A stretch of DNA of 64,000 bases, taken from Spirochaetaceae bacterium (GTDB lineage: Bacteria; Spirochaetota; Spirochaetia; B11-G9). The stretch is taken from assembly GCA_015493635.1 (NCBI GenBank), contig WGCU01000026.1:7718-71717 (forward strand), read 5' to 3'. This document shows, one piece after another, positions 1 through 64,000 of this stretch. The position numbers and the translations under genes are program-made. The notes under the pieces were generated by a model, which saw nothing but the letters and a program-made list of their open reading frames with translations, had not been told where the DNA came from and ran no database searches. Each line of letters opens with the position of its first letter. The first letter of the stretch is position 1.

Positions 1-438
1 GATGTTCTGGGGTTTATTTTCCAGAATTTTAATCTTATTCCTGTCCTTAATGTCTATGAAAATATTGAATTCCCGCTGCTTCTCGGAAAAACAAGAGAAG
101 ATAAAAACAGGCGCAGGGAATGGATTACCCATCTTATGGAAGATGTAGGCCTCATAGAGTGGAAAACCCATAAACCAAATGAACTTTCCGGGGGGCAGCG
201 GCAGAGAGTTGCCATAGCGAGGGCTCTTGTTACAAAACCTGCCATTGTCCTGGCTGATGAACCAACTGCCAACCTTGACTCAAAAACAGGTGAAAATATC
301 ATAGAGATGATGAAAAAAATGAACAAAGAGTTTGATACAACGTTTATTTTCTCCACCCATGACAAGACTATTGTGGATATTGCAGATCATGTTATTCATC
401 TGAAAGACGGCCTCGTTGAATCAAATTCCAGGGGATAG
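1..438 (+). CDS. ABC transporter ATP-binding protein, MacB/LolD-like (5' truncated by window edge)
   Basis: Frame 1 is open from base 1. It carries the ABC signature LSGGQRQRVAIARAL, the Walker B motif IVLADEPTANLD and an H-loop (FSTHD). It lies directly upstream of two FtsX-type permeases. Confidence 0.85.
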   Translation, partial: DVLGFIFQNFNLIPVLNVYENIEFPLLLGKTREDKNRRREWITHLMEDVGLIEWKTHKPNELSGGQRQRVAIARALVTKPAIVLADEPTANLDSKTGENIIEMMKKMNKEFDTTFIFSTHDKTIVDIADHVIHLKDGLVESNSRG

Positions 439-440
439 GT

Positions 441-1916
441 ATGGAAAATGTTATTTTAAAAATTGCCTATAGAAATATATGGAAGCATAAAATTAAAACA
501 TTGATAATCGGTATTCTGGTAGCATTGGGAATCCTTATTCTTGTTGTGGGGAATTCCTTCATGGACAGTGCAGCGGCAGGTATGAGAAAAACCTATATTG
601 AAAATTTTACCGGTGATTTTATCATTACCTCAGGAGCAATGAAAAACCCATCCATGTTTATGGACGGTATTATGGAGGACAGGGATTCTGCTCTCCCAAT
701 AATTCCCAGGGAACCTGACATTGAAAAACACCTTAAAACGGTAAAGGGAGTGGCGGCTTTTAATCCTCAGATAGCCGGCGCGGTTGCCATCAAGCATGGT
801 GATGATAACGGATTTGCTCTTATTTTCAGTTTTGACCCGGTTAAATACCAGGAAGTGTTTAAAAATAATATTGAACTTGTTTCCGGAAGTTTTTTAAAGG
901 AAGGGCAGGAGGGGATTGTTCTTTCTGATGAAACGGTAAAGAGAATGAGAGAATCGGGGGGTGAAAAGGTTGCTGTGGGAGATAAAGTACTCCTTACCGG
1001 TATTAATAATATAACCGGAACCAAGATCAGGGAAGTTACCGTCCGGGGAATATTCAAATTCAAGAACGAAGCTCCCCAGCTTAAAGTGCTCTCATTTCTT
1101 GATGTCAACAACATGAGAATAATTAATGGTATGCTGAAAAATACAGAGGTGTCTGCCAATCTTTCCACAGAAGAAAAAGCTCTTCTTGGATCGGTTAACG
1201 AGAATTCTCTCTTCGGGGAGTCAGACGGAGGACTTGTTACCGATTCCAGCAGCAGTTCCTCCGCACCCGTTGATTATCTTTCCATTCTGGGGGATACATC
1301 AAAACGAAATTTATACCGTGAGACAGATCCCAACGCGTGGCACTACATTGTGGTAAAACTTGATAACGGTGTACGTCCAGGAAAGGTAATACGCCAGCTC
1401 AATACCTGGTTTACTGCACAGGGGATCGACGCAAAGGCTTACAGCTGGCTGCTTGGAGCAGGAGCCATCGGGAAATTGTCTAATACTCTCAAAATTGTTT
1501 TTAATCTTCTCATTCTCATTATAGCGGTTGTAGGAGTTATCATTATTATGAATACACTCGTTATATCAGTTACAGAACGGATTGGAGAAATTGGTACCAT
1601 GAGAGCCATTGGAGCAAAGAAGTCATTTGTACGGCGGATGATTATGCTGGAAACCCTCATGATTACAGTAATATTCGGATTTATCGGAGCTTTGCTGGGG
1701 ATTGTTATTACCTGGATTCTCGGGGCTATAGGATTTACCGCGACCAATACGTTCCTGCAGGTAATTATGGGAGGCAAGGTTTTCCACCCCGTTGTATCGG
1801 TGAGTGCAGTTGTTCTCTCCCTCGTTATTATCGGCGCTGTTGGAATTCTTGCCAGCCTGTATCCGGTTTCAGTTGCGTTGAAAATAAATCCGGTTAAAGC
1901 AATGGGGGAAAATTAG
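441..1916 (+). CDS. ABC transporter permease, FtsX/MacB family, with large periplasmic domain
   Basis: 491 aa. N-terminal TM helix, a ~250 aa periplasmic region, then a C-terminal 3-4 TM FtsX-like block (LILIIAVVGVIIIMNTLVISVTERIGEIGTMRAIGA). Adjacent to the ABC ATPase. Confidence 0.8.
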   Translation: MENVILKIAYRNIWKHKIKTLIIGILVALGILILVVGNSFMDSAAAGMRKTYIENFTGDFIITSGAMKNPSMFMDGIMEDRDSALPIIPREPDIEKHLKTVKGVAAFNPQIAGAVAIKHGDDNGFALIFSFDPVKYQEVFKNNIELVSGSFLKEGQEGIVLSDETVKRMRESGGEKVAVGDKVLLTGINNITGTKIREVTVRGIFKFKNEAPQLKVLSFLDVNNMRIINGMLKNTEVSANLSTEEKALLGSVNENSLFGESDGGLVTDSSSSSSAPVDYLSILGDTSKRNLYRETDPNAWHYIVVKLDNGVRPGKVIRQLNTWFTAQGIDAKAYSWLLGAGAIGKLSNTLKIVFNLLILIIAVVGVIIIMNTLVISVTERIGEIGTMRAIGAKKSFVRRMIMLETLMITVIFGFIGALLGIVITWILGAIGFTATNTFLQVIMGGKVFHPVVSVSAVVLSLVIIGAVGILASLYPVSVALKINPVKAMGEN

Positions 1917-1918
1917 AG

Positions 1919-3256
1919 ATGATGAATATAATAAAAATAGCTTTTAGAAATATCACCCGGCAGAAAAAGAGGAGTATACTTCTCGGCAGTGCTGTAGCCT
2001 TCGGAGTTCTGATAATTATCCTTCTTAACGGATTTACGGCAGGCTTAAAAGAAACCATGAAAGAAAACTTTACCTCCTTAATGGGAGGGCATGTATATGT
2101 AAATGGAAAAGTAGTGCTCCCCAGCGGAAAAATAGTAAACATGATAGGGGACAGGGATATACTGGACAAGGCTCTTTCACCTATTGCCGATGAAATAGCG
2201 GAGGTGCACATAAGGGCCCAGTCCGGCAGGAGCGAAATAATTTTCGGTTCAAAAAGTACATCTCTCCTTATATATGGTGTGAACTGGAATGATGAAAAGC
2301 TTCTCAAAAAAACATTGACCGTTCTTGATGGTTCGTTTAAGGCGCTATCAGATCCAAAGGCTATTGTTTTGCCAAAAAAAATAGCGGATAAACTTCAGGT
2401 CAGAGCGGGAGATTCTGTCCTGGTGCGTCTTGATACGGTGACAGGACAGCGGAATGTAGGTGATTTTACCGTCGGAGCAATTACAAGTGATCCTGGGAGT
2501 TTTTCTTTTATCAGCGCCGGATACGCTAATATTACGTATCTTGGTGAACTTCTCGGTCTTAAGCCCGGCGGGTATCAGTATATGAATCTGTACCTGAAGG
2601 ATATCAATCGTATGGATGTTGTAGCAAAAAAGCTGAGAGATGAGTTAAGGAAGACTGCTCTTTTAGAGGAAGATACTCCCGAAGATACCAATAATGAAAC
2701 CCATCAGAGGAGTATGGGGTTTATGATGGGAGGGTCAACGACGGCAGTAAAGCCCTGGAAAGGAACAAAATTTTCAGTAACAACCCTTAATGATGTTATG
2801 GCCCCTGTTTTACAGATGATCAGAATACTTAATATGGTCTCATTAACGCTCTTTATTATCCTTCTTACCATAACAATGGTCGGGCTCCTGAATACATTCC
2901 GTATGGTCCTTATAGAACGGACAAGGGAGATTGGAACAATACGGGCCATAGGGATGCAGCGAAAGGATGTCCGGAATATATTTTTCTTCGAAGCACTGTT
3001 CCTTTCTCTGGCAGGTGCAGCGGCCGGGCTTGTTCTTGCCCTTATCGGCATGGCGGTAGGAGGCGCGGTTACCTTTTCCGCGAACTCCAATATGGGTATT
3101 TTCCTTCTTAACCGGCATATACAGTTTATTGCATCGGTTCCCGGAATCCTGCTGATAATTGTCATCCTTTTACTGATGACTCTTGTTGCAGTATATCTTC
3201 CCGCACGGAGAGCAGCTCGTTTGAAAGTAGCTGATGCTCTGCGGACACAATACTAA
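1919..3256 (+). CDS. ABC transporter permease, FtsX/MacB family (second paralog)
   Basis: 445 aa with the same architecture (N-terminal TM, periplasmic domain, C-terminal FtsX block ERTREIGTIRAIGM). It starts 3 nt after the previous permease. Confidence 0.8.
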   Translation: MMNIIKIAFRNITRQKKRSILLGSAVAFGVLIIILLNGFTAGLKETMKENFTSLMGGHVYVNGKVVLPSGKIVNMIGDRDILDKALSPIADEIAEVHIRAQSGRSEIIFGSKSTSLLIYGVNWNDEKLLKKTLTVLDGSFKALSDPKAIVLPKKIADKLQVRAGDSVLVRLDTVTGQRNVGDFTVGAITSDPGSFSFISAGYANITYLGELLGLKPGGYQYMNLYLKDINRMDVVAKKLRDELRKTALLEEDTPEDTNNETHQRSMGFMMGGSTTAVKPWKGTKFSVTTLNDVMAPVLQMIRILNMVSLTLFIILLTITMVGLLNTFRMVLIERTREIGTIRAIGMQRKDVRNIFFFEALFLSLAGAAAGLVLALIGMAVGGAVTFSANSNMGIFLLNRHIQFIASVPGILLIIVILLLMTLVAVYLPARRAARLKVADALRTQY

Positions 3257-3273
3257 TAGATGGAGATGATAAA

Positions 3274-4032
3274 ATGAAAAAAAAGATTGGATTATTAACA
3301 GCGGCTTTGCTGCTTACGGGAGTACTCTCGGCAGGAGCTTTAACAACAGCCAAAGCGGAAGCGATTCTTGGAGATCTCGATGCGTCGAGGAACTTCAGCA
3401 ATACCGATTTTTCCGCGGTGATGACAATGGTAACAGAAGACCCTGAAAAGGGGATAGACAAGATAAAAGTGCAGCAGTTCAGGCGCGATGGTAAAGACAC
3501 GTTCCTTATGCTCTTTCTCGAACCGGAATCCAAGAAGGGGCAGGGGTATTTACGGATCAATGATAACCTGTGGTTCTATGATCCTGAAAGCAGGAAGTTT
3601 AATCATACTTCCATGAAAGATTCCTTTGGAGGGACCGATGCGAAGCATTCTGATTTCAGAATTTCAACACTGAAAGAAGATTACAATGTAAAAACGGTTG
3701 CGGATGGCAAACTCGGCCGGTTCAGTGTGTACATCATGGATCTGAAAGCAAAGAATTCGGAAGTAACGTATCCCCGTCTGAAGTTATGGATAACCCGGGA
3801 AGGACACCTGCTCTTGAAGGCAGAGGACTACAGTGCCACGGACAGACTGATGCGGACGAGCCTTTTCCCGAAGTACGCGAAGGTAAAGAACCGGTACATA
3901 GCTACCATAATGATTTTTGTGGATGAGCTGGTTAAAGGAAGGAAAACACAGATAAGTATTGCCAATATTTCCACCAAGAAACTTCCCGATACCATCTTTA
4001 CCAAGTCGTATGTAGAACGGGTTAACAGGTAG
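3274..4032 (+). CDS. LolA-like periplasmic protein (outer-membrane lipoprotein-sorting protein family, PF17131-like) with signal peptide
   Basis: N-terminal signal peptide (MKKKIGLLTAALLLTGVLSAGA). The core FLEPESKKGQGYLRINDNLWFYDPESRKFNHTSMKDSFGGTDAKHSDF matches the LolA-like family pattern (P..kG..L......W.Y.P..R.....s...sF.GSDF). Confidence 0.6.
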   Translation: MKKKIGLLTAALLLTGVLSAGALTTAKAEAILGDLDASRNFSNTDFSAVMTMVTEDPEKGIDKIKVQQFRRDGKDTFLMLFLEPESKKGQGYLRINDNLWFYDPESRKFNHTSMKDSFGGTDAKHSDFRISTLKEDYNVKTVADGKLGRFSVYIMDLKAKNSEVTYPRLKLWITREGHLLLKAEDYSATDRLMRTSLFPKYAKVKNRYIATIMIFVDELVKGRKTQISIANISTKKLPDTIFTKSYVERVNR

Positions 4033-4040
4033 GTGCGGAA

Positions 4041-5360
4041 ATGAAACTATATAAAACGGTATTATTATGTTTGGCAGGAACGGTACTATGGGCTGGCAGC
4101 ACGTTTGCTGACAGTATAAACACCAATGATCTTTTCGGAAGCAGCTCGGGGGCTCTTGTGGAAGAACCCTCCGGGAATACTGATAAAACGGATCTTTCGT
4201 CTGACCTCCTGACCTCAAAGGCAGGGGTAACAATAGGGGGCGCTTATCATTTTAAGGCAGCAGCCGCTTTGAAGGAAAATGATCTGGAAAATCCTTCTTT
4301 CGATTCCATGGATGATTCTTTTTCCATAGATCTTGGAACAACCCTGTCCTTTGATGCCCGTCCGGATGATACGATCCGGGTCCTGGGTAAGGTGGTTATT
4401 GCATATCCCTTTACGGGGGGAACGTTTTCCGATGTCTTTCATGTGACAGAGCTCTTTTCCGATTTTAATATTGACGACAAGGTGTTTTTCCGTGCAGGGA
4501 AAAGCACCATCAACTGGGGAGTGGGCTATTTTTTCAGTCCTGCGGACCTTCTTAATGTGAGCAAAATAGATCCTGAAGATCCTGATGCTGAACTGGAAGG
4601 ACCGGTTTCTGTAAAAATCAATGTTCCGGTTGGAATCAATAATCTCTATCTGTACGTTATAGCACCGGAGGGTATTATTTCTGCTTCAGAACTTGCGCTT
4701 GCTCCCAAAGCGGAGTTTGTTATCGGTGACAGCGAGTTTGGTCTGGGTGCTTACTATCAGAAAGACCATGTTCCAGCAGGGATGGTTACCGTAACGTCAG
4801 CTCTGGGAGATGTTTCTCTCTTCGGTGAAGGCGTTGTAACCTACGGATCCGATAAAACCTTTGTAAAGCAGGACGGCATGTCCTATGCTCTCGTTACGGA
4901 TGATGATACCGTTTTCTTTAAGGGAACTGCGGGTTTTAGGTACTCCTGGAGCGATGATCTTTCCAATTTTTCGTTTAATGTTTCCGGGCAGTATCTTTTT
5001 AACGGTGAAGGGTACGAAAATAATGATCAGGATTTTGTAACTGCCAACAGACTGATAATTATGGGAAGCGGACTTGTTTCTGCGTCTGATATTGCACAGA
5101 CCGGCCGGCATTACGGCGCCGGAAACTTCAGCTGGAATGAAATGTTCCAGAGTGATTTTACGTTCAGTATGTTTTGGCTGGGAAATCTCTCTGACGGATC
5201 AGGCATGATGAAACCTTCGCTTTCCTATACAGGGTTCGATGATATTGATATTTCACTGAGTCTCCCCTATAGTTATGGTGATATCGGTGATGAATATACT
5301 CCCATGGGAGATTCTGTGTCCGCGTCTTTAACCTTTTCTCTTGGAGGAACTGCCTTCTAA
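4041..5360 (+). CDS. putative outer-membrane beta-barrel protein (hypothetical), signal peptide, C-terminal aromatic residue
   Basis: 439 aa. Signal peptide MKLYKTVLLCLAGTVLWAGSTFA. Ser/Thr/Gly/Asp/Phe-rich with alternating beta-strand-like segments. Ends in ...LTFSLGGTAF (terminal Phe, typical of an OMP C-terminal strand). Tightly linked to the ABC/LolA-like genes. Confidence 0.5.
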   Translation: MKLYKTVLLCLAGTVLWAGSTFADSINTNDLFGSSSGALVEEPSGNTDKTDLSSDLLTSKAGVTIGGAYHFKAAAALKENDLENPSFDSMDDSFSIDLGTTLSFDARPDDTIRVLGKVVIAYPFTGGTFSDVFHVTELFSDFNIDDKVFFRAGKSTINWGVGYFFSPADLLNVSKIDPEDPDAELEGPVSVKINVPVGINNLYLYVIAPEGIISASELALAPKAEFVIGDSEFGLGAYYQKDHVPAGMVTVTSALGDVSLFGEGVVTYGSDKTFVKQDGMSYALVTDDDTVFFKGTAGFRYSWSDDLSNFSFNVSGQYLFNGEGYENNDQDFVTANRLIIMGSGLVSASDIAQTGRHYGAGNFSWNEMFQSDFTFSMFWLGNLSDGSGMMKPSLSYTGFDDIDISLSLPYSYGDIGDEYTPMGDSVSASLTFSLGGTAF

Positions 5361-6061
5361 TGGATGGACGGGTATTGATTATTGAGGATGAAATAGAGCT
5401 GGGTGAACTTATTCAGCTTTTTCTGAAAAAAGACGGTATTCAATCTGATCTATATCCTTCTGCGGAAGAGGGGCTCATCATCCTTAAGAAGCAGGTGTAT
5501 GACCTTATTATCCTTGATATCAATCTTCCCGGGATGGATGGTTTTGAATTTCTGCAGATTCTGCGCAGAAATTCTGCTGTCGGCGTTATCATCCTTTCTG
5601 CGCGTGAAGCGGATGAGGATATCGTCCTGGGACTTGGCCTCGGGGCAGATGAGTTTGTCACGAAACCCTTTGCTCCGAAGGTCCTTGTTGCCAGGGTACG
5701 GGCGCTGCTCCGACGTTTTAAGGCGCAGAAGGGAAATGTTTCGGGCAGAATTTATTTCGGCCCCTTTGAAATGGATATTGGCGGGTATTCAGTAGTGAAG
5801 GAGGGGGACAGAGTCCCTCTTTCCACTAAGGAGTTTGAGGTTTTGCGGTTTCTCATCGAAAACGCGGGAAAAGTATTTACCCCCCCTGAAATTTATCAGG
5901 CTGTCTGGAAACAGGAATTTGGAGATGTAACCTCTGTTGCCGTGTATATACAGCGGCTTCGAAAAAAACTTGAACCTGATCCGGCTGCTCCTGAACTCCT
6001 TATTACTGTCAGAGGGAAAGGGTATCTCTGTAATAAAAAAATGGTAACCTATGAGTCTTAA
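5360..6061 (+). CDS. two-component response regulator, OmpR/winged-helix family
   Basis: REC domain (LIIEDE...DLIILDINLPGMDG...KPF) followed by an OmpR-type DNA-binding domain. The ATG overlaps the upstream stop (TAATG). Confidence 0.9.
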   Translation: MDGRVLIIEDEIELGELIQLFLKKDGIQSDLYPSAEEGLIILKKQVYDLIILDINLPGMDGFEFLQILRRNSAVGVIILSAREADEDIVLGLGLGADEFVTKPFAPKVLVARVRALLRRFKAQKGNVSGRIYFGPFEMDIGGYSVVKEGDRVPLSTKEFEVLRFLIENAGKVFTPPEIYQAVWKQEFGDVTSVAVYIQRLRKKLEPDPAAPELLITVRGKGYLCNKKMVTYES

Positions 6062-7352
6062 AACACGGTTTGTTCTCCTTGTTGTAGGTTCTGTGCTTAT
6101 TCCAAACATTATTATCATGATGATTGTCGGACTCTCTTTCGGCGGGTTTAATAATATCTATGCGCTTCATAAGCAGATGAAAACATACTATACTGTCAAT
6201 AAAATGATCCGCCGTCCGGTAGATAAGAAAGAGTTTTTCACGTATTTACAATCATCTTCTCCTGTAGACTATTACATTATCAGCAGTGACAGGACGTTCC
6301 TTACCTCTTCAACCGGTACCAATGATTTAGCGAATGCACTGCAGAAAGGCAGGACGTTTACAGTACGGGAAGTTGCATTTACCGGTAACAGCAGTGCACT
6401 CCTTTTCCTCCATTTGCCGGCGCTTGAACATTTTGCTCTTGCCAGGCAGACCCCTTTTCAGCTTGTTGCTCCTCTGGTGCTTCTTTCGGTCCTGTCACTC
6501 CTTTCTCTGATTGTAATCCGGTCCATAAACAGCTCCCTTAAAAAGATAGAAGAAGCGACACGAAAGGTTGCAGAAGGGAACTATGACTTTGAACTTCCGG
6601 TACGGGGGAATGATTCCATAGCGTCCCTTTCACGCTCATTCAATATCATGATTGAAAAAGTCAGGGAGGAATACTCCCGCCGGGCACGGTTTTTTATGGG
6701 AGTTTCTCATGATCTTAAAACTCCTCTGGCTTCCATAAGCGGTTACGCGGACGCAATTCTCGAAGGGTATGCGGACAGCAAGGAATCTCTCGATAAGTAC
6801 GCAGGAATAATCAAGGACAAATCCGGACTTCTGCTGGACAGGGTATATCACCTTATTGATTTTGTGAAACTGGAAACTGGAGAGTGGAAGATATCTTTTC
6901 AGGATACTCCTTTAAAGAAGTTCCTCTTGGGAATTATTGATGCTGCTTCGGTTGATGCGGAGCTCTATCACTATACGTTTGAATCGAAAATTTTTATTCC
7001 GGATAGTGTTGTTGTTCCCATGGATACAGGGCTTGTTCGGCGCAGTTTTGATAATATTATTCATAATGCATTCCGGTATGCTGAGGAAGGAACCCGAATA
7101 AAAATTACAGCAGAGGAAGGAAATGGGGGAATTACAATTTCCATAGCAAACCGGGGAAAGGGAATACCGGAAGAAGATCTCCACTATATCTTTGAGCCTT
7201 TTTACCGGGGGTCCTCAACCCGGAATGAGGACGGTTTTGGTCTGGGACTTGCAAATGTTGCTTCTGTTATTAAATCTCACGGCTGGGAAATCTCTGTAAC
7301 TTCAGTACCTGGCGGAATAACTACTTTTACCATTTTCGTTCCGTTATCATAA
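6051..7352 (+). CDS. sensor histidine kinase (TM sensor, HAMP, HisKA, HATPase_c)
   Basis: Two TM segments, HAMP (SLKKIEEATRKVAEGNYDFELP), H-box (FFMGVSHDLKTPLASISGYAD) and G-boxes (GFGLGLANVAS). Overlaps the RR gene by 11 nt. Confidence 0.9.
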   Translation: MSLKTRFVLLVVGSVLIPNIIIMMIVGLSFGGFNNIYALHKQMKTYYTVNKMIRRPVDKKEFFTYLQSSSPVDYYIISSDRTFLTSSTGTNDLANALQKGRTFTVREVAFTGNSSALLFLHLPALEHFALARQTPFQLVAPLVLLSVLSLLSLIVIRSINSSLKKIEEATRKVAEGNYDFELPVRGNDSIASLSRSFNIMIEKVREEYSRRARFFMGVSHDLKTPLASISGYADAILEGYADSKESLDKYAGIIKDKSGLLLDRVYHLIDFVKLETGEWKISFQDTPLKKFLLGIIDAASVDAELYHYTFESKIFIPDSVVVPMDTGLVRRSFDNIIHNAFRYAEEGTRIKITAEEGNGGITISIANRGKGIPEEDLHYIFEPFYRGSSTRNEDGFGLGLANVASVIKSHGWEISVTSVPGGITTFTIFVPLS

Positions 7353-7357
7353 AAAAA

Positions 7358-7393
7358 GCAATGCAGGGTATGGGGGGAGGAACCCTGCATTGC
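7358..7393 (-). terminator. rho-independent terminator (11-bp perfect stem GCAATGCAGGG/CCCTGCATTGC), probably bidirectional
   Basis: Inverted repeat at 7358-7368 / 7383-7393. On the minus strand it is followed by a run of 7 T (7351-7357), just downstream of the htrA stop. It sits between the convergent HK (+) and htrA (-) genes. Confidence 0.7.
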
Positions 7394-7416
7394 AAGAAGA
7401 AGATTAAGAATGAAAA

Positions 7417-8910
7417 TTACGGAACAATCCCGAGTATTACATCGGTGCCCTGCTTATTTACTTTGAAAATAAGTTCGCCGCTGGTGTCAGCGTTAATAAT
7501 TTTATAAAAATCCATAACGCTGTTAATTTTCTTTTTATTTATTTCTTTTATTATATCACCGCTCCGGAGGCCCGCCTTAAAAGCTGATGTATTCTGCTCA
7601 ACGGCGCCGATCATTACCTTTCCAATATTAGAGGGAAGGTTAAGTTTTTTGCGGATATCCTTTGTAATCCCTACCACGGTAACACCAGGCCACAGAGACT
7701 TCGCATTTTTCTGAATTGCTGCTTCATCTTTTCTGGTTGTGATCCGTACTCTCAGGGTTACCGGCCGTTTGTACCGGATAACCTTGAAGGTGTATGTTTT
7801 TCCGGGAACCAGATTTCCAACCACATGAAGCAGTTCATTGGCATCTTTTATATTGGTTGTATCAACAGCTGTTATAAAATCGCCCGGTTTTAGACCGCCC
7901 TTCCATGCGGGGGAATCCTTGTATACGTTGAATACAAAAGCTCCCTTTTTGTGTTTTAACCCCATATCGCTGATGATCCCTTCTGAAGGATCGCTCATTG
8001 ATATTCCAAGCCAGCCGTATTGAACCTTTCCGGTAGCGATTAACTGATCGATAACCTTTTTCGCATTATTTATCGGAATGGCAAATCCAAGGCCAATACT
8101 TCCCCCGGACTGGGAAGCGATCCAGGTATTCATACCAATTACTTCCCCTTTGATATTTACAAGGGGTCCTCCGGAGTTTCCGGGGTTTATGGCAGCATCT
8201 GTCTGTATATAATCCGTAAAACTAGTGCCGAGCCGGTCGTTTGCTTTTCTGCCTACTGCGCTTATTATTCCCGAAGTAATGGTGGAGTCAAAACCAAGAG
8301 GGTTTCCTACTGCAAACGTTATATCGCCAGGCTGAACGGTGCTTGAATCACCCAGTACCGCGATAGGTACATTTTCTTTTGTTTCAAACTTTACGAGGGC
8401 AACATCTTTTCTTGGATCTTTTCCGACAAGTTTTGCATCGAAAACTCTTCCATCGTACAGGTGAATGGTTATTTTATCAGCATTACCGGCAACGTGGTTG
8501 TTCGTCAAAACGTACACGGTTTTCCCTGTTTTTTTAACGATGATTCCTGATCCGAGAGCGGCACTTTTAAACTCCTGCATCTTCGGTTTTTGCTGCTGCT
8601 GTTGGTTCGGAGAATTGAAGAAAAAATCAAAAGGGGAAGGCATAACAGGGACTGCCCTTTTGACTACTGTTTCAACGTTGATCGTTACAACGACAGGAAG
8701 AACCTTTTTTGCGATCATCCTGTTTTCATTCTGCATGGCTTGCAATGTATTCCCCTGGGAAACATTGTAGCCCTGGTATCTGTAGGGGGTTGTTTCAGCG
8801 GTAACGATACCAGCTGTTCCGATTAATAAAAATGTAATAAGAATAAGCAATGTGAATTTCTTTGTTTTCATTTTTCGCCTCCATGTGCTTTTGTTATATG
8901 AATAATACAC
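7417..8910 (-). CDS. htrA: periplasmic serine endoprotease DegP/HtrA (trypsin domain + 2 PDZ)
   Basis: Catalytic triad context: TNNHVAGNADKITIH, ...DVALVKF..., GNSGGPLVNIKGEVIGMN. Two PDZ-like C-terminal segments. Strong RBS GGAGGCGAAAAATG. Confidence 0.9.
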   Translation of the reverse strand: MYYSYNKSTWRRKMKTKKFTLLILITFLLIGTAGIVTAETTPYRYQGYNVSQGNTLQAMQNENRMIAKKVLPVVVTINVETVVKRAVPVMPSPFDFFFNSPNQQQQQKPKMQEFKSAALGSGIIVKKTGKTVYVLTNNHVAGNADKITIHLYDGRVFDAKLVGKDPRKDVALVKFETKENVPIAVLGDSSTVQPGDITFAVGNPLGFDSTITSGIISAVGRKANDRLGTSFTDYIQTDAAINPGNSGGPLVNIKGEVIGMNTWIASQSGGSIGLGFAIPINNAKKVIDQLIATGKVQYGWLGISMSDPSEGIISDMGLKHKKGAFVFNVYKDSPAWKGGLKPGDFITAVDTTNIKDANELLHVVGNLVPGKTYTFKVIRYKRPVTLRVRITTRKDEAAIQKNAKSLWPGVTVVGITKDIRKKLNLPSNIGKVMIGAVEQNTSAFKAGLRSGDIIKEINKKKINSVMDFYKIINADTSGELIFKVNKQGTDVILGIVP

Positions 8911-8940
8911 AAAGAAGCTTTCTGAAACCTTTCCGAACCA

Positions 8941-10407
8941 TTACAGTTTTGTAATGATTTTATTCTCGGCAAGAGGGAATGAAAGAGAAAAAACAGTACC
9001 GCTTCCTTTTCGGGAAGTAACCGCTACCGTTCCCCCGTGTGCGGAAACAACAGCTTTTACAAGGCTTAAACCGAGCCCCATCCCCGGAATTTCTTTTTTG
9101 GAAGGACTCCGGTACAATCTGTCCCAGATAAAGGGGATCTCCTCTTCATCAATCCCCGGCCCGTAATCAGTAACTGATATACTGCAGTTTTCTGCTGTTT
9201 CCTGGACAGCAACCGTTATTTTGCTGTTTCCGTCAGAATACTTGACTGCGTTGTCCAGAATATTCCCGACAGCCTGCCTGAAGCGGACAGGGTCAGCAGG
9301 AATGGAGATGGTTTCATCATCACAGAGGAGTTGTATCTGCAGGCCCTTTTCTTCACCTATATACGTGTATATATCAATGAGATCTGTGAGAACTTTTTTT
9401 ACCTCGATATTCTGCAGGTTCAGATGCAGTATCCCCGATTCCGCTTCCGATATATCCATCATGGTATTAAGCATGGACAGGATTCTCTCCGATTCTTCTA
9501 ACGATGATGAAAGAGCCTCTGTAAGTCTCTTGTTATTATCCGGATCCTGAAGCGCTAGTTCAGCAAGACCTCTCATCCGTGTCATAGGTGTTCTCAGGTC
9601 ATGCGCCACGGAATCAAAGGTTCCTTTCATCTGGTGTATAAGACTTTCAATTCGTGTAAGCATGGTATTGAAGAGCATGATGATTTCATCAAGATCGTCT
9701 CTTCCTTTTTGCCGGTCAACCCGTTTTGAAAAATCTCCTGTTTCCACTATATTTTTCAGTATTGAACTGAGATTATGCAGAGGTTTTAATGCTCTTCCAC
9801 TGAAAAAAGCCCCTGATATAATGCTGAATGTCACAAGAAGGATGAGGAGAAGGATGAAATTTCTCTGATATATATTTAAAAAGTACAACCGCCTTGCGGT
9901 ACTCATGCCTATTTGCAGTATGTATTTATCGGAAAGTCTGACGGTGCTTATTTCAAGTTTGAACGCATTCGTTTTACTGGAAAGGATGATCTCCTGTGAA
10001 AAATCTGAGAGTGGCAGTTGTGCCAGCTGCTCAATATTAAAATTCTTCCAGTTTTCCGGGTATTTTAGAAAGAGTGTTTTGTTTTTACTGTCTGCTATAC
10101 GGATGAAAAAGGCTCTGTCCCCGTAGAGAAAAGAGTCTACCTTAATTTCTTTTGCAATTGCGTCAATGCCCCCAGATTGAAAAACAGCCCAGTAGTTTAA
10201 AAGTCGCCTTCTCATGTTTCCCGTGTCTTCCGCTTTCATGGATGAGTAGAGGGATAAAAATGAGAATGTAAAGAGGACAAGGGAAGAAATGATAAATATA
10301 ACTGAAAAGAGGAACGTCAGTCTGAAATGAATTTTTTTAAAGTTTAAACTAATCTTCTTTAAGAACATACCCGACTCCCCGGATAGTATGGAGAAGCTTT
10401 TTATCAA
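8941..10407 (-). CDS. sensor histidine kinase (2 TM, HAMP, HisKA, HATPase_c)
   Basis: H-box SVAHDLRTPMTRMRGLAE. ATPase motifs NILDNAVKYS, DYGPGI, GMGLGLSLVKAVV. Overlaps the upstream RR by 59 nt. Confidence 0.9.
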   Translation of the reverse strand: MIKSFSILSGESGMFLKKISLNFKKIHFRLTFLFSVIFIISSLVLFTFSFLSLYSSMKAEDTGNMRRRLLNYWAVFQSGGIDAIAKEIKVDSFLYGDRAFFIRIADSKNKTLFLKYPENWKNFNIEQLAQLPLSDFSQEIILSSKTNAFKLEISTVRLSDKYILQIGMSTARRLYFLNIYQRNFILLLILLVTFSIISGAFFSGRALKPLHNLSSILKNIVETGDFSKRVDRQKGRDDLDEIIMLFNTMLTRIESLIHQMKGTFDSVAHDLRTPMTRMRGLAELALQDPDNNKRLTEALSSSLEESERILSMLNTMMDISEAESGILHLNLQNIEVKKVLTDLIDIYTYIGEEKGLQIQLLCDDETISIPADPVRFRQAVGNILDNAVKYSDGNSKITVAVQETAENCSISVTDYGPGIDEEEIPFIWDRLYRSPSKKEIPGMGLGLSLVKAVVSAHGGTVAVTSRKGSGTVFSLSFPLAENKIITKL

Positions 10408-11023
10408 AATCTTTATCTATTTTACTCCGTAATCTCGAAACAAGGACATCGACTATGTTTGTTTGAGGATCAAAGTCATAGTGCCAGATTTTTTCCATAA
10501 TAAGTGTTTTTGAAAGGACTCTTCCTGTGTTTCTTAACAGATATTCCAGCAGAGCGAATTCTTTAGGCTGCAGGTCTATTTCCTGTCCTGCACGTTCAAC
10601 CCTGTGGGACAGAAGTGAGAGAGATAAATCCGCGCAGGATAAAACGGTTGATTCAGGTACCGCGGAGGATCGGCGAATGAGAGCCTGTATCCGTACAAGC
10701 AGCTCTGAAAAGGAAAAAGGTTTTGTAAGATAGTCATCCCCGCCTTTCTGGAGCCCGCGGATTTTATCGTCAACATCCCGCTTGGCACTGAGAATAATGA
10801 TGGGAACCTGTTTTCTTCTGGCACGGACTTTTTCAATTATAGTGAGTCCGTCCATACCCGGAAGCATAATGTCAACTATTGCCGCATCGTATGAACCGGT
10901 AAGGAGAAGCGCAAACCCCTCCTCACCGTCTGAAGCGGTATCAGTTATAAATCCCGCTTCTTCCAGACCTTTAGAAATAAAAGATCTGATTCCCTCATCA
11001 TCTTCTATAACAAGTATTTTCAT
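10349..11023 (-). CDS. two-component response regulator, OmpR family
   Basis: REC (MKILVIEDDEGIR...DAAIVDIMLPGMDG...KPF) plus a winged-helix output domain (LLEYLLRNTGRVLSKTLIMEKIW). Confidence 0.9.
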   Translation of the reverse strand: MKILVIEDDEGIRSFISKGLEEAGFITDTASDGEEGFALLLTGSYDAAIVDIMLPGMDGLTIIEKVRARRKQVPIIILSAKRDVDDKIRGLQKGGDDYLTKPFSFSELLVRIQALIRRSSAVPESTVLSCADLSLSLLSHRVERAGQEIDLQPKEFALLEYLLRNTGRVLSKTLIMEKIWHYDFDPQTNIVDVLVSRLRSKIDKDFDKKLLHTIRGVGYVLKED

Positions 11024-11030
11024 AATACTT

Positions 11031-12689
11031 CTAGCTTATCCCTACCATCTCATTATTAACCATTTTCCGTACTGTTCTGGTATCAAGAATACCGACAGGA
11101 GTAGGATTCTCTTCTGATTCAACAACGGGAAGCTGTTCTCTGCCAAGTTGTTTTAAAATAAGGAGAGCATCATTAAGAGGTTCTGCCTTGGTGATAACTT
11201 CAGGTGCCGGAGTAACAATATCTCCTGCCAGGATCCATTCCCACGTTTCCTGTGAAACCATAAGCTGTTTTAAATCATTCATGGTGATCATTCCTACAGT
11301 TTTACTATTTTGATCTACGACCGGGAGACAAAAGAAATCTGTTTCCGAAAAAAGGGAAACCACCTGCTTGACCGAATCAGTAATCTTTATATAAGGGACC
11401 TCAGCATCAAGGACATCGGAAACCTTCCATCTGGCTATAACATCTTCTTCAGTTATATTTTTCCCTGTTTCTTTTGCGAGTTTAACGGCCAGTTTTGTCA
11501 TAGGCGGCCCGATGACCTGAACAATAAAGGTTGTAGCGGTAACACCGGTAATAATGATATCACCAAGGTCTATGCCGTCTGCAAGCTTAAGACCATGAAG
11601 ATGCTGTGTCGCCATAATTGATAATCCAATTGCTACACCCCCCTGGGCAAAGAGGCCAAGCCCTGTATATTTCTGAACTGCAGGGTCGGCATGGGTAAGT
11701 TTTGCTCCCAGCCACGCTCCGGTCATTTTACCGGTTGTCCTGAAAATGACATAGGCCGCTACAATAATCCAGAGAAACAGGGGCATCCCGCTCAGGACAA
11801 GTCTGGTTCCGACAAGTACAAAAAATAACACGTAAATAGGAGCGGAAAAACTCTTTATAAGGTCAAAGAAGTCTTTGCTGCGGTCCGGAGCAAGGTTTGT
11901 CACCACAAGCCCCATTGTCATACTGGCAAGAATAACATCAACATCAAGAATCATGGCCAGGGCAATAAGAATGAGAAGAGTCCCAATGCCGAAAACCATC
12001 GTTCTCGTTTTATCAGTACTGTACCGGACAATTAAGTTCATGAATACACCGGCTGCTCCGCCCAGTACTATGGCTCCGAGCAACTCAACAGTTGTCTTGA
12101 TTATCTGTGAAGAGAGTGAAGCGTGGCCCCCGATTATCATTTGCGCCGCGGCTGTGCCGAGACCATACAGGGTCATTGCCAGAGCATCATCCATTGCCAC
12201 AATAGCAATGAGGGTTGTTGTCAATACTCCCTTTGTACGGTATTCCCAGAGTACGTTAATTGTCGATGCGGGGTCTGTTGCTGAAGCAATAGCGCCGAAA
12301 ACAATCCCCCCGGCAAGGGCTGCCGCAAAGTTTTTGGTAAATATGTACAGTATCAGACTGACAGCTACCGTAACCAGTACAAACGCAAAGGTACCCTCTC
12401 CGAAAAGAATGGCGGAGAATTGTTTCCCGTATTTTTTCATGGTACTGCCGTGAAGCTCACCGCCGACCATAAAACCGATAATTCCGAGAGCAAAGAAATT
12501 AAAGTTCTTCAGTGAAGCGATAATATCACTGTTTATAAAACCGAATCCGCTTTTCCCGATAATAATTCCTATGGCAAGATATCCAAGAACTTGAGGGATC
12601 CGTATCTTCTGAAAGAACCAGGCTCCTGCAATTCCTCCGAAAATGCCGATTCCAAGAATAAAAAGAATATTTGAACTTAAAACAGACAT
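11031..12689 (-). CDS. cation:proton antiporter (Na+/H+ exchanger family) with C-terminal CBS-domain pair
   Basis: About 12 TM helices with the N-terminal pattern typical of PF00999 (GYLAIGIIIGKSGFGFI...). The C-terminal ~130 aa contains two CBS-like motifs (VPYIKITDSVKQVVSLF...CLPVVD..KTVGMITMNDL; LPVVESEENPTPVGILDTRTV). Confidence 0.8.
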   Translation of the reverse strand: MSVLSSNILFILGIGIFGGIAGAWFFQKIRIPQVLGYLAIGIIIGKSGFGFINSDIIASLKNFNFFALGIIGFMVGGELHGSTMKKYGKQFSAILFGEGTFAFVLVTVAVSLILYIFTKNFAAALAGGIVFGAIASATDPASTINVLWEYRTKGVLTTTLIAIVAMDDALAMTLYGLGTAAAQMIIGGHASLSSQIIKTTVELLGAIVLGGAAGVFMNLIVRYSTDKTRTMVFGIGTLLILIALAMILDVDVILASMTMGLVVTNLAPDRSKDFFDLIKSFSAPIYVLFFVLVGTRLVLSGMPLFLWIIVAAYVIFRTTGKMTGAWLGAKLTHADPAVQKYTGLGLFAQGGVAIGLSIMATQHLHGLKLADGIDLGDIIITGVTATTFIVQVIGPPMTKLAVKLAKETGKNITEEDVIARWKVSDVLDAEVPYIKITDSVKQVVSLFSETDFFCLPVVDQNSKTVGMITMNDLKQLMVSQETWEWILAGDIVTPAPEVITKAEPLNDALLILKQLGREQLPVVESEENPTPVGILDTRTVRKMVNNEMVGIS

Positions 12690-12692
12690 ATG

Positions 12693-13340
12693 TTACTCTC
12701 CTTTTGTTAATAGGGAATAAATTTTTTCTGGAGTTTCAGCATTAAGTAAATTCTCCCTGAAAGAGTCATCCTGCAGCAGCTTGCTTATTGAAGCTAGCAG
12801 TTTTAGATACTCTGCATGCTGATTATACGCTGCTGCGACCATAAAAACAATTCTCACTGGTGTATTGTCGAGAGCCTGATAGTCAATAATATCATTTTTG
12901 TTTACTGCAACCGAAACAACAATATCGGAAACGTCATATATTCTGACATGGGGAATCCCTATCCCCAGTCCAATGCCGGTACTCATTAGTTTTTCCCGTT
13001 CCCAGATAGCTTCTTCAAGTTTTTTTGCATTTTTTATCTGGGGAGCACCGGAAATATTTTTGATAAGTGCGGTGAGTATATCACGTTTAGTTGAAAAGTC
13101 AGTGACTATAACTCTTTCCGGAGCCAGCAGATGCTTCAAGTCATTCAGTTCACTTTCTTTTGTTTTGTTATTCTCCAACCGGTTGTTGATCCAGCGGTCA
13201 ATCTCACTTTTTTTAAATCTCCAGACATTACCCAGCTTTCCGGCCGGGATATCTCCCTTTTGTGCCCAGTCCAGAACAGTCCGTTCTGAAACTTTTATGT
13301 ATTTGGCAACTTCCTCAATGGTAAGAATGGTATCGTCCAT
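12693..13340 (-). CDS. HTH (excisionase/MerR-type) DNA-binding domain fused to PTS EIIA(Ntr)-like (PTS_EIIA_2) domain
   Basis: N-terminal LTIEEVAKYIKVSERTVLDWAQKGDIPAGKLGNVWRFKKSEIDRWI (HTH_17-like). C-terminal EIIA-2 fold with a conserved His in GIGIPHVR. Start set at the internal ATG (MDDTILT) rather than the longer upstream ORF. Confidence 0.75.
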   Translation of the reverse strand: MDDTILTIEEVAKYIKVSERTVLDWAQKGDIPAGKLGNVWRFKKSEIDRWINNRLENNKTKESELNDLKHLLAPERVIVTDFSTKRDILTALIKNISGAPQIKNAKKLEEAIWEREKLMSTGIGLGIGIPHVRIYDVSDIVVSVAVNKNDIIDYQALDNTPVRIVFMVAAAYNQHAEYLKLLASISKLLQDDSFRENLLNAETPEKIYSLLTKGE

Positions 13341-13486
13341 ATAAACCTCCCGAAGTAGTATATGTCTACATATATACACACAAAGATGCAAAATGTCAAT
13401 ATACATGATAAAAAGTTAATAAATGTTTGGTAATAAAAAATCAAATATGGCTTTTACAAAGAAAGAATATGCGATAAACTAATCAG

Positions 13487-13885
13487 ATGGACAGATTGGA
13501 TTTAGCATTTAAAGTTGCTGTAGAGGCCCGGGAAAACGCGTATGCTCCCTATTCAGGATTCAAGGTTGGAGCTGCTCTGTCAGTTAAGGGTATTGATAAG
13601 ATATACCCCGGCTGTAACGTGGAAAATGCCAGTTACGGAGGAACAATGTGTGCGGAAAGAACCGCAATATTCAGTGCCGTTGCTGAGAACGGCAAAGTAC
13701 CTTTTGAATTCTGTATAGTGGTGACAGATACAGAATATGCGACTCCTCCCTGTGCCCTGTGTCTACAGGTATTCAGCGAGTTCTGCCCCTCTGATTTTCC
13801 CATCTATCTTGGCACTTTGAAGGGGATACAGAAGAAGGTATTGTTGAAGGAGCTGCTGCCGATCCCCTTTAATAAAATTCCGTAA
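13487..13885 (+). CDS. cdd: cytidine deaminase
   Basis: Zinc ligand motifs CAERTAIF and PCALCLQV. Length and sequence collinear with Bacillus Cdd. Confidence 0.85.
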   Translation: MDRLDLAFKVAVEARENAYAPYSGFKVGAALSVKGIDKIYPGCNVENASYGGTMCAERTAIFSAVAENGKVPFEFCIVVTDTEYATPPCALCLQVFSEFCPSDFPIYLGTLKGIQKKVLLKELLPIPFNKIP

Positions 13886-13889
13886 GGTT

Positions 13890-15512
13890 TTAATTTTCTG
13901 TAAGCCTTGATACCGAATTGAACATCTCTTTTGTATATGCTGCCGAGTCTTTTACAAGTGAATGAACGAGGTCAGTGGAATCCGCTATACTGTCTGCATC
14001 GGTAGATATTTCTCCGGATACACCTTTGATAATTTTAATAAAATCAGACACTTTGAGTAATTTTTCTTTTGCGTTTTTCTGATCCGCCGTTATTTTGCCG
14101 GATCCCTCTCTGATACTTATTGAGCTGTCCTGAAGCACCTGCATGGACTTCATTATTTCCTGACCTCCTTCAGAAAGTTCTGCTGTGGAACCTGTTATCT
14201 CCGAGAACGCTTCGGACACAAGTTTTATTTCGGTAACGAGTTGTTCAAAGATTTTATTTATTTTTTCGGTATGGGATTTCGACATATCCATACTTCCAAT
14301 AAGGTTTTTCAAACTGTCGGCAATAATTCGTGAGTTTTCAGCTGTTGATCCCGCCAGCTTACGTATCTCATCCGCTACCACAGCAAAACCTTTTCCTCGT
14401 TCACCCGCATGTGCTGCTTCAATGGCAGCATTCATGGAAAGCAGGTTGGTTCTGTCCGCAATATCCGAGACAATCTTGTTTATATCAAGCAGGGCATGAG
14501 CATCATTTGCAGAAACCTCAACAGCTGAATTTGTCTCCTTCATTGCAGTTTTTCCCTCTTCTGCAATATTCAGAAGTGCATTGGTAGTATCTCTCTTGGC
14601 AGAAGTAATTTTGGCAACATTATCCAGCGAAGCTGACATCTGATTTACTGCAGCAGTGGATTCTTGAACAACAGTATTCTGCTCTTCTACCTGCAGATCA
14701 AAGTTTTCCACCTCGTTTGTTGTATTATCAACATAGGAAAGAGCTTCTTTCATATTGACAGAAAGGTTTTCCGCGTTTGTTGTAAAATGTTTCAGATGCT
14801 CCTTTATGGAGGAGCTTCCTTCAAGTATGTGTATAAAGTTATCTTCTACCGATTGGTTGGACGTTGCAGATAACTCGGCTGTTTTTACAACGTTCTGGAT
14901 TCTCTTTATGGTTTCTTCACTTTCATGTTGGGTTTTTTCCATGAACTCCATTGATCGACGGACATTTTTTGCAATATGAATTGAGAATAGAGTAAGCAGG
15001 GTATACAGTACTCCTGCAACAATCAGCCGTTCAGGTATACGGTTTATATCATCAGATTTTAGGATGGGGACTAGTTTGGTAAAAAAAGCTGCAGGAATCA
15101 CTACTGCTCCAATTGCAGCGGATACAATGGTAAACCATTCCGAATCGCTTACTACCAGTGAGAGTATAATCGGGAGGCTCATGTACAGTGTCAGCTGATA
15201 AATTTGATAAACAGAGACGGGGCTGATGATGAATGATAATCCTATAAGTGCGAGCTGTGAAAAAGCAAGGGGCATGACACTTGCGAATCTGTAGAAACCT
15301 TTAAAAAGCGCAATCATGGAAGCAACCATGGCTAACAAGATCGTAAACTCAACAATGACTGTTACCATGTCGCCGTCAATAATTTTTTGTACAATTATAA
15401 TAGGTGTTGTACTCAAAATAACTGTTATGACAAAAAATACCCCTGATACCTTATTTTTGATAACAATTCCGGAATCTTTATAGATTTCCTGTAGTTTTTT
15501 ATTTATATACAT
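13890..15512 (-). CDS. methyl-accepting chemotaxis protein (multi-TM sensor + MCP signalling domain)
   Basis: Highly conserved MCP signalling hairpin [31 protein letters not shown]. About 6 N-terminal TM helices. Start uncertain (15512 or 15557). Confidence 0.85.
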
Positions 15513-15597
15513 AATGTAAGTGTAATATCTATTTGCATATATAGCAATATCTCTCAAGTGCCTACCCTGAATTAGCTATGAAAGGAATAGAAAGTTC

Positions 15598-15626
15598 TTG
15601 ACTTTTGCACATAAGTGCATTATATT
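15598..15626 (+). promoter_or_regulatory. sigma70-like promoter TTGACT-N17-TATATT with embedded 14-bp palindrome TGCACATAAGTGCA (candidate operator)
   Basis: -35 at 15598-15603 and -10 at 15621-15626. A perfect 5-4-5 inverted repeat at 15606-15619 lies in the spacer. RBS AAGGATGG sits 5 nt before the DUF134 ATG (15652). Confidence 0.45.
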
Positions 15627-15651
15627 GATCTTGAAATTATAAGGATGGATT

Positions 15652-16107
15652 ATGCCGAGGCCTAAAAAAGAACGGCTGGTCAGAAGGCCGCCGCTGTATA
15701 CAGAGTTTAAACCCGCAGGGGTTATGCGAAATTCCCTGAAGCAGGTTGTTTTGGAACTTGATGAGCTGGAAGCGATACGGCTTGCAGATTATCTGGGGAT
15801 GGATCACTCTGAGGCAGCGGAAGAGATGGAGATCTCCCGTTCAACGTTTACACGGCTGGTAGAAAAGGCACGGAAGAAGATTGCCGTGTTTCTTGTTGAA
15901 GGATTGAACCTCTCCATAGAGGGAGGGAATATCCACTTCAGGGGTAATGTGATCCAGTGTCTAGATTGTGGGCATATGTTCAATACCGGGTTTGATGTAA
16001 ATATCACAAAGTGTCCGGCCTGCGGTTCTGAACGTTTGGTTGATCTTGCCGGAGGTTTTGGACATGGAGCATGCTGCCGGGGGCATAATCATCGAGGCAG
16101 GAGGTAA
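15652..16107 (+). CDS. DUF134/UPF0251 family predicted DNA-binding protein with C-terminal zinc-ribbon extension
   Basis: MPRPKKERLVRRPPLYTEFKPAG...LELDELEAIRLADYLGMDHSEAAEEMEISRSTFTRLVEKARKKIAVFLVEG is the canonical DUF134 (sigma-70 region-4-like HTH). An extra C-terminus follows: CLDCGHMF...CPACGSE plus a His/Cys/Arg-rich tail GHGACCRGHNHRGRR. Confidence 0.8.
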   Translation: MPRPKKERLVRRPPLYTEFKPAGVMRNSLKQVVLELDELEAIRLADYLGMDHSEAAEEMEISRSTFTRLVEKARKKIAVFLVEGLNLSIEGGNIHFRGNVIQCLDCGHMFNTGFDVNITKCPACGSERLVDLAGGFGHGACCRGHNHRGRR

Positions 16108-16110
16108 AAA

Positions 16111-16440
16111 ATGCCAAGAGGAGACAGAACTGGACCTAATGGAATGGGCCCGCGGACAGGAAGAGGCGCCGGGTTTTGCAACGGTTATAACAGACCGGGA
16201 TATATGAACGGCGGTGCCGGAACAGGATTTGGTTACGGTAGAGGTATGGGACGCGGCTATGGCCGCGGCATGGGGTACGGATACGCGCCTGTTGGCGGTT
16301 ATACTGCACCCTATGGAGTATCCTATACTCCCTACAGTAAGGAAACAGAGAAAGGCTACCTGGAAAATGAGATCAGTATTTTAAAAGAACAGCTTAAGGC
16401 TTCAGAAGCACGGCTTGCTGATCTTGGAGACGAAGAGTAG
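16111..16440 (+). CDS. DUF5320 family glycine/tyrosine/arginine-rich small protein with C-terminal coiled coil
   Basis: N-terminal MPRGDRTGPNGMGPRTGRGAGFC matches the DUF5320 signature. A G/Y/R low-complexity segment follows (GYGRGMGRGYGRGMGYGY), then an amphipathic helix LENEISILKEQLKASEARLADL. Confidence 0.7.
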   Translation: MPRGDRTGPNGMGPRTGRGAGFCNGYNRPGYMNGGAGTGFGYGRGMGRGYGRGMGYGYAPVGGYTAPYGVSYTPYSKETEKGYLENEISILKEQLKASEARLADLGDEE

Positions 16441-16491
16441 ACTCTACACGGGGCGGAAGAGTTTCCGCCCGTGTTATAATAGGAGGTACAT

Positions 16492-16722
16492 ATGCCTGGA
16501 AACGGTATGGGTAATGGAACAGGAAGAGGCCAGGGGCTTGGCAGAAGCGGCAGCGGCCGCGGTAGAAACGGCGGCGGCGGGTTCGGTTCCGGCGGGTACT
16601 GTGTGTGTGCTCACTGCGGAGCAAAAGTGCCGCATGCCAGAGGGACAAAATGCACAGATCTGCGGTGCCCTGAGTGCGGGAAGCCTATGGTTCGGGAAGA
16701 ATTGCTGAACAAGAAAAAATAA
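16492..16722 (+). CDS. glycine-rich small protein with C-terminal Cys/His zinc-ribbon (DUF5320-related N-terminus)
   Basis: MPGNGMGNGTGRGQGLGRSGSGRGRNGGGGFGSGGY followed by CVCAHCGAKVPH...CTDLRCPECGKPM. RBS AGGAGG sits 6 nt upstream. Confidence 0.6.
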   Translation: MPGNGMGNGTGRGQGLGRSGSGRGRNGGGGFGSGGYCVCAHCGAKVPHARGTKCTDLRCPECGKPMVREELLNKKK

Positions 16723-16732
16723 AGGAAGCACC

Positions 16733-17599
16733 ATGAAGATAGCAATTGCCAGCGGGAAAGGCGGAACGGGGAAAACAACCCTCTCTACCAATCTCGCTGC
16801 TTTTTTAGCGGAGAAAGAACATGTTGTTCTTACCGATCTGGATGTGGAAGAGCCGAACTCCGGACTCTTTATTAAAGGGACCCTGAAACATTCTGAATCA
16901 AAATACAAGATGATACCTGAATGGGACTCCGCTTACTGTAATCTCTGCGGGATATGTCAGGAGGTATGCAATTTTAACGCTGTTTTAAAAATGGGGAAAA
17001 ACATTATGGTTTTTCCCGAATTATGCCATGGCTGTTATGCATGTTCTGAGCTCTGTCCAAAAAATTCTCTTCCCATGAAAGAAAAGCCTATGGGGGAATT
17101 AAAACATTTTGAAGCTGCCGGTCTTTCTTTTATTGAGAGCAAGCTTCTTATAGGAGAGGAACAGGCTGTTCCTTTGATAAAGCAGACGATAGATTATGTG
17201 GATGAAAATTTTCCGGAAGAAATCATAAAAATATACGACTCTCCTCCGGGAACATCTTGTCCTGTTATTGAAGCAACAAAACATGCTGATATTGTTATTC
17301 TTATCACTGAACCGACTCCTTTCGGGTTTCACGATCTTACATTGGCCGTTGAAACGATCAGGGAGCTGAAAAAAGAATTTGTTGTTGTTGTAAACAGGTA
17401 TGGAATCGGAGATGACAGTGTGGAAAAATATTGTAAAGCGGAAGGGATTACCATTATCGGAAAAATACCAAATGACCGGAAAGTAGCGGAAGTTTATGCA
17501 AAAGGTGATCTTCTTTATCCGGCTCTGCCGTCTGTAAAAAAAGTTATAGAAAAAATCGCGCTTTTTATTCAGGGAGAACGGGGAGACTCAGGACGATGA
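16733..17599 (+). CDS. MinD/Mrp-superfamily P-loop ATPase with inserted 2x[4Fe-4S] ferredoxin domain (COG1149-type)
   Basis: Deviant Walker A IASGKGGTGKTT. Two ferredoxin motifs: CNLCGICQEVC and CHGCYACSELCP. ParA/MinD-like C-terminal half. Confidence 0.85.
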   Translation: MKIAIASGKGGTGKTTLSTNLAAFLAEKEHVVLTDLDVEEPNSGLFIKGTLKHSESKYKMIPEWDSAYCNLCGICQEVCNFNAVLKMGKNIMVFPELCHGCYACSELCPKNSLPMKEKPMGELKHFEAAGLSFIESKLLIGEEQAVPLIKQTIDYVDENFPEEIIKIYDSPPGTSCPVIEATKHADIVILITEPTPFGFHDLTLAVETIRELKKEFVVVVNRYGIGDDSVEKYCKAEGITIIGKIPNDRKVAEVYAKGDLLYPALPSVKKVIEKIALFIQGERGDSGR

Positions 17600-18465
17600 A
17601 AGAGATTGTTGTTATTTCAGGGAAAGGCGGAACAGGAAAAACATCCATAACAGCTTCTTTTGCCGTTTTGGGAGGGGCAAATCTTCTTGTAGCGGACTGT
17701 GATGTCGATGCTGCTGATATGCACCTGCTTCTGGAACCGGATTTTGCCGGAGATGAAGATTTTTACAGCGGAGAGGTTGCCGAAATTGATCAGGAAACAT
17801 GTATTCAGTGCGGGAAGTGTGCCGAAGTATGCAGGTTTGATGCAATCCCTGTTGTAGATGGCAAGTATACTGTTGATCCTCTATCCTGTGAGGGATGCGG
17901 ATACTGTGCAAGAATATGTCCGGTAAAGGCGATTACAAACTCGGTTCAGAGAGTAGGTAATCTGTATACCTCATCAATCCGTACCGGGACAAAAATGATT
18001 CACGCAAAATTGGGAATTGGAAACGAAAATTCCGGTAAGCTGGTTGCAAAGGTAAAAAATGACGCGAAAGCTCTCGCTGAAAAAGAACAGAAGAATTATA
18101 TTCTTGTTGACGGTTCTCCGGGAGTTGGGTGCCCTGTTGTTTCTTCTCTTTCCGGTGCAACATTTGTTGTTCTTGTAACGGAACCGACTGTTTCCGGTGT
18201 TCATGATTTAATAAGGGTTTATGAACTGGTAAAAAAGTTTAAAATAAACGCCGGCTGCATTATAAATAAGGCGGATATCAATCCGGAAAGAAACAGGGAA
18301 ATAAAAGACTTTATAAGGAAGGAATCTATTACACTTCTTGCGGAGATTCCATATAATGAAAATTTCACAAAAGCGATGACCATGGGAAAGACAATTGTAG
18401 AGTTTGATAGTATATTGAAGAAAATAATTGTGGATTCCTGGGAAAAAATAAAACAAAAAGCTTAA
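17596..18465 (+). CDS. MinD/Mrp-superfamily P-loop ATPase with inserted 2x[4Fe-4S] ferredoxin domain (second paralog)
   Basis: ISGKGGTGKTS Walker A. Ferredoxin motifs CIQCGKCAEVC and CEGCGYCARICP. The ATG overlaps the upstream stop by 4 nt (ATGA). Confidence 0.85.
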   Translation: MKEIVVISGKGGTGKTSITASFAVLGGANLLVADCDVDAADMHLLLEPDFAGDEDFYSGEVAEIDQETCIQCGKCAEVCRFDAIPVVDGKYTVDPLSCEGCGYCARICPVKAITNSVQRVGNLYTSSIRTGTKMIHAKLGIGNENSGKLVAKVKNDAKALAEKEQKNYILVDGSPGVGCPVVSSLSGATFVVLVTEPTVSGVHDLIRVYELVKKFKINAGCIINKADINPERNREIKDFIRKESITLLAEIPYNENFTKAMTMGKTIVEFDSILKKIIVDSWEKIKQKA

Positions 18466-18480
18466 ACAAGCGGAGGGAAC

Positions 18481-18813
18481 ATGAAAATTATATTTACAGC
18501 AAAAGGGACGGAGTGGGATTCCCCTATGGATCCGAGATTCGGCCGTACGGAATATTTTTTCATCTATGATGAGGATTCCAAAAAAATTGAAACGTACGAC
18601 AATCGAGCTATTGAAAATGAAGCGCATGGAGCAGGGCCGAAAACATCTCAAAAACTCGCTGAATATGGAGCGGATATTTTAATTACCGGTAACGGACCTG
18701 GAGGAAATGCAGCAGCAGTTTTACAGCAGGTGGGAATAAAAGTTATTACCGGTGCGGGTGATATGACCGTTAAAGAGGCGTATGAAGCTTTTAAAAATGG
18801 AACATTGAGCTGA
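18481..18813 (+). CDS. NifX/NifB-like dinitrogenase FeMo-cofactor-binding family protein (PF02579-like)
   Basis: MKIIFTAKG...PRFGRTEYFFIYDEDSKKIETYDNRAIENEAHGAGPKTSQKLAEYGADILITGNGPGGNAAAVLQQVGIKVITGA matches the Nitro_FeMo-Co fold pattern (hFGr..yf.iyd......e.i.n....hg.G...a..L...g.dv.itg.iG..A...L...GI.V). Confidence 0.8.
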   Translation: MKIIFTAKGTEWDSPMDPRFGRTEYFFIYDEDSKKIETYDNRAIENEAHGAGPKTSQKLAEYGADILITGNGPGGNAAAVLQQVGIKVITGAGDMTVKEAYEAFKNGTLS

Positions 18814-18814
18814 T

Positions 18815-19207
18815 ATGAAGTCCCTTATAATTGCTGCAGCGACCGATGATGGAGAAAACTTTATTAGTAGGCATTTTGGAGACGCGGGATATTATAATCT
18901 TTACCGGCTTACTCCGGAGAAAGCTGAATTTATAAAAAAGATCACCAATGTATCAGAGAAAGAACGGATGCATGCGGATCCTGGTAAAGCACAGGGTATC
19001 ACCGAAATACTGAGAAAAGAAAAGGTTCAGGTTGCTGCTTCAAAAGTGTTTGGGCCTAATATTAAACGGATAAAGAAAAAGTTTGTTTGTGTTCTTACAA
19101 ATGCAAATTCTATTAACGAAATACTCATCATTCTGCAAAAACAGTTCTCCCGGCTCACTCAGGAATGGGAAGCAGGAGAGGTAAGAGAAGTCATCAGACT
19201 GCAGTGA
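18815..19207 (+). CDS. NifX/NifB-like (Nitro_FeMo-Co family) protein, second divergent paralog
   Basis: IIAAATDDGENFISRHFGDAGYYNLYRL...HADPGKAQGITEILRKEKVQVAASKVFGPNIKRI retains the family pattern. Starts 2 nt after the previous gene. Confidence 0.65.
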   Translation: MKSLIIAAATDDGENFISRHFGDAGYYNLYRLTPEKAEFIKKITNVSEKERMHADPGKAQGITEILRKEKVQVAASKVFGPNIKRIKKKFVCVLTNANSINEILIILQKQFSRLTQEWEAGEVREVIRLQ

Positions 19208-19213
19208 GGATGT

Positions 19214-19414
19214 ATGAAACAGACTGAATGTAAATGGTTTCCTGTCTGTCCCATGAAGTATTTCTTTGAGAGAGGGATGGTTGCTGAAAAGTACATCCTC
19301 GCTTACTGCAAAGGAGATAACAAATCCTGTGTACGTTATCAGAAAGAGGAAGCGGGGATATATCATCCGGATAATATGCTACCGGACGGAACAATTGATA
19401 AAAGTTTAGTTTAA
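19214..19414 (+). CDS. small cysteine-rich protein (C-x5-C ... C-x6-C), hypothetical metal-binding
   Basis: 66 aa, MKQTECKWFPVCPMKYFFERGMVAEKYILAYCKGDNKSCVRY..., last gene of the operon. No family recognised from sequence alone. Confidence 0.45.
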   Translation: MKQTECKWFPVCPMKYFFERGMVAEKYILAYCKGDNKSCVRYQKEEAGIYHPDNMLPDGTIDKSLV

Positions 19415-19611
19415 TAATTTCTTCGTATGCAGTAAGAATATGATTGACGGATATTACCATTATATATATGATTAAATAATGGATTTTAATGGGGATGCAC
19501 ACGCAGGGAAATGGCACCGGCAGGTATCTCTTCTTGCTAAAGTCATTAAAGGTGGGCATGTGAGCAGGGAAAGCATCTGCTATTATGAAGATGGTTCATC
19601 GTAAGAGATTT

Positions 19612-20478
19612 CTATCCGCTTTTTATAAGAATAATTGCAATAAGAGATAAGGAGACTGCAGCTATTCTTAAAAGTGTTAATTTTTCTTTATAGATGATGG
19701 CTGAAAGAAAAATAGGAATGAGAATTGAAAGGGCAAAAATGGGCTGAACAAGTGCCATACTGCCTGCGGCGAATGCTTTCAGGACAAAAATATATCCAAA
19801 AAAATTAAGAACTCCTATGGATCCCCCAATAATAAAGATTTTTGGAGTTTTGAAAGTCTTTTTGCGCTGTTCCGGAGGTATCCGTGTTTTGTAAAGGAGG
19901 AATGAGATACCGGTAACTATTGAGTAAGAGATAAAAATATAGATAATTTTATCCGTTTTTGTCGATGCCAATTTACCTGCTGTCATGGAGAAAGATGTGC
20001 AAACCGCAGCAAGAAGGGCAAATCCGATGCCTGCCAAGGGTGTTTTGTTTATACCCTTTACGTGCTCCATGGACAGAAGGATCAGCACAAAAACCGAAAG
20101 TGCTGCTCCTGCCCATTGTTCCGGAGCCGGGGTTTCACGGAAGAATACCACTCCGATAATAATAACAATAACGACATTTGATTTATTTACCGGGAATACA
20201 ACAGCCGCAGGTGCACGTTTTAAGGCGTTGAATTTTGAAAGAGCTCCAAGGGCAAAAAATGTGCCGTTAAACAGTGCAAAGGGCAGGGCAGAGACAAAGA
20301 GTGATAGATTGTGGTGATCCAGAATAAGCACGGTGAGAGAGCAGAGAACAACGGAAAATGCAGATATAAGGACTACTCCCTGGGTAACAAGTTTATATTC
20401 CGCGGCAATTTTATATAGAAAATTAAGCGATCCGTAAAAAAGTGTTGCGGTGATGCTGTATATAAACCATAACGGCAC
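19612..20478 (-). CDS. DMT-superfamily (EamA-like) membrane transporter
   Basis: 288 aa, 10 predicted TM helices in two repeated halves. Hydrophobic throughout, with an EamA-like pattern. Confidence 0.75.
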   Translation of the reverse strand: MPLWFIYSITATLFYGSLNFLYKIAAEYKLVTQGVVLISAFSVVLCSLTVLILDHHNLSLFVSALPFALFNGTFFALGALSKFNALKRAPAAVVFPVNKSNVVIVIIIGVVFFRETPAPEQWAGAALSVFVLILLSMEHVKGINKTPLAGIGFALLAAVCTSFSMTAGKLASTKTDKIIYIFISYSIVTGISFLLYKTRIPPEQRKKTFKTPKIFIIGGSIGVLNFFGYIFVLKAFAAGSMALVQPIFALSILIPIFLSAIIYKEKLTLLRIAAVSLSLIAIILIKSG

Positions 20479-20498
20479 TGCTGTGTTTCTCCTGCCGA

Positions 20499-22115
20499 TT
20501 ATAGAGTTTCAGAAAAATTACCAAGCTGCTGGTATTTCTTGTACATCTGATAGTAAAGAGCGGCCCGTTCGGAGTCTGGTTTGTATTCTGCCGAGGTGCC
20601 GGGAGCCATAGCCTGCTGTGCAGCTTGTATGTTTTTATGCAGACCTGCGATTACAGAAGCAAACATTGCGGCGCCTATGGCAACCGGTTGTTTTGAATTA
20701 ACAATACGGATGGGTTTATTCAGTACATCTGCCATAATCTGCATAACAAAGGGAGATTTTTCAGCAACCCCCCCGACAGCAAGAATGGTATCAATACTGA
20801 TTTTTTCTTTAGTGAATCTGTCCATAATTGCTTTTGATCCGAATGCGGTCGACTCAACAAGAGCTCTGTATATTTTCGGTGCGGAAGTACCTAATGTAAG
20901 CCCTGTCAGCATCGCTTTTACATGGGGATTGCTGTCAGGTGTTCTCCTTCCATTAAACCAGTCGAGAGCAATGATACTACTATCAGGAGGGATCAGCGCT
21001 GCTTCTTTCTCAAGCTGTTGAAGAATTCCGCCTGGTGTTTTTGAATTTCCCTTTTCCATCCCCCAGGACAGTATACCTGCATACCAGGCATAAACATCTC
21101 CAAAAGCTGACTGTCCTGCTTCGTATCCGGTGTATCCGGGAATAATGGACCCGTCAACCTGTCCGCTGATACCTTGAATAATTTTATCAGGATCAGCCCC
21201 CTTTTCTGATATAATCATGTCACATGTTGAGGTCCCCATCACTTTTACCATGGTTCCCGGAGTAATACCGCCACCAACGGCACCAATGTGAGCGTCAAGA
21301 GCTCCTGAACCTACCATCGCTTCACGGTTTATCCCAAGCCGCTTTGCCCAGTGAGCGGATATTTTCCCTGCAGCTACATCAGCCGGTACAGTATTTGTGT
21401 AAAGTCTTTCTCTGAGACCCGAGAGCAGGGGATCAAGAGATACAAGAAACTCCTCTGAAGGAAGGCCTCCCCAGCTTTCATGCCACATAGCTTTGTGCCC
21501 GGCAGTACAGCGTGACCGCACCATGGAGGAAAGTTCCCCCTCTGTCAGAAGGTATGGTATCCAGTCACTGTGTTCCACCCATGACCATGCCGCAGCTCTG
21601 ACTTTGCTGTTGTGTCTGAGTGTGTGGAGGATTTTAGCCCAGAACCATTCGGGAGAATAGATCCCGCCGGAATATCTAGTATAATCAATGCCGCCCCATG
21701 TTTTGGCATGGGTGTTAATGGCTTCAGCTTCTTCAATGGCGGTATGATCTTTCCATAGAATGAACATTGCATCCGGATCATTCTTGAATGGCTCTTTTAA
21801 TGCCAGCGGAATCCCTTCACGGTTTACCGCACAGGGAGTCGAGCCTGTTGTATCAACTGATATTCCCAGGATATTTTCGCCGGTTCCCGGTCCAGCTTCA
21901 TTCAGTGCTTCCCGGACTGTTATTTCCAGCCCTTCCATATAGTCCAATGGATGCTGCCGGAAACGGTTCTGTTCAGGATTACAAAAAAGACCTTCTTTCC
22001 ATCGGGTATAGGGACAAACTGCCTGTCCCCGTATTTCCCCGGTTACTGCATTAACAATGACACTTCTGACACTGTCAGTTCCGAAATCAATACCCATTAC
22101 CAGTTTATCAATCAT
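20499..22115 (-). CDS. araB: L-ribulokinase (FGGY carbohydrate kinase family)
   Basis: Collinear with E. coli AraB: MGIDFGTDSVRSVIV, ISVDTTGSTP, MFILWKDHTAIEEAE, YSGGIYSPEWFWAKILH, WHESWGG, GTSTCD, GQSAFGD, LDWFNGRRTP. Start set at MIDKLVMGIDFG, with RBS GGAGG 7 nt upstream. Confidence 0.85.
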   Translation of the reverse strand: MIDKLVMGIDFGTDSVRSVIVNAVTGEIRGQAVCPYTRWKEGLFCNPEQNRFRQHPLDYMEGLEITVREALNEAGPGTGENILGISVDTTGSTPCAVNREGIPLALKEPFKNDPDAMFILWKDHTAIEEAEAINTHAKTWGGIDYTRYSGGIYSPEWFWAKILHTLRHNSKVRAAAWSWVEHSDWIPYLLTEGELSSMVRSRCTAGHKAMWHESWGGLPSEEFLVSLDPLLSGLRERLYTNTVPADVAAGKISAHWAKRLGINREAMVGSGALDAHIGAVGGGITPGTMVKVMGTSTCDMIISEKGADPDKIIQGISGQVDGSIIPGYTGYEAGQSAFGDVYAWYAGILSWGMEKGNSKTPGGILQQLEKEAALIPPDSSIIALDWFNGRRTPDSNPHVKAMLTGLTLGTSAPKIYRALVESTAFGSKAIMDRFTKEKISIDTILAVGGVAEKSPFVMQIMADVLNKPIRIVNSKQPVAIGAAMFASVIAGLHKNIQAAQQAMAPGTSAEYKPDSERAALYYQMYKKYQQLGNFSETL

Positions 22116-22168
22116 ACACAACCTCCGATACTTTGAGTATAACATTAAAAAAACTTTAGACAAAGTAA

Positions 22169-23143
22169 ATGATAAAAGGTATAGTGGTTCTTATGGATGA
22201 CATATGTGAAAGAATAAGTTCTATCGGTGTTTTGCCTGTAGTAAAAATAGAGAATGCGGGAGATTCTGAGAATTTGGCAGCTTCTCTTCTTGCGGGGGAT
22301 CTTCCTGCCGTTGAAATTACCTTCAGAACAGATGCCGCGGAAGAGTCAATGAGACGGATTAGAAAAAAATTTCCGGCTATGCTGCTGGGCGCAGGTACTG
22401 TTCTGACCATTGACCAGATCAAGAGAGCCGTCGGGGCGGGAGCTGACTTCATGGTAGCTCCGGGGTTTAATCCGAAAATTGCAGCGTACTGTACAGCTCA
22501 CGATATTCCGTTCTTTCCCGGAATAAATGCTCCCAGTCAGATAGAAGCAGCACTGGAATACGGGTTGGATGTGCTGAAATTTTTCCCTGCTGAAGTTATG
22601 GGCGGGATAAAGATGGTAAAAAGTCTTGCTGCTCCCTACGGTCAGGTTAAATTTATTCCTACCGGCGGCATCAATGTCAGTAATCTCAATGACTATCTGT
22701 CCTTGTCTGTTGTCCTTGCATGCGGAGGGAGCTGGGTTGCTCCGGCTCATATGATACGTGAGGGGAGATTTGATGATATAGCAAAACTTGCCCACGAAGC
22801 TGTTTCAACAGTTTTAGGATTTACACTGTCCGGAGTACAGCTGGCAACTCCTACCGGAAATGACAGAGAATCCGTTCTTGATTTTTTTGCTTCGGCTTTC
22901 CTGCTGAACAAAACGGAAAATGAAACAACAGTTACTGCCGGCGGAATAATTGAGGTTGATAAAATGATGACCGGAAATGGTTCTGGTAACCGGCTGATAT
23001 TTTCAACACACAGCCTTGTAAGAGCCATGGCATTTTTTAAGAGAAAAAAGATAGCCTTTGAAGCGAAATCCAATCCGGATGAGCTTATTCTTCTTAAACA
23101 AAAGGGCGGATTTGAAGTAAAAGTTGTCGAGGGGGCAAAATAG
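22169..23143 (+). CDS. KDPG/KHG aldolase (Eda-like) with ~110-aa C-terminal extension of unknown function
   Basis: First ~215 aa align with Eda (LPVVKIE..., VEITFRT, GAGTVLT, FMVAPG, KFFPAEV.GG, FIPTGGI). A C-terminal ~110 aa (…[36 protein letters not shown]…[12 protein letters not shown]) has no counterpart in classical Eda. Confidence 0.7.
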
Positions 23144-24981
23144 TGGAAAAGAAGAAAAGGGTACCTGGACTGAAACAGGCCCAGATTATTATTTATGTGG
23201 TTATTATTTTCATGTTTACTACGCTTGGGCTGCTCTTTTTTCATAATCTTTCAAATATGCGTATGGAAATAGAGAAAAGCAACGCTGCTTCCATATCTTT
23301 TTCTGCTGACTTGCTGAATCTTAAAAGCGGTTTTGGGTACGGGGGATTTATACATAATTTCAAGAACTATGTATTGCGTGGTAAGTTAAAGTACTACGAA
23401 CGTGTGGTAAAGAATTATAAAGAGATTACCGCTTGTCTCGGCCATCTGGATAATTCATCTTTTTTATCGGCTGACGACCATAAACAGCTATCCATTATCC
23501 GCGATACTCTGGATAAATACAAGGCTGCTGCGGACATGATTAAACCGCTTGTTGAATCAGGAAAATCAATTGCATATATTGACAGTGTTGTTAAAATTGA
23601 TGACACCCCTGCGGTAACCGCTTTTAAGGACCTTGATGCAAGCTATCGGAATTTTATTGATGGAGGGTCAATAGCCATCAGGAAAAAAATACAGGAAACA
23701 CTCTTTGTTTTTGCCGCGCTTGTTACTGTTGCTTCCATAATCTTTATTCTTATTCTAATTTTTATCTTCCGGCGTCTTATCCGGCAGATCAACAATATCG
23801 GTGAAATTACCGAAATAATGGTGGAGGGAGATTTATCGAAAGAAATAACGGTTATTCCCAATGATGCCGTGGGAGATATGGCAGAGAATTTTAATAAAGC
23901 GATTCAATCACTTAAAACAATTATACGGGGTGTTAAAGAAACAGTTGTAGATGGCGAGGGAATGAATATAACACTTCATAAAATGCTGACTCAGGCGGAG
24001 GAGTCTGTTGGAGAAATTTCACGTATGATGGAAACAAGTCTTGAACATATTGTACAGCAGAACAATCAGATAGGAGAGGCCTCCACCGCCCTGGAAGAAA
24101 TTTCTGCAAATACATCGAGCCTTGCAAAACAGATTACCATGCAGGCAGACAGTGTCAGTCAGACATCCGCAGCAGTTGAGCAGATAGCAGCTTCGATTCA
24201 GAATGTAGCGAGAGTTGCGGAGTCAAGGATGACGTTAACGGGAGAACTTATTGAAATAACACGTACGGGCAATGAGAAAATGGATACAACGAACAATGTC
24301 GTTCAGGATGCTGTTACAAGTATCAGTGCCATGCAGGAGATGATTGAAGTTATCAATGGTATTACTTCACAGACAAATCTTCTTTCCATGAATGCGGCTA
24401 TTGAAGCCGCTCATGCAGGGGATGCAGGAAAGGGTTTTGCGGTTGTAGCGGATGAGATACGGAAACTTGCTGAATCAACAGCTGATAATGCCCAGGAAAT
24501 TTCGGATACTCTTAACACACTTATTGAAAAAATACACCATGCCGCCTCTTCGACGAATGAGAGCAGAGAGATTTTTTACGAAATAGAAAAGGGTGTTGAC
24601 AAGTTTGTCTCTGCTTTTACAGAAATTTCCGAGAGTACGAAGGAACTGTCAAAAGGGAGCAGTGATATCCAGGATTCTACAACAGTTCTTCTTGATATAA
24701 CGGCAAATATTAAAACAGGTTCCCATGAAATAACCCTTGGAGCCAATGATATAAATATTGCAATTCTGCGTATTAATGAAATGGCTGAGGTGAGTGAGAA
24801 AAACATGCGGGATGTTACCAATCGTCTGTCCGACATTCATTCAGCGGTTCGTGAGATTTCTGCCATAGGAGAAAAGAACAGCTTGAATATGAACTTGCTT
24901 ACAGAAAAGGTTTCTTACTTTACCCTTGATGATTCCAGTGAGGAATTGGGTGTAACTTTGGCAGAAGAGGAGCCGGTTTAG
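23143..24981 (+). CDS. methyl-accepting chemotaxis protein (periplasmic sensor, HAMP, MCP signalling domain)
   Basis: GTG start with RBS GAGGGGG. Two TM helices flank a ~170 aa periplasmic domain. HAMP, then [34 protein letters not shown]. Confidence 0.85.
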
Positions 24982-25004
24982 TCAAGCATTCCCGGTATGT
25001 ATTT

Positions 25005-25295
25005 TTATAGACATCCGTACGTTGTTTTTACATACAGACGCTTTCCCCAGAATGTTTCTACCGCATCAATGTGTGACCCTTCAAGAAATTTCAGGATTGA
25101 GGCTCTTATATAAAAAGTGCACGTGTTTACTGTTTCTGCAGTATCATCGTCCAGAGGCAGTTCCATTCCCACTTTAAGGGCCGGCCCTCCGCATCCGACA
25201 CCGGAAGAGAAGATTGTTATTCTTTTACTTGTCCCTTCCGTTTTTTTTTCAAGTTCTTTAACCATTTTTGCAGCTTCATCTGTTACGGTAAACAT
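25005..25295 (-). CDS. HesB/IscA-like small protein (Cys form of the HesB-like selenoprotein family)
   Basis: 96 aa. MFTVTDEAAKMVKELEKK...ITIFSSGVGCGGPALKVGMELP resembles the Fe-S_biosyn fold, with a GCGGP motif where selenoprotein homologues carry GUGGP. Assignment by motif memory only. Confidence 0.45.
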   Translation of the reverse strand: MFTVTDEAAKMVKELEKKTEGTSKRITIFSSGVGCGGPALKVGMELPLDDDTAETVNTCTFYIRASILKFLEGSHIDAVETFWGKRLYVKTTYGCL

Positions 25296-25332
25296 TACCT
25301 TTTCCTCCTGATCCCTATAGGGGGTTCCTGAA

Positions 25333-26784
25333 TTACGCTGGAGTAGATTCCGTTGTGCTCTTGGAAGGAGAAGCTGGAAGGAGGAGTTTTACCGTTGTTC
25401 CCTGCTTTTCCCTTGAATCCACTGAAATATGCGCATGGTAGTTTTTTAGAATAAAATAAGCTGTTGACAACCCAATCCCGATTTTCTCTTCTTCAGTTGT
25501 AAAAAACGGGTCAAATATGTTGTGGAGAAATTCCGGTTTGATACCTTTCCCGTTATCTGATATTGTAATGTGCACATACTTTTTCTCCTTTCTTGAGTTC
25601 CTGCACAAAACCGAAATGTGTCCCTCTCCCTGAAGAGTCTGAACTGCATTTTTAATGATGTTTTCAATAACACAGATAAGTTGTTTTTTATTAAAGGTTA
25701 TTAACCAGAGGTTGGTATCCGATATAAAATCCAGTTTGATCCGGGTGCCCTGTACAATTTTTAATGCCGTTTCTTTTATCACCGCTGCGGCATCCAGAAT
25801 TACTGCTGCAGGTCTTTCTCCTCTGGAAAAAGTAAGTAATTTTTGAGACAGATCCTGTGTTTTATTCAGAATCCCTTCTGCGTTTTCAAGGAAGGGATAG
25901 CCTTTAGCAGCAGGAGAAGTATAGAGTTTTGCGAGACTGACATTCCCCAAAATACCAGTTAACAAATTGTTGAAATTATGAGCTATTTCGCCGGCTATAA
26001 AACTGAGAGATTCAACTTTCTTCAACCGGTTGTTTTCGGTAATGTCATGAAAAACAAAGACAATACCTTCAAAACCCTCTTGTTTGTTTCTGATGGGAGC
26101 CGTGCTTCCCTCAATTTCGTATTCAGTATTGTCTGATGAAACTAAAACAGCTTGATGGAGCTGATGAGCAGATAATTCTAAAGTTGCTATTTGCTTGATC
26201 CCGGTTTTTATGGGAACTCTTGTCCTGGTGATAAGTTTTACAATACTGCTGAAATTCCTGCCCATTGCTTTTTGTTCCGGTATACCGGTATATAATGCTG
26301 CTGTATGGTTAACGAATGTAATAATACCGTTTTTATCTGTGGTTATAACTCCATCCTCAATACTGCGCAGGATTGCTTGCAGCCATGCTTCATTTTTTCG
26401 TATTTTTATTTCGTCTCTGTGCCTTTGTAGAGCAATGTCAATAGATATCTGTAATTCTTTTTTTTTGAATGGTTTTAGGATATATCCATAGGGAGATTCA
26501 TTCATAGCCCGTTCCAGAGTTTTTTGATCGGAATGAGCAGTAAGAAAAAGGATCGGAATATCCCGTACTTTTCTGATAGCGGCAGCAGTTTCAATTCCAT
26601 CCAGCTTCCCCTTAATGATAATATCCATTAAAATGAGATCAGGATGCAATTCTCCCGCAACGGTAACCGCTTGCTCCCCTGTGGCACATATATCCGTAAT
26701 ATGGTACCCCAGTGTCTGAAGCCGGTCCTTTAGTTCCATAGCTACAATACTTTCATCTTCAACAATTAAAATTGTATTCAACAT
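25333..26784 (-). CDS. hybrid signal-transduction protein: N-terminal REC, PAS, HisKA, HATPase_c
   Basis: REC (ILIVEDESIVAMEL...DLILMDIIIKGKLDG...KPF), PAS (ILRSIEDGVITTDKNGIITFVN), H-box (FIAGEIAHNFNNLLTGILG), ATPase G-boxes. Confidence 0.85.
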   Translation of the reverse strand: MLNTILIVEDESIVAMELKDRLQTLGYHITDICATGEQAVTVAGELHPDLILMDIIIKGKLDGIETAAAIRKVRDIPILFLTAHSDQKTLERAMNESPYGYILKPFKKKELQISIDIALQRHRDEIKIRKNEAWLQAILRSIEDGVITTDKNGIITFVNHTAALYTGIPEQKAMGRNFSSIVKLITRTRVPIKTGIKQIATLELSAHQLHQAVLVSSDNTEYEIEGSTAPIRNKQEGFEGIVFVFHDITENNRLKKVESLSFIAGEIAHNFNNLLTGILGNVSLAKLYTSPAAKGYPFLENAEGILNKTQDLSQKLLTFSRGERPAAVILDAAAVIKETALKIVQGTRIKLDFISDTNLWLITFNKKQLICVIENIIKNAVQTLQGEGHISVLCRNSRKEKKYVHITISDNGKGIKPEFLHNIFDPFFTTEEEKIGIGLSTAYFILKNYHAHISVDSREKQGTTVKLLLPASPSKSTTESTPA

Positions 26785-26802
26785 ACCAGCCTTTTCATAT
26801 TC

Positions 26803-28158
26803 TCAGATTTTAAAAACTATCTCAAATCTTGCACCGGAGTCTGTATGTACTGTAAGGGTACCGTCTACTTGATCAACAAGAGATCTCACGAGGGTGAGAC
26901 CCAGGGTTTCCACATCTTCAAGGTTGGAAGAAGTGTCCAATCCTTTCCCGTTATCCGCAATGAGTATAACCGCACTTACTGGATCAAGTCTTTTAATCTC
27001 TATGGTAATAGTCCCCTCTTTTGTTTCATCAAATGCGTATTTTATTGAATTTGATACAAGTTCATTTATAATAAGCCCCAACGGTATAGCCTTTTCAATA
27101 GTAAGGGGAACATTTTCTATTTTTAAGTTCAGTTTTATGGGATAATCACTGGTATTATACGCGGATAAAAGTTCGGAAGTTAAGGACTCTATATAATTTT
27201 TCAAGTTAATTTGAGCAAGATTATCAGATTGATACAGGTTTTCATGAACCATTGCCATAGAAAGAATCCGATTCCGGCTGTCAAGGAAATAAGATTCAGT
27301 CTCCTTATCCTGTATTTTTTGTGATTGAAGATAAAGCAGACTGGAAATAATTTGCAAGTTGTTTTTTACCCTATGATGAACTTCTTTAATAAGGACTTCT
27401 TTTTCCCGTATCTGTTTATCCAGGTTCTTGTTGATTTCTATCAGGTCAGCTGTCCTTTCTTTTATCTGGGACTCGAGATTCCTGTTTGAATTTTGTAGTT
27501 TCCTTTTTAATTGTTCAAGATCTTTAACATGGGTACCAAGCAGAATATTTTTGTATTCTACGATGGTCTGTGTCTTTTCTCTTGTTCTTTCAAAGGAATA
27601 CGCAAGAATTGTTACAACACTGTATGCAGCGAGAAAGCGGATTCTGTATCCCCATGATTTTTCAAAAGAAAGATGTAACTCACCGCTGAAAATATAGAGC
27701 AGTATTGTAATGGAAATAAGGACCATTGCTGCAATAAATCCCTTTCTACTTCCCATTAAAAATGAGGTTATAAGAGGGAATACAAAATACCAGAGATACC
27801 CCGCTCCTCCCTCCCATTTTAAAACCATCAGCAGTAAAAACAGACTTCCAGCGGCAAAAATACTTAGATTTATGATTAATTTGAAATTCTTTCCCTTGCG
27901 CAGGTACAGAATCCCGGCAAAGAGAATAGATGCGACAGACATATCAGCAAGGCCGACTGCCATGTTGCCCAGACGGAGTGCATCAGTACCAAGGGGTACA
28001 AGCGCTGATATACTGATGGTACCTATTGCATTTAGCATGTTAACTTTTCTTATTAATTCGACATTATGAGTATCAGTTAGACCGCTGGTAAAATAATTAC
28101 GAAGGAGATTGTGGCTTTTATCAAGGATTTTTCTTGTGAATTCTTTTATAGTATCCAT
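26803..28158 (-). CDS. membrane sensor histidine kinase, HisKA_2-type (HWE/HisKA_2 + HATPase_c)
   Basis: About 6 N-terminal TM helices and a coiled coil. EVHHRVKNNLQIISSLLYLQ (HisKA_2 H-box). ATPase motifs NELVSNSIKYAF, DNGKGL. Confidence 0.85.
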   Translation of the reverse strand: MDTIKEFTRKILDKSHNLLRNYFTSGLTDTHNVELIRKVNMLNAIGTISISALVPLGTDALRLGNMAVGLADMSVASILFAGILYLRKGKNFKLIINLSIFAAGSLFLLLMVLKWEGGAGYLWYFVFPLITSFLMGSRKGFIAAMVLISITILLYIFSGELHLSFEKSWGYRIRFLAAYSVVTILAYSFERTREKTQTIVEYKNILLGTHVKDLEQLKRKLQNSNRNLESQIKERTADLIEINKNLDKQIREKEVLIKEVHHRVKNNLQIISSLLYLQSQKIQDKETESYFLDSRNRILSMAMVHENLYQSDNLAQINLKNYIESLTSELLSAYNTSDYPIKLNLKIENVPLTIEKAIPLGLIINELVSNSIKYAFDETKEGTITIEIKRLDPVSAVILIADNGKGLDTSSNLEDVETLGLTLVRSLVDQVDGTLTVHTDSGARFEIVFKI

Positions 28159-28205
28159 AACATCATGATGTATTATATGTTAGAATATCACATATAACAA
28201 TCTTT

Positions 28206-28868
28206 TTATAATTCATGATCTTCAAGAAAGCTGTAATATTCATTTCCGGTGAATATGATGTGATCCAGCAGTGGTACTCCAAGAATTTCACCGGCTTTTT
28301 TAATTCTGGATGTGATGGATGAATCTTCTGTTGAAGGGGCAAGATTCCCTGAAGGGTGATTGTGGGCAATGATTATTGCAGCTGCTCTGTCTTTTAAAGG
28401 GTCCGAAAAAATCTCCCGCGGATGAACGAGGGTTCTGTTAACGAGTCCTATTGATACAACCCGGATGTATTTAACTTCGTGTGCGCCGTTAAGAGAAAGG
28501 CAGATAAAATGTTCCTGTTCTCTATCTCCGTAATGACGGATCAGGGGAAGAATATCTTTTGGAGATGTTATTTTATTCCGTTTTGGGCAGAGTACCCTCC
28601 GTGTCAGCTCAAAAGAGGCCGCTATAAGGGCTGTTTTTGCAATCCCCAGACCTGATATGGTTAGAAGTTTTTCCGGTATCATACCATAGATATCAAGATC
28701 AATAATATTCAGCAGCTCTTCTGCCAGAGAGAAAACATTCTTTCCTTTTATTCCTGTGCCGAGCATAATGGAAAGGAGTTCTTTATCAGAAAGGGTCTGT
28801 GCTCCGTATTTTATGAGCTTTTCTCTCGGCATTTTTGATGCAATTGTTTGTTTCTTGTCATGCTTCAT
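28206..28868 (-). CDS. radC: RadC-like JAB/MPN-domain protein (UPF0758)
   Basis: PREKLIKYGAQTLSDKELLSIMLGTG (HhH N-terminal domain) and the JAMM motif HNHPSGNLAPSTED. Start set at the internal ATG because the longer ORF would run through the upstream terminator hairpin. Confidence 0.8.
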   Translation of the reverse strand: MKHDKKQTIASKMPREKLIKYGAQTLSDKELLSIMLGTGIKGKNVFSLAEELLNIIDLDIYGMIPEKLLTISGLGIAKTALIAASFELTRRVLCPKRNKITSPKDILPLIRHYGDREQEHFICLSLNGAHEVKYIRVVSIGLVNRTLVHPREIFSDPLKDRAAAIIIAHNHPSGNLAPSTEDSSITSRIKKAGEILGVPLLDHIIFTGNEYYSFLEDHEL

Positions 28869-28911
28869 ACCCTTTATGACAATGGAAATGTACCTGGTGC
28901 TTGAAATAAAT

Positions 28912-28949
28912 AAACGCTGCAACCGCATCAATAGCAGTAAGCAGCGTTT
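28912..28949 (-). terminator. intrinsic terminator hairpin (9-bp stem AAACGCTGC/GCAGCGTTT) downstream of the histone-like gene
   Basis: Inverted repeat 28912-28920 / 28941-28949. On the minus strand it is followed by ATTTATTT. It lies between the stop of the 61-aa gene and the RadC start. Confidence 0.5.
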
Positions 28950-28985
28950 AAAACAATAAATAATAGGTTATAACAGAACTTATTG

Positions 28986-29171
28986 TTAGATATCCCGTTC
29001 CTGAACAGTTTTTCTTTTTTCTTTCTTGGCTTTTTCTATTGCTTCATCGCAAATTTCTCTAATTTTGTCTGATAGTGCATCAATTACTTTTGCAGAGCAT
29101 TTGAGATCTCCAGCTTCTTTAATATAATTCTTTACTTTTGAAGCTACAACGAGGGTTTCTTTTTCTGCCAT
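28986..29171 (-). CDS. bacterial histone-fold singlet protein (DUF1931/HBb-like), 61 aa
   Basis: MAEKETLVVASKVKNYIKEAGDLKCSAKVIDALSDKIREICDEAIEKAKKEKRKTVQERDI. The helix-strand-helix pattern and C-terminal ...A.....RKT+...D+ parallel the archaeal HMfB ending ...ARHAGRKTIKAEDI. Strong RBS AGGAG 7 nt upstream of the ATG at 29171. Confidence 0.6.
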   Translation of the reverse strand: MAEKETLVVASKVKNYIKEAGDLKCSAKVIDALSDKIREICDEAIEKAKKEKRKTVQERDI

Positions 29172-29356
29172 ATACAAACTCCTAATTAAACATTTTTTAC
29201 TGCGAGAAGTACAAAAATACATTCTAAACGCAGTTGCCCTCATTCTATCAGGTTTTTTACAGGAATCAATCCATTATGGACTATTTTTTATCTTTTTATT
29301 GTGATATTGAAGAAAATCATCTTTCAGTTTGTCTTATTAAGGAAAAGAGATGTCTT

Positions 29357-30265
29357 ATGTCTATAATTGTTGTACTGTTAATTATCCTCTCAGCTCTCTT
29401 TCATGTGTCATGGAATACCCTTGGAAAGAGTAGAACCCCGTCTATTGCCTTTTTTACAGGCACTGCTCTCTTTGCCTCTATTATTTTTATACCTGTCTTT
29501 GTGTATATTATGCCTCCTCCTGTACTTCCTCTGAAAGCCTGGTTCTTTTTTATCCCTGCAGGAATTTTCCAGTCAATTTATTATTTTGGATTGAGTGGTG
29601 GATACAAAAATGGTGATATGTCCTATGTTTATCCGCTTGCTAGGGCTCTCCCTGTGCTTTTTATTCCTGTTATTAGTATTATGCTCCATGTGGGGTCAGG
29701 TATAGCTATTTCTGCCTTTATAGGTATGTTTCTCGTGTTTTCCGGTTGTTTACTCCTGCCGTTGGATAGAAAAGGGCAGTTTCATCTAAAGAATTATTTT
29801 ACAAAGGCAACTTCGTTTTCATTTCTTGCCGCCCTGGGTACAACTGGCTATACTTTTGTGGACAGTGAGGGGATGAAATATCTTTCCGGGGTCTTCAATG
29901 GCCGGGGTTATCATCACCTGTATCTTGCTCCGGTGGTGTATATTGCGTACGAAATGTTGATATCGTTCTGTGCAAGCTTTTTGTACGTTCTCCTGAACAA
30001 AAATGAGAGAAAGAATTTTGTAATGATTCTTCAAAAATCCAAATTTACAACATCTCTGGCTGGATTATTTATCCTTGTTGCCTATGGAATCATTCTTATG
30101 GTTTATCCCCTTGTTACCAATGTAAGTTTTGTTACAGCTTTCAGGCAGATCAGCATACCAGTCGGGGCTTTGACTGGTATATTTATTCTCAAGGAAAAGA
30201 TGAATATTGGTAAAATTGCAGGATCGTTCATCATCTTTTTGGGCCTTGTGCTTGTGTATATGTAA
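29357..30265 (+). CDS. DMT-superfamily (EamA-like) membrane protein
   Basis: 302 aa from the internal ATG (MSIIVVLL...). 9-10 TM helices in two halves. The upstream 41 codons of the longer ORF lack an RBS and are not hydrophobic. Confidence 0.65.
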   Translation: MSIIVVLLIILSALFHVSWNTLGKSRTPSIAFFTGTALFASIIFIPVFVYIMPPPVLPLKAWFFFIPAGIFQSIYYFGLSGGYKNGDMSYVYPLARALPVLFIPVISIMLHVGSGIAISAFIGMFLVFSGCLLLPLDRKGQFHLKNYFTKATSFSFLAALGTTGYTFVDSEGMKYLSGVFNGRGYHHLYLAPVVYIAYEMLISFCASFLYVLLNKNERKNFVMILQKSKFTTSLAGLFILVAYGIILMVYPLVTNVSFVTAFRQISIPVGALTGIFILKEKMNIGKIAGSFIIFLGLVLVYM

Positions 30266-30309
30266 CAAAAAAAGACCGAAACCACAAGAAGTGATTTCGA
30301 TCTTTTTAA

Positions 30310-30382
30310 TAGCAGGGGAAGGACTCGAACCTCCGACCTCCGGGTTATGAGCCCGACGAGCTGCCAACTGCTCTACCCTGCG
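30310..30382 (-). tRNA. tRNA-Met, initiator-type (anticodon CAT; 3 consecutive G-C in anticodon stem; A11:U24; 1:72 mismatch)
   Basis: Minus-strand sequence CGCAGGGTAGAGCAGTTGGCAGCTCGTCGGGCTCATAACCCGGAGGTCGGAGGTTCGAGTCCTTCCCCTGCTA is nearly collinear with E. coli tRNA-fMet. The CCA end is not genomically encoded. Confidence 0.85.
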
Positions 30383-30446
30383 ACGATGGGTAGAAGATAT
30401 AGAAAAAAAACTCTTTAGTCAAGTACACCGGGTTAACTTTGTAAAA

Positions 30447-31115
30447 TCAGCTTCTGCCGAAATACCGGTCGTCTTTCAAGGCCTTTTTATAGAGCTTCAT
30501 GACAATAATACCGGCAATAATAAGCAGCGGAACTACCACCAGTGAAAGTGTTCCCCCGTAAAACAGGAAAAAATCATAAAGACCGTGTATTGCCACGGCA
30601 CTGATAAAGCCAATTTCAAGGTATCCTTTCCCCTCAAATTTGGATTTTCCGATAAAATAGCCCATAATACCTGAAGCGGAAGCATGGAGGGGAACAGCGG
30701 AAAGTCCCCTGATAAGGAGGACCGTTATCGAGCCGAAGCTGTAAAACAGATTTTCGAAGAACGCAAATCCCAAACTGACGGTTATTGTATAGAGTATTCC
30801 GTCAGTAACTTCATCAAATTCGGTTTTGTTAAAAATAAAAAGCTTGATAACGGTTAATTTTATTCCTTCTTCAACAACTGCGGCAATGATAAAGGCCTTA
30901 TACAAAGCCGAAGCAAGATGTGAGTTCCCGATAAGAAAGGGAGAGATAAATATTTCTATGAGGGCCGCAGGGAGAACAGATATAAAACCTAAAAGGAAGG
31001 TCTTAAGAATAAGCGATGGCGGTTCCTTTTTCTGATTATCCTTACGGTAAAAAAAAACGACAAGCAGCAGGGAAGGAATAAACGCAAGGAGTATGTTTAT
31101 AACAAGCAGATACAT
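30447..31115 (-). CDS. PrsW-family intramembrane metalloprotease
   Basis: Conserved motifs VVEEGIKL (EExxK), GFAFFENLFY (FxxxEN), AIHGLYD (HxxxD) and a multi-TM topology. Confidence 0.75.
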   Translation of the reverse strand: MYLLVINILLAFIPSLLLVVFFYRKDNQKKEPPSLILKTFLLGFISVLPAALIEIFISPFLIGNSHLASALYKAFIIAAVVEEGIKLTVIKLFIFNKTEFDEVTDGILYTITVSLGFAFFENLFYSFGSITVLLIRGLSAVPLHASASGIMGYFIGKSKFEGKGYLEIGFISAVAIHGLYDFFLFYGGTLSLVVVPLLIIAGIIVMKLYKKALKDDRYFGRS

Positions 31116-31346
31116 TTACCGGGAAGCCTTCTTTTCCTGTTCCTTTTTCATAAAATAGGCATGATCTTCACGTACATCTTTAATAATATCTTTCAGTTTC
31201 CATTCCAGATTGGTAGGAGTTGAAACGGAAAAAGCAATTTCGGATGGATCTTCAACCGATGCTTTTACTGCTTTCATAATTTCAAAAACTTTTTCACGCT
31301 CAAATCCATGGATAACAATTACTTTCCCGTCAGCGTCTTCTGCCAT
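31116..31346 (-). CDS. hypothetical small acidic protein, translationally coupled to prsW
   Basis: 76 aa ORF (MAEDADGKVIVIHGFEREKVFEIMKAVKA...). Its stop abuts the PrsW start. No recognisable domain. Confidence 0.45.
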   Translation of the reverse strand: MAEDADGKVIVIHGFEREKVFEIMKAVKASVEDPSEIAFSVSTPTNLEWKLKDIIKDVREDHAYFMKKEQEKKASR

Positions 31347-31442
31347 GAGGTACCTCGATTACAAACTATTTGACCCTTAACAAAGTCATGAGTATCTTTA
31401 GTATAAATCAATTAAAAAAAATAAACAATTGAGGTGCTTACA

Positions 31443-34034
31443 ATGAGATATGATAAAATGACAGTGAAAGTGCAGGATGCCCTGCAGGATGCAAGTTCCA
31501 TTGCGCATAAGTACAGTCATAACAGCATTGATGTGGAGCATATGCTGTCCGCGTTGCTCAATCAGCAGGATGGAGTTGTTTCTCCGCTTCTTGACCGGCT
31601 GGGTGTTAATAAAGACAAGGTGAATACGGTACTTAATGGGCTGCTGGAAGCGAAACCCCGTGTTTATGGTGATGCAGTGCAGGCGGGGCTTTCTCCCCAG
31701 CTTAATAATCTTCTTCATGATGCGGAGGCAGAAGCCCAGAAACTGAAAGATGAGTATTTAAGCGCGGAACATATTTTTCTTGCGGCTCTGTCTAAAGACA
31801 ATGAGCTTTCCAGAGCCCTCAGGAATGAGGGAATAACACGAGATGGAGTTCTTAAAGCTCTTCAGTCCATACGCGGGAACCAGCGGGTAACCGATCAGAA
31901 TCCGGAGGAACGGTACCAGGTTCTTGACAAGTACTGCAAAGATCTTACAGCCCTGGCCAGAAGAGATAAGCTGGACCCTGTTATAGGAAGGGATGAGGAA
32001 ATACGGCGGGTTATGCAGGTATTATCCCGGAGAACAAAGAATAATCCAGTTCTTATCGGTGAACCGGGCGTTGGGAAAACAGCAATAGCCGAAGGGCTGG
32101 CCCGAAGGATTATTTCCGGGGATGTCCCTGACTCTCTGAAAGACAAACGGCTTCTGTCGCTTGATCTCGGTGCTCTTATTGCGGGAGCCAAGTTCAGGGG
32201 GGAGTTTGAAGACCGTCTTAAAGCTGTTATCCATGAAATAACAGAATCTGACGGTGAAATAATACTCTTTATTGACGAGCTGCATACGCTTATAGGCGCT
32301 GGTGCTGCTGAAGGGTCTACCGATGCTTCCAATCTTCTGAAACCGGCCCTCGCACGGGGAGAACTGCGTGCTATAGGAGCTACAACCCTTGATGAATACC
32401 GAAAACACATAGAAAAAGATGCCGCCCTGGAGCGGCGCTTTCAGCCTGTGTATACAAAAGAGCCCTCTGTTGAAGATACCATCGCCATCCTGAGAGGGAT
32501 TAAAGACCGTTATGAAGTGCATCATGGTGTACGTATTAAGGATGACGCATTGATAGCTGCCGCAACACTATCTGACCGCTATATAACATCCCGTTTTCTG
32601 CCGGACAAAGCCATAGACCTTGTGGATGAAGCGGCAAGTCAGCTGAAGATGGAAATTGAGAGTCAGCCTGTTGAACTTGATAAGATTGAACGGCGGATAC
32701 TGCAGCTGGATATTGAACGCCACGCTCTTTCCAAGGAGAAAGACGAAGCATCCATTGAACGGCTTCACAAAATTGAGCAGGAACTTGCCAATCTTAAAAC
32801 AAGCCGGGATACCATGAAGCTTCAGTGGAAAAATGAGAAAACCATCATTGACGAGATCAGAAAACTTAATTCAGAACTTGAGCAGATGAAAACCCTGGAG
32901 GTTAAATATGAACGTGAGGGGAATTTAACAAAAGCTGCGGAAATCAAACATGGAAGTGTACCCCAGATACATGCAAAGATAGATGAACTCTCAAAACAGC
33001 TTGAAAAGATCCAGACCGACTCCCAGCTGCTGCGGGAAGAGGTTTCCGAAGAGGATATTGCACGTATTGTTTCCACATGGACAGGAATCCCTGTTTCCAA
33101 AATGCTCTCTTCCGAAATGGCAAAGCTCCTTTCCCTTGAAGATACCCTTGGTAAACGGGTGGTGGGACAGGAAAAGGCGATTATTGCTGTTTCAGATGCA
33201 ATTAGAAGAAACAAGACGGGGCTTTCTGATGAAGCAAGACCTCTCGGATCGTTTATTTTCCTGGGGCCTACAGGTGTTGGAAAAACCGAGCTTGCAAAAA
33301 CCCTGGCGGATTATCTGTTTAATGATGAAAAGGCTCTTACCCGGATTGATATGAGTGAGTACATGGAAAAACATTCGGTTTCTCGTCTTATTGGAGCGCC
33401 TCCGGGATATGTAGGCTACGATCAGGGGGGGCAGCTCACCGAAGCGGTAAGGCGCAGGCCCTATTCAGTTATCCTTTTTGATGAAATAGAGAAGGCTCAT
33501 CCTGATGTATTTAATGTACTGCTGCAGCTGCTTGATGACGGCCGGCTTACGGACGGGCAGGGCAGGGTTGTCAATTTCCGGAATGCAATCATTATTCTTA
33601 CGAGCAATGTCGGCAGTGATCTGCTCCTGACAACGGAGAATGTGGACGACGTCAGGGATCAGATTATGGACCGGATGAAAAAATTGTTCAAACCTGAGTT
33701 TCTGAACCGGGTTGATGAGATTATATTCTTTAAGCGGCTTGAAAAGGACCAGATCCTGAAGATTGTGGATATCCAGCTGCGGCGTTTAACAGAGCGGCTT
33801 GAAGAAAAGAAAATTAACATCCATGTTGATGATAAAGCTCGTGAGTACCTTGCCAAAACAGGATTTGATCCCCTTTTTGGTGCCCGGCCGGTAAAGAGAA
33901 CCATACAGAATCTTATTCAGAACCCTCTTGCAAAACTGCTGCTTAAAGGAGATATACAGGAAGGGGGTACTGTTGTAGTGTCAAGTAACGGAAAAGAGAT
34001 AACCTTTTCCGGGACGCAAGCAGCCTCCTCCTAG
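31443..34034 (+). CDS. clpB: ATP-dependent chaperone ClpB
   Basis: Collinear with E. coli ClpB: two AAA+ modules (GEPGVGKTA; GPTGVGKTE), long middle coiled coil, ClpN repeats. ATG at 31443 with RBS GAGGTG. Confidence 0.95.
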
Positions 34035-34045
34035 GGGGGCTGCTT
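34018..34045 (+). terminator. intrinsic terminator overlapping clpB stop (8-bp stem AAGCAGCC/GGCTGCTT)
   Basis: Inverted repeat 34018-34025 / 34038-34045, followed by a T-rich tract (ACTTTTTATTG). Confidence 0.5.
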
Positions 34046-34123
34046 ATGGGTAAAACTTTTTATTGTACATTTTCGGAAAACTGTATATACTAACCGTAAT
34101 ATTCTAATAAAAAGGGAGATAGT

Positions 34124-35125
34124 ATGAAAAAGGTTTTTGTTGTTTTGTTAGTGACAGCGTTGATTATTCCCAGCCTTTTTGCGAATGGGCAAAAGGAATC
34201 AGGGACTACAACACCTAAAGTTCAAAAAATGATTATCGGGATCGTTACAGTACCAGGCTCCGCCCAGTATGTGGCTGCGGAGAAATTCAAGGAACTGGTT
34301 GAAAAAAGGTCGAATGGACGGTATCAGTTTGATATTAAGCACAGTGCTTCCCTGGGAAGTGAAAGCAGTATAATTCAGCAGGTGCAGATGGGGACTGTCG
34401 ATGTTGCTATAATTACGACAGGACCGGTTGGTAATATCAGTAAACTTGCAAATGCGCTGTCTCTTCCTTTTCTCTTCAAGAGCTATGCACAGGCTGATAA
34501 AGTACTTGACGGTCCTTTAGGCCAGGAGATTCTTGATTCTCTTGCTGCCTCAGGGATCAAAGGTCTTGCTTTTAGTGAAAATGGTTTTAGAAACCTGACA
34601 AATAATGTCAGACCGGTACATACAGTTGCCGATGTTGCAGGGTTAAAGATACGAACGATGGAAGCTCCTCTCCAAGTCAAGATTTGGAGAATGCTGGGAG
34701 CGAATCCAACTCCTATGGCATGGCCCATTAATACTGAACTCGCCCAGGGAACCATAGACGGACAGGAAAACCCGCTTTGGGTTATTGATAAGTATAAAAT
34801 TTATGAAGTTCAAAAATACATGTCTATGACACGTCATGTTTATTCATCCCATATTGACATGATGAATCTTGCTACCTTTAATAAATTAAGCAAAGCTGAT
34901 CAGAAAATGTTTGTTAGTTCCATGAGGGAAGCTGCTGCTTATCAAAGGAAAAAGAATAGAGAGTCAAATGAAGCACATATGGCTACCATTGTTGCAAAAG
35001 GGATGATAGTAGATAATACTCCGGACGTTAACAGCTTCAGAGCCAAGCTGAAGCCGATTTATGAAGAATCAAAGAAAGATATTGGCGCTGATTTTGTGAA
35101 CAGACTTCTGAATGCAGTAAAGTAG
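34124..35125 (+). CDS. dctP: TRAP transporter substrate-binding protein, DctP family
   Basis: Lipoprotein-like signal peptide and the DctP-family pattern (GIVTVPGSAQYVAAEKFKELVEKRSNGRYQFDI...LGSE...QVQMGTVD). Confidence 0.85.
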   Translation: MKKVFVVLLVTALIIPSLFANGQKESGTTTPKVQKMIIGIVTVPGSAQYVAAEKFKELVEKRSNGRYQFDIKHSASLGSESSIIQQVQMGTVDVAIITTGPVGNISKLANALSLPFLFKSYAQADKVLDGPLGQEILDSLAASGIKGLAFSENGFRNLTNNVRPVHTVADVAGLKIRTMEAPLQVKIWRMLGANPTPMAWPINTELAQGTIDGQENPLWVIDKYKIYEVQKYMSMTRHVYSSHIDMMNLATFNKLSKADQKMFVSSMREAAAYQRKKNRESNEAHMATIVAKGMIVDNTPDVNSFRAKLKPIYEESKKDIGADFVNRLLNAVK

Positions 35126-35201
35126 TTCATTGTATTTTATGAAAGGGAGATGGTTGGTTTTACTGTCTCCCTTGCCTTCCCCAGGTTAATAAGCAGGTAA
35201 T

Positions 35202-35705
35202 ATGAAAGCATTTATGGAATCTGTGAGTGACAGACTTAATAAAGGGGCTGAATATTTATTAATAGTTCTGATAGCCTCTATATCTATTCTGATTTTTGTT
35301 CAAGTGGTTTTTCGATATGGTTTTAATCATTCCATATACTGGTCGGAAGAGGTAGGTAGATATACACTCATCTGGATCACATTTATTGGAGCATCAGTCG
35401 GTTTTAAGAAAAAATCCCATGTCGGGGTCGATTTCTTATACAAAGCTTTTAATGAATTTACAAAAAATATTTTAACAGTAGTGTCGGACTGTGTTATTTT
35501 GATTCTTGCAATAATTCTAACGGTATATGGTATAAAGCTTGCCAGGTTTGTCCGGTTGCAGTCTTCCGCGGCACTTCTCATATCCATGTCAATTCCTTAT
35601 TCGGCAATTTGGGTCGGCGGTTTATTAACATTTTTTCACTCATTGAGTTTTGTAATTGAAGATACAGGAAGACTTGTGCATTATAAAAAGAACAGGAGTA
35701 AATAA
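35202..35705 (+). CDS. dctQ: TRAP transporter small permease, DctQ family
   Basis: 167 aa, 4 TM helices, located between dctP and dctM. Confidence 0.8.
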   Translation: MKAFMESVSDRLNKGAEYLLIVLIASISILIFVQVVFRYGFNHSIYWSEEVGRYTLIWITFIGASVGFKKKSHVGVDFLYKAFNEFTKNILTVVSDCVILILAIILTVYGIKLARFVRLQSSAALLISMSIPYSAIWVGGLLTFFHSLSFVIEDTGRLVHYKKNRSK

Positions 35706-36976
35706 TGACAACCATCCTTCTTATATTTCTTGTCGTCTTGTTCTTGATAAATATTCCCCTCTCGGTAGCAATTGCGGGCTCTTCTATTGTTGCAATAGTA
35801 ATTTCTGGTAAATTTCCCCTTCTCATGGTTGTTCAAAGAATGGTGAATGCAGTTGATTCTTTTCCTCTCATGGCGGTTCCTCTCTTTATGCTTGCCGGTG
35901 CGCTGATGGATTCCGGAGGTATATCAAGAAGGATCGTTAATTTTGCGGATTCTCTTGTCGGATGGCTTTCAGGAGGTCTTGCTGCCGTTTCTGTTGTCGC
36001 AAGTATGTTTTTTGCCGGTATATCCGGATCAGCTGCTGCCGATACAGCTGCCGTTGGATCACTGCTTATTCCTTCCATGAAAGAAAAGGGCTATAAAAGT
36101 GAGTTTGCAGCTGCCGTCCAGGCAGCAGGTGGATCCATAGGAGTCATCATACCCCCCAGCATACCAATGATCATTTATGGATTTATAACAGGGACATCAA
36201 TCGTAAAATTGTTTGCCGGCGGAATTCTGGCTGGAGTTCTTATTGGAACATCCCTTATTATAGTTTCTGTAAGCATATCGAAAAAAAATAATTATGGCAG
36301 GGAAGTACAGTTTAGTTTGAGGAATGTCTGGAAAAGTTTTAAAGAAGCTTTCTGGGCGTTGGGAGCTACGGTTATTATTCTCGGCGGTATTCTCGGCGGT
36401 ATCTTTACGGCAACTGAAGCGGCAGCCGTTGCTGTTGTATACGGATTTATTGTTGGAAAATTCGTCTATAAGGAGCTGAAACTAAAAAAAATCCCGAAAC
36501 TCATGATGGAATCTGCCGTTCTTGCTTCCATAATTCTTTTTATCATTTCTTCAGCATCAATTTTTGGCTGGATTCTTACTATGGAGAATATTCCGCATCT
36601 TGTTGGCACCTATATTGTTAACGTCACAAATAACAGGATTCTGCTTCTTCTTCTAATAAATTTGATGCTTCTTGTAGCTGGTACCTTTTTGGAAACGACT
36701 GTTTCTCTCATCCTGCTTGTTCCTATTATTGTTCCTATTTTACCCCTTATCGGAATGGACCCGGTACAGATGGGAGTTGTTGTTGTAACAAATTTGGCAA
36801 TTGGAATGCTGACCCCTCCCCTTGGAATATGCCTTATTGTTTCCGCGGGAATTTCCAGGAACTCTATTGCAGAAGTAAGTAGAGCTGTGCTGCCATTTTT
36901 ATTAATGACTATCGTTGATTTACTTATTTTAACATTCTGGCCTCCCGTAACAACATTTCTTCCGGGATTATTGTAG
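35705..36976 (+). CDS. dctM: TRAP transporter large permease, DctM family
   Basis: 423 aa, ~12 TM helices, typical DctM N-terminus (MTTILLIFLVVLFLINIPLSVAIAG). Its start overlaps the dctQ stop. Confidence 0.85.
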   Translation: MTTILLIFLVVLFLINIPLSVAIAGSSIVAIVISGKFPLLMVVQRMVNAVDSFPLMAVPLFMLAGALMDSGGISRRIVNFADSLVGWLSGGLAAVSVVASMFFAGISGSAAADTAAVGSLLIPSMKEKGYKSEFAAAVQAAGGSIGVIIPPSIPMIIYGFITGTSIVKLFAGGILAGVLIGTSLIIVSVSISKKNNYGREVQFSLRNVWKSFKEAFWALGATVIILGGILGGIFTATEAAAVAVVYGFIVGKFVYKELKLKKIPKLMMESAVLASIILFIISSASIFGWILTMENIPHLVGTYIVNVTNNRILLLLLINLMLLVAGTFLETTVSLILLVPIIVPILPLIGMDPVQMGVVVVTNLAIGMLTPPLGICLIVSAGISRNSIAEVSRAVLPFLLMTIVDLLILTFWPPVTTFLPGLL

Positions 36977-36992
36977 AAAAGTATTACCGTTA

Positions 36993-37565
36993 TTACGTAA
37001 CGGCTTTCCTGTAATCTTCTTTCGTATCAATATCTTCAAACGTTTCGGGAAGGTTCAGGGGAATGTCAAGAACCCTGTGGCGGGTAAACACATTCTTCAT
37101 TTCGGAATCCGCCGGTTCTGAGCGGATAGTGGGGATAACAGATTTGTTAAGGAGAACAGGATGTCCTCTTTTGTTATTGTAGAGGGGGCGTACTATTTCT
37201 ATTCCGGGGTTATCTTTCATGGTATTGAGAAGTAAATTGTACAGATCCGTATCAATCTCAGGCATGTCCCCCATGGTTATAAAGAAGTATTCGGTTTTTA
37301 TAAGGGTGACTCCCGTCTGAATGGAAGAGAACATCCCACGGTTGTATTCTGTGTTTCTGATGGGTATAATTTTTTTATTGTTTTTAAACATCCTCTCAAG
37401 CTCGGTCCCTCTGTAACCGGTGACAAGGATGATACGTGAACAGCAGCAAAGAGCATTTGTTACGGTTTCTTCCACTATAGTACCCGTTTTATACGGAAGA
37501 ACCAGTTTCCAGGTTCCCATGCGGGAAGATAATCCTGCCGCGGGAATCAAACAGTCAATATCCAT
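36993..37565 (-). CDS. MobA/MocA-like nucleotidyltransferase (NTP_transf_3 family)
   Basis: MDIDCLIPAAGLSSRMGTWKLVLPY is the MobA-like GxxRMG N-terminal nucleotide-binding motif. Start set at the internal ATG. Confidence 0.65.
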   Translation of the reverse strand: MDIDCLIPAAGLSSRMGTWKLVLPYKTGTIVEETVTNALCCCSRIILVTGYRGTELERMFKNNKKIIPIRNTEYNRGMFSSIQTGVTLIKTEYFFITMGDMPEIDTDLYNLLLNTMKDNPGIEIVRPLYNNKRGHPVLLNKSVIPTIRSEPADSEMKNVFTRHRVLDIPLNLPETFEDIDTKEDYRKAVT

Positions 37566-37645
37566 GAATAAATAGTAGTAAAAAGAAAAGAAATGAGCAA
37601 GATACCAGGCGTAATAAAATTTTTCATCCTGTCGATACTTAAAAT

Positions 37646-38758
37646 ATGAAATTCCTGATAATGATTTTTTATGGTATTTCGCTGCTCGCAGCATCTCTTG
37701 CTGCAGATTCTCTTGTTTTAAACCCTGAAAATCTCAAGATTGAACAGAATATAAAAGGCGGGTACGATCTTTGGATACAAGCACTTCCCGGTATCGGTTC
37801 TGTGTTGATAACAGAATCTACAGCAGATCCTGCCAAGAAAACGCCTGCTTTTGCTTTGCGCAGTCCGGTATGGGATCCCGTCAATGGTGATGAGAAACGT
37901 TTTCTGAATGGTAAACTTCTGGAGTCCCAGGGGAAAACCCAGTTTGCATTGATAGATTCAACACCGGAAAAGTTCACTGCTCTGGGAAAGGCTTTTCATA
38001 TATTTATACCCTATGTGGTTGTTTTCGGGTATCCCTGGAGCCGGTCCGGGGAACTTCAGATTCTTGACGGCTCCTGGATAAATATACGTACGTTTCACAA
38101 ACCCTATGCTGATTACTCCGGCGGCTTCCATGATAATCCGTATATCATAAAAGTAATCCAGAAGCCGCTGCCGGGGCCTCCTTCCGGGAATTACATGAAG
38201 GATACGGTTAAGGCGTTTAAAGAAATAGCAAAAGAGGGCAATGGTAAAACGGTTTTCGGTGCGGGTAACGATGATATCATCAACAACATCCGCAGCATTA
38301 TCCGTACGTCGAAAGGAGACTCTCTGGATCTTGTTCTCTGTCTTGATACAACAAAAAGTATGGAGGATGACATCCCCTTTCTCAAAAAATCACTTGTTCC
38401 CATGCTGAAGGAGGAAACGAAAGGTTTTACAAAATTACGGTTTGGTATGGTGCTTTACAAGGATTATTTTGAAACATACCTGACAAAGGTAATACCATTT
38501 CAGCCTTCCCTTAATTCAGCCCAGCATTATCTTGATACAATACGGGTTTCAGGCGGCAGAGATATTCCCGAGGCTGTAAATGAAGCGCTCTATGCTGCGA
38601 TACATTCCTTTGAATGGGAAGCGGAGAACAGAAAAATTATTCTTATTGGTGATGCTCCTCCCCATCCCCGCCCCCGGGGTAAAATTACAAAAGAGATGGT
38701 GTACAACGATGCGCGGGCAGAGGATATAAGGATAAATGCCATTATACTGCCGCAGTAA
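37646..38758 (+). CDS. secreted von Willebrand factor A (vWA) domain protein
   Basis: Signal peptide. The C-terminal vWA carries the MIDAS motif DTTKSM and ...ILIGDAPPH. Confidence 0.7.
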   Translation: MKFLIMIFYGISLLAASLAADSLVLNPENLKIEQNIKGGYDLWIQALPGIGSVLITESTADPAKKTPAFALRSPVWDPVNGDEKRFLNGKLLESQGKTQFALIDSTPEKFTALGKAFHIFIPYVVVFGYPWSRSGELQILDGSWINIRTFHKPYADYSGGFHDNPYIIKVIQKPLPGPPSGNYMKDTVKAFKEIAKEGNGKTVFGAGNDDIINNIRSIIRTSKGDSLDLVLCLDTTKSMEDDIPFLKKSLVPMLKEETKGFTKLRFGMVLYKDYFETYLTKVIPFQPSLNSAQHYLDTIRVSGGRDIPEAVNEALYAAIHSFEWEAENRKIILIGDAPPHPRPRGKITKEMVYNDARAEDIRINAIILPQ

Positions 38759-38766
38759 TTGATGTT

Positions 38767-39162
38767 TTAATGCTTTTCTTTCATTTCTTTCATTTCTTTC
38801 AATATTTTTTGAGAGAGTACTTTCGGCCAGGCAGGAAGCACCTGAGAAGCGTCGGTTGAATATTTATCAAGAATATCTGTAAAAAGGCGGTTCGCTTTTT
38901 TGTAATCATGCTGTTTGTATGCTATAAATGCTATTTCGTAATCAGCTTCAATTCCCTTCTGGATATCATCAGGATACTTTGCAAGAAAGTGGTTATAGTA
39001 GCCAAGCGCGATTTCATAATCGCCCTTGTTTGATGCTTCCTGTGCTTTTTGGAAAAATTCAGCCTTGTTGAGACTGTCATAATTAATTGGTGGTGCACTT
39101 TTACATGCTGATGCAAACAGAATTATCATAATAACTGGTACAAATTTTGTAAAAATTTTCAT
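38767..39162 (-). CDS. TPR-repeat lipoprotein
   Basis: Lipobox ILFASAC. TPR-like helical repeats (GDYEIALGYYNHFLAKYPDD..., EADYEIAFIAYKQHDYKKANRLF). Confidence 0.65.
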   Translation of the reverse strand: MKIFTKFVPVIMIILFASACKSAPPINYDSLNKAEFFQKAQEASNKGDYEIALGYYNHFLAKYPDDIQKGIEADYEIAFIAYKQHDYKKANRLFTDILDKYSTDASQVLPAWPKVLSQKILKEMKEMKEKH

Positions 39163-39181
39163 AGTGCTCCACTCTTGTTCG

Positions 39182-39499
39182 TTAGTTTATTTCCGGATAC
39201 ACTTCATCCCGGACAGGGAGAGATTTTTTTAACTCTTTCATGAATTCCTGAGGATCACCCATAGGCTCATAAGCATCGCAGGAAGAGAGACTCCGCCGCG
39301 CAACAGTAAAGTATTTATAAATCTTTTCTTTCCCCAATTTCTTTTTCCACTTCCCGGCAGTACAACGTACTCTGAGATAATACTGGTTTCCGCCATCCTT
39401 TTTGCTCTTGACGAGTTTACAGTGCTTGCAGTTTGCACAGTAGATTTTTGTTGTGTTGTATTTCCCCTCCACGGCTACATTGGATTCGGCATCAGCCAT
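39182..39499 (-). CDS. hypothetical small basic protein with CxxC...C zinc-ribbon-like motif
   Basis: 105 aa, IYCANCKHCKLV...RVRCTAGKW, Lys-rich. No family recognised. Confidence 0.4.
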   Translation of the reverse strand: MADAESNVAVEGKYNTTKIYCANCKHCKLVKSKKDGGNQYYLRVRCTAGKWKKKLGKEKIYKYFTVARRSLSSCDAYEPMGDPQEFMKELKKSLPVRDEVYPEIN

Positions 39500-39604
39500 A
39501 AAATCCCCCTTTATTAACTAAAGTTATAATACCATGATCGACTTTTTGCCGTCAAGTATTAAGGGTTCTTCACTAATATCCTGATTCCTGATAGGTTAGG
39601 CCCT

Positions 39605-40324
39605 ATGATAGCTGTACTTGTCAATGGTTTTACGGTAATTGCGGGGTCTCTTATAGGGCTTCTTCTCTATAAAAAGATACGCGATGATATTAAAAGAGTT
39701 GTTTATATCTCATCGGGAATGGTCTCGGTCGTTATCGGTATGCAGATGGCGTTTGAGACAAAAAGGATATTGTACGTTGTTATTTCCCTCTTTCTCGGCG
39801 GGGTTGTGGGAACATTGCTTGATATTGAAGGATGGATTCTCTCTTTCGGGCATTTTCTTGAGAAACATTTCTCTAAAAAATCTTCTGATATAGAGGAGGA
39901 GAAAACCTTTGCAAAGGGGTTTTTAAACGCATCGGTACTCTTCTGTGTCGGGGCAATGACTATCCTCGGGGCATTTAAAGCAGGTGCTGAACATAACTAC
40001 GATCTTCTCCTTATGAAATCAGTCATGGACGGCTTTATGGCTATCATGTTTTCTGCGGCAATGGGTATCGGTGTTATGTTTTCAGTTATCACTATCCTCG
40101 TGTATGAGGGAGGACTGACGCTTGCAGCAGCATGGATTGGTCCGGCAATTGGTACAGCCGGACTTGCGGAGATATCGGGTCTTGGAGGAATCCTTGTTAT
40201 CATGATAGGGCTCAATTTGCTCAAGCTGAAAGACATTAAAACGGCAAACTTCCTGCCGGGTCTGATATTTGTTGTGCTTTTTACCCTGGCTGAACCATTG
40301 TTCAGGGGATATCTGCCTCTGTAG
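39605..40324 (+). CDS. DUF554 family membrane protein
   Basis: MIAVLVNGFTVIAGSLIGLLLYKKI... and overall 6-7 TM topology match the DUF554 pattern. Confidence 0.65.
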   Translation: MIAVLVNGFTVIAGSLIGLLLYKKIRDDIKRVVYISSGMVSVVIGMQMAFETKRILYVVISLFLGGVVGTLLDIEGWILSFGHFLEKHFSKKSSDIEEEKTFAKGFLNASVLFCVGAMTILGAFKAGAEHNYDLLLMKSVMDGFMAIMFSAAMGIGVMFSVITILVYEGGLTLAAAWIGPAIGTAGLAEISGLGGILVIMIGLNLLKLKDIKTANFLPGLIFVVLFTLAEPLFRGYLPL

Positions 40325-42785
40325 CATGGGCTATTTTGCATGGCTTGAGATCCCAGATTTCGGCGGCATATTCTTTGATAGTCCTGTCAGATGAGAACTT
40401 GCCTGCGGAAGCAATGTTCAGAATAGCTTTTTTGTTCCATTCCGCTGTATCCGTATATAATTCCCGGGCTTTCCGGTGGGCATCACTGTACGAACGCAGA
40501 TCAGCCAGCAGCATGTAGGTATCTCCTTCATCAAAAAGCATTTTTTTCAGGTCATCAAAAATCCCCGGTTCAGAAAAATTGAAGTAACCTGAAAAGATGA
40601 GATCAAGAGCTGTGTGTATTTCTGAATCTGTACGGTAATATTCTTCGGGGTGATAAACCGGTTTCATTGCCTGTACTTCCTCAGCAGTAAGACCGAAGAT
40701 TATTTCATTCTCTTCACCTGCTTCTTCTATAATCTCAATGGTGGCTCCATCCATTGTACCAAGTGTTAATGCTCCATTGCACATGAATTTCATGTTTCCT
40801 GTACCGGATGCCTCTGTTCCTGCAGTGGATATCTGTTCGGAAATATCCGCTGCGGGAATAATTTTTTCCGCCAGGGAAACCCGGTAATTCGGAATAAAGA
40901 ATACCTTTATTTTATCTTTTACCGTTTTGTCGTTATTAATAATATCAGAAAGATTATTGATAAATTTTATAATAAGTTTTGCCCGTTCGTATCCCGGTGC
41001 CGCTTTCCCGCCAAAGAGAAAGGTAACCGGTGTAAAGGTATCAGGATTGCCGTTTTTTATTCTTGTGTACAGCATGACGATATGGAGCGCATTGAGAAGC
41101 TGCCTTTTGTATTCATGAATCCGTTTTATCTGGACATCAATAAGAGATTCTGTATTCAGTTGAATGCCGTATTCACGTAAAAGTGCGTCTGCGAGACGTT
41201 TTTTCGCTTTTTTCTTGACTTCCGCAAATTTATTTTGAAAATCGGAGTTCTCTGCAAAGGGTTTTAATTTTGTAAGGTCATAGAAATTGGTAATCCACCT
41301 ATCACCAATTGTATCAGAGATGAGTGCTGCCAGGGGCGGATTTGCATGAAGGAGCCATCTTCTCTGGGTTATCCCGTTTGTTTTACTGTTGAAGCGTTCC
41401 GGGAAAAGTTCGGCGAATTCAGGTACAAGCTTTGTTTTTAAAAGTTCTGTATGGAGGGCGGCAACACCGTTGGTTGAGTGTGATCCCGTTATGGCGAGGT
41501 TTGCCATACGTATCTGCTTTGGGCTGCTTTCTTCTATGATACTTGCCTTTTGAATCTTGGAAATATTACCGGAGAAGAGTGTTAATGCCTGTTTGATAAA
41601 ACGGCTGTTTATTTCAAAGATAATCTGCAGATGCCGGGGAAGGAGTTTCTCCATCATGGGAACCGGCCATTTTTCCAGGGCTTCAGGCATAAGGGTGTGG
41701 TTGGTGTAGCCCATTACCTTTACGGTGATATCCCACGCATCATCCCAGGTGAGGCCTTCGGTATCAATTAAAAGTCTCATGAGCTCAGGGATTGCTATTG
41801 AAGGATGGGTATCGTTCAGCTGAATTGCTGCGTAATCGGGTAGTGATACCCAAGGTTTACCAAGTTTTTTGAATTTACGCAGGATGTCATGAAGAGAACA
41901 GGCGACAAAGAAATACTGCTGCTTTAAGCGGAGCTCTTTTCCAAGGTAAAGTTTATCATTGGGATAGAGTACTTTTGTTATATTCTCCGCCTGAACCTTG
42001 TCTTTTACCGCATCAACATAGTCTCCGCGGTTGAAATCGCTGAAATCAAACTCTTCATGGGCTTTGGCGCTCCATAGACGGAGGGTGTTTATGGTACTGC
42101 CGCCGTAGCCGACGATGGGCGTATCATAGGCAAGGCCGATGACCTGTTCGGTGTTAATCCATCGGTACTTTATTTTACCCCCTTCCCGGAAACTTTCAAC
42201 TCTCCCTCCGAATGAGACAGGAACCTTGACATCTGGCCGCTCAATTTCCCAGGGGTTCCCGTTCCGTAACCAGTCATCTGGCTGCTCCATCTGATACCCG
42301 TTTTCTATTTTCTGCTTGAATATTCCGTAGTCATAGCGTATTCCGTATCCGTAAGCCGGATAATCAAGAGTTGCCAGAGAGTCAAGAAAACAGGCGGCAA
42401 GTCTTCCCAGTCCGCCGTTACCCAGTCCCGCGTCTGTTTCAAGTTCTTCGAGCTCTTCCAGTGAGTAGCCCATTTCCTCCATGGCTTTCTTTATTTCCCC
42501 TTCAATATTCAGATTAATGGCATTGTTGCCCATGGCTCTTCCCATAAGGAACTCCAGGGAAAGATAATAAACGCGTTTTACCTCTTTGTTGTAATGAGTC
42601 TGGAGGGTTGTCGTCCACCGGTCTATTACCCGGTCACGGATTGTATAGGCCAGGGCCATAAAAAGATCATTCTTTGTTGTTGTATATTCGTCAACGCCGA
42701 GTGTGTACCTCAGATGTTCGTTGAAACCTTGTCCTATTGAAGCAGCATCTCTTCCGCTGCGGCTGTTGTATGTTTCTCCGTTCAA
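40302..42785 (-). CDS. glgP: glycogen/alpha-glucan phosphorylase
   Basis: 827 aa with N-terminal MNGETYNS...LGVDEYTTTKNDLFMALAYTIRDRVIDRW, the pyridoxal-phosphate site region and EYKRQLLNALHIVMLY. Apparent TTG start with RBS AAGGAG. Confidence 0.9.
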   Translation of the reverse strand: MNGETYNSRSGRDAASIGQGFNEHLRYTLGVDEYTTTKNDLFMALAYTIRDRVIDRWTTTLQTHYNKEVKRVYYLSLEFLMGRAMGNNAINLNIEGEIKKAMEEMGYSLEELEELETDAGLGNGGLGRLAACFLDSLATLDYPAYGYGIRYDYGIFKQKIENGYQMEQPDDWLRNGNPWEIERPDVKVPVSFGGRVESFREGGKIKYRWINTEQVIGLAYDTPIVGYGGSTINTLRLWSAKAHEEFDFSDFNRGDYVDAVKDKVQAENITKVLYPNDKLYLGKELRLKQQYFFVACSLHDILRKFKKLGKPWVSLPDYAAIQLNDTHPSIAIPELMRLLIDTEGLTWDDAWDITVKVMGYTNHTLMPEALEKWPVPMMEKLLPRHLQIIFEINSRFIKQALTLFSGNISKIQKASIIEESSPKQIRMANLAITGSHSTNGVAALHTELLKTKLVPEFAELFPERFNSKTNGITQRRWLLHANPPLAALISDTIGDRWITNFYDLTKLKPFAENSDFQNKFAEVKKKAKKRLADALLREYGIQLNTESLIDVQIKRIHEYKRQLLNALHIVMLYTRIKNGNPDTFTPVTFLFGGKAAPGYERAKLIIKFINNLSDIINNDKTVKDKIKVFFIPNYRVSLAEKIIPAADISEQISTAGTEASGTGNMKFMCNGALTLGTMDGATIEIIEEAGEENEIIFGLTAEEVQAMKPVYHPEEYYRTDSEIHTALDLIFSGYFNFSEPGIFDDLKKMLFDEGDTYMLLADLRSYSDAHRKARELYTDTAEWNKKAILNIASAGKFSSDRTIKEYAAEIWDLKPCKIAHATEADIP

Positions 42786-42915
42786 AATATACTCCTTTTC
42801 ATTTTCCTACTATATCTGAAGTTTTTCTTATATGCCATAGAGAACAATGATAATAATGTGGAAGTTCTATTGACAAAAGAGAGTAACTTTGCTATTTTTG
42901 GCAGACTCTGACCAT

Positions 42916-42988
42916 GCCCTTGTAGCTCAGTCGGTAGAGCACCTCCATGGTAAGGAGGGGGTAGTCGGTTCAAATCCGACCGAGGGCT
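42916..42988 (+). tRNA. tRNA-Thr (anticodon GGT)
   Basis: GCCCTTGTAGCTCAGTCGGTAGAGCACCTCCATGGTAAGGAGGGGGTAGTCGGTTCAAATCCGACCGAGGGCT folds into a cloverleaf with a 7-bp acceptor stem. Conserved position upstream of rpmG-secE-nusG. Confidence 0.85.
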
Positions 42989-43107
42989 TTTTGTGATCGA
43001 CTGTTGACATTGTACCCTGCTTTGATTTAGTCTGTAATTCATTTTGGTTATCCGGGAAGAAAGGCAAAAGAGGGTATGCTTCTTATTAATTAAGGGAGTT
43101 TATAGAT

Positions 43108-43284
43108 ATGGCGAGTAAGAAAAAGGGTGCTGTAGAGAAGATAGCACTTAAATGTACGGAATGTAACAGAAGGAATTATACGACTCAAAAGAATAGACGG
43201 AATATGCAGGGGAAACTTGAGCTTATGAAGTATTGTAAATGGGACAAGAAACATACGCTGCACAAAGAAAGTAAGATTAAATAA
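43108..43284 (+). CDS. rpmG: 50S ribosomal protein L33
   Basis: 58 aa [58 protein letters not shown] (below the 60-aa ORF-track cutoff). RBS GGGAG. Confidence 0.85.
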
Positions 43285-43294
43285 TAAAACACAC

Positions 43295-43368
43295 AGGCCA
43301 GTAGCTCCAACGGCTAGAGCGCCGGTCTCCAAAACCGGATGTTGTAGGTTCGAATCCTACCTGGCCTG
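43295..43368 (+). tRNA. tRNA-Trp (anticodon CCA)
   Basis: AGGCCAGTAGCTCCAACGGCTAGAGCGCCGGTCTCCAAAACCGGATGTTGTAGGTTCGAATCCTACCTGGCCTG. Classical position between rpmG and secE. Confidence 0.85.
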
Positions 43369-43395
43369 TTATTTTATAAAGAGGACTAAAAGAGC

Positions 43396-43575
43396 ATGAA
43401 AAAAATTATGCAGTTCTTCAAAGAGAGTTATGCTGAACTTAAACGTGTTGTCTGGCCGAGTAGGGAGTATGTTGCTTCTTCAACGAAGGTGGTTATCATT
43501 TCTATAGTCCTTTTTGCCGTGGCTCTGGGGTTTGTAGATTTTATTCTTCTGAAAGGGATGGATTTGATATTTTAA
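43396..43575 (+). CDS. secE: preprotein translocase subunit SecE
   Basis: 59 aa MKKIMQFFKESYAELKRVVWPSREYVASSTKVVIISIVLFAVALGFVDFILLKGMDLIF with a single TM helix. Directly upstream of nusG. Confidence 0.85.
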   Translation: MKKIMQFFKESYAELKRVVWPSREYVASSTKVVIISIVLFAVALGFVDFILLKGMDLIF

Positions 43576-43629
43576 GCATCATAGCCTTTAAAAAAAGCTG
43601 CGCTTATAAAGCGGTAATGTGAGGGAAGA

Positions 43630-44184
43630 ATGGCAAAAGGTTGGTATGTTCTCCATACTTACTCTGGTTATGAGAACAAAATAGAAAAGTTTATCAGAAA
43701 ATTGATGGAAGAGTCTCCCTATGCGGAGACTGTTTTTGATGTTAAAGTCCCTGCGGAAGAAGTTGTTGAAATTAGAGACGGGAAACGAAAAGTTATTAAC
43801 CGTAAGTTTCTGCCGGGATATATGCTTCTTGAAATGGATCTTCCTGCTCACGGTTGGAAAGCTGTCTGTGGAGGAATACGGAAAATTCAGGGGGTAACCG
43901 GCTTTGTAGGGAGTTTGGGCGGCGCAAAGCCTAATCCTATTTCAGCTGAAGAAGCCCGGGGAATTCTGCAGAAAACCGGTGAAATAAAAGCAGACAGAGT
44001 AGTGAAGCCGACTCTTGATTTTGATATTGGGGAAACGGTTCGTATCGTGGAAGGTCCTTTTGATACCTTTACCGGTACAATAGAGGATATCAATACTGAA
44101 AAAGGCAAGCTCAGGGTGATGGTCGGTATATTCGGCCGTGCAACACCGGTAGAGGTTGGATTTTTACAGGTTGAAAAGATATAA
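43630..44184 (+). CDS. nusG: transcription termination/antitermination factor NusG
   Basis: WYVLHTYSGYENKI NGN domain and C-terminal KOW (GETVRIVEGPFDTFTGTIEDIN). Confidence 0.95.
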   Translation: MAKGWYVLHTYSGYENKIEKFIRKLMEESPYAETVFDVKVPAEEVVEIRDGKRKVINRKFLPGYMLLEMDLPAHGWKAVCGGIRKIQGVTGFVGSLGGAKPNPISAEEARGILQKTGEIKADRVVKPTLDFDIGETVRIVEGPFDTFTGTIEDINTEKGKLRVMVGIFGRATPVEVGFLQVEKI

Positions 44185-44250
44185 CCCTTCGTTGAAAGGG
44201 TGATGGGAGCCTGTTTTTTTTAAGCAGGCGAATACCACAAGGAGAATTAA

Positions 44251-44682
44251 ATGGCAAAGAAAAAGGTTACTGCAATTATTAAGTTGCAGGTTCCTGCGCA
44301 AAAGGCAACACCGGCTCCTCCGGTAGGACCTGCTCTTGGTCCTCATGGGGTAAGTGCTCCGCAGTTTGTTCAGCAGTTTAATGACCGGACAAAGAATGTC
44401 GAAGCGGGAATGACAGTGCCTGTTGTAATTACTGTGTATGCTGACAGAAGTTTCTCGTTTATAACGAAAACCCCTCCGGCTGCAGTGCTTATTAAAAAGG
44501 CGTGCGGGATTTCAAGCGGATCGGCGGAACCGCATAAAGTTAAGGTGGCTAAAATCGCAAAGAGCAAGCTTAAAGAGATAGCTGAGCTTAAAATGGAAGA
44601 TTTGAATGCAAATGATATTGACGCGGCAATGAAGATTATTGCCGGAACGGCCCGTAGTATGGGCGTTGAAGTGGAGGCTTAA
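44251..44682 (+). CDS. rplK: 50S ribosomal protein L11
   Basis: [24 protein letters not shown]. Confidence 0.95.
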
Positions 44683-44685
44683 GTC

Positions 44686-45375
44686 ATGAAGCATGGTAAA
44701 AAATATCAGGAAGCATTAACAAAATACAATAAGCAGGACATGTTTCCGCTTGTAGATGCCCTTGCAAGGGTAAAAGAGGTAGCATTTGCAAAGTTTGATG
44801 AGACGGTTGAGCTTTCCATTAAATTGAATCTTAAAAAGAGTCAGAGTGTGCGTGATACCGTTGTTCTTCCTCATCAGTTCAGCAGTGAAAAGAAGATTCT
44901 TGTTTTCGCTAAGGGAGACAAGGTGCAGGAAGCCAAGGATGCCGGGGCTACGTACGTCGGTGATGTTGATCTTGTTGAAAAAATTAAAGGCGGATGGCTA
45001 GATTTCGATGTTGCTGTTGCTACTCCGGATATGATGAAAGATGTGGGGCGTCTTGGACCTATTCTGGGAAGGAGAGGGCTTATGCCTAATCCTAAGACCC
45101 GTACTGTTACGATGGATATAAAGGGTGCTCTTGCTGAGTTAAAAAAGGGACGGGTTGAATACCGCTCTGATAAAACAGGTGTTGTTCATTTTGCTGTCGG
45201 AAAGGTTTCTATGGATGCAGAAAAAATGGCTGAAAATGCTCAGCTTATATTGTCTGAAGTGGAACGGAAACGGCCGTCTGATGCCAAAGGTGATTTTATT
45301 AAAACTGTTGCACTTTCTTCTACTATGGGGCCTGGTGTAAAAGTTGATATTCGTGAAAAGCTTCAGAGTAAGTAA
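44686..45375 (+). CDS. rplA: 50S ribosomal protein L1
   Basis: Sequence pattern and position. Confidence 0.95.
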
Positions 45376-45388
45376 AGGAGAAGGATGA

Positions 45389-45925
45389 ATGTCGGATTAT
45401 CAGGTAAAAATACAGGACCATAAGGTAAAAGCTATCGAGTCAATTAAAGGTGATTTTTCCAATGTGAAGGATTTTATCTTTACAGACTACAGAGGGCTAA
45501 CCGTAGCGCAGATTACTGAACTGAGAAATAATCTCAGAAAGGAAAATGCGATATATAAGGTAATAAAAAACCGTTTTGCAAAAATTGCTCTCAAAGAGCT
45601 TAATCAGCCAGCAGTGGATGAGCATCTTACCGGCCCGACTGCAGTGGCTCTTTCTACGGAAGAAGCAGGTCCGGTGGCAAAGGCACTTGTAGCTTTTGCT
45701 AAAAACGGTGTTTTGAAAATCAAGGGTGGAATTATTGACGGGAATGTGTTCGATGCCGAACAGATGGTTGCCTTTAGTAAACTGCCTACAAAACCAGAGC
45801 TTATTGCGAAACTTATGGGTACGATGAAAGCTCCCGTACAGAATATGGTTTATATTCTGCATGGAGTACCCCAGAAGCTTGTACGTACATTACAGGCTGT
45901 TGCGGATAAAAAAGCCGCTGAATAG
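45389..45925 (+). CDS. rplJ: 50S ribosomal protein L10
   Basis: Position and family pattern. Confidence 0.9.
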   Translation: MSDYQVKIQDHKVKAIESIKGDFSNVKDFIFTDYRGLTVAQITELRNNLRKENAIYKVIKNRFAKIALKELNQPAVDEHLTGPTAVALSTEEAGPVAKALVAFAKNGVLKIKGGIIDGNVFDAEQMVAFSKLPTKPELIAKLMGTMKAPVQNMVYILHGVPQKLVRTLQAVADKKAAE

Positions 45926-46046
45926 TAAAGTAATTTTCCGGTAGGAAAGTTTCGGGCGGTATGTAAGCGCCCTATAAAAATTTAAAGCAGCGTTAGTCTT
46001 CTAAAAGAGGTAGCATGCTATCGCTGTTTACCAAGGAGAAGTTAAT

Positions 46047-46430
46047 ATGGCTACATTATCAAAAGATGAGATTCTGGAAGCAATTGCAAACATGACGGTT
46101 CTTGAGGTATCGGAACTTATTTCAGCGATGGAAGAGAAGTTTGGCGTTACTGCTGCTGCTCCTGTTGCTGTGGCAGCTGCCGGAGCGGCACCTGCAGCTG
46201 AAGAGGTGGAAGAGCAGACTGAGTTTGATGTTATCCTGAAGGGGATTGCAGACGGGAAAAAGATTCCTGTTATCAAAGAAGTCCGGGCGATAACCGGTCT
46301 TGGTTTGAAAGAAGCAAAGGAAATTGTTGAAGCAGGCGGTAAGGCAATAAAAGAAGGTGTTTCCAAGGAAGAGGCAAAAACTCTTAAGGAAAAACTTGAA
46401 GCAGCCGGCGCAGTAGTTGAACTTAAATAG
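46047..46430 (+). CDS. rplL: 50S ribosomal protein L7/L12
   Basis: Ala-rich hinge plus C-terminal ...[42 protein letters not shown]. Confidence 0.95.
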
Positions 46431-46467
46431 TGCTGTAAGGATTATTAATATCAAAAGACTCAATATG

Positions 46468-46490
46468 CCACCGGAATCTGGTTCCGGTGG
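46468..46490 (+). terminator. rplL-rpoB intergenic attenuator hairpin (9-bp stem CCACCGGAA/TTCCGGTGG) followed by T-rich tract
   Basis: Perfect inverted repeat 46468-46476 / 46482-46490, then TCTTCTGTATTTTCC. Equivalent position to the partial terminator between rplL and rpoB in other bacteria. Confidence 0.55.
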
Positions 46491-46610
46491 TCTTCTGTAT
46501 TTTCCGTGTATTCAGAACCAGTCAGATTGTTCTGAGTATGCGGAAAAATTATCAGCTACATATAATCATCATGAAACCATGGTGTTATCTTCTTTTTCAG
46601 GGGGTTGGTG

Positions 46611-49600
46611 ATGCTTGAAAGAGGCAAACCCACAAAGCGAACATATATAGGCCAGGAATTCCGAGAGGTTATGAATCTTCCTAATCTTATCGATATTCAG
46701 CTGCGGTCGTACGAAAAATTCCTTCAGCGGGAGAGGTTGAAGAGGGGTGAGGAGCTTCAGAAGCAGGGTTTGGAGGAAGTTTTCCAGGCTATTTTCCCGA
46801 TAGAAAGTCCTAATGGCGATATGATTCTAGAGTATATCAGGTATACTCTTGATGAATCCGGAATAAAACTTTCTGAGGTGGAATGTAAGCGGAAGGGTGT
46901 TTCTTATGCTGTCCCTGTAAAAGCGAGAGTAAATCTTGTATTTCAGGAAACGGGAGAAATAAGACAGAAAGATATCTATGTCGGTGACATACCGTTAATG
47001 ACCGATAGAGGTACCTTTATTATAAATGGTGCCGAGCGGGTTGTGGTTAGTCAGATTCACCGTTCACCGGGGGTTATTTTTTCTCATGAAAAAGGAGTGT
47101 ATTCCTCCCGCATTATTCCGTACCGCGGGTCATGGCTTGAATTTGAGATTGATCAGAAAAAAAATCTTATATATGCAAAGATAGATAGAAAAAAGAAAAT
47201 TCTCGGCACCCTTTTTCTACGGGCATTGGGATTTGATTCACGGGAAAAGATCATAAGCCTGTTTTATAAAACCAAAAAGGTAAAGATAGCTGATAATAGA
47301 AGAAGTAAAGAAAAACTTGTTGGTAAATTCCTTGCGAAACCGGTTTTTACCGTTGTTGATGATGAAGAAAAGAAGCTTTACAAGGCCGGTGATAAACTGC
47401 ATCCCCATGTTGTGGATGAACTTATACATTCCGGAGTGAAAGGGATTGAGATTATAGACAGTGATCATGATGAATCGCTGCATTCCCCCATGATAGTAAA
47501 CTGTTTTGAACGGGAAGAGGTAAAATTCCCTTCCATGGATGAAACCTCCGATGAGCCGACAAAAGAAGATGCTCTGACAGCTGTTTATTCCGTTCTTATG
47601 CCGGGGGAACCAATTACCCTGGAAAATGCGGAGAAAGATCTCAATTCGATGTTCTTCTCTTCCCGGCGGTATGAACTCGGACGGGTCGGCCGTTACAAAC
47701 TTAATAAACGTTTTGACTACAAGGAAGAGAATACCTCCCATGTATTAAGCAGGGAAGATGTTGTTAATACCATGAAATATCTTATTCGGGTCTACATCGG
47801 TGAAGCCAATGTTGATGATATTGACCATCTTGGAAACAGGCGTATCCGTTCTGTTGGAGAGCTTCTTGCAAATCAGTTGAAAACTGCTTTTACACGGATG
47901 GAACGGATAGCAAAAGAGCGTATGAGTCTGAAAGAGATGGACACCATAAAACCGCAGGATTTAATTTCCATAAAGCCGGTTATTGCCGCGGTAAAAGAGT
48001 TTTTCGGATCAAGCCAGCTCAGTCAGTTTATGGATCAGGTAAACCCGTTGGCGGAACTGACTCACAAGCGGCGGCTTAATGCACTCGGTCCGGGCGGACT
48101 TTCCAGAGACCGTGCCGGTTTTGAAGTCAGGGATGTTCATTATACTCATTACGGCCGTATGTGTCCGATTGAAACTCCTGAAGGTCCGAACATCGGTCTT
48201 ATTGTTTCTCTTGCAAACTATACCCGTGTTAATGAGTATGGTTTTCTTGAAACTCCTTACCGGAAGGTTGTGGATGGTAAAGTGCTTGATGAAGTTGAGT
48301 ATCTTTCTGCCATGGATGAGGAGAAATACTTTATAGCCCAGGCGAATGCGGCAATAACACCTGAAGGAAATTTTGTCGATGAGCTGGTGTCTGTCCGGAA
48401 AGCGGGGGATTATACAACGAGACCTCCGAAGGATATCCAGTATATGGATGTTTCACCGAAACAGGTTATCTCGGCTGCAACATCGCTTATCCCGTTTCTG
48501 GAACACGATGATGCCAACCGGGCGCTGATGGGGTCAAATATGCAGCGGCAGGCTGTCCCGCTTGTTTTTCCTGAGGCTCCGAGGGTCGGTACCGGTATGG
48601 AAGCGAAGGTTGCCTATGATTCCGGTGTACTTGTTAAAGCGGTACGGTCCGGAACTGTTGAGTATGTCACCTCGGTTAAGGTCATTATTGATCCTGATGA
48701 AAAAGAAAACGAGTATGACCGTGATGTCTATGAGCTGCAGAAATATCAGCGGACAAACCAGGATACTTGCTTTAATAACAAGCCTATTGTTGTTCTTGGA
48801 CAGCATCTGGAGGCGGGAGACGTTGTTGCAGACGGCCCGGCCACGAGTAAGGGAGAACTGTCCCTTGGACGGAATGTCCTTGTGGGATTTATCCCCTGGA
48901 ACGGATATAACTATGAAGATGCTATTCTTATTTCTGAAAAGGTTGTTAAAGAGGATATCTATACATCGGTTCATATAAAAGAATTTTCCATTGATATCCG
49001 GGAAACGAAACTTGGGCCGGAAAAACTGACCCGGGATATTCCGAATATAAACGAACGTGCTCTTGATCAGCTTGATGAAGAGGGTATTATCAGAATCGGT
49101 GCGAAAGTCGGTTCCGGATATATTCTTGTAGGAAAGGTTACTCCCAAGTCGGAAACTGAAACAACTCCTGAATTTAAGCTTCTTAACTCAATTTTCGGTG
49201 AAAAAGCCAAGGAAGTCCGTGATACGTCACTGAAGGTCCCTCATGGTACTGAAGGTACGGTTATTGATGTTCAGCGGCTGAAACGATCCGAGGGGGATGA
49301 TCTTTCTCCCGGTGTTGACGAAGTGGTGAAAGTTCTTGTTGCTACCAAGCGGAAACTCCGTGAGGGTGACAAGATGTCCGGACGTCATGGGAACAAGGGT
49401 GTTGTAGCCAGGATCCTTCCGGAAGAAGATATGCCTTTTATGGAGGATGGAACACCTCTTGATATCTGTTTGAATCCTCTGGGGGTTCCATCCCGGATGA
49501 ATATCGGTCAGCTGCTTGAAACTGAGCTTGGTCTTGCGGCAAGGGCTCTTGATGAATGGTATTCCACTCCGGTATTTCAGTCGGCAACGACCGAGATGAT

Positions 49601-50111
49601 AGAACAGAAACTTAAGGATTCAGGAATTCCTGTTTCCTCGAAGATGACACTCTACGATGGAAGAACCGGCAGACCCTTTGAAAATGAGGTTTTTGTCGGA
49701 TATGTATATATGCTTAAGCTTCATCATCTTGTTGATGACAAGATGCATGCACGTTCTACTGGTCCCTATTCTCTTGTTACCCAGCAGCCACTTGGCGGTA
49801 AAGCTCAGTTCGGCGGTCAGCGTCTTGGTGAAATGGAAGTATGGGCACTGGAAGCGTACGGTGCTGCAAATACGCTGCAGGAACTGTTGACAATTAAATC
49901 TGATGATATGAACGGCCGGGCCAAAATATATGAAAGTATAGTAAAGGGAGAACCGTCTACAAGTGCCGGTGTGCCTGAATCTTTCAATGTTCTTGTGCAG
50001 GAGCTGCGGGGGCTTGCCCTGGATATGTCTATCTATGACTCAAAAGGGGAAAGGGTGCCGCTTACGGAACGGGATGAAGAGTTAATCAACCGTCAGGGCG
50101 CACAGTTCTAA
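46611..50111 (+). CDS. rpoB: DNA-directed RNA polymerase subunit beta
   Basis: 1166 aa with conserved rpoB blocks throughout. ATG at 46611 (MLERGKPT...) behind RBS GGGGG. Confidence 0.95.
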
Positions 50112-50124
50112 GAGGGAGTAAGTA

Positions 50125-53100
50125 ATGCGGGATATAAAAGAATTTGATAAAATAATGATTAAACTCGCTTCTCCGGAGCAGATCAGGGCATGGTCGTACG
50201 GAGAGGTTAAAAAACCGGAAACAATTAATTACAGAACGCTGCGGCCGGAACGGGACGGGCTGTTCTGTGAGCGAATTTTTGGAACAACGAAAGAATGGGA
50301 ATGCTACTGCGGAAAGTTTAAGTCCATCCGCTATAAAGGGGTAATTTGTGACCGCTGCGGAGTCGAGGTTACCCATTTCAAGGTCCGCCGGGAACGGATG
50401 GGGCATATAGAGCTTGCTGCTCCGGTATCTCATATATGGTACTACCGTTCAGTTCCTTCCCGGATGGGTCTCCTTCTTAACTTGAGCATAGCAGCTCTCA
50501 GATCAATATTGTACTACGAAAAATATGTGGTTACAGAACCGGGAGATACAGATCTTAAAAAGATGGAGCTCCTTTCTGAAGAAGAGTATTTTGAAGCCCG
50601 AGAACGGTACGGTATGGGTTTTAGTGCCGGTATCGGGGCTGAGGCTGTTCGTAACCTGCTTGAAAATCTGGATCTTGACGCTCTTTCAGCTGAACTCAGA
50701 TTAAAAATGATTGAAAAAGGGGCAAAAACTGATAAGCGCCTCTTGAAACGGATTGAGATAGTTGAGAATTTCAGGGATTCTGAGAATAAACCGGAATGGA
50801 TGATCCTGGATGTGATCCCTGTTATCCCTCCTGAGCTCCGCCCCATGGTGCAGCTTGACGGCGGGCGGTTTGCCACTTCCGATTTAAATGATCTCTACCG
50901 AAGAGTTATCAACAGGAATAACCGTCTTAAGCGGCTCATGACTCTCAATGCACCTGATATAATTATCCGGAATGAGAAGCGGATGCTTCAAGAAGCTGTT
51001 GACGCCCTTTTTGATAACTCCAAGAAGAAGAGGGTTGTCAAGGGTGCTTCAAACAGACCTTTGAAATCACTTTCAGATATGCTTAAAGGAAAACAGGGAC
51101 GTTTCAGACAGAATCTACTGGGGAAAAGGGTCGATTATTCAGGACGTTCTGTTATTGTTGTCGGTCCTGAGCTAAGGCTCCACCAATGCGGTCTTCCTGC
51201 CAAGATGGCTCTGGAACTGTACAAGCCTTTTATAATGCGAAAGCTGGTCGAGAATGATGTTGTCTACAATATTAAAAAAGCAAAGACCCTTGTTGAGCAG
51301 GAAACCCAGGAAGTCTGGTCCGTTCTTGACGAGGTTGTTAAGGAGCATCCTGTTATGTTGAACAGGGCACCGACGCTGCACCGTCTTGGTATACAGGCAT
51401 TTGAACCTGTTCTCGTTCAAGGGAAAGCGATAAAACTGCATCCTCTTGTCTGTCACGCGTACAATGCTGACTTTGACGGTGATCAGATGGCTATTCATGT
51501 CCCTTTGACCCAGGCGGCACAGATAGAGTGCTGGACATTGATGCTCTCTGTTAATAATCTTCTTAATCCCGCCAACGGCAGCCCGGTTGTGTTTCCGTCT
51601 CAGGATATGGTTCTCGGAATCAACTATCTGACCAAGATAAAAGAGGGGAGTCCCGGTGAGGGGAAGTATTTCTCTGATTTGGATGAAGTAATTCTTGCGC
51701 GGGATTACGGTTCAGTTGCATACAGTTCAAAGATACGGATTAAAATGAACGGAGAGGTTATCGAGACGACACCGGGACGGCTCCTTTTTAATGAAGTTAT
51801 GCCTGAAGAGGTTGCTTTCATTAATAAACCCCTTGGTGATAAGGAACTCCGTACGCTTGTGGCGGACACGTATTCAAAATTCGGCCCTGCTGTTGCCGTA
51901 AAGATGCTTGATTCCATTAAAGATATCGGGTTTAAATATGCAACCCTCTTTGGTGCTACTATTGGTGTAAATGATATTGTTATTCCAAAAGTAAAAAAGA
52001 AGATGATTGAAGCGGCCAATGAGGAAGTGAAAGAAATCCAGACACAGTACATACAGGGACATATTACGCAGGATGAACGCTACAACCGTGTTGTTGAGGT
52101 ATGGAGTCAGACGAATGAAGACCTTACCAACGAACTTATGGATTTCCTTAAAAAGGCAGATAACGGATTTAACCCTGTATACATGATGGCTGATTCCGGT
52201 GCACGGGGAAGCAGAACCCAGATCAGGCAGCTTGCGGGGATGCGGGGTCTTATGGCCAAACCATCCGGTGACATTATTGAGCTTCCGATACGGTCGAACT
52301 TTAAAGAGGGCCTGTCTATTATCGAGTTCTTTATCTCGACTAACGGTGCCCGGAAGGGACTTGCTGATACGGCTCTTAAAACTGCTGATGCCGGATACCT
52401 TACCCGGCGGCTTGTGGATATCGCGCAGGATATGGTCGTAAATATTGATGACTGCGGCACGATAAACGGTATTGAAATTAGTGCGCTGAAAGATGGAGAG
52501 GATATTGTTGAATCCTTGAGTGACCGTATTGTCGGCCGTTTTACTCTTGAACGGGTTAAGCATCCCATTACTGGAAATATTATAATAGATGTCAACGAAG
52601 AAATTACGGACGATATAGCAAAAGAAATCGAGAATGTAGGGGTAGAGAAGGTAAAGATACGGACAGTACTTACCTGTGAAGCGGAACATGGAGTGTGCCG
52701 GAAGTGCTATGGGAGAAACCTCGCAAATCACAAAACGGTTGATATAGGAGAAGCGGTAGGAATTATTGCGGCTCAGTCTATCGGCCAACCGGGGACACAG
52801 CTGACCATGCGGACGTTCCATATCGGCGGAGCGGCTACAAAGGTCAGTGAAGAGAATAAAACGAAGCTGTCGTATCCTGTTCTGATAAAGGAAATAACCG
52901 GAAATACTGTTACTCTTGATAACGGGGACGTTCTCTTTACGAGAAAAGGGTTTCTCACGGTTGCACGGGTTATCCGCACGGTGCCTGTTGAAAAAGGTTA
53001 TACAATTAAGGTATCAAATGGTCAAAAAGTTACCGGCGGTGAGGTTCTTATGTCCAAAGGGAAGGATGAAGTAAAAACGGAAGAGATAGCTTTTGTGCAT

Positions 53101-54345
53101 CTTTCCGCTGACGCCATTGTTCTCGTTGCCCAGGATCAGCATCTTGATATCCGGAACGGCGCTCAACTCCATGTTGAGTTAGGTGATATTGTTCCTGCTG
53201 ATGAAGCTATTACAACCTTCGACCCTTTTTCAGAACCCATACTGGCAGAAACAGACGGTATTGTCAGATTTGAAGACATTGTTCTCGGAACGACACTGAA
53301 AGAAGAAATAAATGAAGATACAGGTATCATAGAGAAGAAAATAACAGAAATATCCCTCGAAACGCTTCAGCCGCGGATTCTGCTTGTAGATGAAGAGGGA
53401 AAGGAAATTGCAACCTACTTTCTGCCCGGTTCATCATATCTTAATGTTGAAGATGGAGAGAGTGTGAGACGTGGAAAGACTCTTGCCAAACTTCTGAAAG
53501 AATCGGTTAAGACAAGCGATATAACCGGAGGTCTTCCCCGTGTTGGTGAGTTGTTTGAAGCCCGTCGTCCGAAAAACCTGACAGTTTTGTCAAAAATAAG
53601 CGGAACTGTTGCTTTTAAGAATATTGTTAAAGGCAAGCGGGTCATCATGGTTGTAGACGATTACGGGAATGAGTACAAGCATCTTGTCCCCATCGGGAAA
53701 CATCTTCTTGTTCGGGATGGTGACCTTGTTATGGCTGGTGAGCCGCTGTGTGATGGAAGTACGGATCCTCATGATATTCTTGATATTCTCGGTGAAAATG
53801 CGCTTCAGTCATTTCTTGTTAATGAGGTGCAGGAAGTATATCGGCTTCAGGGTGTTAATATCAATGATAAGCATATTGGAGCTATAGTGCGTCAAATGAT
53901 GCGGAAAGTTGAGATTGTACAGGTTGGAGATACCGGATTTATTTACGGTCAGCAGATAGATAAGTACAAGTTTCACGAGGAAAACAGAAAAGTACTGCGG
54001 GAAGGGGGAGAACCAGCTGTTGCGAAACCGCTCCTTCTCGGTATTACAAGAGCTTCCTTAAATATTGATTCGTTTATATCAGCCGCTTCTTTCCAGGAGA
54101 CGACAAAGGTCTTGACAAATGCCGCTATAGCTGGTAGTACTGACGAACTGCGTGGTTTGAAGGAAAACGTTATTATCGGTCATCTTATTCCGGCGGGTAC
54201 CGGAATGCGGGAGTATCGTAATATAAAGCTGTACGACGAGAATAACGAAGATCTTGATGTAACGATACATAATATTCTGGAAGCACGGAAATTGGAAAAA
54301 ACATCTGAGGATGAATCTCAGGAAAGTGAAGAAGTTCATGAGTAA
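50125..54345 (+). CDS. rpoC: DNA-directed RNA polymerase subunit beta'
   Basis: 1406 aa. Zn-finger [23 protein letters not shown] and the catalytic NADFDGD motif. Confidence 0.95.
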
Positions 54346-54403
54346 AAGAGGTTTTATGCTGACTCTGGATGTGCATATTAATATAAGGGAGAGTATCGGA
54401 TAG

Positions 54404-54778
54404 ATGCCAACGATAAATCAGTTAATTAGAAAAGGACGCAAGTCAATAACTAAAAAAACGAAGGCTCCGGCCCTTGATTCGTGTCCTCAGAAACGGGGAG
54501 TTTGTACGAGAGTGATGACAGTTACTCCTAAAAAACCGAATTCAGCTTTACGTAAAGTTGCCCGTGTTCGTCTTACAAACGGGATTGAGGTGACTGCGTA
54601 TATTCCCGGAATAGGGCATAACCTTCAGGAACACTCAGTTGTTCTGCTTCGAGGTGGAAGGATAAAGGATCTTCCGGGTGTCAGGTATCATATTGTCAGG
54701 GGTGCTAAAGATACCCTTGGTGTTGATGACCGGAAAAACGGTAGATCAAAATACGGCGCAAAGAAGCCGAGAGCGTAG
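54404..54778 (+). CDS. rpsL: 30S ribosomal protein S12
   Basis: [13 protein letters not shown]...[19 protein letters not shown]. Confidence 0.95.
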
Positions 54779-54788
54779 GGGGAGAGTA

Positions 54789-55259
54789 ATGGCACGGAGA
54801 AAAGTTGCACCAGTTAGGGAAGTATTACCCGATCCACGTTTTAACAGTACTGTTGTTTCAAAGTTTATCAGCAGGATGATGGTGGATGGAAAAAGATCTG
54901 TAAGCTCCAGAGCACTGTACGGTGCCATGGATATAATCAAGAGTAAAGGCAATGATAATCCCCTTGAAGTGTTTTTAAAAGCTCTTGAAAATGTAAAACC
55001 GGCGGTTGAGGTAAAATCCAGAAGAGTTGGCGGATCAACCTATCAGGTCCCCGTTGAAATAAGGGAGAAAAGAAGAGACGCACTGTCAATGCGGTGGTTA
55101 ATTCAATCTGCTCGTAGTAGAAATGGGAAATCAATGAGTGAAAAGCTTGCTGCGGAGTTCCTGGATGCGTTTAATTCCACAGGAGCAGCATTTAAAAAGA
55201 AAGAAGACACCCATAGAATGGCAGAGGCTAACAAGGCATTCTCTCACTATAGGTGGTAA
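54789..55259 (+). CDS. rpsG: 30S ribosomal protein S7
   Basis: [20 protein letters not shown]... Start set at the internal ATG with RBS GGGGGAGAG. The longer track ORF overlaps rpsL. Confidence 0.9.
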
Positions 55260-55285
55260 AAAGAGTCGAGGCCGGGGATTTCCCC

Positions 55286-55314
55286 TTGACTAAATGATAG
55301 TATTTACGTACTAT
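55286..55314 (+). promoter_or_regulatory. sigma70-like promoter TTGACT-N17-TACTAT in the rpsG-tuf gap
   Basis: -35 at 55286-55291 and -10 at 55309-55314, 27 nt after the rpsG stop. A second candidate TTGACC-N16-TAGAAT lies at 55464-55491. Confidence 0.4.
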
Positions 55315-55532
55315 GCACGCACGGTTCGGCTGACAGGTTCAGCCGGCTGGGTTTGTTGACCAAACCGATCGTCCTTTGTGCTGTTCAAAGCGGGGATGGT
55401 AAGGTGGTTTTGAGTTGCTGTTGAAAAAAGCAGCCATGTCGAACCTGCACAAAGTGCCGGGATTTGACCTCTGGACCTTCTTATCTAGAATCTCTTCGTT
55501 TTTAGAAAAATACCAGAGGATACATGTATGTT

Positions 55533-55553
55533 AACGGCTGTAAGCCGTTTTTT
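55533..55553 (+). terminator. intrinsic-terminator-like hairpin (AACGGC-TGTAA-GCCGTT + TTTTTT) ~45 nt upstream of tuf
   Basis: 6-bp stem, 5-nt loop and U-tract at 55533-55553. It lies in the leader between candidate promoters and the tuf RBS (AAGGAGG at 55588-55594). Confidence 0.45.
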
Positions 55554-55599
55554 ATAACTTAGCTTGAAAAATAATTGTGAATTTCACAAGGAGGAAGTG

Positions 55600-56790
55600 A
55601 TGGCTAAAGAGAAGTTTGAGAGAACTAAGCCACATATTAATGTAGGAACGATTGGTCATGTAGACCATGGTAAGACAACGCTTACTGCCGCAATAACCAT
55701 GTATTGTGCTAAGCAGAATGGTGATAAGGTTATGTCCTATGAGGATATTGATAATGCCCCGGAAGAAAAAGAAAGAGGTATTACAATTAATACTCGTCAT
55801 GTTGAGTATCAGACAGCTAATCGGCATTATGCACATGTTGACTGTCCCGGACATGCTGACTATATCAAAAACATGATTACCGGTGCAGCCCAGATGGACG
55901 GTGCTATTATAGTTGTTGCCGCGACTGATGGTGCTATGGCACAGACGAAAGAACATATACTGCTGGCACGGCAGGTTGGTGTTCCTGCACTTATTGTTTT
56001 TATTAACAAAATTGATCAGGTTGATGATCCTGATCTTATTGAACTTGTAGAAGAGGAGATGAAAGATCTTCTTAACGAGTATGGTTTTCCTGGAGACGAA
56101 ATTCCGATGATAAAGGGATCTGCGTTTGAAGCTATGGAAAATCCTGATGATGCAGAAAAAACAAAGTGTATTGCAGATCTTCTTGATGCGATGGATTCTT
56201 ATTTCCCTCTTCCCAAGAGAGATGTTGATAAGCCGTTTCTGATGCCTATTGAGGACATTTTTTCAATTCAGGGCCGTGGTACTGTTGTAACAGGTAGAAT
56301 TGAACGCGGAGTTGTTCATGTTGGTGATCCTGTGGAAATCGTCGGAATCAGAGAAACTGCAAAAACTACCTGTACCGGTGTGGAGATGTTTAACAAGCTT
56401 CTTGATGAAGGGCAGGCGGGAGATAATATCGGAGCACTCTTGAGGGGTACTGATAAGAAAGAGGTAGTCCGTGGACAGGTTCTTGCAAAACCAGGTTCAA
56501 TTACACCGCACATGAAGTTTACCGGGACAGTTTATGTACTGAGTAAAGATGAAGGCGGGCGGCATTCTCCCTTCTTTTCAGGTTATAGACCTCAGTTTTA
56601 CTTTAGAACAACAGATATTACTGGTACTGTTACACTTCCTGAAGATAAGCAGATGGTTATGCCTGGAGACAATACTGAAATCAAGGTTGAACTTATCCAC
56701 CCCATAGCAATGGAAAAAGGATTGAGATTCGCTATCCGGGAAGGTGGCAGAACGGTAGCAAGTGGTCAGGTGACTGAGATAGAAGCTTAA
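55600..56790 (+). CDS. tuf: elongation factor Tu
   Basis: [28 protein letters not shown]... Start at the internal ATG with RBS AAGGAGG. Confidence 0.95.
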
Positions 56791-56847
56791 GTTAATAATA
56801 AATCCCGCATAGTTTTACCTGTGCGGGATTGGATTTTTGGAGGAACG

Positions 56848-57156
56848 ATGGCCAAGGATAGAATCCGCGTAAGGCTGAGAGGATTTGATGTTGAGCTTAT
56901 AGATCAGAGCTCACAGGCAATTGTACAGACTGTAGTTAAAGCGGGGGCAAAGGTAGCCGGTCCGGTTCCTTTACCAACGAGAATTAATAAATATACAGTG
57001 CTTAAGTCGCCCTTTGTTAATAAGAAGTCTCGGGAACAGTTTGAGATGAGAACACATAAACGATTGATTGATATTCTTGAACCTACATCAAAAGTAATGG
57101 ATGCGCTGATGAAACTTGAACTTCCAGCCGGTGTAGACGTAGAGATTAAACAGTAA
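56848..57156 (+). CDS. rpsJ: 30S ribosomal protein S10
   Basis: [21 protein letters not shown]... Confidence 0.95.
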
Positions 57157-57184
57157 AGAATATTAAAACTAGTTGAGGTATGAG

Positions 57185-57802
57185 ATGTTGGGGCTGATTG
57201 GCAAAAAAGTCGGGATGACGCAGATATTTGATGAGCGCGGAGTTTTAACTCCGGTTACCGTTATCAAGTTTGAAGAAAATGTTGTTGTTGCTGACAGGAA
57301 TGAAGAAAAGAACGGTTATAATGCTGCGGTAATTGGTTCTGTAGATAGAAAGAAGAAGCATGTAAGTAAACCGTACGGCGGTCAATTTGGAGAGCTTGCT
57401 CCTAAAAAATATCTGAAAGAGATGCGTGATTTTGATGAGAGCGTTTCTGTTGGGGATGTTCTAGGTGTGAGTTTGTTTAAAGACTATGCTTTTGTAGATA
57501 TAGAAGGTACTTCCAAAGGTAAAGGATATCAGGGTGTAATGAAGCGCCACGGTTTTGGAGGCGGAAGAAGTACTCACGGTTCAAAATTCCATCGAGGATT
57601 GGGTGGTACTGGAATGGCAGCTACTCCTTCGAAGGTTCAGAAGGGGAGAAAGATGCCTGGTCGAATGGGTGGTGTAAAAACCTCTGTTCAGAATCTTAGA
57701 ATCGTGAAGATAGATGAAGAAAAGCAAGTTCTTATGGTCAAAGGTGCAATTCCCGGTCCCCGGGAAGGTATGGTGATCGTAAAGAAAGCGAAAAAGAAGT
57801 AG
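57185..57802 (+). CDS. rplC: 50S ribosomal protein L3
   Basis: [17 protein letters not shown]... Confidence 0.95.
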
Positions 57803-57812
57803 AGGCAGAAAG

Positions 57813-58454
57813 ATGGATATAAAAATCTTTTCAGTCGATGGCAAAGAAAAGAGCAGTGTAACTCTTGATGAAGGTGTGTTTAGTAGAGAAGTAAGTGAAG
57901 GTACGATTTATTATGCGATAAATAATGAACTTGCTAATCGGCGGACAGGTACGGCTTCTACGAAAACACGTGGTGAAGTGAGAGGGAGTAATGCAAAGCC
58001 ATGGCGGCAGAAAGGCACTGGTAATGCTCGTTCGGGAGATAAGAAGTCTCCTGTCTGGGTCGGCGGAGGTACAATTTTTGGGCCAAAGCCGAGGGATTAC
58101 AGTTATAAGATGCCCCGGAAAATGAAACGGCTGGCTATGAAATCTATACTGTCCCTTAAGGTGAAAGATGATTCGGTAAAGGTGGTAGAAGATTTTACCG
58201 TAGATAGCGGGAAAACGCGGGATCTTGTTAAAATCCTGGAAAACCTTTCGGGAAAAGAGAAAACAGTACTTGTATTGAAAGATGATGACAAGATGCTGAG
58301 AAGAGCCGGAAAGAATATTCCCTGGCTGCGCATGTTGACGTATGATAAATTAAGTGCTCACGCGTTGTTTTATGGAAAGAAAATTGTTCTGCTTGAATCA
58401 GCAGTGAAAAAGCTGAATGATTTTTATAGCGATAAACAGGGAGAAAGTAAATGA
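57813..58454 (+). CDS. rplD: 50S ribosomal protein L4
   Basis: Family pattern, order in the S10 operon. Confidence 0.95.
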
Positions 58455-58753
58455 GAGCTGATAGAGTTATAATTGAACCTGTTTTAACTGAGAAAACAAA
58501 CGGTATGCGGGGTGGTGACTACAATAAGTATACGTTTAAAGTAGATCCGCGTTCTAATAAGATGCAGATCATGCAGGCTGTCAAAGAGCTTTTTAAGGTA
58601 AAGCCGTTAAAATGTAATATTGTAACAGTCAAAGCAAAACCCCGTTCGTCACGAACAAAATCAGGAATGAGAGCGGGAAATACTGCTCCCTGGAAAAAAG
58701 CGATTGTAACCTTGAGCAAAGGTGAAACAATCGAAGCAATAGAGGGAGTTTAA
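58451..58753 (+). CDS. rplW: 50S ribosomal protein L23
   Basis: Order and pattern. Confidence 0.95.
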   Translation: MRADRVIIEPVLTEKTNGMRGGDYNKYTFKVDPRSNKMQIMQAVKELFKVKPLKCNIVTVKAKPRSSRTKSGMRAGNTAPWKKAIVTLSKGETIEAIEGV

Positions 58754-58785
58754 CCACAGGTGCTGGTTGAGCGAGGAGTAGATAC

Positions 58786-59610
58786 GTGGGAATAAAAACA
58801 TATAAGCCGAGAACTCCGAGTCTTCGTTTTAAAACGAGTCTGGTCTTTGATGAGATTACAACTTCCGAAAGTGAAAAATCTCTTACAAAGGGATTAAGCT
58901 TTAAAGCTGGTAGAGGTGCCGGCGGCAGAGTAAGTGTAAGGCGGCGCGGCGGAAGACACAAGAGAAAGTACAGAGTTATCGATTTTAAAAGAGATAAATA
59001 TGGAATTCCGGGAAAGATCGTTTCAATTGAATATGATCCGAACAGATCCGCGAATATTGCGCTGGTAAACTATAAAGATGGAGAAAAGCGATATATTTTA
59101 GCTCCGAAAGGGGTTGAAGTGGGGCGGATAATTCAAAGTGGAGAGAATGCTCCATTGGAAACAGGGAATGCTCTTCCTCTTGAAAAAATACCTCTTGGAG
59201 TGCGGGTGCATAATATAGAGCTTCAGCTTGGAAGAGGCGGCCAACTTGTGCGGACTGCAGGCGGCGGTGCTTCTGTAATGGCTAAAGAAGGTGATTATGT
59301 TACGCTTAAACTTCCTTCGGGAGAAGCGCGTATGGTTTTTGGGAAATGCTATGCCACCCTTGGTGAGATAGGTAACGAAGATCATATGAATGTTACGATA
59401 GGAAAGGCTGGAAGGTCCCGATGGTTGGGTAAAAGGCCAAAAGTCAGAGGTGTTGTTATGAATCCTCACGATCATCCGCATGGTGGTGGAGAAGGTAAAA
59501 CATCGGGTGGACGTCATCCTGTATCTCCGTGGGGTGTTCCTACAAAGGGATATAAAACAAGGAAGAAAAAGAAATCTTCAAGCAAGTTTATTGTTAAGAA
59601 ACGGAAGTAG
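58786..59610 (+). CDS. rplB: 50S ribosomal protein L2
   Basis: ...[11 protein letters not shown]..., [14 protein letters not shown]. Confidence 0.95.
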
Positions 59611-59619
59611 GAGTAGCAA

Positions 59620-59901
59620 GTGTCAAGGTCGATTAAAAAGGGTCCTTTTATCGAGAAAAAGCTCTACAAAAGAATTGTAGAAGCGAGTAAGTCTGGTGAC
59701 AAGAAAATGATTAAGACATACTCGAGAACTTCAACTATTATTCCTGAAATGGTTGGTTTTACTATTTCTGTATATAATGGTAAGACATGGGTGCCTGTGT
59801 ATGTGACTGAGAATTTGGTTGGACATAAGCTGGGTGAATTTTCTCCGACAAGAGTATACAGGGGTCACACTCATTCAGATAAAAAAGCGAGAAAGAGATA
59901 G
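59620..59901 (+). CDS. rpsS: 30S ribosomal protein S19
   Basis: [15 protein letters not shown]... Confidence 0.95.
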
Positions 59902-59909
59902 GTGTAGAG

Positions 59910-60272
59910 ATGGAAACTAAAAAAGGATATCACGCAACTGCAAAATATCTAATGATTTCCCCCACTAAGGTGAGGCCTATTGCTGATACGATTCGGTTAA
60001 AACCGTATACTGAGGCAATGGCTATTCTGGAAAGTCTTCCGCAGAGAGGTGCGCTTTACCTGCGTAAAGTAGTAAAGTCAGCTGCGTCAAATGCACTTTC
60101 TCAGAATAATAAACTTGATGAGGAAATGCTGTTTGTTAAGGAGCTTCAGGTTAACGAAGGTCCCCGTTTAAAAAGAGTATGGCCGAGGGCACGGGGTAGA
60201 CGTGACATCCTTTTGAAAAGGATGAGCCATATCTATGTTGTTGTTGATGAAATTTCAGGAATGGGGGAATAA
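59910..60272 (+). CDS. rplV: 50S ribosomal protein L22
   Basis: Order and pattern. Confidence 0.95.
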   Translation: METKKGYHATAKYLMISPTKVRPIADTIRLKPYTEAMAILESLPQRGALYLRKVVKSAASNALSQNNKLDEEMLFVKELQVNEGPRLKRVWPRARGRRDILLKRMSHIYVVVDEISGMGE

Positions 60273-60980
60273 ATGGGTCAGAAAGTTAATCCTATAGGGC
60301 TGCGTCTTGGTGTAAATAAAACCTGGAAGTCGAAATGGTATGTTGACCCCCGAGAATATGCGGACACGCTTCACGAGGATCTGCGCCTGAGAAAAGAAAT
60401 GTTGAATGCACCTGAGACAAAAGGTGCAGAGATATCAGATATTGAAATTATCAGGCATCCTCAGCGTATTACGCTGGTTGTTAAGACTTCACGTCCTGGA
60501 ATTATTATAGGGGCAAAAGGTGCCACTATAGAAAAAATCGGTGCCCGGCTACAAAAATCTGCAAGTAAAAAAGTGCAGATTAAAATTAAGGAAGTCAAAA
60601 AACCTGATATGGATGCACAGCTTATTGCTCTTAACGTAGCAAGACAGTTGAAGTCCAGAGGTTCTTTCAGGCGGACGCTGAAAATGGCAGTGAACAACGC
60701 CATGAAAGCAGGAGCTCAGGGAGTTAAGATTAGACTTTCCGGTAGATTGGGCGGAGCTGAAATGGCACGTACCGAATGGCATAAAGATGGAAGAGTGCCT
60801 CTGCATACTCTCCGGTCTGATATAGACTATGGATTTGCTGAGTCTCACACTACATTTGGTGCGATAGGTGTAAAAGTCTGGATTTTTAACGGTGATCTGT
60901 ATGGTAAAGAACGTAAGGAAGATGCTGGACTTCTTGTACGTAAAAACAGAAACAGAGATAAAGCACCTTCAAGGAGATAA
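60273..60980 (+). CDS. rpsC: 30S ribosomal protein S3
   Basis: [18 protein letters not shown]... KH domain. Confidence 0.95.
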
Positions 60981-60986
60981 AAGGAA

Positions 60987-61403
60987 ATGCTGAGTCCAAA
61001 AAGAACTAAATACAGAAAAAAACAGCGGGGCAAAAGGGACGGTGTTGCACGTCGAGGGAACAAAATCTCCTTTGGGGATTTCGGGCTAATCGCTCTGGAA
61101 CCAAAATGGATAACAAATCGTCAGATAGAGGCTGCACGTGTAGCCATGACCCGTAAAATAAAGAGAGGCGGTAAGGTCTGGATAAGGATTTTTCCGGATA
61201 TGCCTTTCACAAAGAAACCCGCTGAAACCAGGCAGGGAAAGGGCAAAGGAAACCCTGAAGGCTGGGTTGCGGTTGTTAAAACGGGAGCGGTTATGTTTGA
61301 AATGGCCGGTGTCAGCAATGAACTTGCAAAAGAGGCAATGGCGTTGGCAAGCAGTAAACTTCCAATAAAAACAAAGTTTGTAGTTAGGCGTGATCTGGAG
61401 TAG
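60987..61403 (+). CDS. rplP: 50S ribosomal protein L16
   Basis: [16 protein letters not shown]... Confidence 0.95.
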
Positions 61404-61406
61404 AAA

Positions 61407-61610
61407 ATGAAAGATTCTTTTAAAGAGTTGACATACAATGAGTTGGTTGAAAAACGGGAAGAGCTGAGTAGAAAGTTTCTTGATTTACGGATCAGTAATG
61501 TTATGGGGCATGTTGAAAATCCTCTTGAAAAACGTATAATAAAGAGAAAAATTTCAAGGCTCAATACCATTATTCATGAGTACGCTCTTGGAATACGTAA
61601 GAGCAGTTAG
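61407..61610 (+). CDS. rpmC: 50S ribosomal protein L29
   Basis: Order and pattern. Confidence 0.9.
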
Positions 61611-61641
61611 AACTGAATATTATTTTAAAGAGGCCGTGGAA

Positions 61642-61893
61642 ATGAAAGTAAACAAGAAGAACTATACAGGACAGGTTGTAAGCGATAAAATGGAAAAAAC
61701 CATCGTTGTTGCTATTACAACAAAAACCCTGCATAGGCTTTATAAGAAGTATGTTACAAGGACAAAAAAGGTAAAAGCTCATGATGAGCGGAATGAGGCT
61801 CATATGGGAGATACGGTACGGGTTGTTGAATGCAGGCCTTTGAGTAAAGAAAAAAGGTGGCGTCTGGCAGAGATTGTCGAGAGGGCAAAATAG
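61642..61893 (+). CDS. rpsQ: 30S ribosomal protein S17
   Basis: [23 protein letters not shown]... Start at the internal ATG. Confidence 0.9.
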
Positions 61894-61912
61894 AAGAAGA
61901 AGGAGTTGCGTT

Positions 61913-62281
61913 ATGATTCAGATGCAAACATACCTGAATGTAGCGGATAACAGTGGCGCAAAGAAAGTACAGTGCATTAAAGTCCTTGGCGGCAGTAAAA
62001 GAAAAACCGCTGGTATTGGGGATATTATTGTTGTTGCGGTTAAGGATGCTTTACCCAATGCAGCAATAGCAAAAGGTGATGTACAGAAGGCAGTTATTGT
62101 AAGAACTAAAAAAGAGTTCCGGAGACCTGATGGCACATATATACGTTTTGATGATAATGCATGTGTTATTATTGATGCTAATAATAATCCAAAAGGCAAG
62201 CGTATTTTTGGGCCTGTGGCAAGAGAACTGAGAGATGTGGGTTATATGAAAATCGTATCGCTTGCACCTGAAGTGCTTTAG
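61913..62281 (+). CDS. rplN: 50S ribosomal protein L14
   Basis: [18 protein letters not shown]... RBS AGGAG. Confidence 0.95.
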
Positions 62282-62290
62282 GGAGAAACC

Positions 62291-62611
62291 ATGAAAAAGA
62301 AGATTAAAACAAGGCTGAAGAAAGATGATACAGTTAAAGTTTTAACGGGAAGAGAAAAGGGTAAAACCGGACGCGTTTTGAGTGTTGACAACGAGAAAGG
62401 GAGAGTCCTGATACATGGTCTGAATCTTGTTAAAAAAGCTGTACGGAAAAAAAGTCAGCAAGATAAAGGCGGGATAATTGAAATTGAAGCTCCTGTACAT
62501 ATTTCCAATGTAGCTTTAATAACAAAGAGCGGGCAAATCTCAAAAATTGGATATAAATTTCAAGATGGCAAAAAAGTACGGATTGCCAGAAAGACTGGAG
62601 ATGTAATCTGA
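62291..62611 (+). CDS. rplX: 50S ribosomal protein L24
   Basis: KOW motif. Confidence 0.95.
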
Positions 62612-63162
62612 TGGAACAGTATGTACCGAATTTAAAACAGCTTTATGATAAAAAGATTGCCTCTGAATTGAGGAAAGAGTTTGGCTATAAATCTCCAATG
62701 CAGATACCAAGGTTGGAAAAGGTTACGGTAAGTGTTGGAGTTGGAGAGGCCATTCAGAACAAAAAACTTCTTGAAGCTGCAGTTAAAGATCTTGAACAGA
62801 TTACAGGGCAGCATGTTGTTAAAACAAAGGCAAGAAAATCAATTTCTAACTTCAAAGTGAGAGAAGGAATGGAAATTGGTGCTAAAGTCACTCTCCGCGG
62901 TGAAAGAATGTGGGAGTTCCTGGACAGATTTATGAATGTAGCTCTTGCCAGGGTAAAAGACTTTAGAGGTGTAAATCCTAATGCGTTTGATGGTCATGGA
63001 AATTATTCAATCGGTATCACCGAGCAGATAATATTCCCTGAGATTGATTACGATAAAATAGAACGGGTAAGTGGTCTGAATATAGCGATTGGTACAACTG
63101 CAAAAACAGATCAGGAAGCTCGCTCTTTATTAAAAAAATTAGGTATGCCTTTCAGGAAGTAG
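62611..63162 (+). CDS. rplE: 50S ribosomal protein L5
   Basis: Order and pattern. Confidence 0.95.
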
Positions 63163-63176
63163 GGAGTAAGTAAGAA

Positions 63177-63362
63177 ATGGCAAAAAAATCAATGATTGTA
63201 AAAGCCCAGCGAAAACCAAAATACAGCACGCGAGCGGTAAATAGATGCCGTATATGTGGAAGACCCAGAGGATATATGAGGAAATTCCAGATGTGCAGGA
63301 TATGCTTCCGGAAATTGGCCAATGAAGGTCTTATTCCCGGTGTAACAAAGTCGAGCTGGTAG
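63177..63362 (+). CDS. rpsN: 30S ribosomal protein S14, type Z (zinc-binding, 61 aa)
   Basis: [22 protein letters not shown] carries a CxxC...CxxC zinc ribbon, short-form S14. Confidence 0.9.
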
Positions 63363-63372
63363 GGAGAGGCAA

Positions 63373-63771
63373 ATGGCAGTAACTGATCCTGTAGCAGATA
63401 TGCTGACAAAACTTCGGAATGCAAATCTTGCGAAGTTTGAGAAGGTAGATGTAACAACGTCAAAGTTGAAATTGGAAGTGGTTAAAATTCTTAAGAACGA
63501 AGGATATATTAAGAATTTTAAGAAAACAACGAAAGGCAGTGTGAATTTTATCAGAATATTTCTGAAGTATGATTCACAGGAAATGCCGGTTATTCACGGT
63601 CTGAAGAAGATTTCTACACCGGGAAGAAGAATGTACACAGGTTATAAAAAATTGCCGCGGATTTTTAACGGGCATGGTGTGCTTGTGGTATCAACTTCTA
63701 ACGGTGTCATTACCGGGAAAAAAGCTTCAGAAAAGAAAATTGGTGGTGAACTGATTTGTTCAGTTTGGTAA
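63373..63771 (+). CDS. rpsH: 30S ribosomal protein S8
   Basis: [17 protein letters not shown]... Confidence 0.95.
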
Positions 63772-63783
63772 AGCGGGGTATAT

Positions 63784-64000
63784 ATGTCTAGAATAGGTAA
63801 ATTGCCGATTGAGATACCTCAGGGTGTTAAAGTTAATATTTCGGCAGATTTGATTACTGTAGAAGGCCCGAAAGGTAAACTGACTCAGGGCTATAAGCCT
63901 GAAGTTACTATCAAAGTAGGCAAAAATGAGGTTGTTGTTGACCGTATAAATGATAGTAAAAGTGCACGGTCTTTTCATGGTCTTTACAGACAGCTTCTTC
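63784..64000 (+). CDS. rplF: 50S ribosomal protein L6 (3' truncated by window edge)
   Basis: MSRIGKLPIEIPQGVKVNISADLITVEGPKGKL... runs to the end of the window. Confidence 0.9.
   Translation, partial: MSRIGKLPIEIPQGVKVNISADLITVEGPKGKLTQGYKPEVTIKVGKNEVVVDRINDSKSARSFHGLYRQLL

Follow-up and report, generated by a model that had tools for sequence, protein, structure and literature searches.

A conserved pair of ferredoxin-containing MinD/Mrp-class ATPases lies in an operon with NifX-like proteins and matches the ORP complex of Desulfovibrio vulgaris

Two adjacent genes, here called A and B, encode P-loop ATPases of the MinD/Mrp class, each with an inserted ferredoxin domain, and the locus raises the question of whether the two products work as one unit and what such a unit would act on. 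An earlier note on this DNA had taken them for a heterodimer that delivers electrons or clusters to NifX-like carriers. We analyzed the two genes, their operon and the rest of the window (the whole 64-kb stretch of DNA that was analyzed), together with related loci from other genomes. The features of the gene pair are as follows.

16733..17599, + strand: ORF A, A-type MinD/Mrp-class ATPase with an inserted 2x[4Fe-4S] ferredoxin domain, 288 aa; Orp4-like by gene order
17596..18465, + strand: ORF B, B-type MinD/Mrp-class ATPase with an inserted 2x[4Fe-4S] ferredoxin domain, 289 aa; Orp3-like by gene order
17596..17599, + strand: ATGA start/stop overlap of A and B (ATG of B at 17596-17598, TGA of A at 17597-17599)
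16754..16777, + strand: deviant Walker A GKGGTGKT of A, residues 8-15, with the signature lysine K9
17620..17643, + strand: deviant Walker A GKGGTGKT of B, residues 9-16
16937..17059, + strand: ferredoxin insert of A (C69, C72, C75, C79; C98, C101, C104, C108, P109)
17800..17922, + strand: ferredoxin insert of B (C69, C72, C75, C79; C98, C101, C104, C108, P109)
17258..17260, + strand: Cys176 of A in DSPPGTSCP, at the switch II position, seven residues past the Walker B Asp
18130..18132, + strand: Cys179 of B in DGSPGVGCP, at the switch II position, seven residues past the Walker B Asp
18265..18276, + strand: NKAD motif of B (NKxD, G4-like), where NR stands in A-type proteins

A and B have in common CxxCxxCxxxC (residues 69-79) and CxxCxxCxxxCP (residues 98-109), and Pfam gave CbiA/ParA P-loop and Fer4 dicluster matches in both, which confirms the GKGGTGKT and the two CxxCxxCxxxC-type motifs previously read in each protein. 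The description of the genes as tandem paralogs with an ATGA overlap also proved correct, the two proteins being 28% identical over 279 residues (E 4e-36). The coordinates given with it, 17596-18465, are right for B and wrong for the pair, as A lies outside them. In the family alignments, the Walker A of A, each of its eight ferredoxin cysteines, and Cys176 were at least 90% conserved. In the alignment made of members of both paralog families, the Walker A of A and Cys179 of B were invariant, and in the locus-derived set the conservation of Cys179 was at least 90%. The NKxD motif was at least 90% conserved in B-type proteins only, A-B fusions included. Outside the ferredoxin insert, A has only two cysteines (C176, C234) and B only three (C35, C179, C221).

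Homologs of A and of B number at least 8000 each, belong to the "MinD superfamily P-loop ATPase" group, and range from Spirochaetes to methanogens. Related loci were taken from a search of genome contigs (the 80 best loci); D. vulgaris is not among them, and two Desulfovibrionaceae loci (L045 and L069) carry A-then-B pairs. Across 80 genomes the mean identity was 48% between A-type proteins, 51% between B-type proteins, and 29% between the two types. Orthologs from different phyla are approximately 70% identical for A and approximately 70% for B, compared with 28% for A against B. Scored against the A-type and B-type HMMs, ORF A reached 547 and 137 bits and ORF B 150 and 549 bits, respectively; the margin was at least 69 bits for the loci listed. 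A and B are ancient, separable paralog families.

The two families are also kept together. A lies directly 5' of B in 67 of the 82 loci listed, in bacteria and archaea, and the two are fused in 3; an NTGA overlap of 4 nt is kept in 37 of the 67 gene pairs and an overlap of any length in 46, in archaea too. This order and overlap form a pattern far beyond chance, and among the loci examined where the contig permits the check, there was no case of B without A. Natural A-B fusions of about 600 aa made up 32 of the best 150 representative clusters, and a dedicated fusion search gave at least 120 clusters. When the 32 fusions were checked half by half, the N-terminal half was A-type and the C-terminal half B-type; the fusions retain both P-loops, the 16 ferredoxin cysteines, and both switch-II cysteines. 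An origin of the fusions as gene-calling artefacts was rejected on account of the linker of approximately 30-40 residues between the halves and their occurrence in many clusters, in several phyla, and on contigs of several sources. The AF2 model of a fusion (pLDDT 89.6, pTM 0.90) forms one compact body.

A and B therefore very probably form a 1:1 heteromer. The proposal in the earlier note of a heterodimer of two paralogs thus gains indirect support from the conserved pairing, the A-B fusions, and the pTM of the fusion model, and also from the literature, since Orp3 of D. vulgaris co-purifies with Orp4 and Orp8, and these proteins hold Fe-S (PMC6345978).

The pair lies in the middle of an operon whose other features are the following.

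15598..15626, + strand: sigma-70-like promoter candidate TTGACT-17-TATATT, just 5' of the first gene of the operon
15652..16107, + strand: DUF134 protein (HTH and C-terminal zinc ribbon), probable operon regulator (PF02001, E 4e-23)
16111..16440, + strand: DUF5320 protein, IssA-tail-like, with a cationic segment rich in Gly, Arg, and Tyr ahead of an acidic coiled coil (PF17253, E 3.5e-29)
16492..16722, + strand: 76-aa protein, Gly/Arg-rich at its N-terminus, with a zinc ribbon of the form CxxC...CxxC
18481..18813, + strand: NifX-like protein 1 of the orange-protein / MTH1175 / TM1290 type, Orp8-like (PF02579, E 5.5e-20)
18815..19207, + strand: NifX-like protein 2, divergent subfamily (PF02579, E 8.7e-7, 29.6 bits, cutoff 26.3)
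19214..19414, + strand: 66-aa protein with four invariant Cys and YHPDxMLPD; last gene of the operon

Sigma-70-like sites are no more numerous in this region than in shuffles, and the placement of the candidate is sensible; no sigma-54 -24/-12 element was found upstream of the operon. Among the related loci, DUF134 is found near A/B in 34%, DUF5320 in 60%, and the 76-aa zinc-ribbon protein in 38%. The DUF5320 protein consists of 33% Gly and 11% Arg, with a pI of 10. In other genomes these small proteins occur joined to NifX-like domains: DUF5320 C-terminally in four loci, the 76-aa zinc-ribbon architecture in one (phmmer E 2.5e-12), and DUF134 in one of the two Desulfovibrionaceae loci (L069). 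Fusion of a NifX-like domain to a Gly-rich tail, as in IssA, was seen in six loci.

The most constant neighbor is the NifX-like gene, which lies within 4 kb of A/B in 43 of 47 loci (91%), in 0 to 4 copies per locus. With two Nitro_FeMo-Co (PF02579) ORFs 3' of B in the operon itself, the previously suggested link to NifX-like carriers holds well. NifX-like protein 1 matched the PDB sequences 1RDU (E 9e-16), 2WFB (the orange protein of D. gigas, E 3e-15), and 1EO1 (E 2e-10). NifX-like protein 2 matched no PDB sequence, and its orthologs take the same position in four related loci. The 66-aa Cys protein had no match in Pfam or NCBIfam, and its homologs adjoin or lie near A/B pairs in three loci. 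A Mrp-like ATPase gene occurs within 4 kb in 36% of the related loci; Pfam analysis of one of these genes, in L026, showed the fusion of Mrp/NBP35 to NifX known from MrpORP.

This gene set matches the anaerobe-specific ORP complex of D. vulgaris and is no new kind of system. The novelty implied by the earlier note was consequently not upheld, the gene set of the ORP complex having already been described. From the published description, the gene order, and the Desulfovibrionaceae loci, A is probably the Orp4-like and B the Orp3-like member. The ORP-complex literature cited here reports no ATPase, redox, or transfer activity of Orp3/Orp4-type proteins, and a search of the literature on COG1149, COG1433, inserted ferredoxin domains, DUF134, and DUF5320 found nothing on the A/B family.

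Our main reading, to which we assign a probability of about 0.6, is that the locus encodes an ORP-complex-type system in which the A:B pair performs ATP-gated electron transfer and/or cluster hand-over on NifX-like carriers. The obligate A/B pairing, the fusions, the linkage to NifX-like genes, and the frequent IssA-like tails point away from cell division and toward ATP- and redox-driven handling of Fe-S or metal-sulfide cofactors. The function that we infer for the A/B pair is ATP-driven handling of Fe-S or metal-sulfide species on NifX-like carriers; which way the chemistry runs and what its substrate is in the cell belong to this inference.

In the proposed anatomy, the 2x[4Fe-4S] ferredoxin domain would be inserted after switch I in A and in B, and the two proteins would assemble 1:1 as a pseudo-symmetric heterodimer of presumed geometry, carrying four [4Fe-4S] clusters and one conserved switch-II cysteine per subunit. 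The signature lysine is intact in A and in B, so each can form an ATP-sandwich dimer. Nucleotide binding and hydrolysis at the A/B interface would shift switch II and the ferredoxin domains, and this shift would gate electron transfer, the passing on of an Fe-S or heterometal-sulfide species, or both. NifX-like carriers of the orange-protein or IssA type would be the partners, along with the proteins with Gly/Arg-rich tails (DUF5320 and the zinc-ribbon protein), and DUF134 would be a likely cofactor-sensing regulator in place of the sigma-54/OrpR control of Desulfovibrio.

A wider picture of the whole operon is put forward tentatively, as a possibility that we ourselves find doubtful: it might be a nitrogenase-independent iron-sulfur-handling machine of anaerobes, to which A:B would supply energy and electrons as NifH does in FeMo-cofactor maturation. 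Such a machine would load, reductively remodel, or mobilize polymeric Fe-S (thioferrate-like) or heterometal-sulfide species on NifX-domain carriers of the ORP/IssA type, with the Gly/Arg tails split off as the DUF5320 and zinc-ribbon proteins. Its two nucleotide sites may differ, given the conserved NKxD of B-type proteins and the NR found there in A-type proteins; they could have different nucleotide specificities or be used in an ordered, asymmetric cycle of hydrolysis.

The alternative that survives best, although rather unlikely, is that A:B is purely an ATP-driven low-potential reductase of the NifH, BchL, or CfbC type, which pumps electrons into a separate catalytic partner and does not have the NifX-like proteins as substrates. 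The orp operons of the Desulfovibrio homologs are expressed only at low redox potential, about -425 mV (PMC8359166), as would suit such an enzyme. NifH and BchL are among the structural matches, and A and B both contain dicluster ferredoxin domains of the low-potential type. In both subunits a cysteine follows the Walker B Asp by seven residues, as D125 and C132 are spaced in NifH, and by this spacing the switch-II cysteine may correspond to NifH Cys132. However, a NifD/K-, BchN/B-, or CfbD-like partner is absent nearby in every locus examined, the second NifH ligand, Cys97, has no equivalent in A or B, and the Pfam Fer4_NifH match reached 20.8-23.7 bits, under the cutoff of 25. When the A/B alignment was compared by hhalign with NifH of A. 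vinelandii (an approximate sequence), only 45 N-terminal columns were covered, from the P-loop to switch I.

The fold of the proteins bears on a second alternative. A PDB sequence search with A and B found no full-length homolog, only ferredoxin or P-loop fragments being matched, and the AF2 model of B (pLDDT 89.4) had its best PDB fold matches in MinD, FlhG, ParA, NifH, and ApbC, with TM scores of 0.6-0.73 (target-normalized). MinD 1HYQ gave the TM of 0.73, normalized to the target, and the deviant Walker A and signature lysine are present. Such matches, together with the intact lysine, favor the view that A and B are membrane-binding regulators of cell division or chromosome segregation, whose ferredoxin domains sense redox and for which the NifX-like proteins are accessories. 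The C-terminal helices of A and B likewise contain amphipathic 11-mers with muH 0.56-0.67, and a putative role in cell division has been proposed in print for the ORP complex of D. vulgaris, with a predicted C-terminal amphipathic helix in Orp3/Orp4 and a polar localization of MrpORP (PMC6345978, PMC3897727, PMC4672049). Nevertheless, we consider this positioning role improbable. The publications proposing it term the division role tentative; the operon contains no min genes for MinC/MinE partners, MinC, MinE, FtsZ, and Par genes are absent from it and from the related loci alike, and the constant partners (NifX-like, Mrp-like, and IssA-tail-like) are metal-cluster proteins. In the model of B the C-terminal helix packs into the fold with pLDDT >90, and the C-terminus of the A half is internal in the widespread fusions, which would leave it no free membrane anchor. 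The NCBIfam scores were 46-62 bits for minD_arch against a cutoff of 202 and 40 bits for minD_bact against 213.

It is highly improbable that A and B form two independent homodimers, A2 and B2, that merely share an operon and serve different clients, e.g., one NifX-like protein each: MinD/ParA-class proteins are normally homodimeric, A and B each keep all catalytic motifs so that neither needs the other for catalysis, and two NifX-like genes stand alongside two ATPase genes, but the A-B fusions keep a fixed order over many phyla, the fusion chain is modeled as a single body, the conserved 4-nt overlap favors equimolar synthesis of A and B, B does not occur without A where contigs permit the check, A:B stays 1:1 while NifX-like genes vary from 0 to 4 per locus, and Orp4 was pulled down by Orp3 (PMC6345978).

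Among the uncharacterized gene sets of anaerobes, bacterial and archaeal, that of the A/B pair is one of the most widespread, and the Desulfovibrio ORP complex is the only experimental model of a pair of this type. If our main reading, ATP-gated hand-over on NifX-like carriers, is true, it would fill a gap in the iron-sulfur storage and delivery of strict anaerobes outside the Isc, Suf, and Nif pathways.

Several known systems can be compared with this one. G3E GTPases share NKxD with the B-type proteins, which is insufficient alone for membership. ArsA was the only PDB chain aligned over both halves of the fusion model; like the fusions, it is a single chain with two homologous deviant-Walker-A halves arranged as a pseudo-dimer, and its metal(loid) interface site comes from cysteines of both halves. 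However, the two superpose poorly overall (TM 0.36-0.38), and ArsA lacks Fe-S domains and has a membrane pump as its partner. MinD, FlhG, and ParA have the same fold and the GKGGxGK[ST] motif with the signature lysine used for ATP-sandwich dimerization. MinD differs in having neither a ferredoxin insert nor a switch-II cysteine, the MinC/MinE or ParB partners are absent here, and MinD-type proteins are homodimers, whereas A and B are a fixed paralog pair.

NifH, BchL, and CfbC are, as A and B would be, SIMIBI-class dimeric ATPases whose hydrolysis is coupled to low-potential electron transfer and metallocluster maturation. NifH also serves the NifX/NifB cofactor-carrier pathway, and the neighbors here are NifX-like; the cysteine seven residues after the Walker B Asp is a further likeness. 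In NifH, one [4Fe-4S] cluster is bridged by two Cys per subunit, whereas the clusters here would lie in the inserted ferredoxin domains, each A/B subunit has a single conserved interface Cys, and no NifDK-like partner accompanies them.

Cfd1-Nbp35, Mrp, and ApbC also belong to this class of P-loop ATPases and take part in delivering Fe-S clusters. Two paralogs make up the Cfd1-Nbp35 heteromer, the Walker B sequence D-x-PPGT is common to A-type and Mrp proteins, and Orp3/Orp4 of Desulfovibrio receive clusters from MrpORP. The Mrp family of Pfam (PF10609) covered only residues 2-62 of A/B, and the C-terminal CxxC of Mrp/NBP35/ApbC, the ligand of the bridging cluster, is absent in A and B. Among the metallochaperone NTPases (CooC, HypB, UreG), metal-binding interface motifs are the CXC of CooC and the CH of HypB, and no CXC motif was found outside the ferredoxin domain of A/B. 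Of the likeness to NifH, CooC, and ApbC drawn in the earlier note, the functional analogy thus remains, while membership in these families does not, since their cluster-ligand features (two Cys in NifH, CxxC in ApbC/Mrp, CXC in CooC) are absent.

For IssA, the iron-sulfur storage protein of Pyrococcus furiosus, and the MTH1175-type proteins, the points of comparison in the operon are an MTH1175/ORP-type NifX-like domain and Gly/Arg/aromatic cationic segments that resemble the IssA tail. Here the tail-like segments are placed on separate ORFs with a coiled coil or a zinc ribbon, and a text search of the IssA paper found no mention of an ATPase partner, Mrp, or an operon (PMC5524996).

The closest system is the ORP complex itself. 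The operon here differs from it in having no MrpORP (Orp9), no Mrp/NBP35 (MrpORP) gene being present in the whole 64-kb window, and no sigma-54/OrpR/IHF control region, and this absence of MrpORP, a sigma-54 promoter, and OrpR from the window suggests a reduced or variant gene set. It is a single, DUF134-headed, co-directional operon compared with two divergent operons in D. vulgaris, and it has DUF5320, the Gly-rich zinc-ribbon protein, and the 66-aa Cys protein in addition. What the two have in common is an adjacent paralogous pair of MinD/Mrp-like P-loop proteins with two CX2CX2CX3C [4Fe-4S] motifs each, NifX-like ("Di-Nase", IPR003731) neighbors that include a homolog of the orange protein (Orp8), and a restriction to anaerobes.

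Genes A and B lie in a tightly packed operon of eight genes on the plus strand, with a candidate promoter directly 5' of it:

15598-15626, +, sigma-70-like site, candidate promoter by sequence
15652-16107, +, DUF134, operon gene 1
16111-16440, +, DUF5320, operon gene 2
16492-16722, +, 76-aa Gly-rich zinc-ribbon protein, operon gene 3
16733-17599, +, ORF A, 288 aa, stop TGA at 17597-17599
17596-18465, +, ORF B, 289 aa, start ATG at 17596-17598
18481-18813, +, NifX-like protein 1 (PF02579, "dinitrogenase iron-molybdenum cofactor")
18815-19207, +, NifX-like protein 2 (PF02579, same description)
19214-19414, +, 66-aa Cys-rich protein, closing the operon

The end of A and the start of B share the sequence ATGA. 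The earlier note had described overlapping tandem paralogs with a Walker A motif and a double ferredoxin, and these are real, as the ORFs, motifs, Pfam matches and A-B alignment agree; its interval, 17596-18465, is the B gene and leaves A outside. A sigma-54 element was searched for 5' of the operon, and none was found.

The ORF 5' of the operon (13890-15557, -) looks like a methyl-accepting chemotaxis protein, judged by eye from its translation, and the 3' flank holds ORFs at 19612-20478 (-), 20499-22163 (-) and 22169-23143 (+). Identical 3' genes on contig L004, which carries a related A/B locus, are assigned by Pfam to EamA (transporter family), FGGY (sugar-kinase family) and Aldolase PF01081 (KDPG-aldolase family). 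These flanks look unrelated to metal-cluster biology, so the operon appears as an isolated insert amid sugar-metabolism and chemotaxis genes. The 66-aa protein had no match in Pfam or NCBIfam; its family is small and conserved, marked by four invariant cysteines and the motif YHPDxMLPD..ID, and homologs adjoin or sit near A/B in three other phyla (L009 7238-7441, L036 8124-8339 and L049 5586-5813).

Both proteins start with the deviant Walker A motif GKGGTGKT; in each, residues 69-79 read CxxCxxCxxxC and residues 98-109 CxxCxxCxxxCP, and Pfam assigned to each a CbiA/ParA P-loop and several Fer4 dicluster matches. Aligned over 279 residues, A and B are 28% identical (E 4e-36), which makes them clear paralogs. 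Secondary structure and motif positions place the double [4Fe-4S] module after switch I of a MinD core. The AF2 model of B (mean pLDDT 89.4) retrieved archaeal and bacterial MinD, FlhG/FleN, Soj/ParA, NifH, BchL and ApbC as top PDB folds, with target-normalised TM scores of 0.6-0.73. No solved structure matched the full-length sequence of A or B; the matches covered ferredoxin modules or the P-loop N-terminus only. Membership in the MinD, Mrp/NBP35 or NifH families was rejected, as the defining features of each are lacking: NCBIfam MinD models scored 40-62 bits against cutoffs above 200, the Mrp/NBP35 model covered only the first ~60 residues and its C-terminal CxxC is absent from both proteins, and the NifH Pfam score was below threshold, with hhalign of the A/B alignment against NifH aligning no more than the stretch from P-loop to switch I. 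Close homologs are publicly named "MinD superfamily P-loop ATPase" (JGI/IMG) and "(4Fe-4S)-binding protein" or "ATP-binding protein" (NCBI).

Searches with A and with B each returned at least 8000 homologs at E <= 1e-10. Among the matches listed, the best were ~70% identical and came from Spirochaetes, Cloacimonadota, Bacteroidota and Marinimicrobia, and the closest named homologs, from "Spirochaetes bacterium", reached 81%. Many contigs were apparently common to the two hit lists, which suggests that the paralogs are co-located, and the contigs examined from these lists contained both genes. A scan with one genome per species provided a locus set (best 80 loci) spanning many bacterial phyla and archaea (Methanohalophilus, Methanocellaceae, Methanothrix, Altiarchaeota). 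HMMs for the A-type and B-type, built from the independent hit lists and applied to the locus-derived proteins, separated them cleanly, with score margins no smaller than 69 bits (A-type) and 162 bits (B-type). Mean identity in this set was 48% for A-A, 51% for B-B and 29% for A-B (maximum 38%). A lies directly 5' of B on the same strand in 67 of the 82 loci analysed and is fused to it in three (L019, L075, L078); the remaining loci have a contig end, a frameshift split or an A gene lying over 600 nt upstream. The two genes share a 4-nt NTGA overlap in 37 of the 67 pairs and overlap to some extent in 46, including the archaeal L043, L065 and L076. This recurrence, in archaea too, marks the overlap as an old conserved trait rather than an accident of the window's genome. 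Judged from these comparisons, A and B are best described as two ancient, obligately paired families.

Both families keep the P-loop with its signature lysine, the switch I DxD, the Walker B Asp and all eight ferredoxin cysteines, and from these motifs both subunits look catalytically competent. They also share a cysteine exactly seven residues past the Walker B Asp (D-SPPGTS-C176 in A, D-GSPGVG-C179 in B). This D+7 spacing equals that of D125 and C132 in NifH, a likeness of spacing alone. A pure NifH-like reductase is the strongest rival reading of the pair, and against it stands the lack of a catalytic partner encoded close by in the loci examined. DVEEPN, an Mrp-like PPGTsCP, EPTPFG and an NR after the next strand are found only in A-type proteins; DcDVDA, eNSGKLV and NKxD, where A has NR, only in B-type proteins, and NKxD is kept in the C-halves of A-B fusions as well. 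In the window these sites are:

17396-17401, +, NR of A, N222-R223
18265-18276, +, NKAD of B, N224-K225-A226-D227

In GTPases, NKxD is the G4 motif that confers guanine specificity, and its presence in B against NR in A means that the two nucleotide sites may differ in specificity or role.

Neighbourhoods were counted in the 47 loci that extend 3 kb or more to either side of the pair. A NifX-like gene lay within 4 kb of A/B in 43, with at least two such genes in 70%, and an Mrp-like ATPase gene in 36%. In L045 (6868-7242, Maridesulfovibrio), a CGGC-domain protein (PF08821) occupies the usual NifX-like slot directly 3' of B. Against structures, NifX-like protein 1 matched the D. gigas orange protein 2WFB (E 3e-15), TM1290 (E 9e-16) and MTH1175 (E 2e-10). 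In the DUF5320 protein, Gly makes up 33%, Arg 11% and Tyr/Phe 16% of residues 1-75 (pI 10), ahead of an acidic coiled coil, and the 76-aa protein has an N-terminus of 50% Gly and 11% Arg before a CxxC...CxxC ribbon. The chemistry of these segments matches the published description of the Gly/Arg/aromatic cationic C-terminal tail of IssA, the P. furiosus thioferrate storage protein, whose globular part is likewise a NifX-like domain (IPR003731) (PMC5524996). Fusions of NifX-like domains to such tails occur beside A/B:

L029 4054-4608, NifX-tail fusion
L031 3112-3987, NifX-tail fusion
L037 3987-4544, NifX-tail fusion
L038 1652-2245, NifX-tail fusion
L050 3626-4519, NifX-tail fusion
L055 4449-5021, NifX-tail fusion
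L074 3967-4566, NifX-tail fusion

Those of L031, L037, L038 and L050 are Nitro_FeMo-Co plus DUF5320 fusions above the Pfam threshold. In phmmer, the window's DUF5320 protein matched the tails of L029, L031, L037, L038 and L074 at E 8e-7 to 8e-5, and its 76-aa protein matched the NifX, Gly-rich and zinc-ribbon fusion of L055 at E 2.5e-12. The window thus appears, from sequence, to encode a "split IssA". The L031 protein unites three modules in one 291-aa chain: NifX-like, DUF5320 Gly-rich/coiled-coil and double [4Fe-4S] ferredoxin. By these fusions, the constant company of A/B is metal-sulfide carrier or storage-type proteins, not division proteins. A role of the pair in cell division, the published ORP hypothesis, is weakened by this neighbourhood and by the A-B fusions, in which the C-terminus of A is internal.

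In an exhaustive search of 50%-identity representatives with B, 32 of the best 150 matches were ~600-aa proteins. In each, the N-half matched A best (33-44% identity) and the C-half B (35-48%), joined by a linker of ~30-40 residues. A search seeded with one fusion added at least 120 more clusters of fused proteins, whose sources include Lentisphaerota, Victivallales, Kiritimatiellia, KSB1, Krumholzibacteria and Chlamydiota. An alignment of 70 fusions shows little or no variation in the two P-loops, in any of the sixteen ferredoxin cysteines or in the pair of switch-II cysteines, and the first half keeps NR and the second NK.D. The AF2 model of fusion P0242 (614 residues; pLDDT 89.6, pTM 0.90) is weak in the linker only, and this pTM places the two halves confidently relative to each other. 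ArsA, likewise a fused pseudo-dimer, was the sole PDB chain aligned over both halves, with poor superposition (TM 0.36-0.38). The fusions speak for a 1:1 partnership of A and B, and independent A and B homodimers are hard to reconcile with them and with the Orp3-Orp4 pull-down.

The earlier note had proposed a heterodimer that, beside two NifX-like carriers, would fit ATP-gated delivery of electrons or clusters. Anatomy, paralogy, pairing, fusions and neighbourhood were established here for A/B, and complex formation and Fe-S binding have been shown for the Desulfovibrio counterparts (PMC6345978). We infer, as the likeliest model, that A and B would form a pseudo-symmetric ATP-sandwich heterodimer of presumed interface geometry, carrying four [4Fe-4S] clusters in its two inserted ferredoxin domains and bringing the switch-II cysteines, with a putative role for these D+7 residues, to or near the interface. 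Nucleotide would drive switch-II motion, which may gate electron flow and/or the passing of Fe-S or heterometal-sulfide between the pair and the NifX-like carriers with their cationic tails, with direction and physiological substrate equally presumptive. The Desulfovibrio homologs are expressed at low redox only (PMC8359166), which fits a low-potential function. The obligate families, conserved overlap, abundant fusions, B-only NKxD and IssA-tail link offer testable predictions.

In D. vulgaris, the paralogs Orp3 (DVU2103) and Orp4 (DVU2104) each contain two [4Fe-4S] ferredoxin motifs; Orp5 and Orp8 are NifX-like "Di-Nase" domains, and another such domain forms the C-terminus of Orp9 (MrpORP), where it is joined to an Mrp/NBP35 domain; and the purified Orp3/Orp4/Orp8 trio shows an Fe-S spectrum, which MrpORP is able to reconstitute (PMC6345978). 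Transcription runs from DVU2105 to DVU2103 (PMC4641369), and by gene order A would be the counterpart of Orp4 and B that of Orp3. An Mrp-like gene in L026 has exactly the MrpORP architecture; no MrpORP gene was found anywhere within the 64-kb window. DUF134 is an HTH of the sigma-70 region 4 type, to which the window copy adds a zinc ribbon. Its fusion to a NifX-like domain in L069 (4196-5071; Mailhella, Desulfovibrionaceae) suggests a cofactor-sensing transcription regulator in lineages without OrpR. The ORP complex has MrpORP and sigma-54/OrpR control, whereas the window has neither and is a single operon headed by DUF134. The A/B operon is a further, probably spirochaetal instance of the ORP-complex gene set, already described and very common in anaerobes, in a variant with DUF134 in place of OrpR, without MrpORP, and with the IssA-like tails encoded as detached proteins.

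Follow-up and report, generated by a model that had tools for sequence, protein, structure and literature searches.

An α3-truncated bacterial dimer-type histone encoded by a chromosomal gene of an uncultured spirochaete

The window, by which we mean the whole 64,000-nucleotide stretch of DNA that was analysed, encodes on its minus strand a 61-aa protein that is an α3-truncated 'bacterial dimer' histone, with HBb/Bd0055 of Bdellovibrio bacteriovorus as the prototype; this category is one of sequence clustering, and the protein is assigned to it here by best matches. The original description of the gene in this segment is confirmed in every particular, and its reading as a histone is supported. 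Taken as a whole, the data are best explained by an HBb-type histone that acts as a homodimeric, DNA-bending, abundant nucleoid-associated protein, a reading to which we assign a probability of roughly 80%. The gene is chromosomal, its host being an uncultured member of the Spirochaetia with a relationship to Sediminispirochaeta, and it is under strong purifying selection. The features of the locus are collected in Table 1.

Table 1. Features of the histone locus and other genes of the window discussed in the text
Feature	Coordinates	Strand	Basis or remark
Histone CDS, stop codon included	28986..29171	-	Translation, PF00808, HBb/HLp best PDB matches, purifying selection
Shine-Dalgarno AGGAG	29183..29179	-	Read from sequence
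Sigma-70-like promoter	29242..29269	-	-35 TTGATT, 16-nt spacer, extended -10 TG-n-TAGAAT
Intrinsic-terminator-like hairpin + UUUAUUU	28904..28950	-	10+5 bp interrupted stem; RNA fold
RadC	28206-28931	-	Longest ORF, TTG at 28931
Two adjacent sensor kinases	25333-28158	-	Downstream of RadC
Divergent EamA-family transporter	29276-30265	+	TIGR03340 147.5 vs cut-off 288
PrsW-like intramembrane protease	30447-31115	-	134.8, below NCBIfam equivalog cut-off 225
DUF3783 protein, 76 aa	31116-31346	-	Abuts PrsW-like protease, directly upstream of it
Second EamA gene	19612-20478		EamA family

Translation of the gene gives MAEKETLVVASKVKNYIKEAGDLKCSAKVIDALSDKIREICDEAIEKAKKEKRKTVQERDI, followed by the stop codon. 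The product is indeed Lys-rich, as had been stated, with 12 Lys and 3 Arg among its 61 residues (pI 8.58; 6.9 kDa). In the mechanical ORF list, the gene is mis-extended to 85 aa, beginning at ATG 29243, exactly as had been pointed out. This extension is an artefact, given that 71 of 80 related loci match AGGAG as the upstream motif (L001, a duplicate of the window, was left out of the start codon and Shine-Dalgarno counts), that the in-frame upstream extension differs among these loci, ranging from 0 to 103 codons, and that the homologues are 60-64 aa long, with the N-terminus MA(E)KE. The start codon aligned to that of the window gene is ATG in 79 of the 80 loci; in the window itself, the proposed consensus ribosome-binding site AGGAG-N7-ATG is present, with TTTGTAT as the 7-nt spacer in front of the ATG at 29171. 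Comparison of the gene with 79 relatives yielded a median pS of 0.87 against a median pN of 0.16 (pN/pS ~0.18), which argues that the gene is real; for the closest species-level relative, the values were 0.64 and 0.01, respectively.

The promoter upstream of the gene was recognized in a consensus scan with 9/12 matches plus the TG of the extended -10, and would imply a 5' UTR of ~60-65 nt, counted from the predicted transcription start. Its TTGATTC and TGaTAGAAT blocks are kept in the window and in loci L002, L003 and L004, whereas the surrounding intergenic DNA diverges. A terminator hairpin belonging to the gene itself, also part of the original prediction, was recovered downstream: the interrupted stem (28950..28911) begins 36 nt past the stop codon and leads into UUUAUUU; folding of region 28890-28990 of the minus strand (101 nt) gave -27.5 kcal/mol (z = -4.8 vs. 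shuffles). A simple terminator scan missed this hairpin because its rule allows no interrupted stem. Hairpin and T-run are common to the four aligned loci (the window and L002, L003, L004), and both are still present in L004, where the sequence of the stem is completely different. With the ribosomal-protein genes of the window as the reference, the CAI of the histone gene is 0.729, within the ribosomal range and above that of all 38 non-ribosomal genes of the window (median 0.625), a weak indicator given that the gene comprises only 61 Lys-rich codons. With its own promoter, Shine-Dalgarno sequence and terminator, the gene is a standalone transcription unit, and these signals, together with the CAI, are consistent with high expression.

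When the protein was compared with Pfam, PF00808 (CBFD_NFYB_HMF) scored 28.4 bits vs. a gathering score of 21.4 (E 2.1e-6), a significant match to a histone-fold family, which had been set as a test of the original prediction; PF00125 (Histone), DUF1931 and TAF all remained under their Pfam gathering scores for the 61-aa protein. Two identities were rejected, namely, DUF1931 (14.6 bits vs. a gathering score of 21.8; a single 61-aa domain, not two folds) and the archaeal nucleosomal histone (NCBIfam NF043032, 34.4 bits, under the cut-off of 50; α3 truncated). Among PDB sequences, the top phmmer match was HBb/Bd0055 (8FVX, 8CMP; E 1e-11, ungapped over residues 5-61), followed by HLp of Leptospira perolatii (9QT0; E 6e-10, one gap), Thermococcus HTkC (9F2C; 4e-5), viral and Asgard histones, and NF-YB (E ~0.03). 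When an 84-member family profile was used instead of the single sequence, HBb again came first (73 bits, 1.7e-19), ahead of HLp (61 bits) and HTkC (42 bits).

Structure prediction, the other test set for the original prediction, agrees with the sequence matches, and the claim of a 61-aa histone-fold protein thus stands on PF00808, PDB sequence matches and the AlphaFold2 and Foldseek results alike. The AlphaFold2 model built from the 84-member alignment has a mean pLDDT of 82.5; residues 2-21 and 27-50 are helical in it, and the short tail is not. Every Foldseek match to this model is a histone-fold protein: the first five PDB matches are all HBb (TM 0.75-0.78, 52% identity), succeeded by HLp (TM 0.76, 41%), HTkC and then NF-YB, H2B and MHF. 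The architecture is α1-L1-α2-L2-α3, with α3 formed by the terminal ERDI turn; DSSP calls two helices only because the third helix is this single turn. In α3-truncated histones, α3 is one turn of 3-4 residues and α2 is ~4-5 residues shorter than in nucleosomal histones (PMC11390915, PMC12701072); the window protein likewise stops one residue past the Asp of the RD clamp in loop L2 and has an α2 shorter than that of archaeal HMfB. The single-turn α3 is thus a hallmark of the subfamily rather than a failure of the fold prediction. The expectation that automated annotation would leave such a gene as a generic hypothetical holds in part: some homologues are named 'hypothetical protein' and the NCBIfam histone model is below its cut-off, whereas others carry histone names (the names found are hypothetical protein, histone-like protein, NFYB/HAP3 family transcription factor subunit and histone H3/H4).

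Single-domain bacterial α3 histones fall into two groups, the 'bacterial dimer' or HBb type and the face-to-face (FtF) or HLp type; HBb-type histones bend DNA as dimers, whereas FtF histones are tetramers that wrap about 60 bp. The bacterial-dimer signature consists of α1 lysines at HMM positions 11, 13 and 17 together with RKTxxxD, and the group lacks the FtF dimer-dimer residues R48 and N52 (Schwab et al., PMC11390915); in HLp, the tetramer interface depends on a conserved Arg and Asn at the end of α2, R49 and N53 (PMC12701072). In the family of the window protein, the α1 lysines K12 and K14 are invariant and K18 is present in 81 of the 84 members. The L2 motif R53-K54-T55...D60 is present as well, with K54 and T55 invariant and R53 and D60 in 82/84. 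At the FtF-equivalent positions, the window protein has K47 and E51; across the family, position 47 is N/S/K/A/D/H and position 51 is D/S/A/E, and the Arg/Asn pair is absent in 84/84. HBb ranks first for the single sequence, for the family profile and for the structure. Thus, the α1 lysines, the RKT loop and the HBb contact residues are kept and the FtF pair is absent, which makes the protein HBb-type and neither of the Leptospira type nor a DUF1931 protein. Of the likeness to DUF1931/HBb-type proteins that had been proposed, the HBb part is borne out by the top PDB match, and the DUF1931 part fails on its Pfam score. Similarly, the proposed likeness to the Leptospira histones is upheld to the extent that HLp is the second-best match, but it does not extend to the FtF signature.

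Comparison with HBb (PDB 8FVX, 8CMP, 9EZZ, 9F0E) shows 52% identity, ungapped over residues 5-61, and common features including the length class, the short α2, the single-turn α3 and the RKT loop. We mapped the residue roles described for HBb by Hu et al. (PMC11317129) onto the window protein. Eight of the 10 DNA-contact residues are identical (HBb S9, K10, K12, K16, S24, K52, T53 and R57 correspond to S11, K12, K14, K18, S26, K54, T55 and R59), most of them invariant or nearly so across the 84 members; the other two are replaced, T8 by A10 and N22 by K24. The RD clamp R51-D58 of HBb is found as R53-D60, in 82 of the 84 members, and the dimer core V11, L31, I35, L38 and I59 corresponds to V13, L33, I37, I40 and I61, positions that stay hydrophobic throughout the family. 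Differences from HBb lie at both ends and in the host. The window protein has two extra N-terminal residues and ends at the Ile after the clamp Asp, without the 5-residue C-terminal tail of HBb, which we take to be VIDHL, the PDB alignment reaching residue 59 of the 64-residue chain. The host is a free-living or environmental spirochaete, whereas that of HBb is the predatory Bdellovibrio.

The bacterial FtF histones, HLp of L. perolatii (PDB 9QT0-2) and LA_2458 of L. interrogans, share with the window protein the phylum, the α3-truncated fold and the RD clamp, and the N-terminal α1 is nearly identical to that of HLp (AEKDTLIVASKVKAYIK in the window protein vs. AEKETLVVASKVKNYIK in HLp). Where HLp has R49 and N53, the window protein has K47 and E51; its L2 loop reads RKT, against RTT in HLp, and its L1 is longer by one residue. 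In Leptospira, the histone gene is located in a neighbourhood with SMC, MAP and DUF350, none of which was seen among the annotated ORFs around the window gene. With archaeal HMfB, the common features are the histone fold, the RKTxxxxD motif and basic α1 residues; the proposed parallel with the HMfB C-terminus is supported by 31% identity and a pairwise E of 8e-6. In the pairwise alignment, α2 is a net 4 residues shorter than in HMfB (a 7-residue gap offset by a 3-residue gap). The alignment stops at HMfB residue 60 of 69, with α3 cut to one turn, so that the 9 C-terminal residues of HMfB, which make tetramer and hypernucleosome contacts, are absent. DUF1931 proteins (PF09123; Aquifex AQ328, Thermus 1WWI) show distant histone-fold similarity but are pseudodimeric doublets, in contrast to the singlet found here, and they lack the DNA-binding signature residues (PMC12701072) that are present in the window protein.

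To survey relatives, one genome per species was scanned; 181 relatives were confirmed, and the titles of the 80 of these that were kept are nearly all Spirochaetia MAGs. The kept relatives come from Sediminispirochaeta sp. (98%), Oceanispirochaeta, Spirochaeta, Treponema/Treponematales, Breznakiellaceae and an Olavius endosymbiont, and there is a named homologue in Thiospirochaeta perfilievii. Complete Spirochaetia genomes with the gene include OY764216.1, OY764342.2 and OZ246985.1. A 147,991-bp contig encodes an identical protein, as does a Logan contig on which the neighbouring genes are the same. The spirochaete host assumed in the original prediction is consistent with these nearest relatives, Sediminispirochaeta sp. 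and other Spirochaetia MAGs, and with a RpoC cluster-mate labelled 'Spirochaetes bacterium'. A scan of viral contigs found no relatives, and a phage-histone reading was dropped on that ground. In an exhaustive family-profile search of 1.84 billion representatives, 1203 relatives were detected at E <= 1e-3; the sampled top matches all have GRKTV..RD, are HBb-like and lack the FtF signature. The best-scoring matches of this search are not singlets but tandem doublets of an HBb-like α3 histone domain (P0114, P0117, P0122, P0123, P0125 and P0132, of 126-148 aa; P0116, P0119, P0120 and P0121, of 216-274 aa), some with an N-terminal Cys/His-rich (ZZ-like) domain ahead of the histone domains. These doublets are HBb-type pseudodimers, distinct from the DUF1931 doublets.

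The window is ordinary chromosome, with rpoB/rpoC-sized ORFs and a block of ribosomal-protein genes at 43.6-64 kb, three tRNAs, ClpB, a TRAP transporter and two sensor kinases among its other genes. The GC content is 0.34 at the histone gene vs. 0.425 for the window, a dip for which the Lys/AAA-rich coding sequence and the AT richness of the intergenic DNA account; the histone locus showed no further signs of foreign origin, in a window that carries rpoBC and ribosomal-protein genes. Neither a second histone-fold gene nor HU was found within the 64-kb window. The immediate neighbours of the histone gene are RadC downstream and the divergent EamA transporter upstream, an arrangement common to the window and L001-L003 only. 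The longest RadC ORF, like the 240-aa call on the Logan contig, overlaps the histone terminator hairpin (28911-28950); a shorter RadC start (ATG 28868) is more likely because the NCBIfam RadC match begins at its residue 15. The name 'phosphonate utilization associated' is not transferable to the EamA protein, given that its TIGR03340 score is well below the cut-off (Table 1). One of the two sensor kinases combines MASE6 with a HisKA_2/HWE-type kinase, and the other is a hybrid with receiver, PAS and ATPase domains.

Across 81 loci, no conserved neighbour, partner or operon was found; thus, the gene stands alone, as would be expected if its product were homomeric. Elsewhere, the most frequent neighbours are an Lnb-like membrane protein together with a PreP peptidase, in 25 loci, and, in 14 loci, a pentapeptide-repeat protein. 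The Lnb_N/5TMH_Lnb membrane protein gene divergently adjoins the histone gene in 25/81 loci (e.g. L040:1719-5867 and L028:6223-6918, among L002-L081), with a PreP-like M16 peptidase further upstream in 21/81; the pentapeptide-repeat protein is convergent and directly downstream in 14/81, at a median distance of 63 bp. Some members of the pentapeptide-repeat class are DNA mimics.

Judging from its homology to HBb, the protein most likely acts in the nucleoid as an abundant homodimer that bends or coats DNA irrespective of the DNA sequence. Two chains would form a head-to-tail histone-fold homodimer via antiparallel α2 helices, with V13, L33, I37, I40 and I61 in the interface. Both loops, L1 as well as L2, together with the initial turn of α1, would then contact the phosphate backbone of the minor groove without sequence specificity, through S11, K12, K14, K18, K24, S26, K54, T55 and R59, with the R53-D60 clamp fixing loop L2. 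The dimer is predicted to bend, and thereby compact, DNA without forming nucleosome-like wrapped particles, and the histone would be an abundant nucleoid-associated protein; for dimerisation and DNA binding, as for bending and abundance, the prediction is carried over from HBb, to which the protein is 52% identical.

How HBb binds DNA is a matter of dispute, with an end-on filament (PMC10627809) set against bending (PMC11317129). In the end-on mode, dimers would not bend the DNA but, by polymerising, would sheathe it in a straight nucleohistone filament, as Hocher et al. (2023) proposed on the basis of a crystal structure of Bd0055 with DNA; the residues on which this mode depends, in the two loops and in RKT, are conserved in the window protein, and the sequence does not discriminate it from bending. 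However, later crystal structures of HBb, molecular dynamics and single-molecule work indicate that individual dimers bend DNA (PMC11317129; restated in PMC12701072), so that we regard the filament as unlikely. Conceivably, the protein could instead be an FtF histone like HLp, with dimers pairing into a stable, torus-shaped tetramer that wraps ~60 bp. FtF histones are common in Spirochaetota, the phylum of the host; HLp is the second-best match by both sequence and structure; and the window protein ends as HLp does, with the clamp Asp plus one hydrophobic residue. Nevertheless, this architecture is quite unlikely: the R49/N53 interface of HLp is replaced by K47/E51 here and the pair is missing from the entire family, the window protein has K50, R59 and I61 at the positions of HLp S52, T61 and F63, the family profile places HBb 12 bits above HLp, the alignment with HBb needs no gap, and Schwab et al. 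(PMC11390915) place the proteins of class Spirochaetia in the bacterial-dimer group.

A role as an NF-YB/HAP3-type subunit of a sequence-specific transcription factor, or as a histone-fold scaffold for protein-protein contacts without DNA binding, is suggested by the name 'NFYB/HAP3 family transcription factor subunit' given to some homologues and by the weak NF-YB matches in the PDB. The name, however, merely follows the title of the Pfam family, and the similarity to HBb is ~nine orders of magnitude above that to NF-YB. NF-YB requires an NF-YC partner and a longer α3/αC, whereas the window contains no second histone-fold gene and no partner is conserved across the 81 loci; moreover, the residues for nonspecific backbone contact are invariant. 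Such a role is, accordingly, highly improbable, and the HBb-type, DNA-bending homodimer remains the preferred reading.

Two cysteines set the Spirochaetia proteins apart from HBb or connect them with it. Thr23 of loop L1, a DNA-backbone contact in HBb, is replaced by Cys25 in 77 of the 84 members, with more distant members keeping Thr, and Cys39 of HBb is kept as Cys41 in α2 in 67/84; the respective codons are at 29097-29099 and 29049-29051 on the minus strand. It is a long shot that Cys25 and Cys41 confer a thiol-dependent property beyond those of HBb, by which DNA binding or dimer packing would be sensitive to redox state or modification in this Spirochaetia clade. If true, this would mean switchable histone-based chromatin in Spirochaetia, possibly with the histone as the principal nucleoid protein.

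HBb and HLp are the only bacterial histones characterised structurally and functionally, HLp being the second (December 2025; PMC12701072). Bacterial-dimer histones have been reported in Spirochaetota, class Spirochaetia (Schwab et al. 2024, PMC11390915), and the DNA-binding residues of HBb have been found conserved in Spirochaetota relatives (Hu et al. 2024, PMC11317129); the genera involved here were not found in the supplements of Schwab et al. The HBb-type subfamily is thus already known from Spirochaetia, and the window gene is a solid but unsurprising addition to it. For the window itself, the gene boundaries and the annotation are corrected, and knowledge of bacterial chromatin is unchanged. 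The window gene belongs to a large, very strongly conserved HBb-type clade. Spirochaetota carry both architectures, FtF tetramers in Leptospirales and dimer-type histones in Spirochaetia, and so constitute a natural system for comparing the two; the homologue in Thiospirochaeta perfilievii, which has a 3.67-Mb assembly, puts the question within experimental reach.
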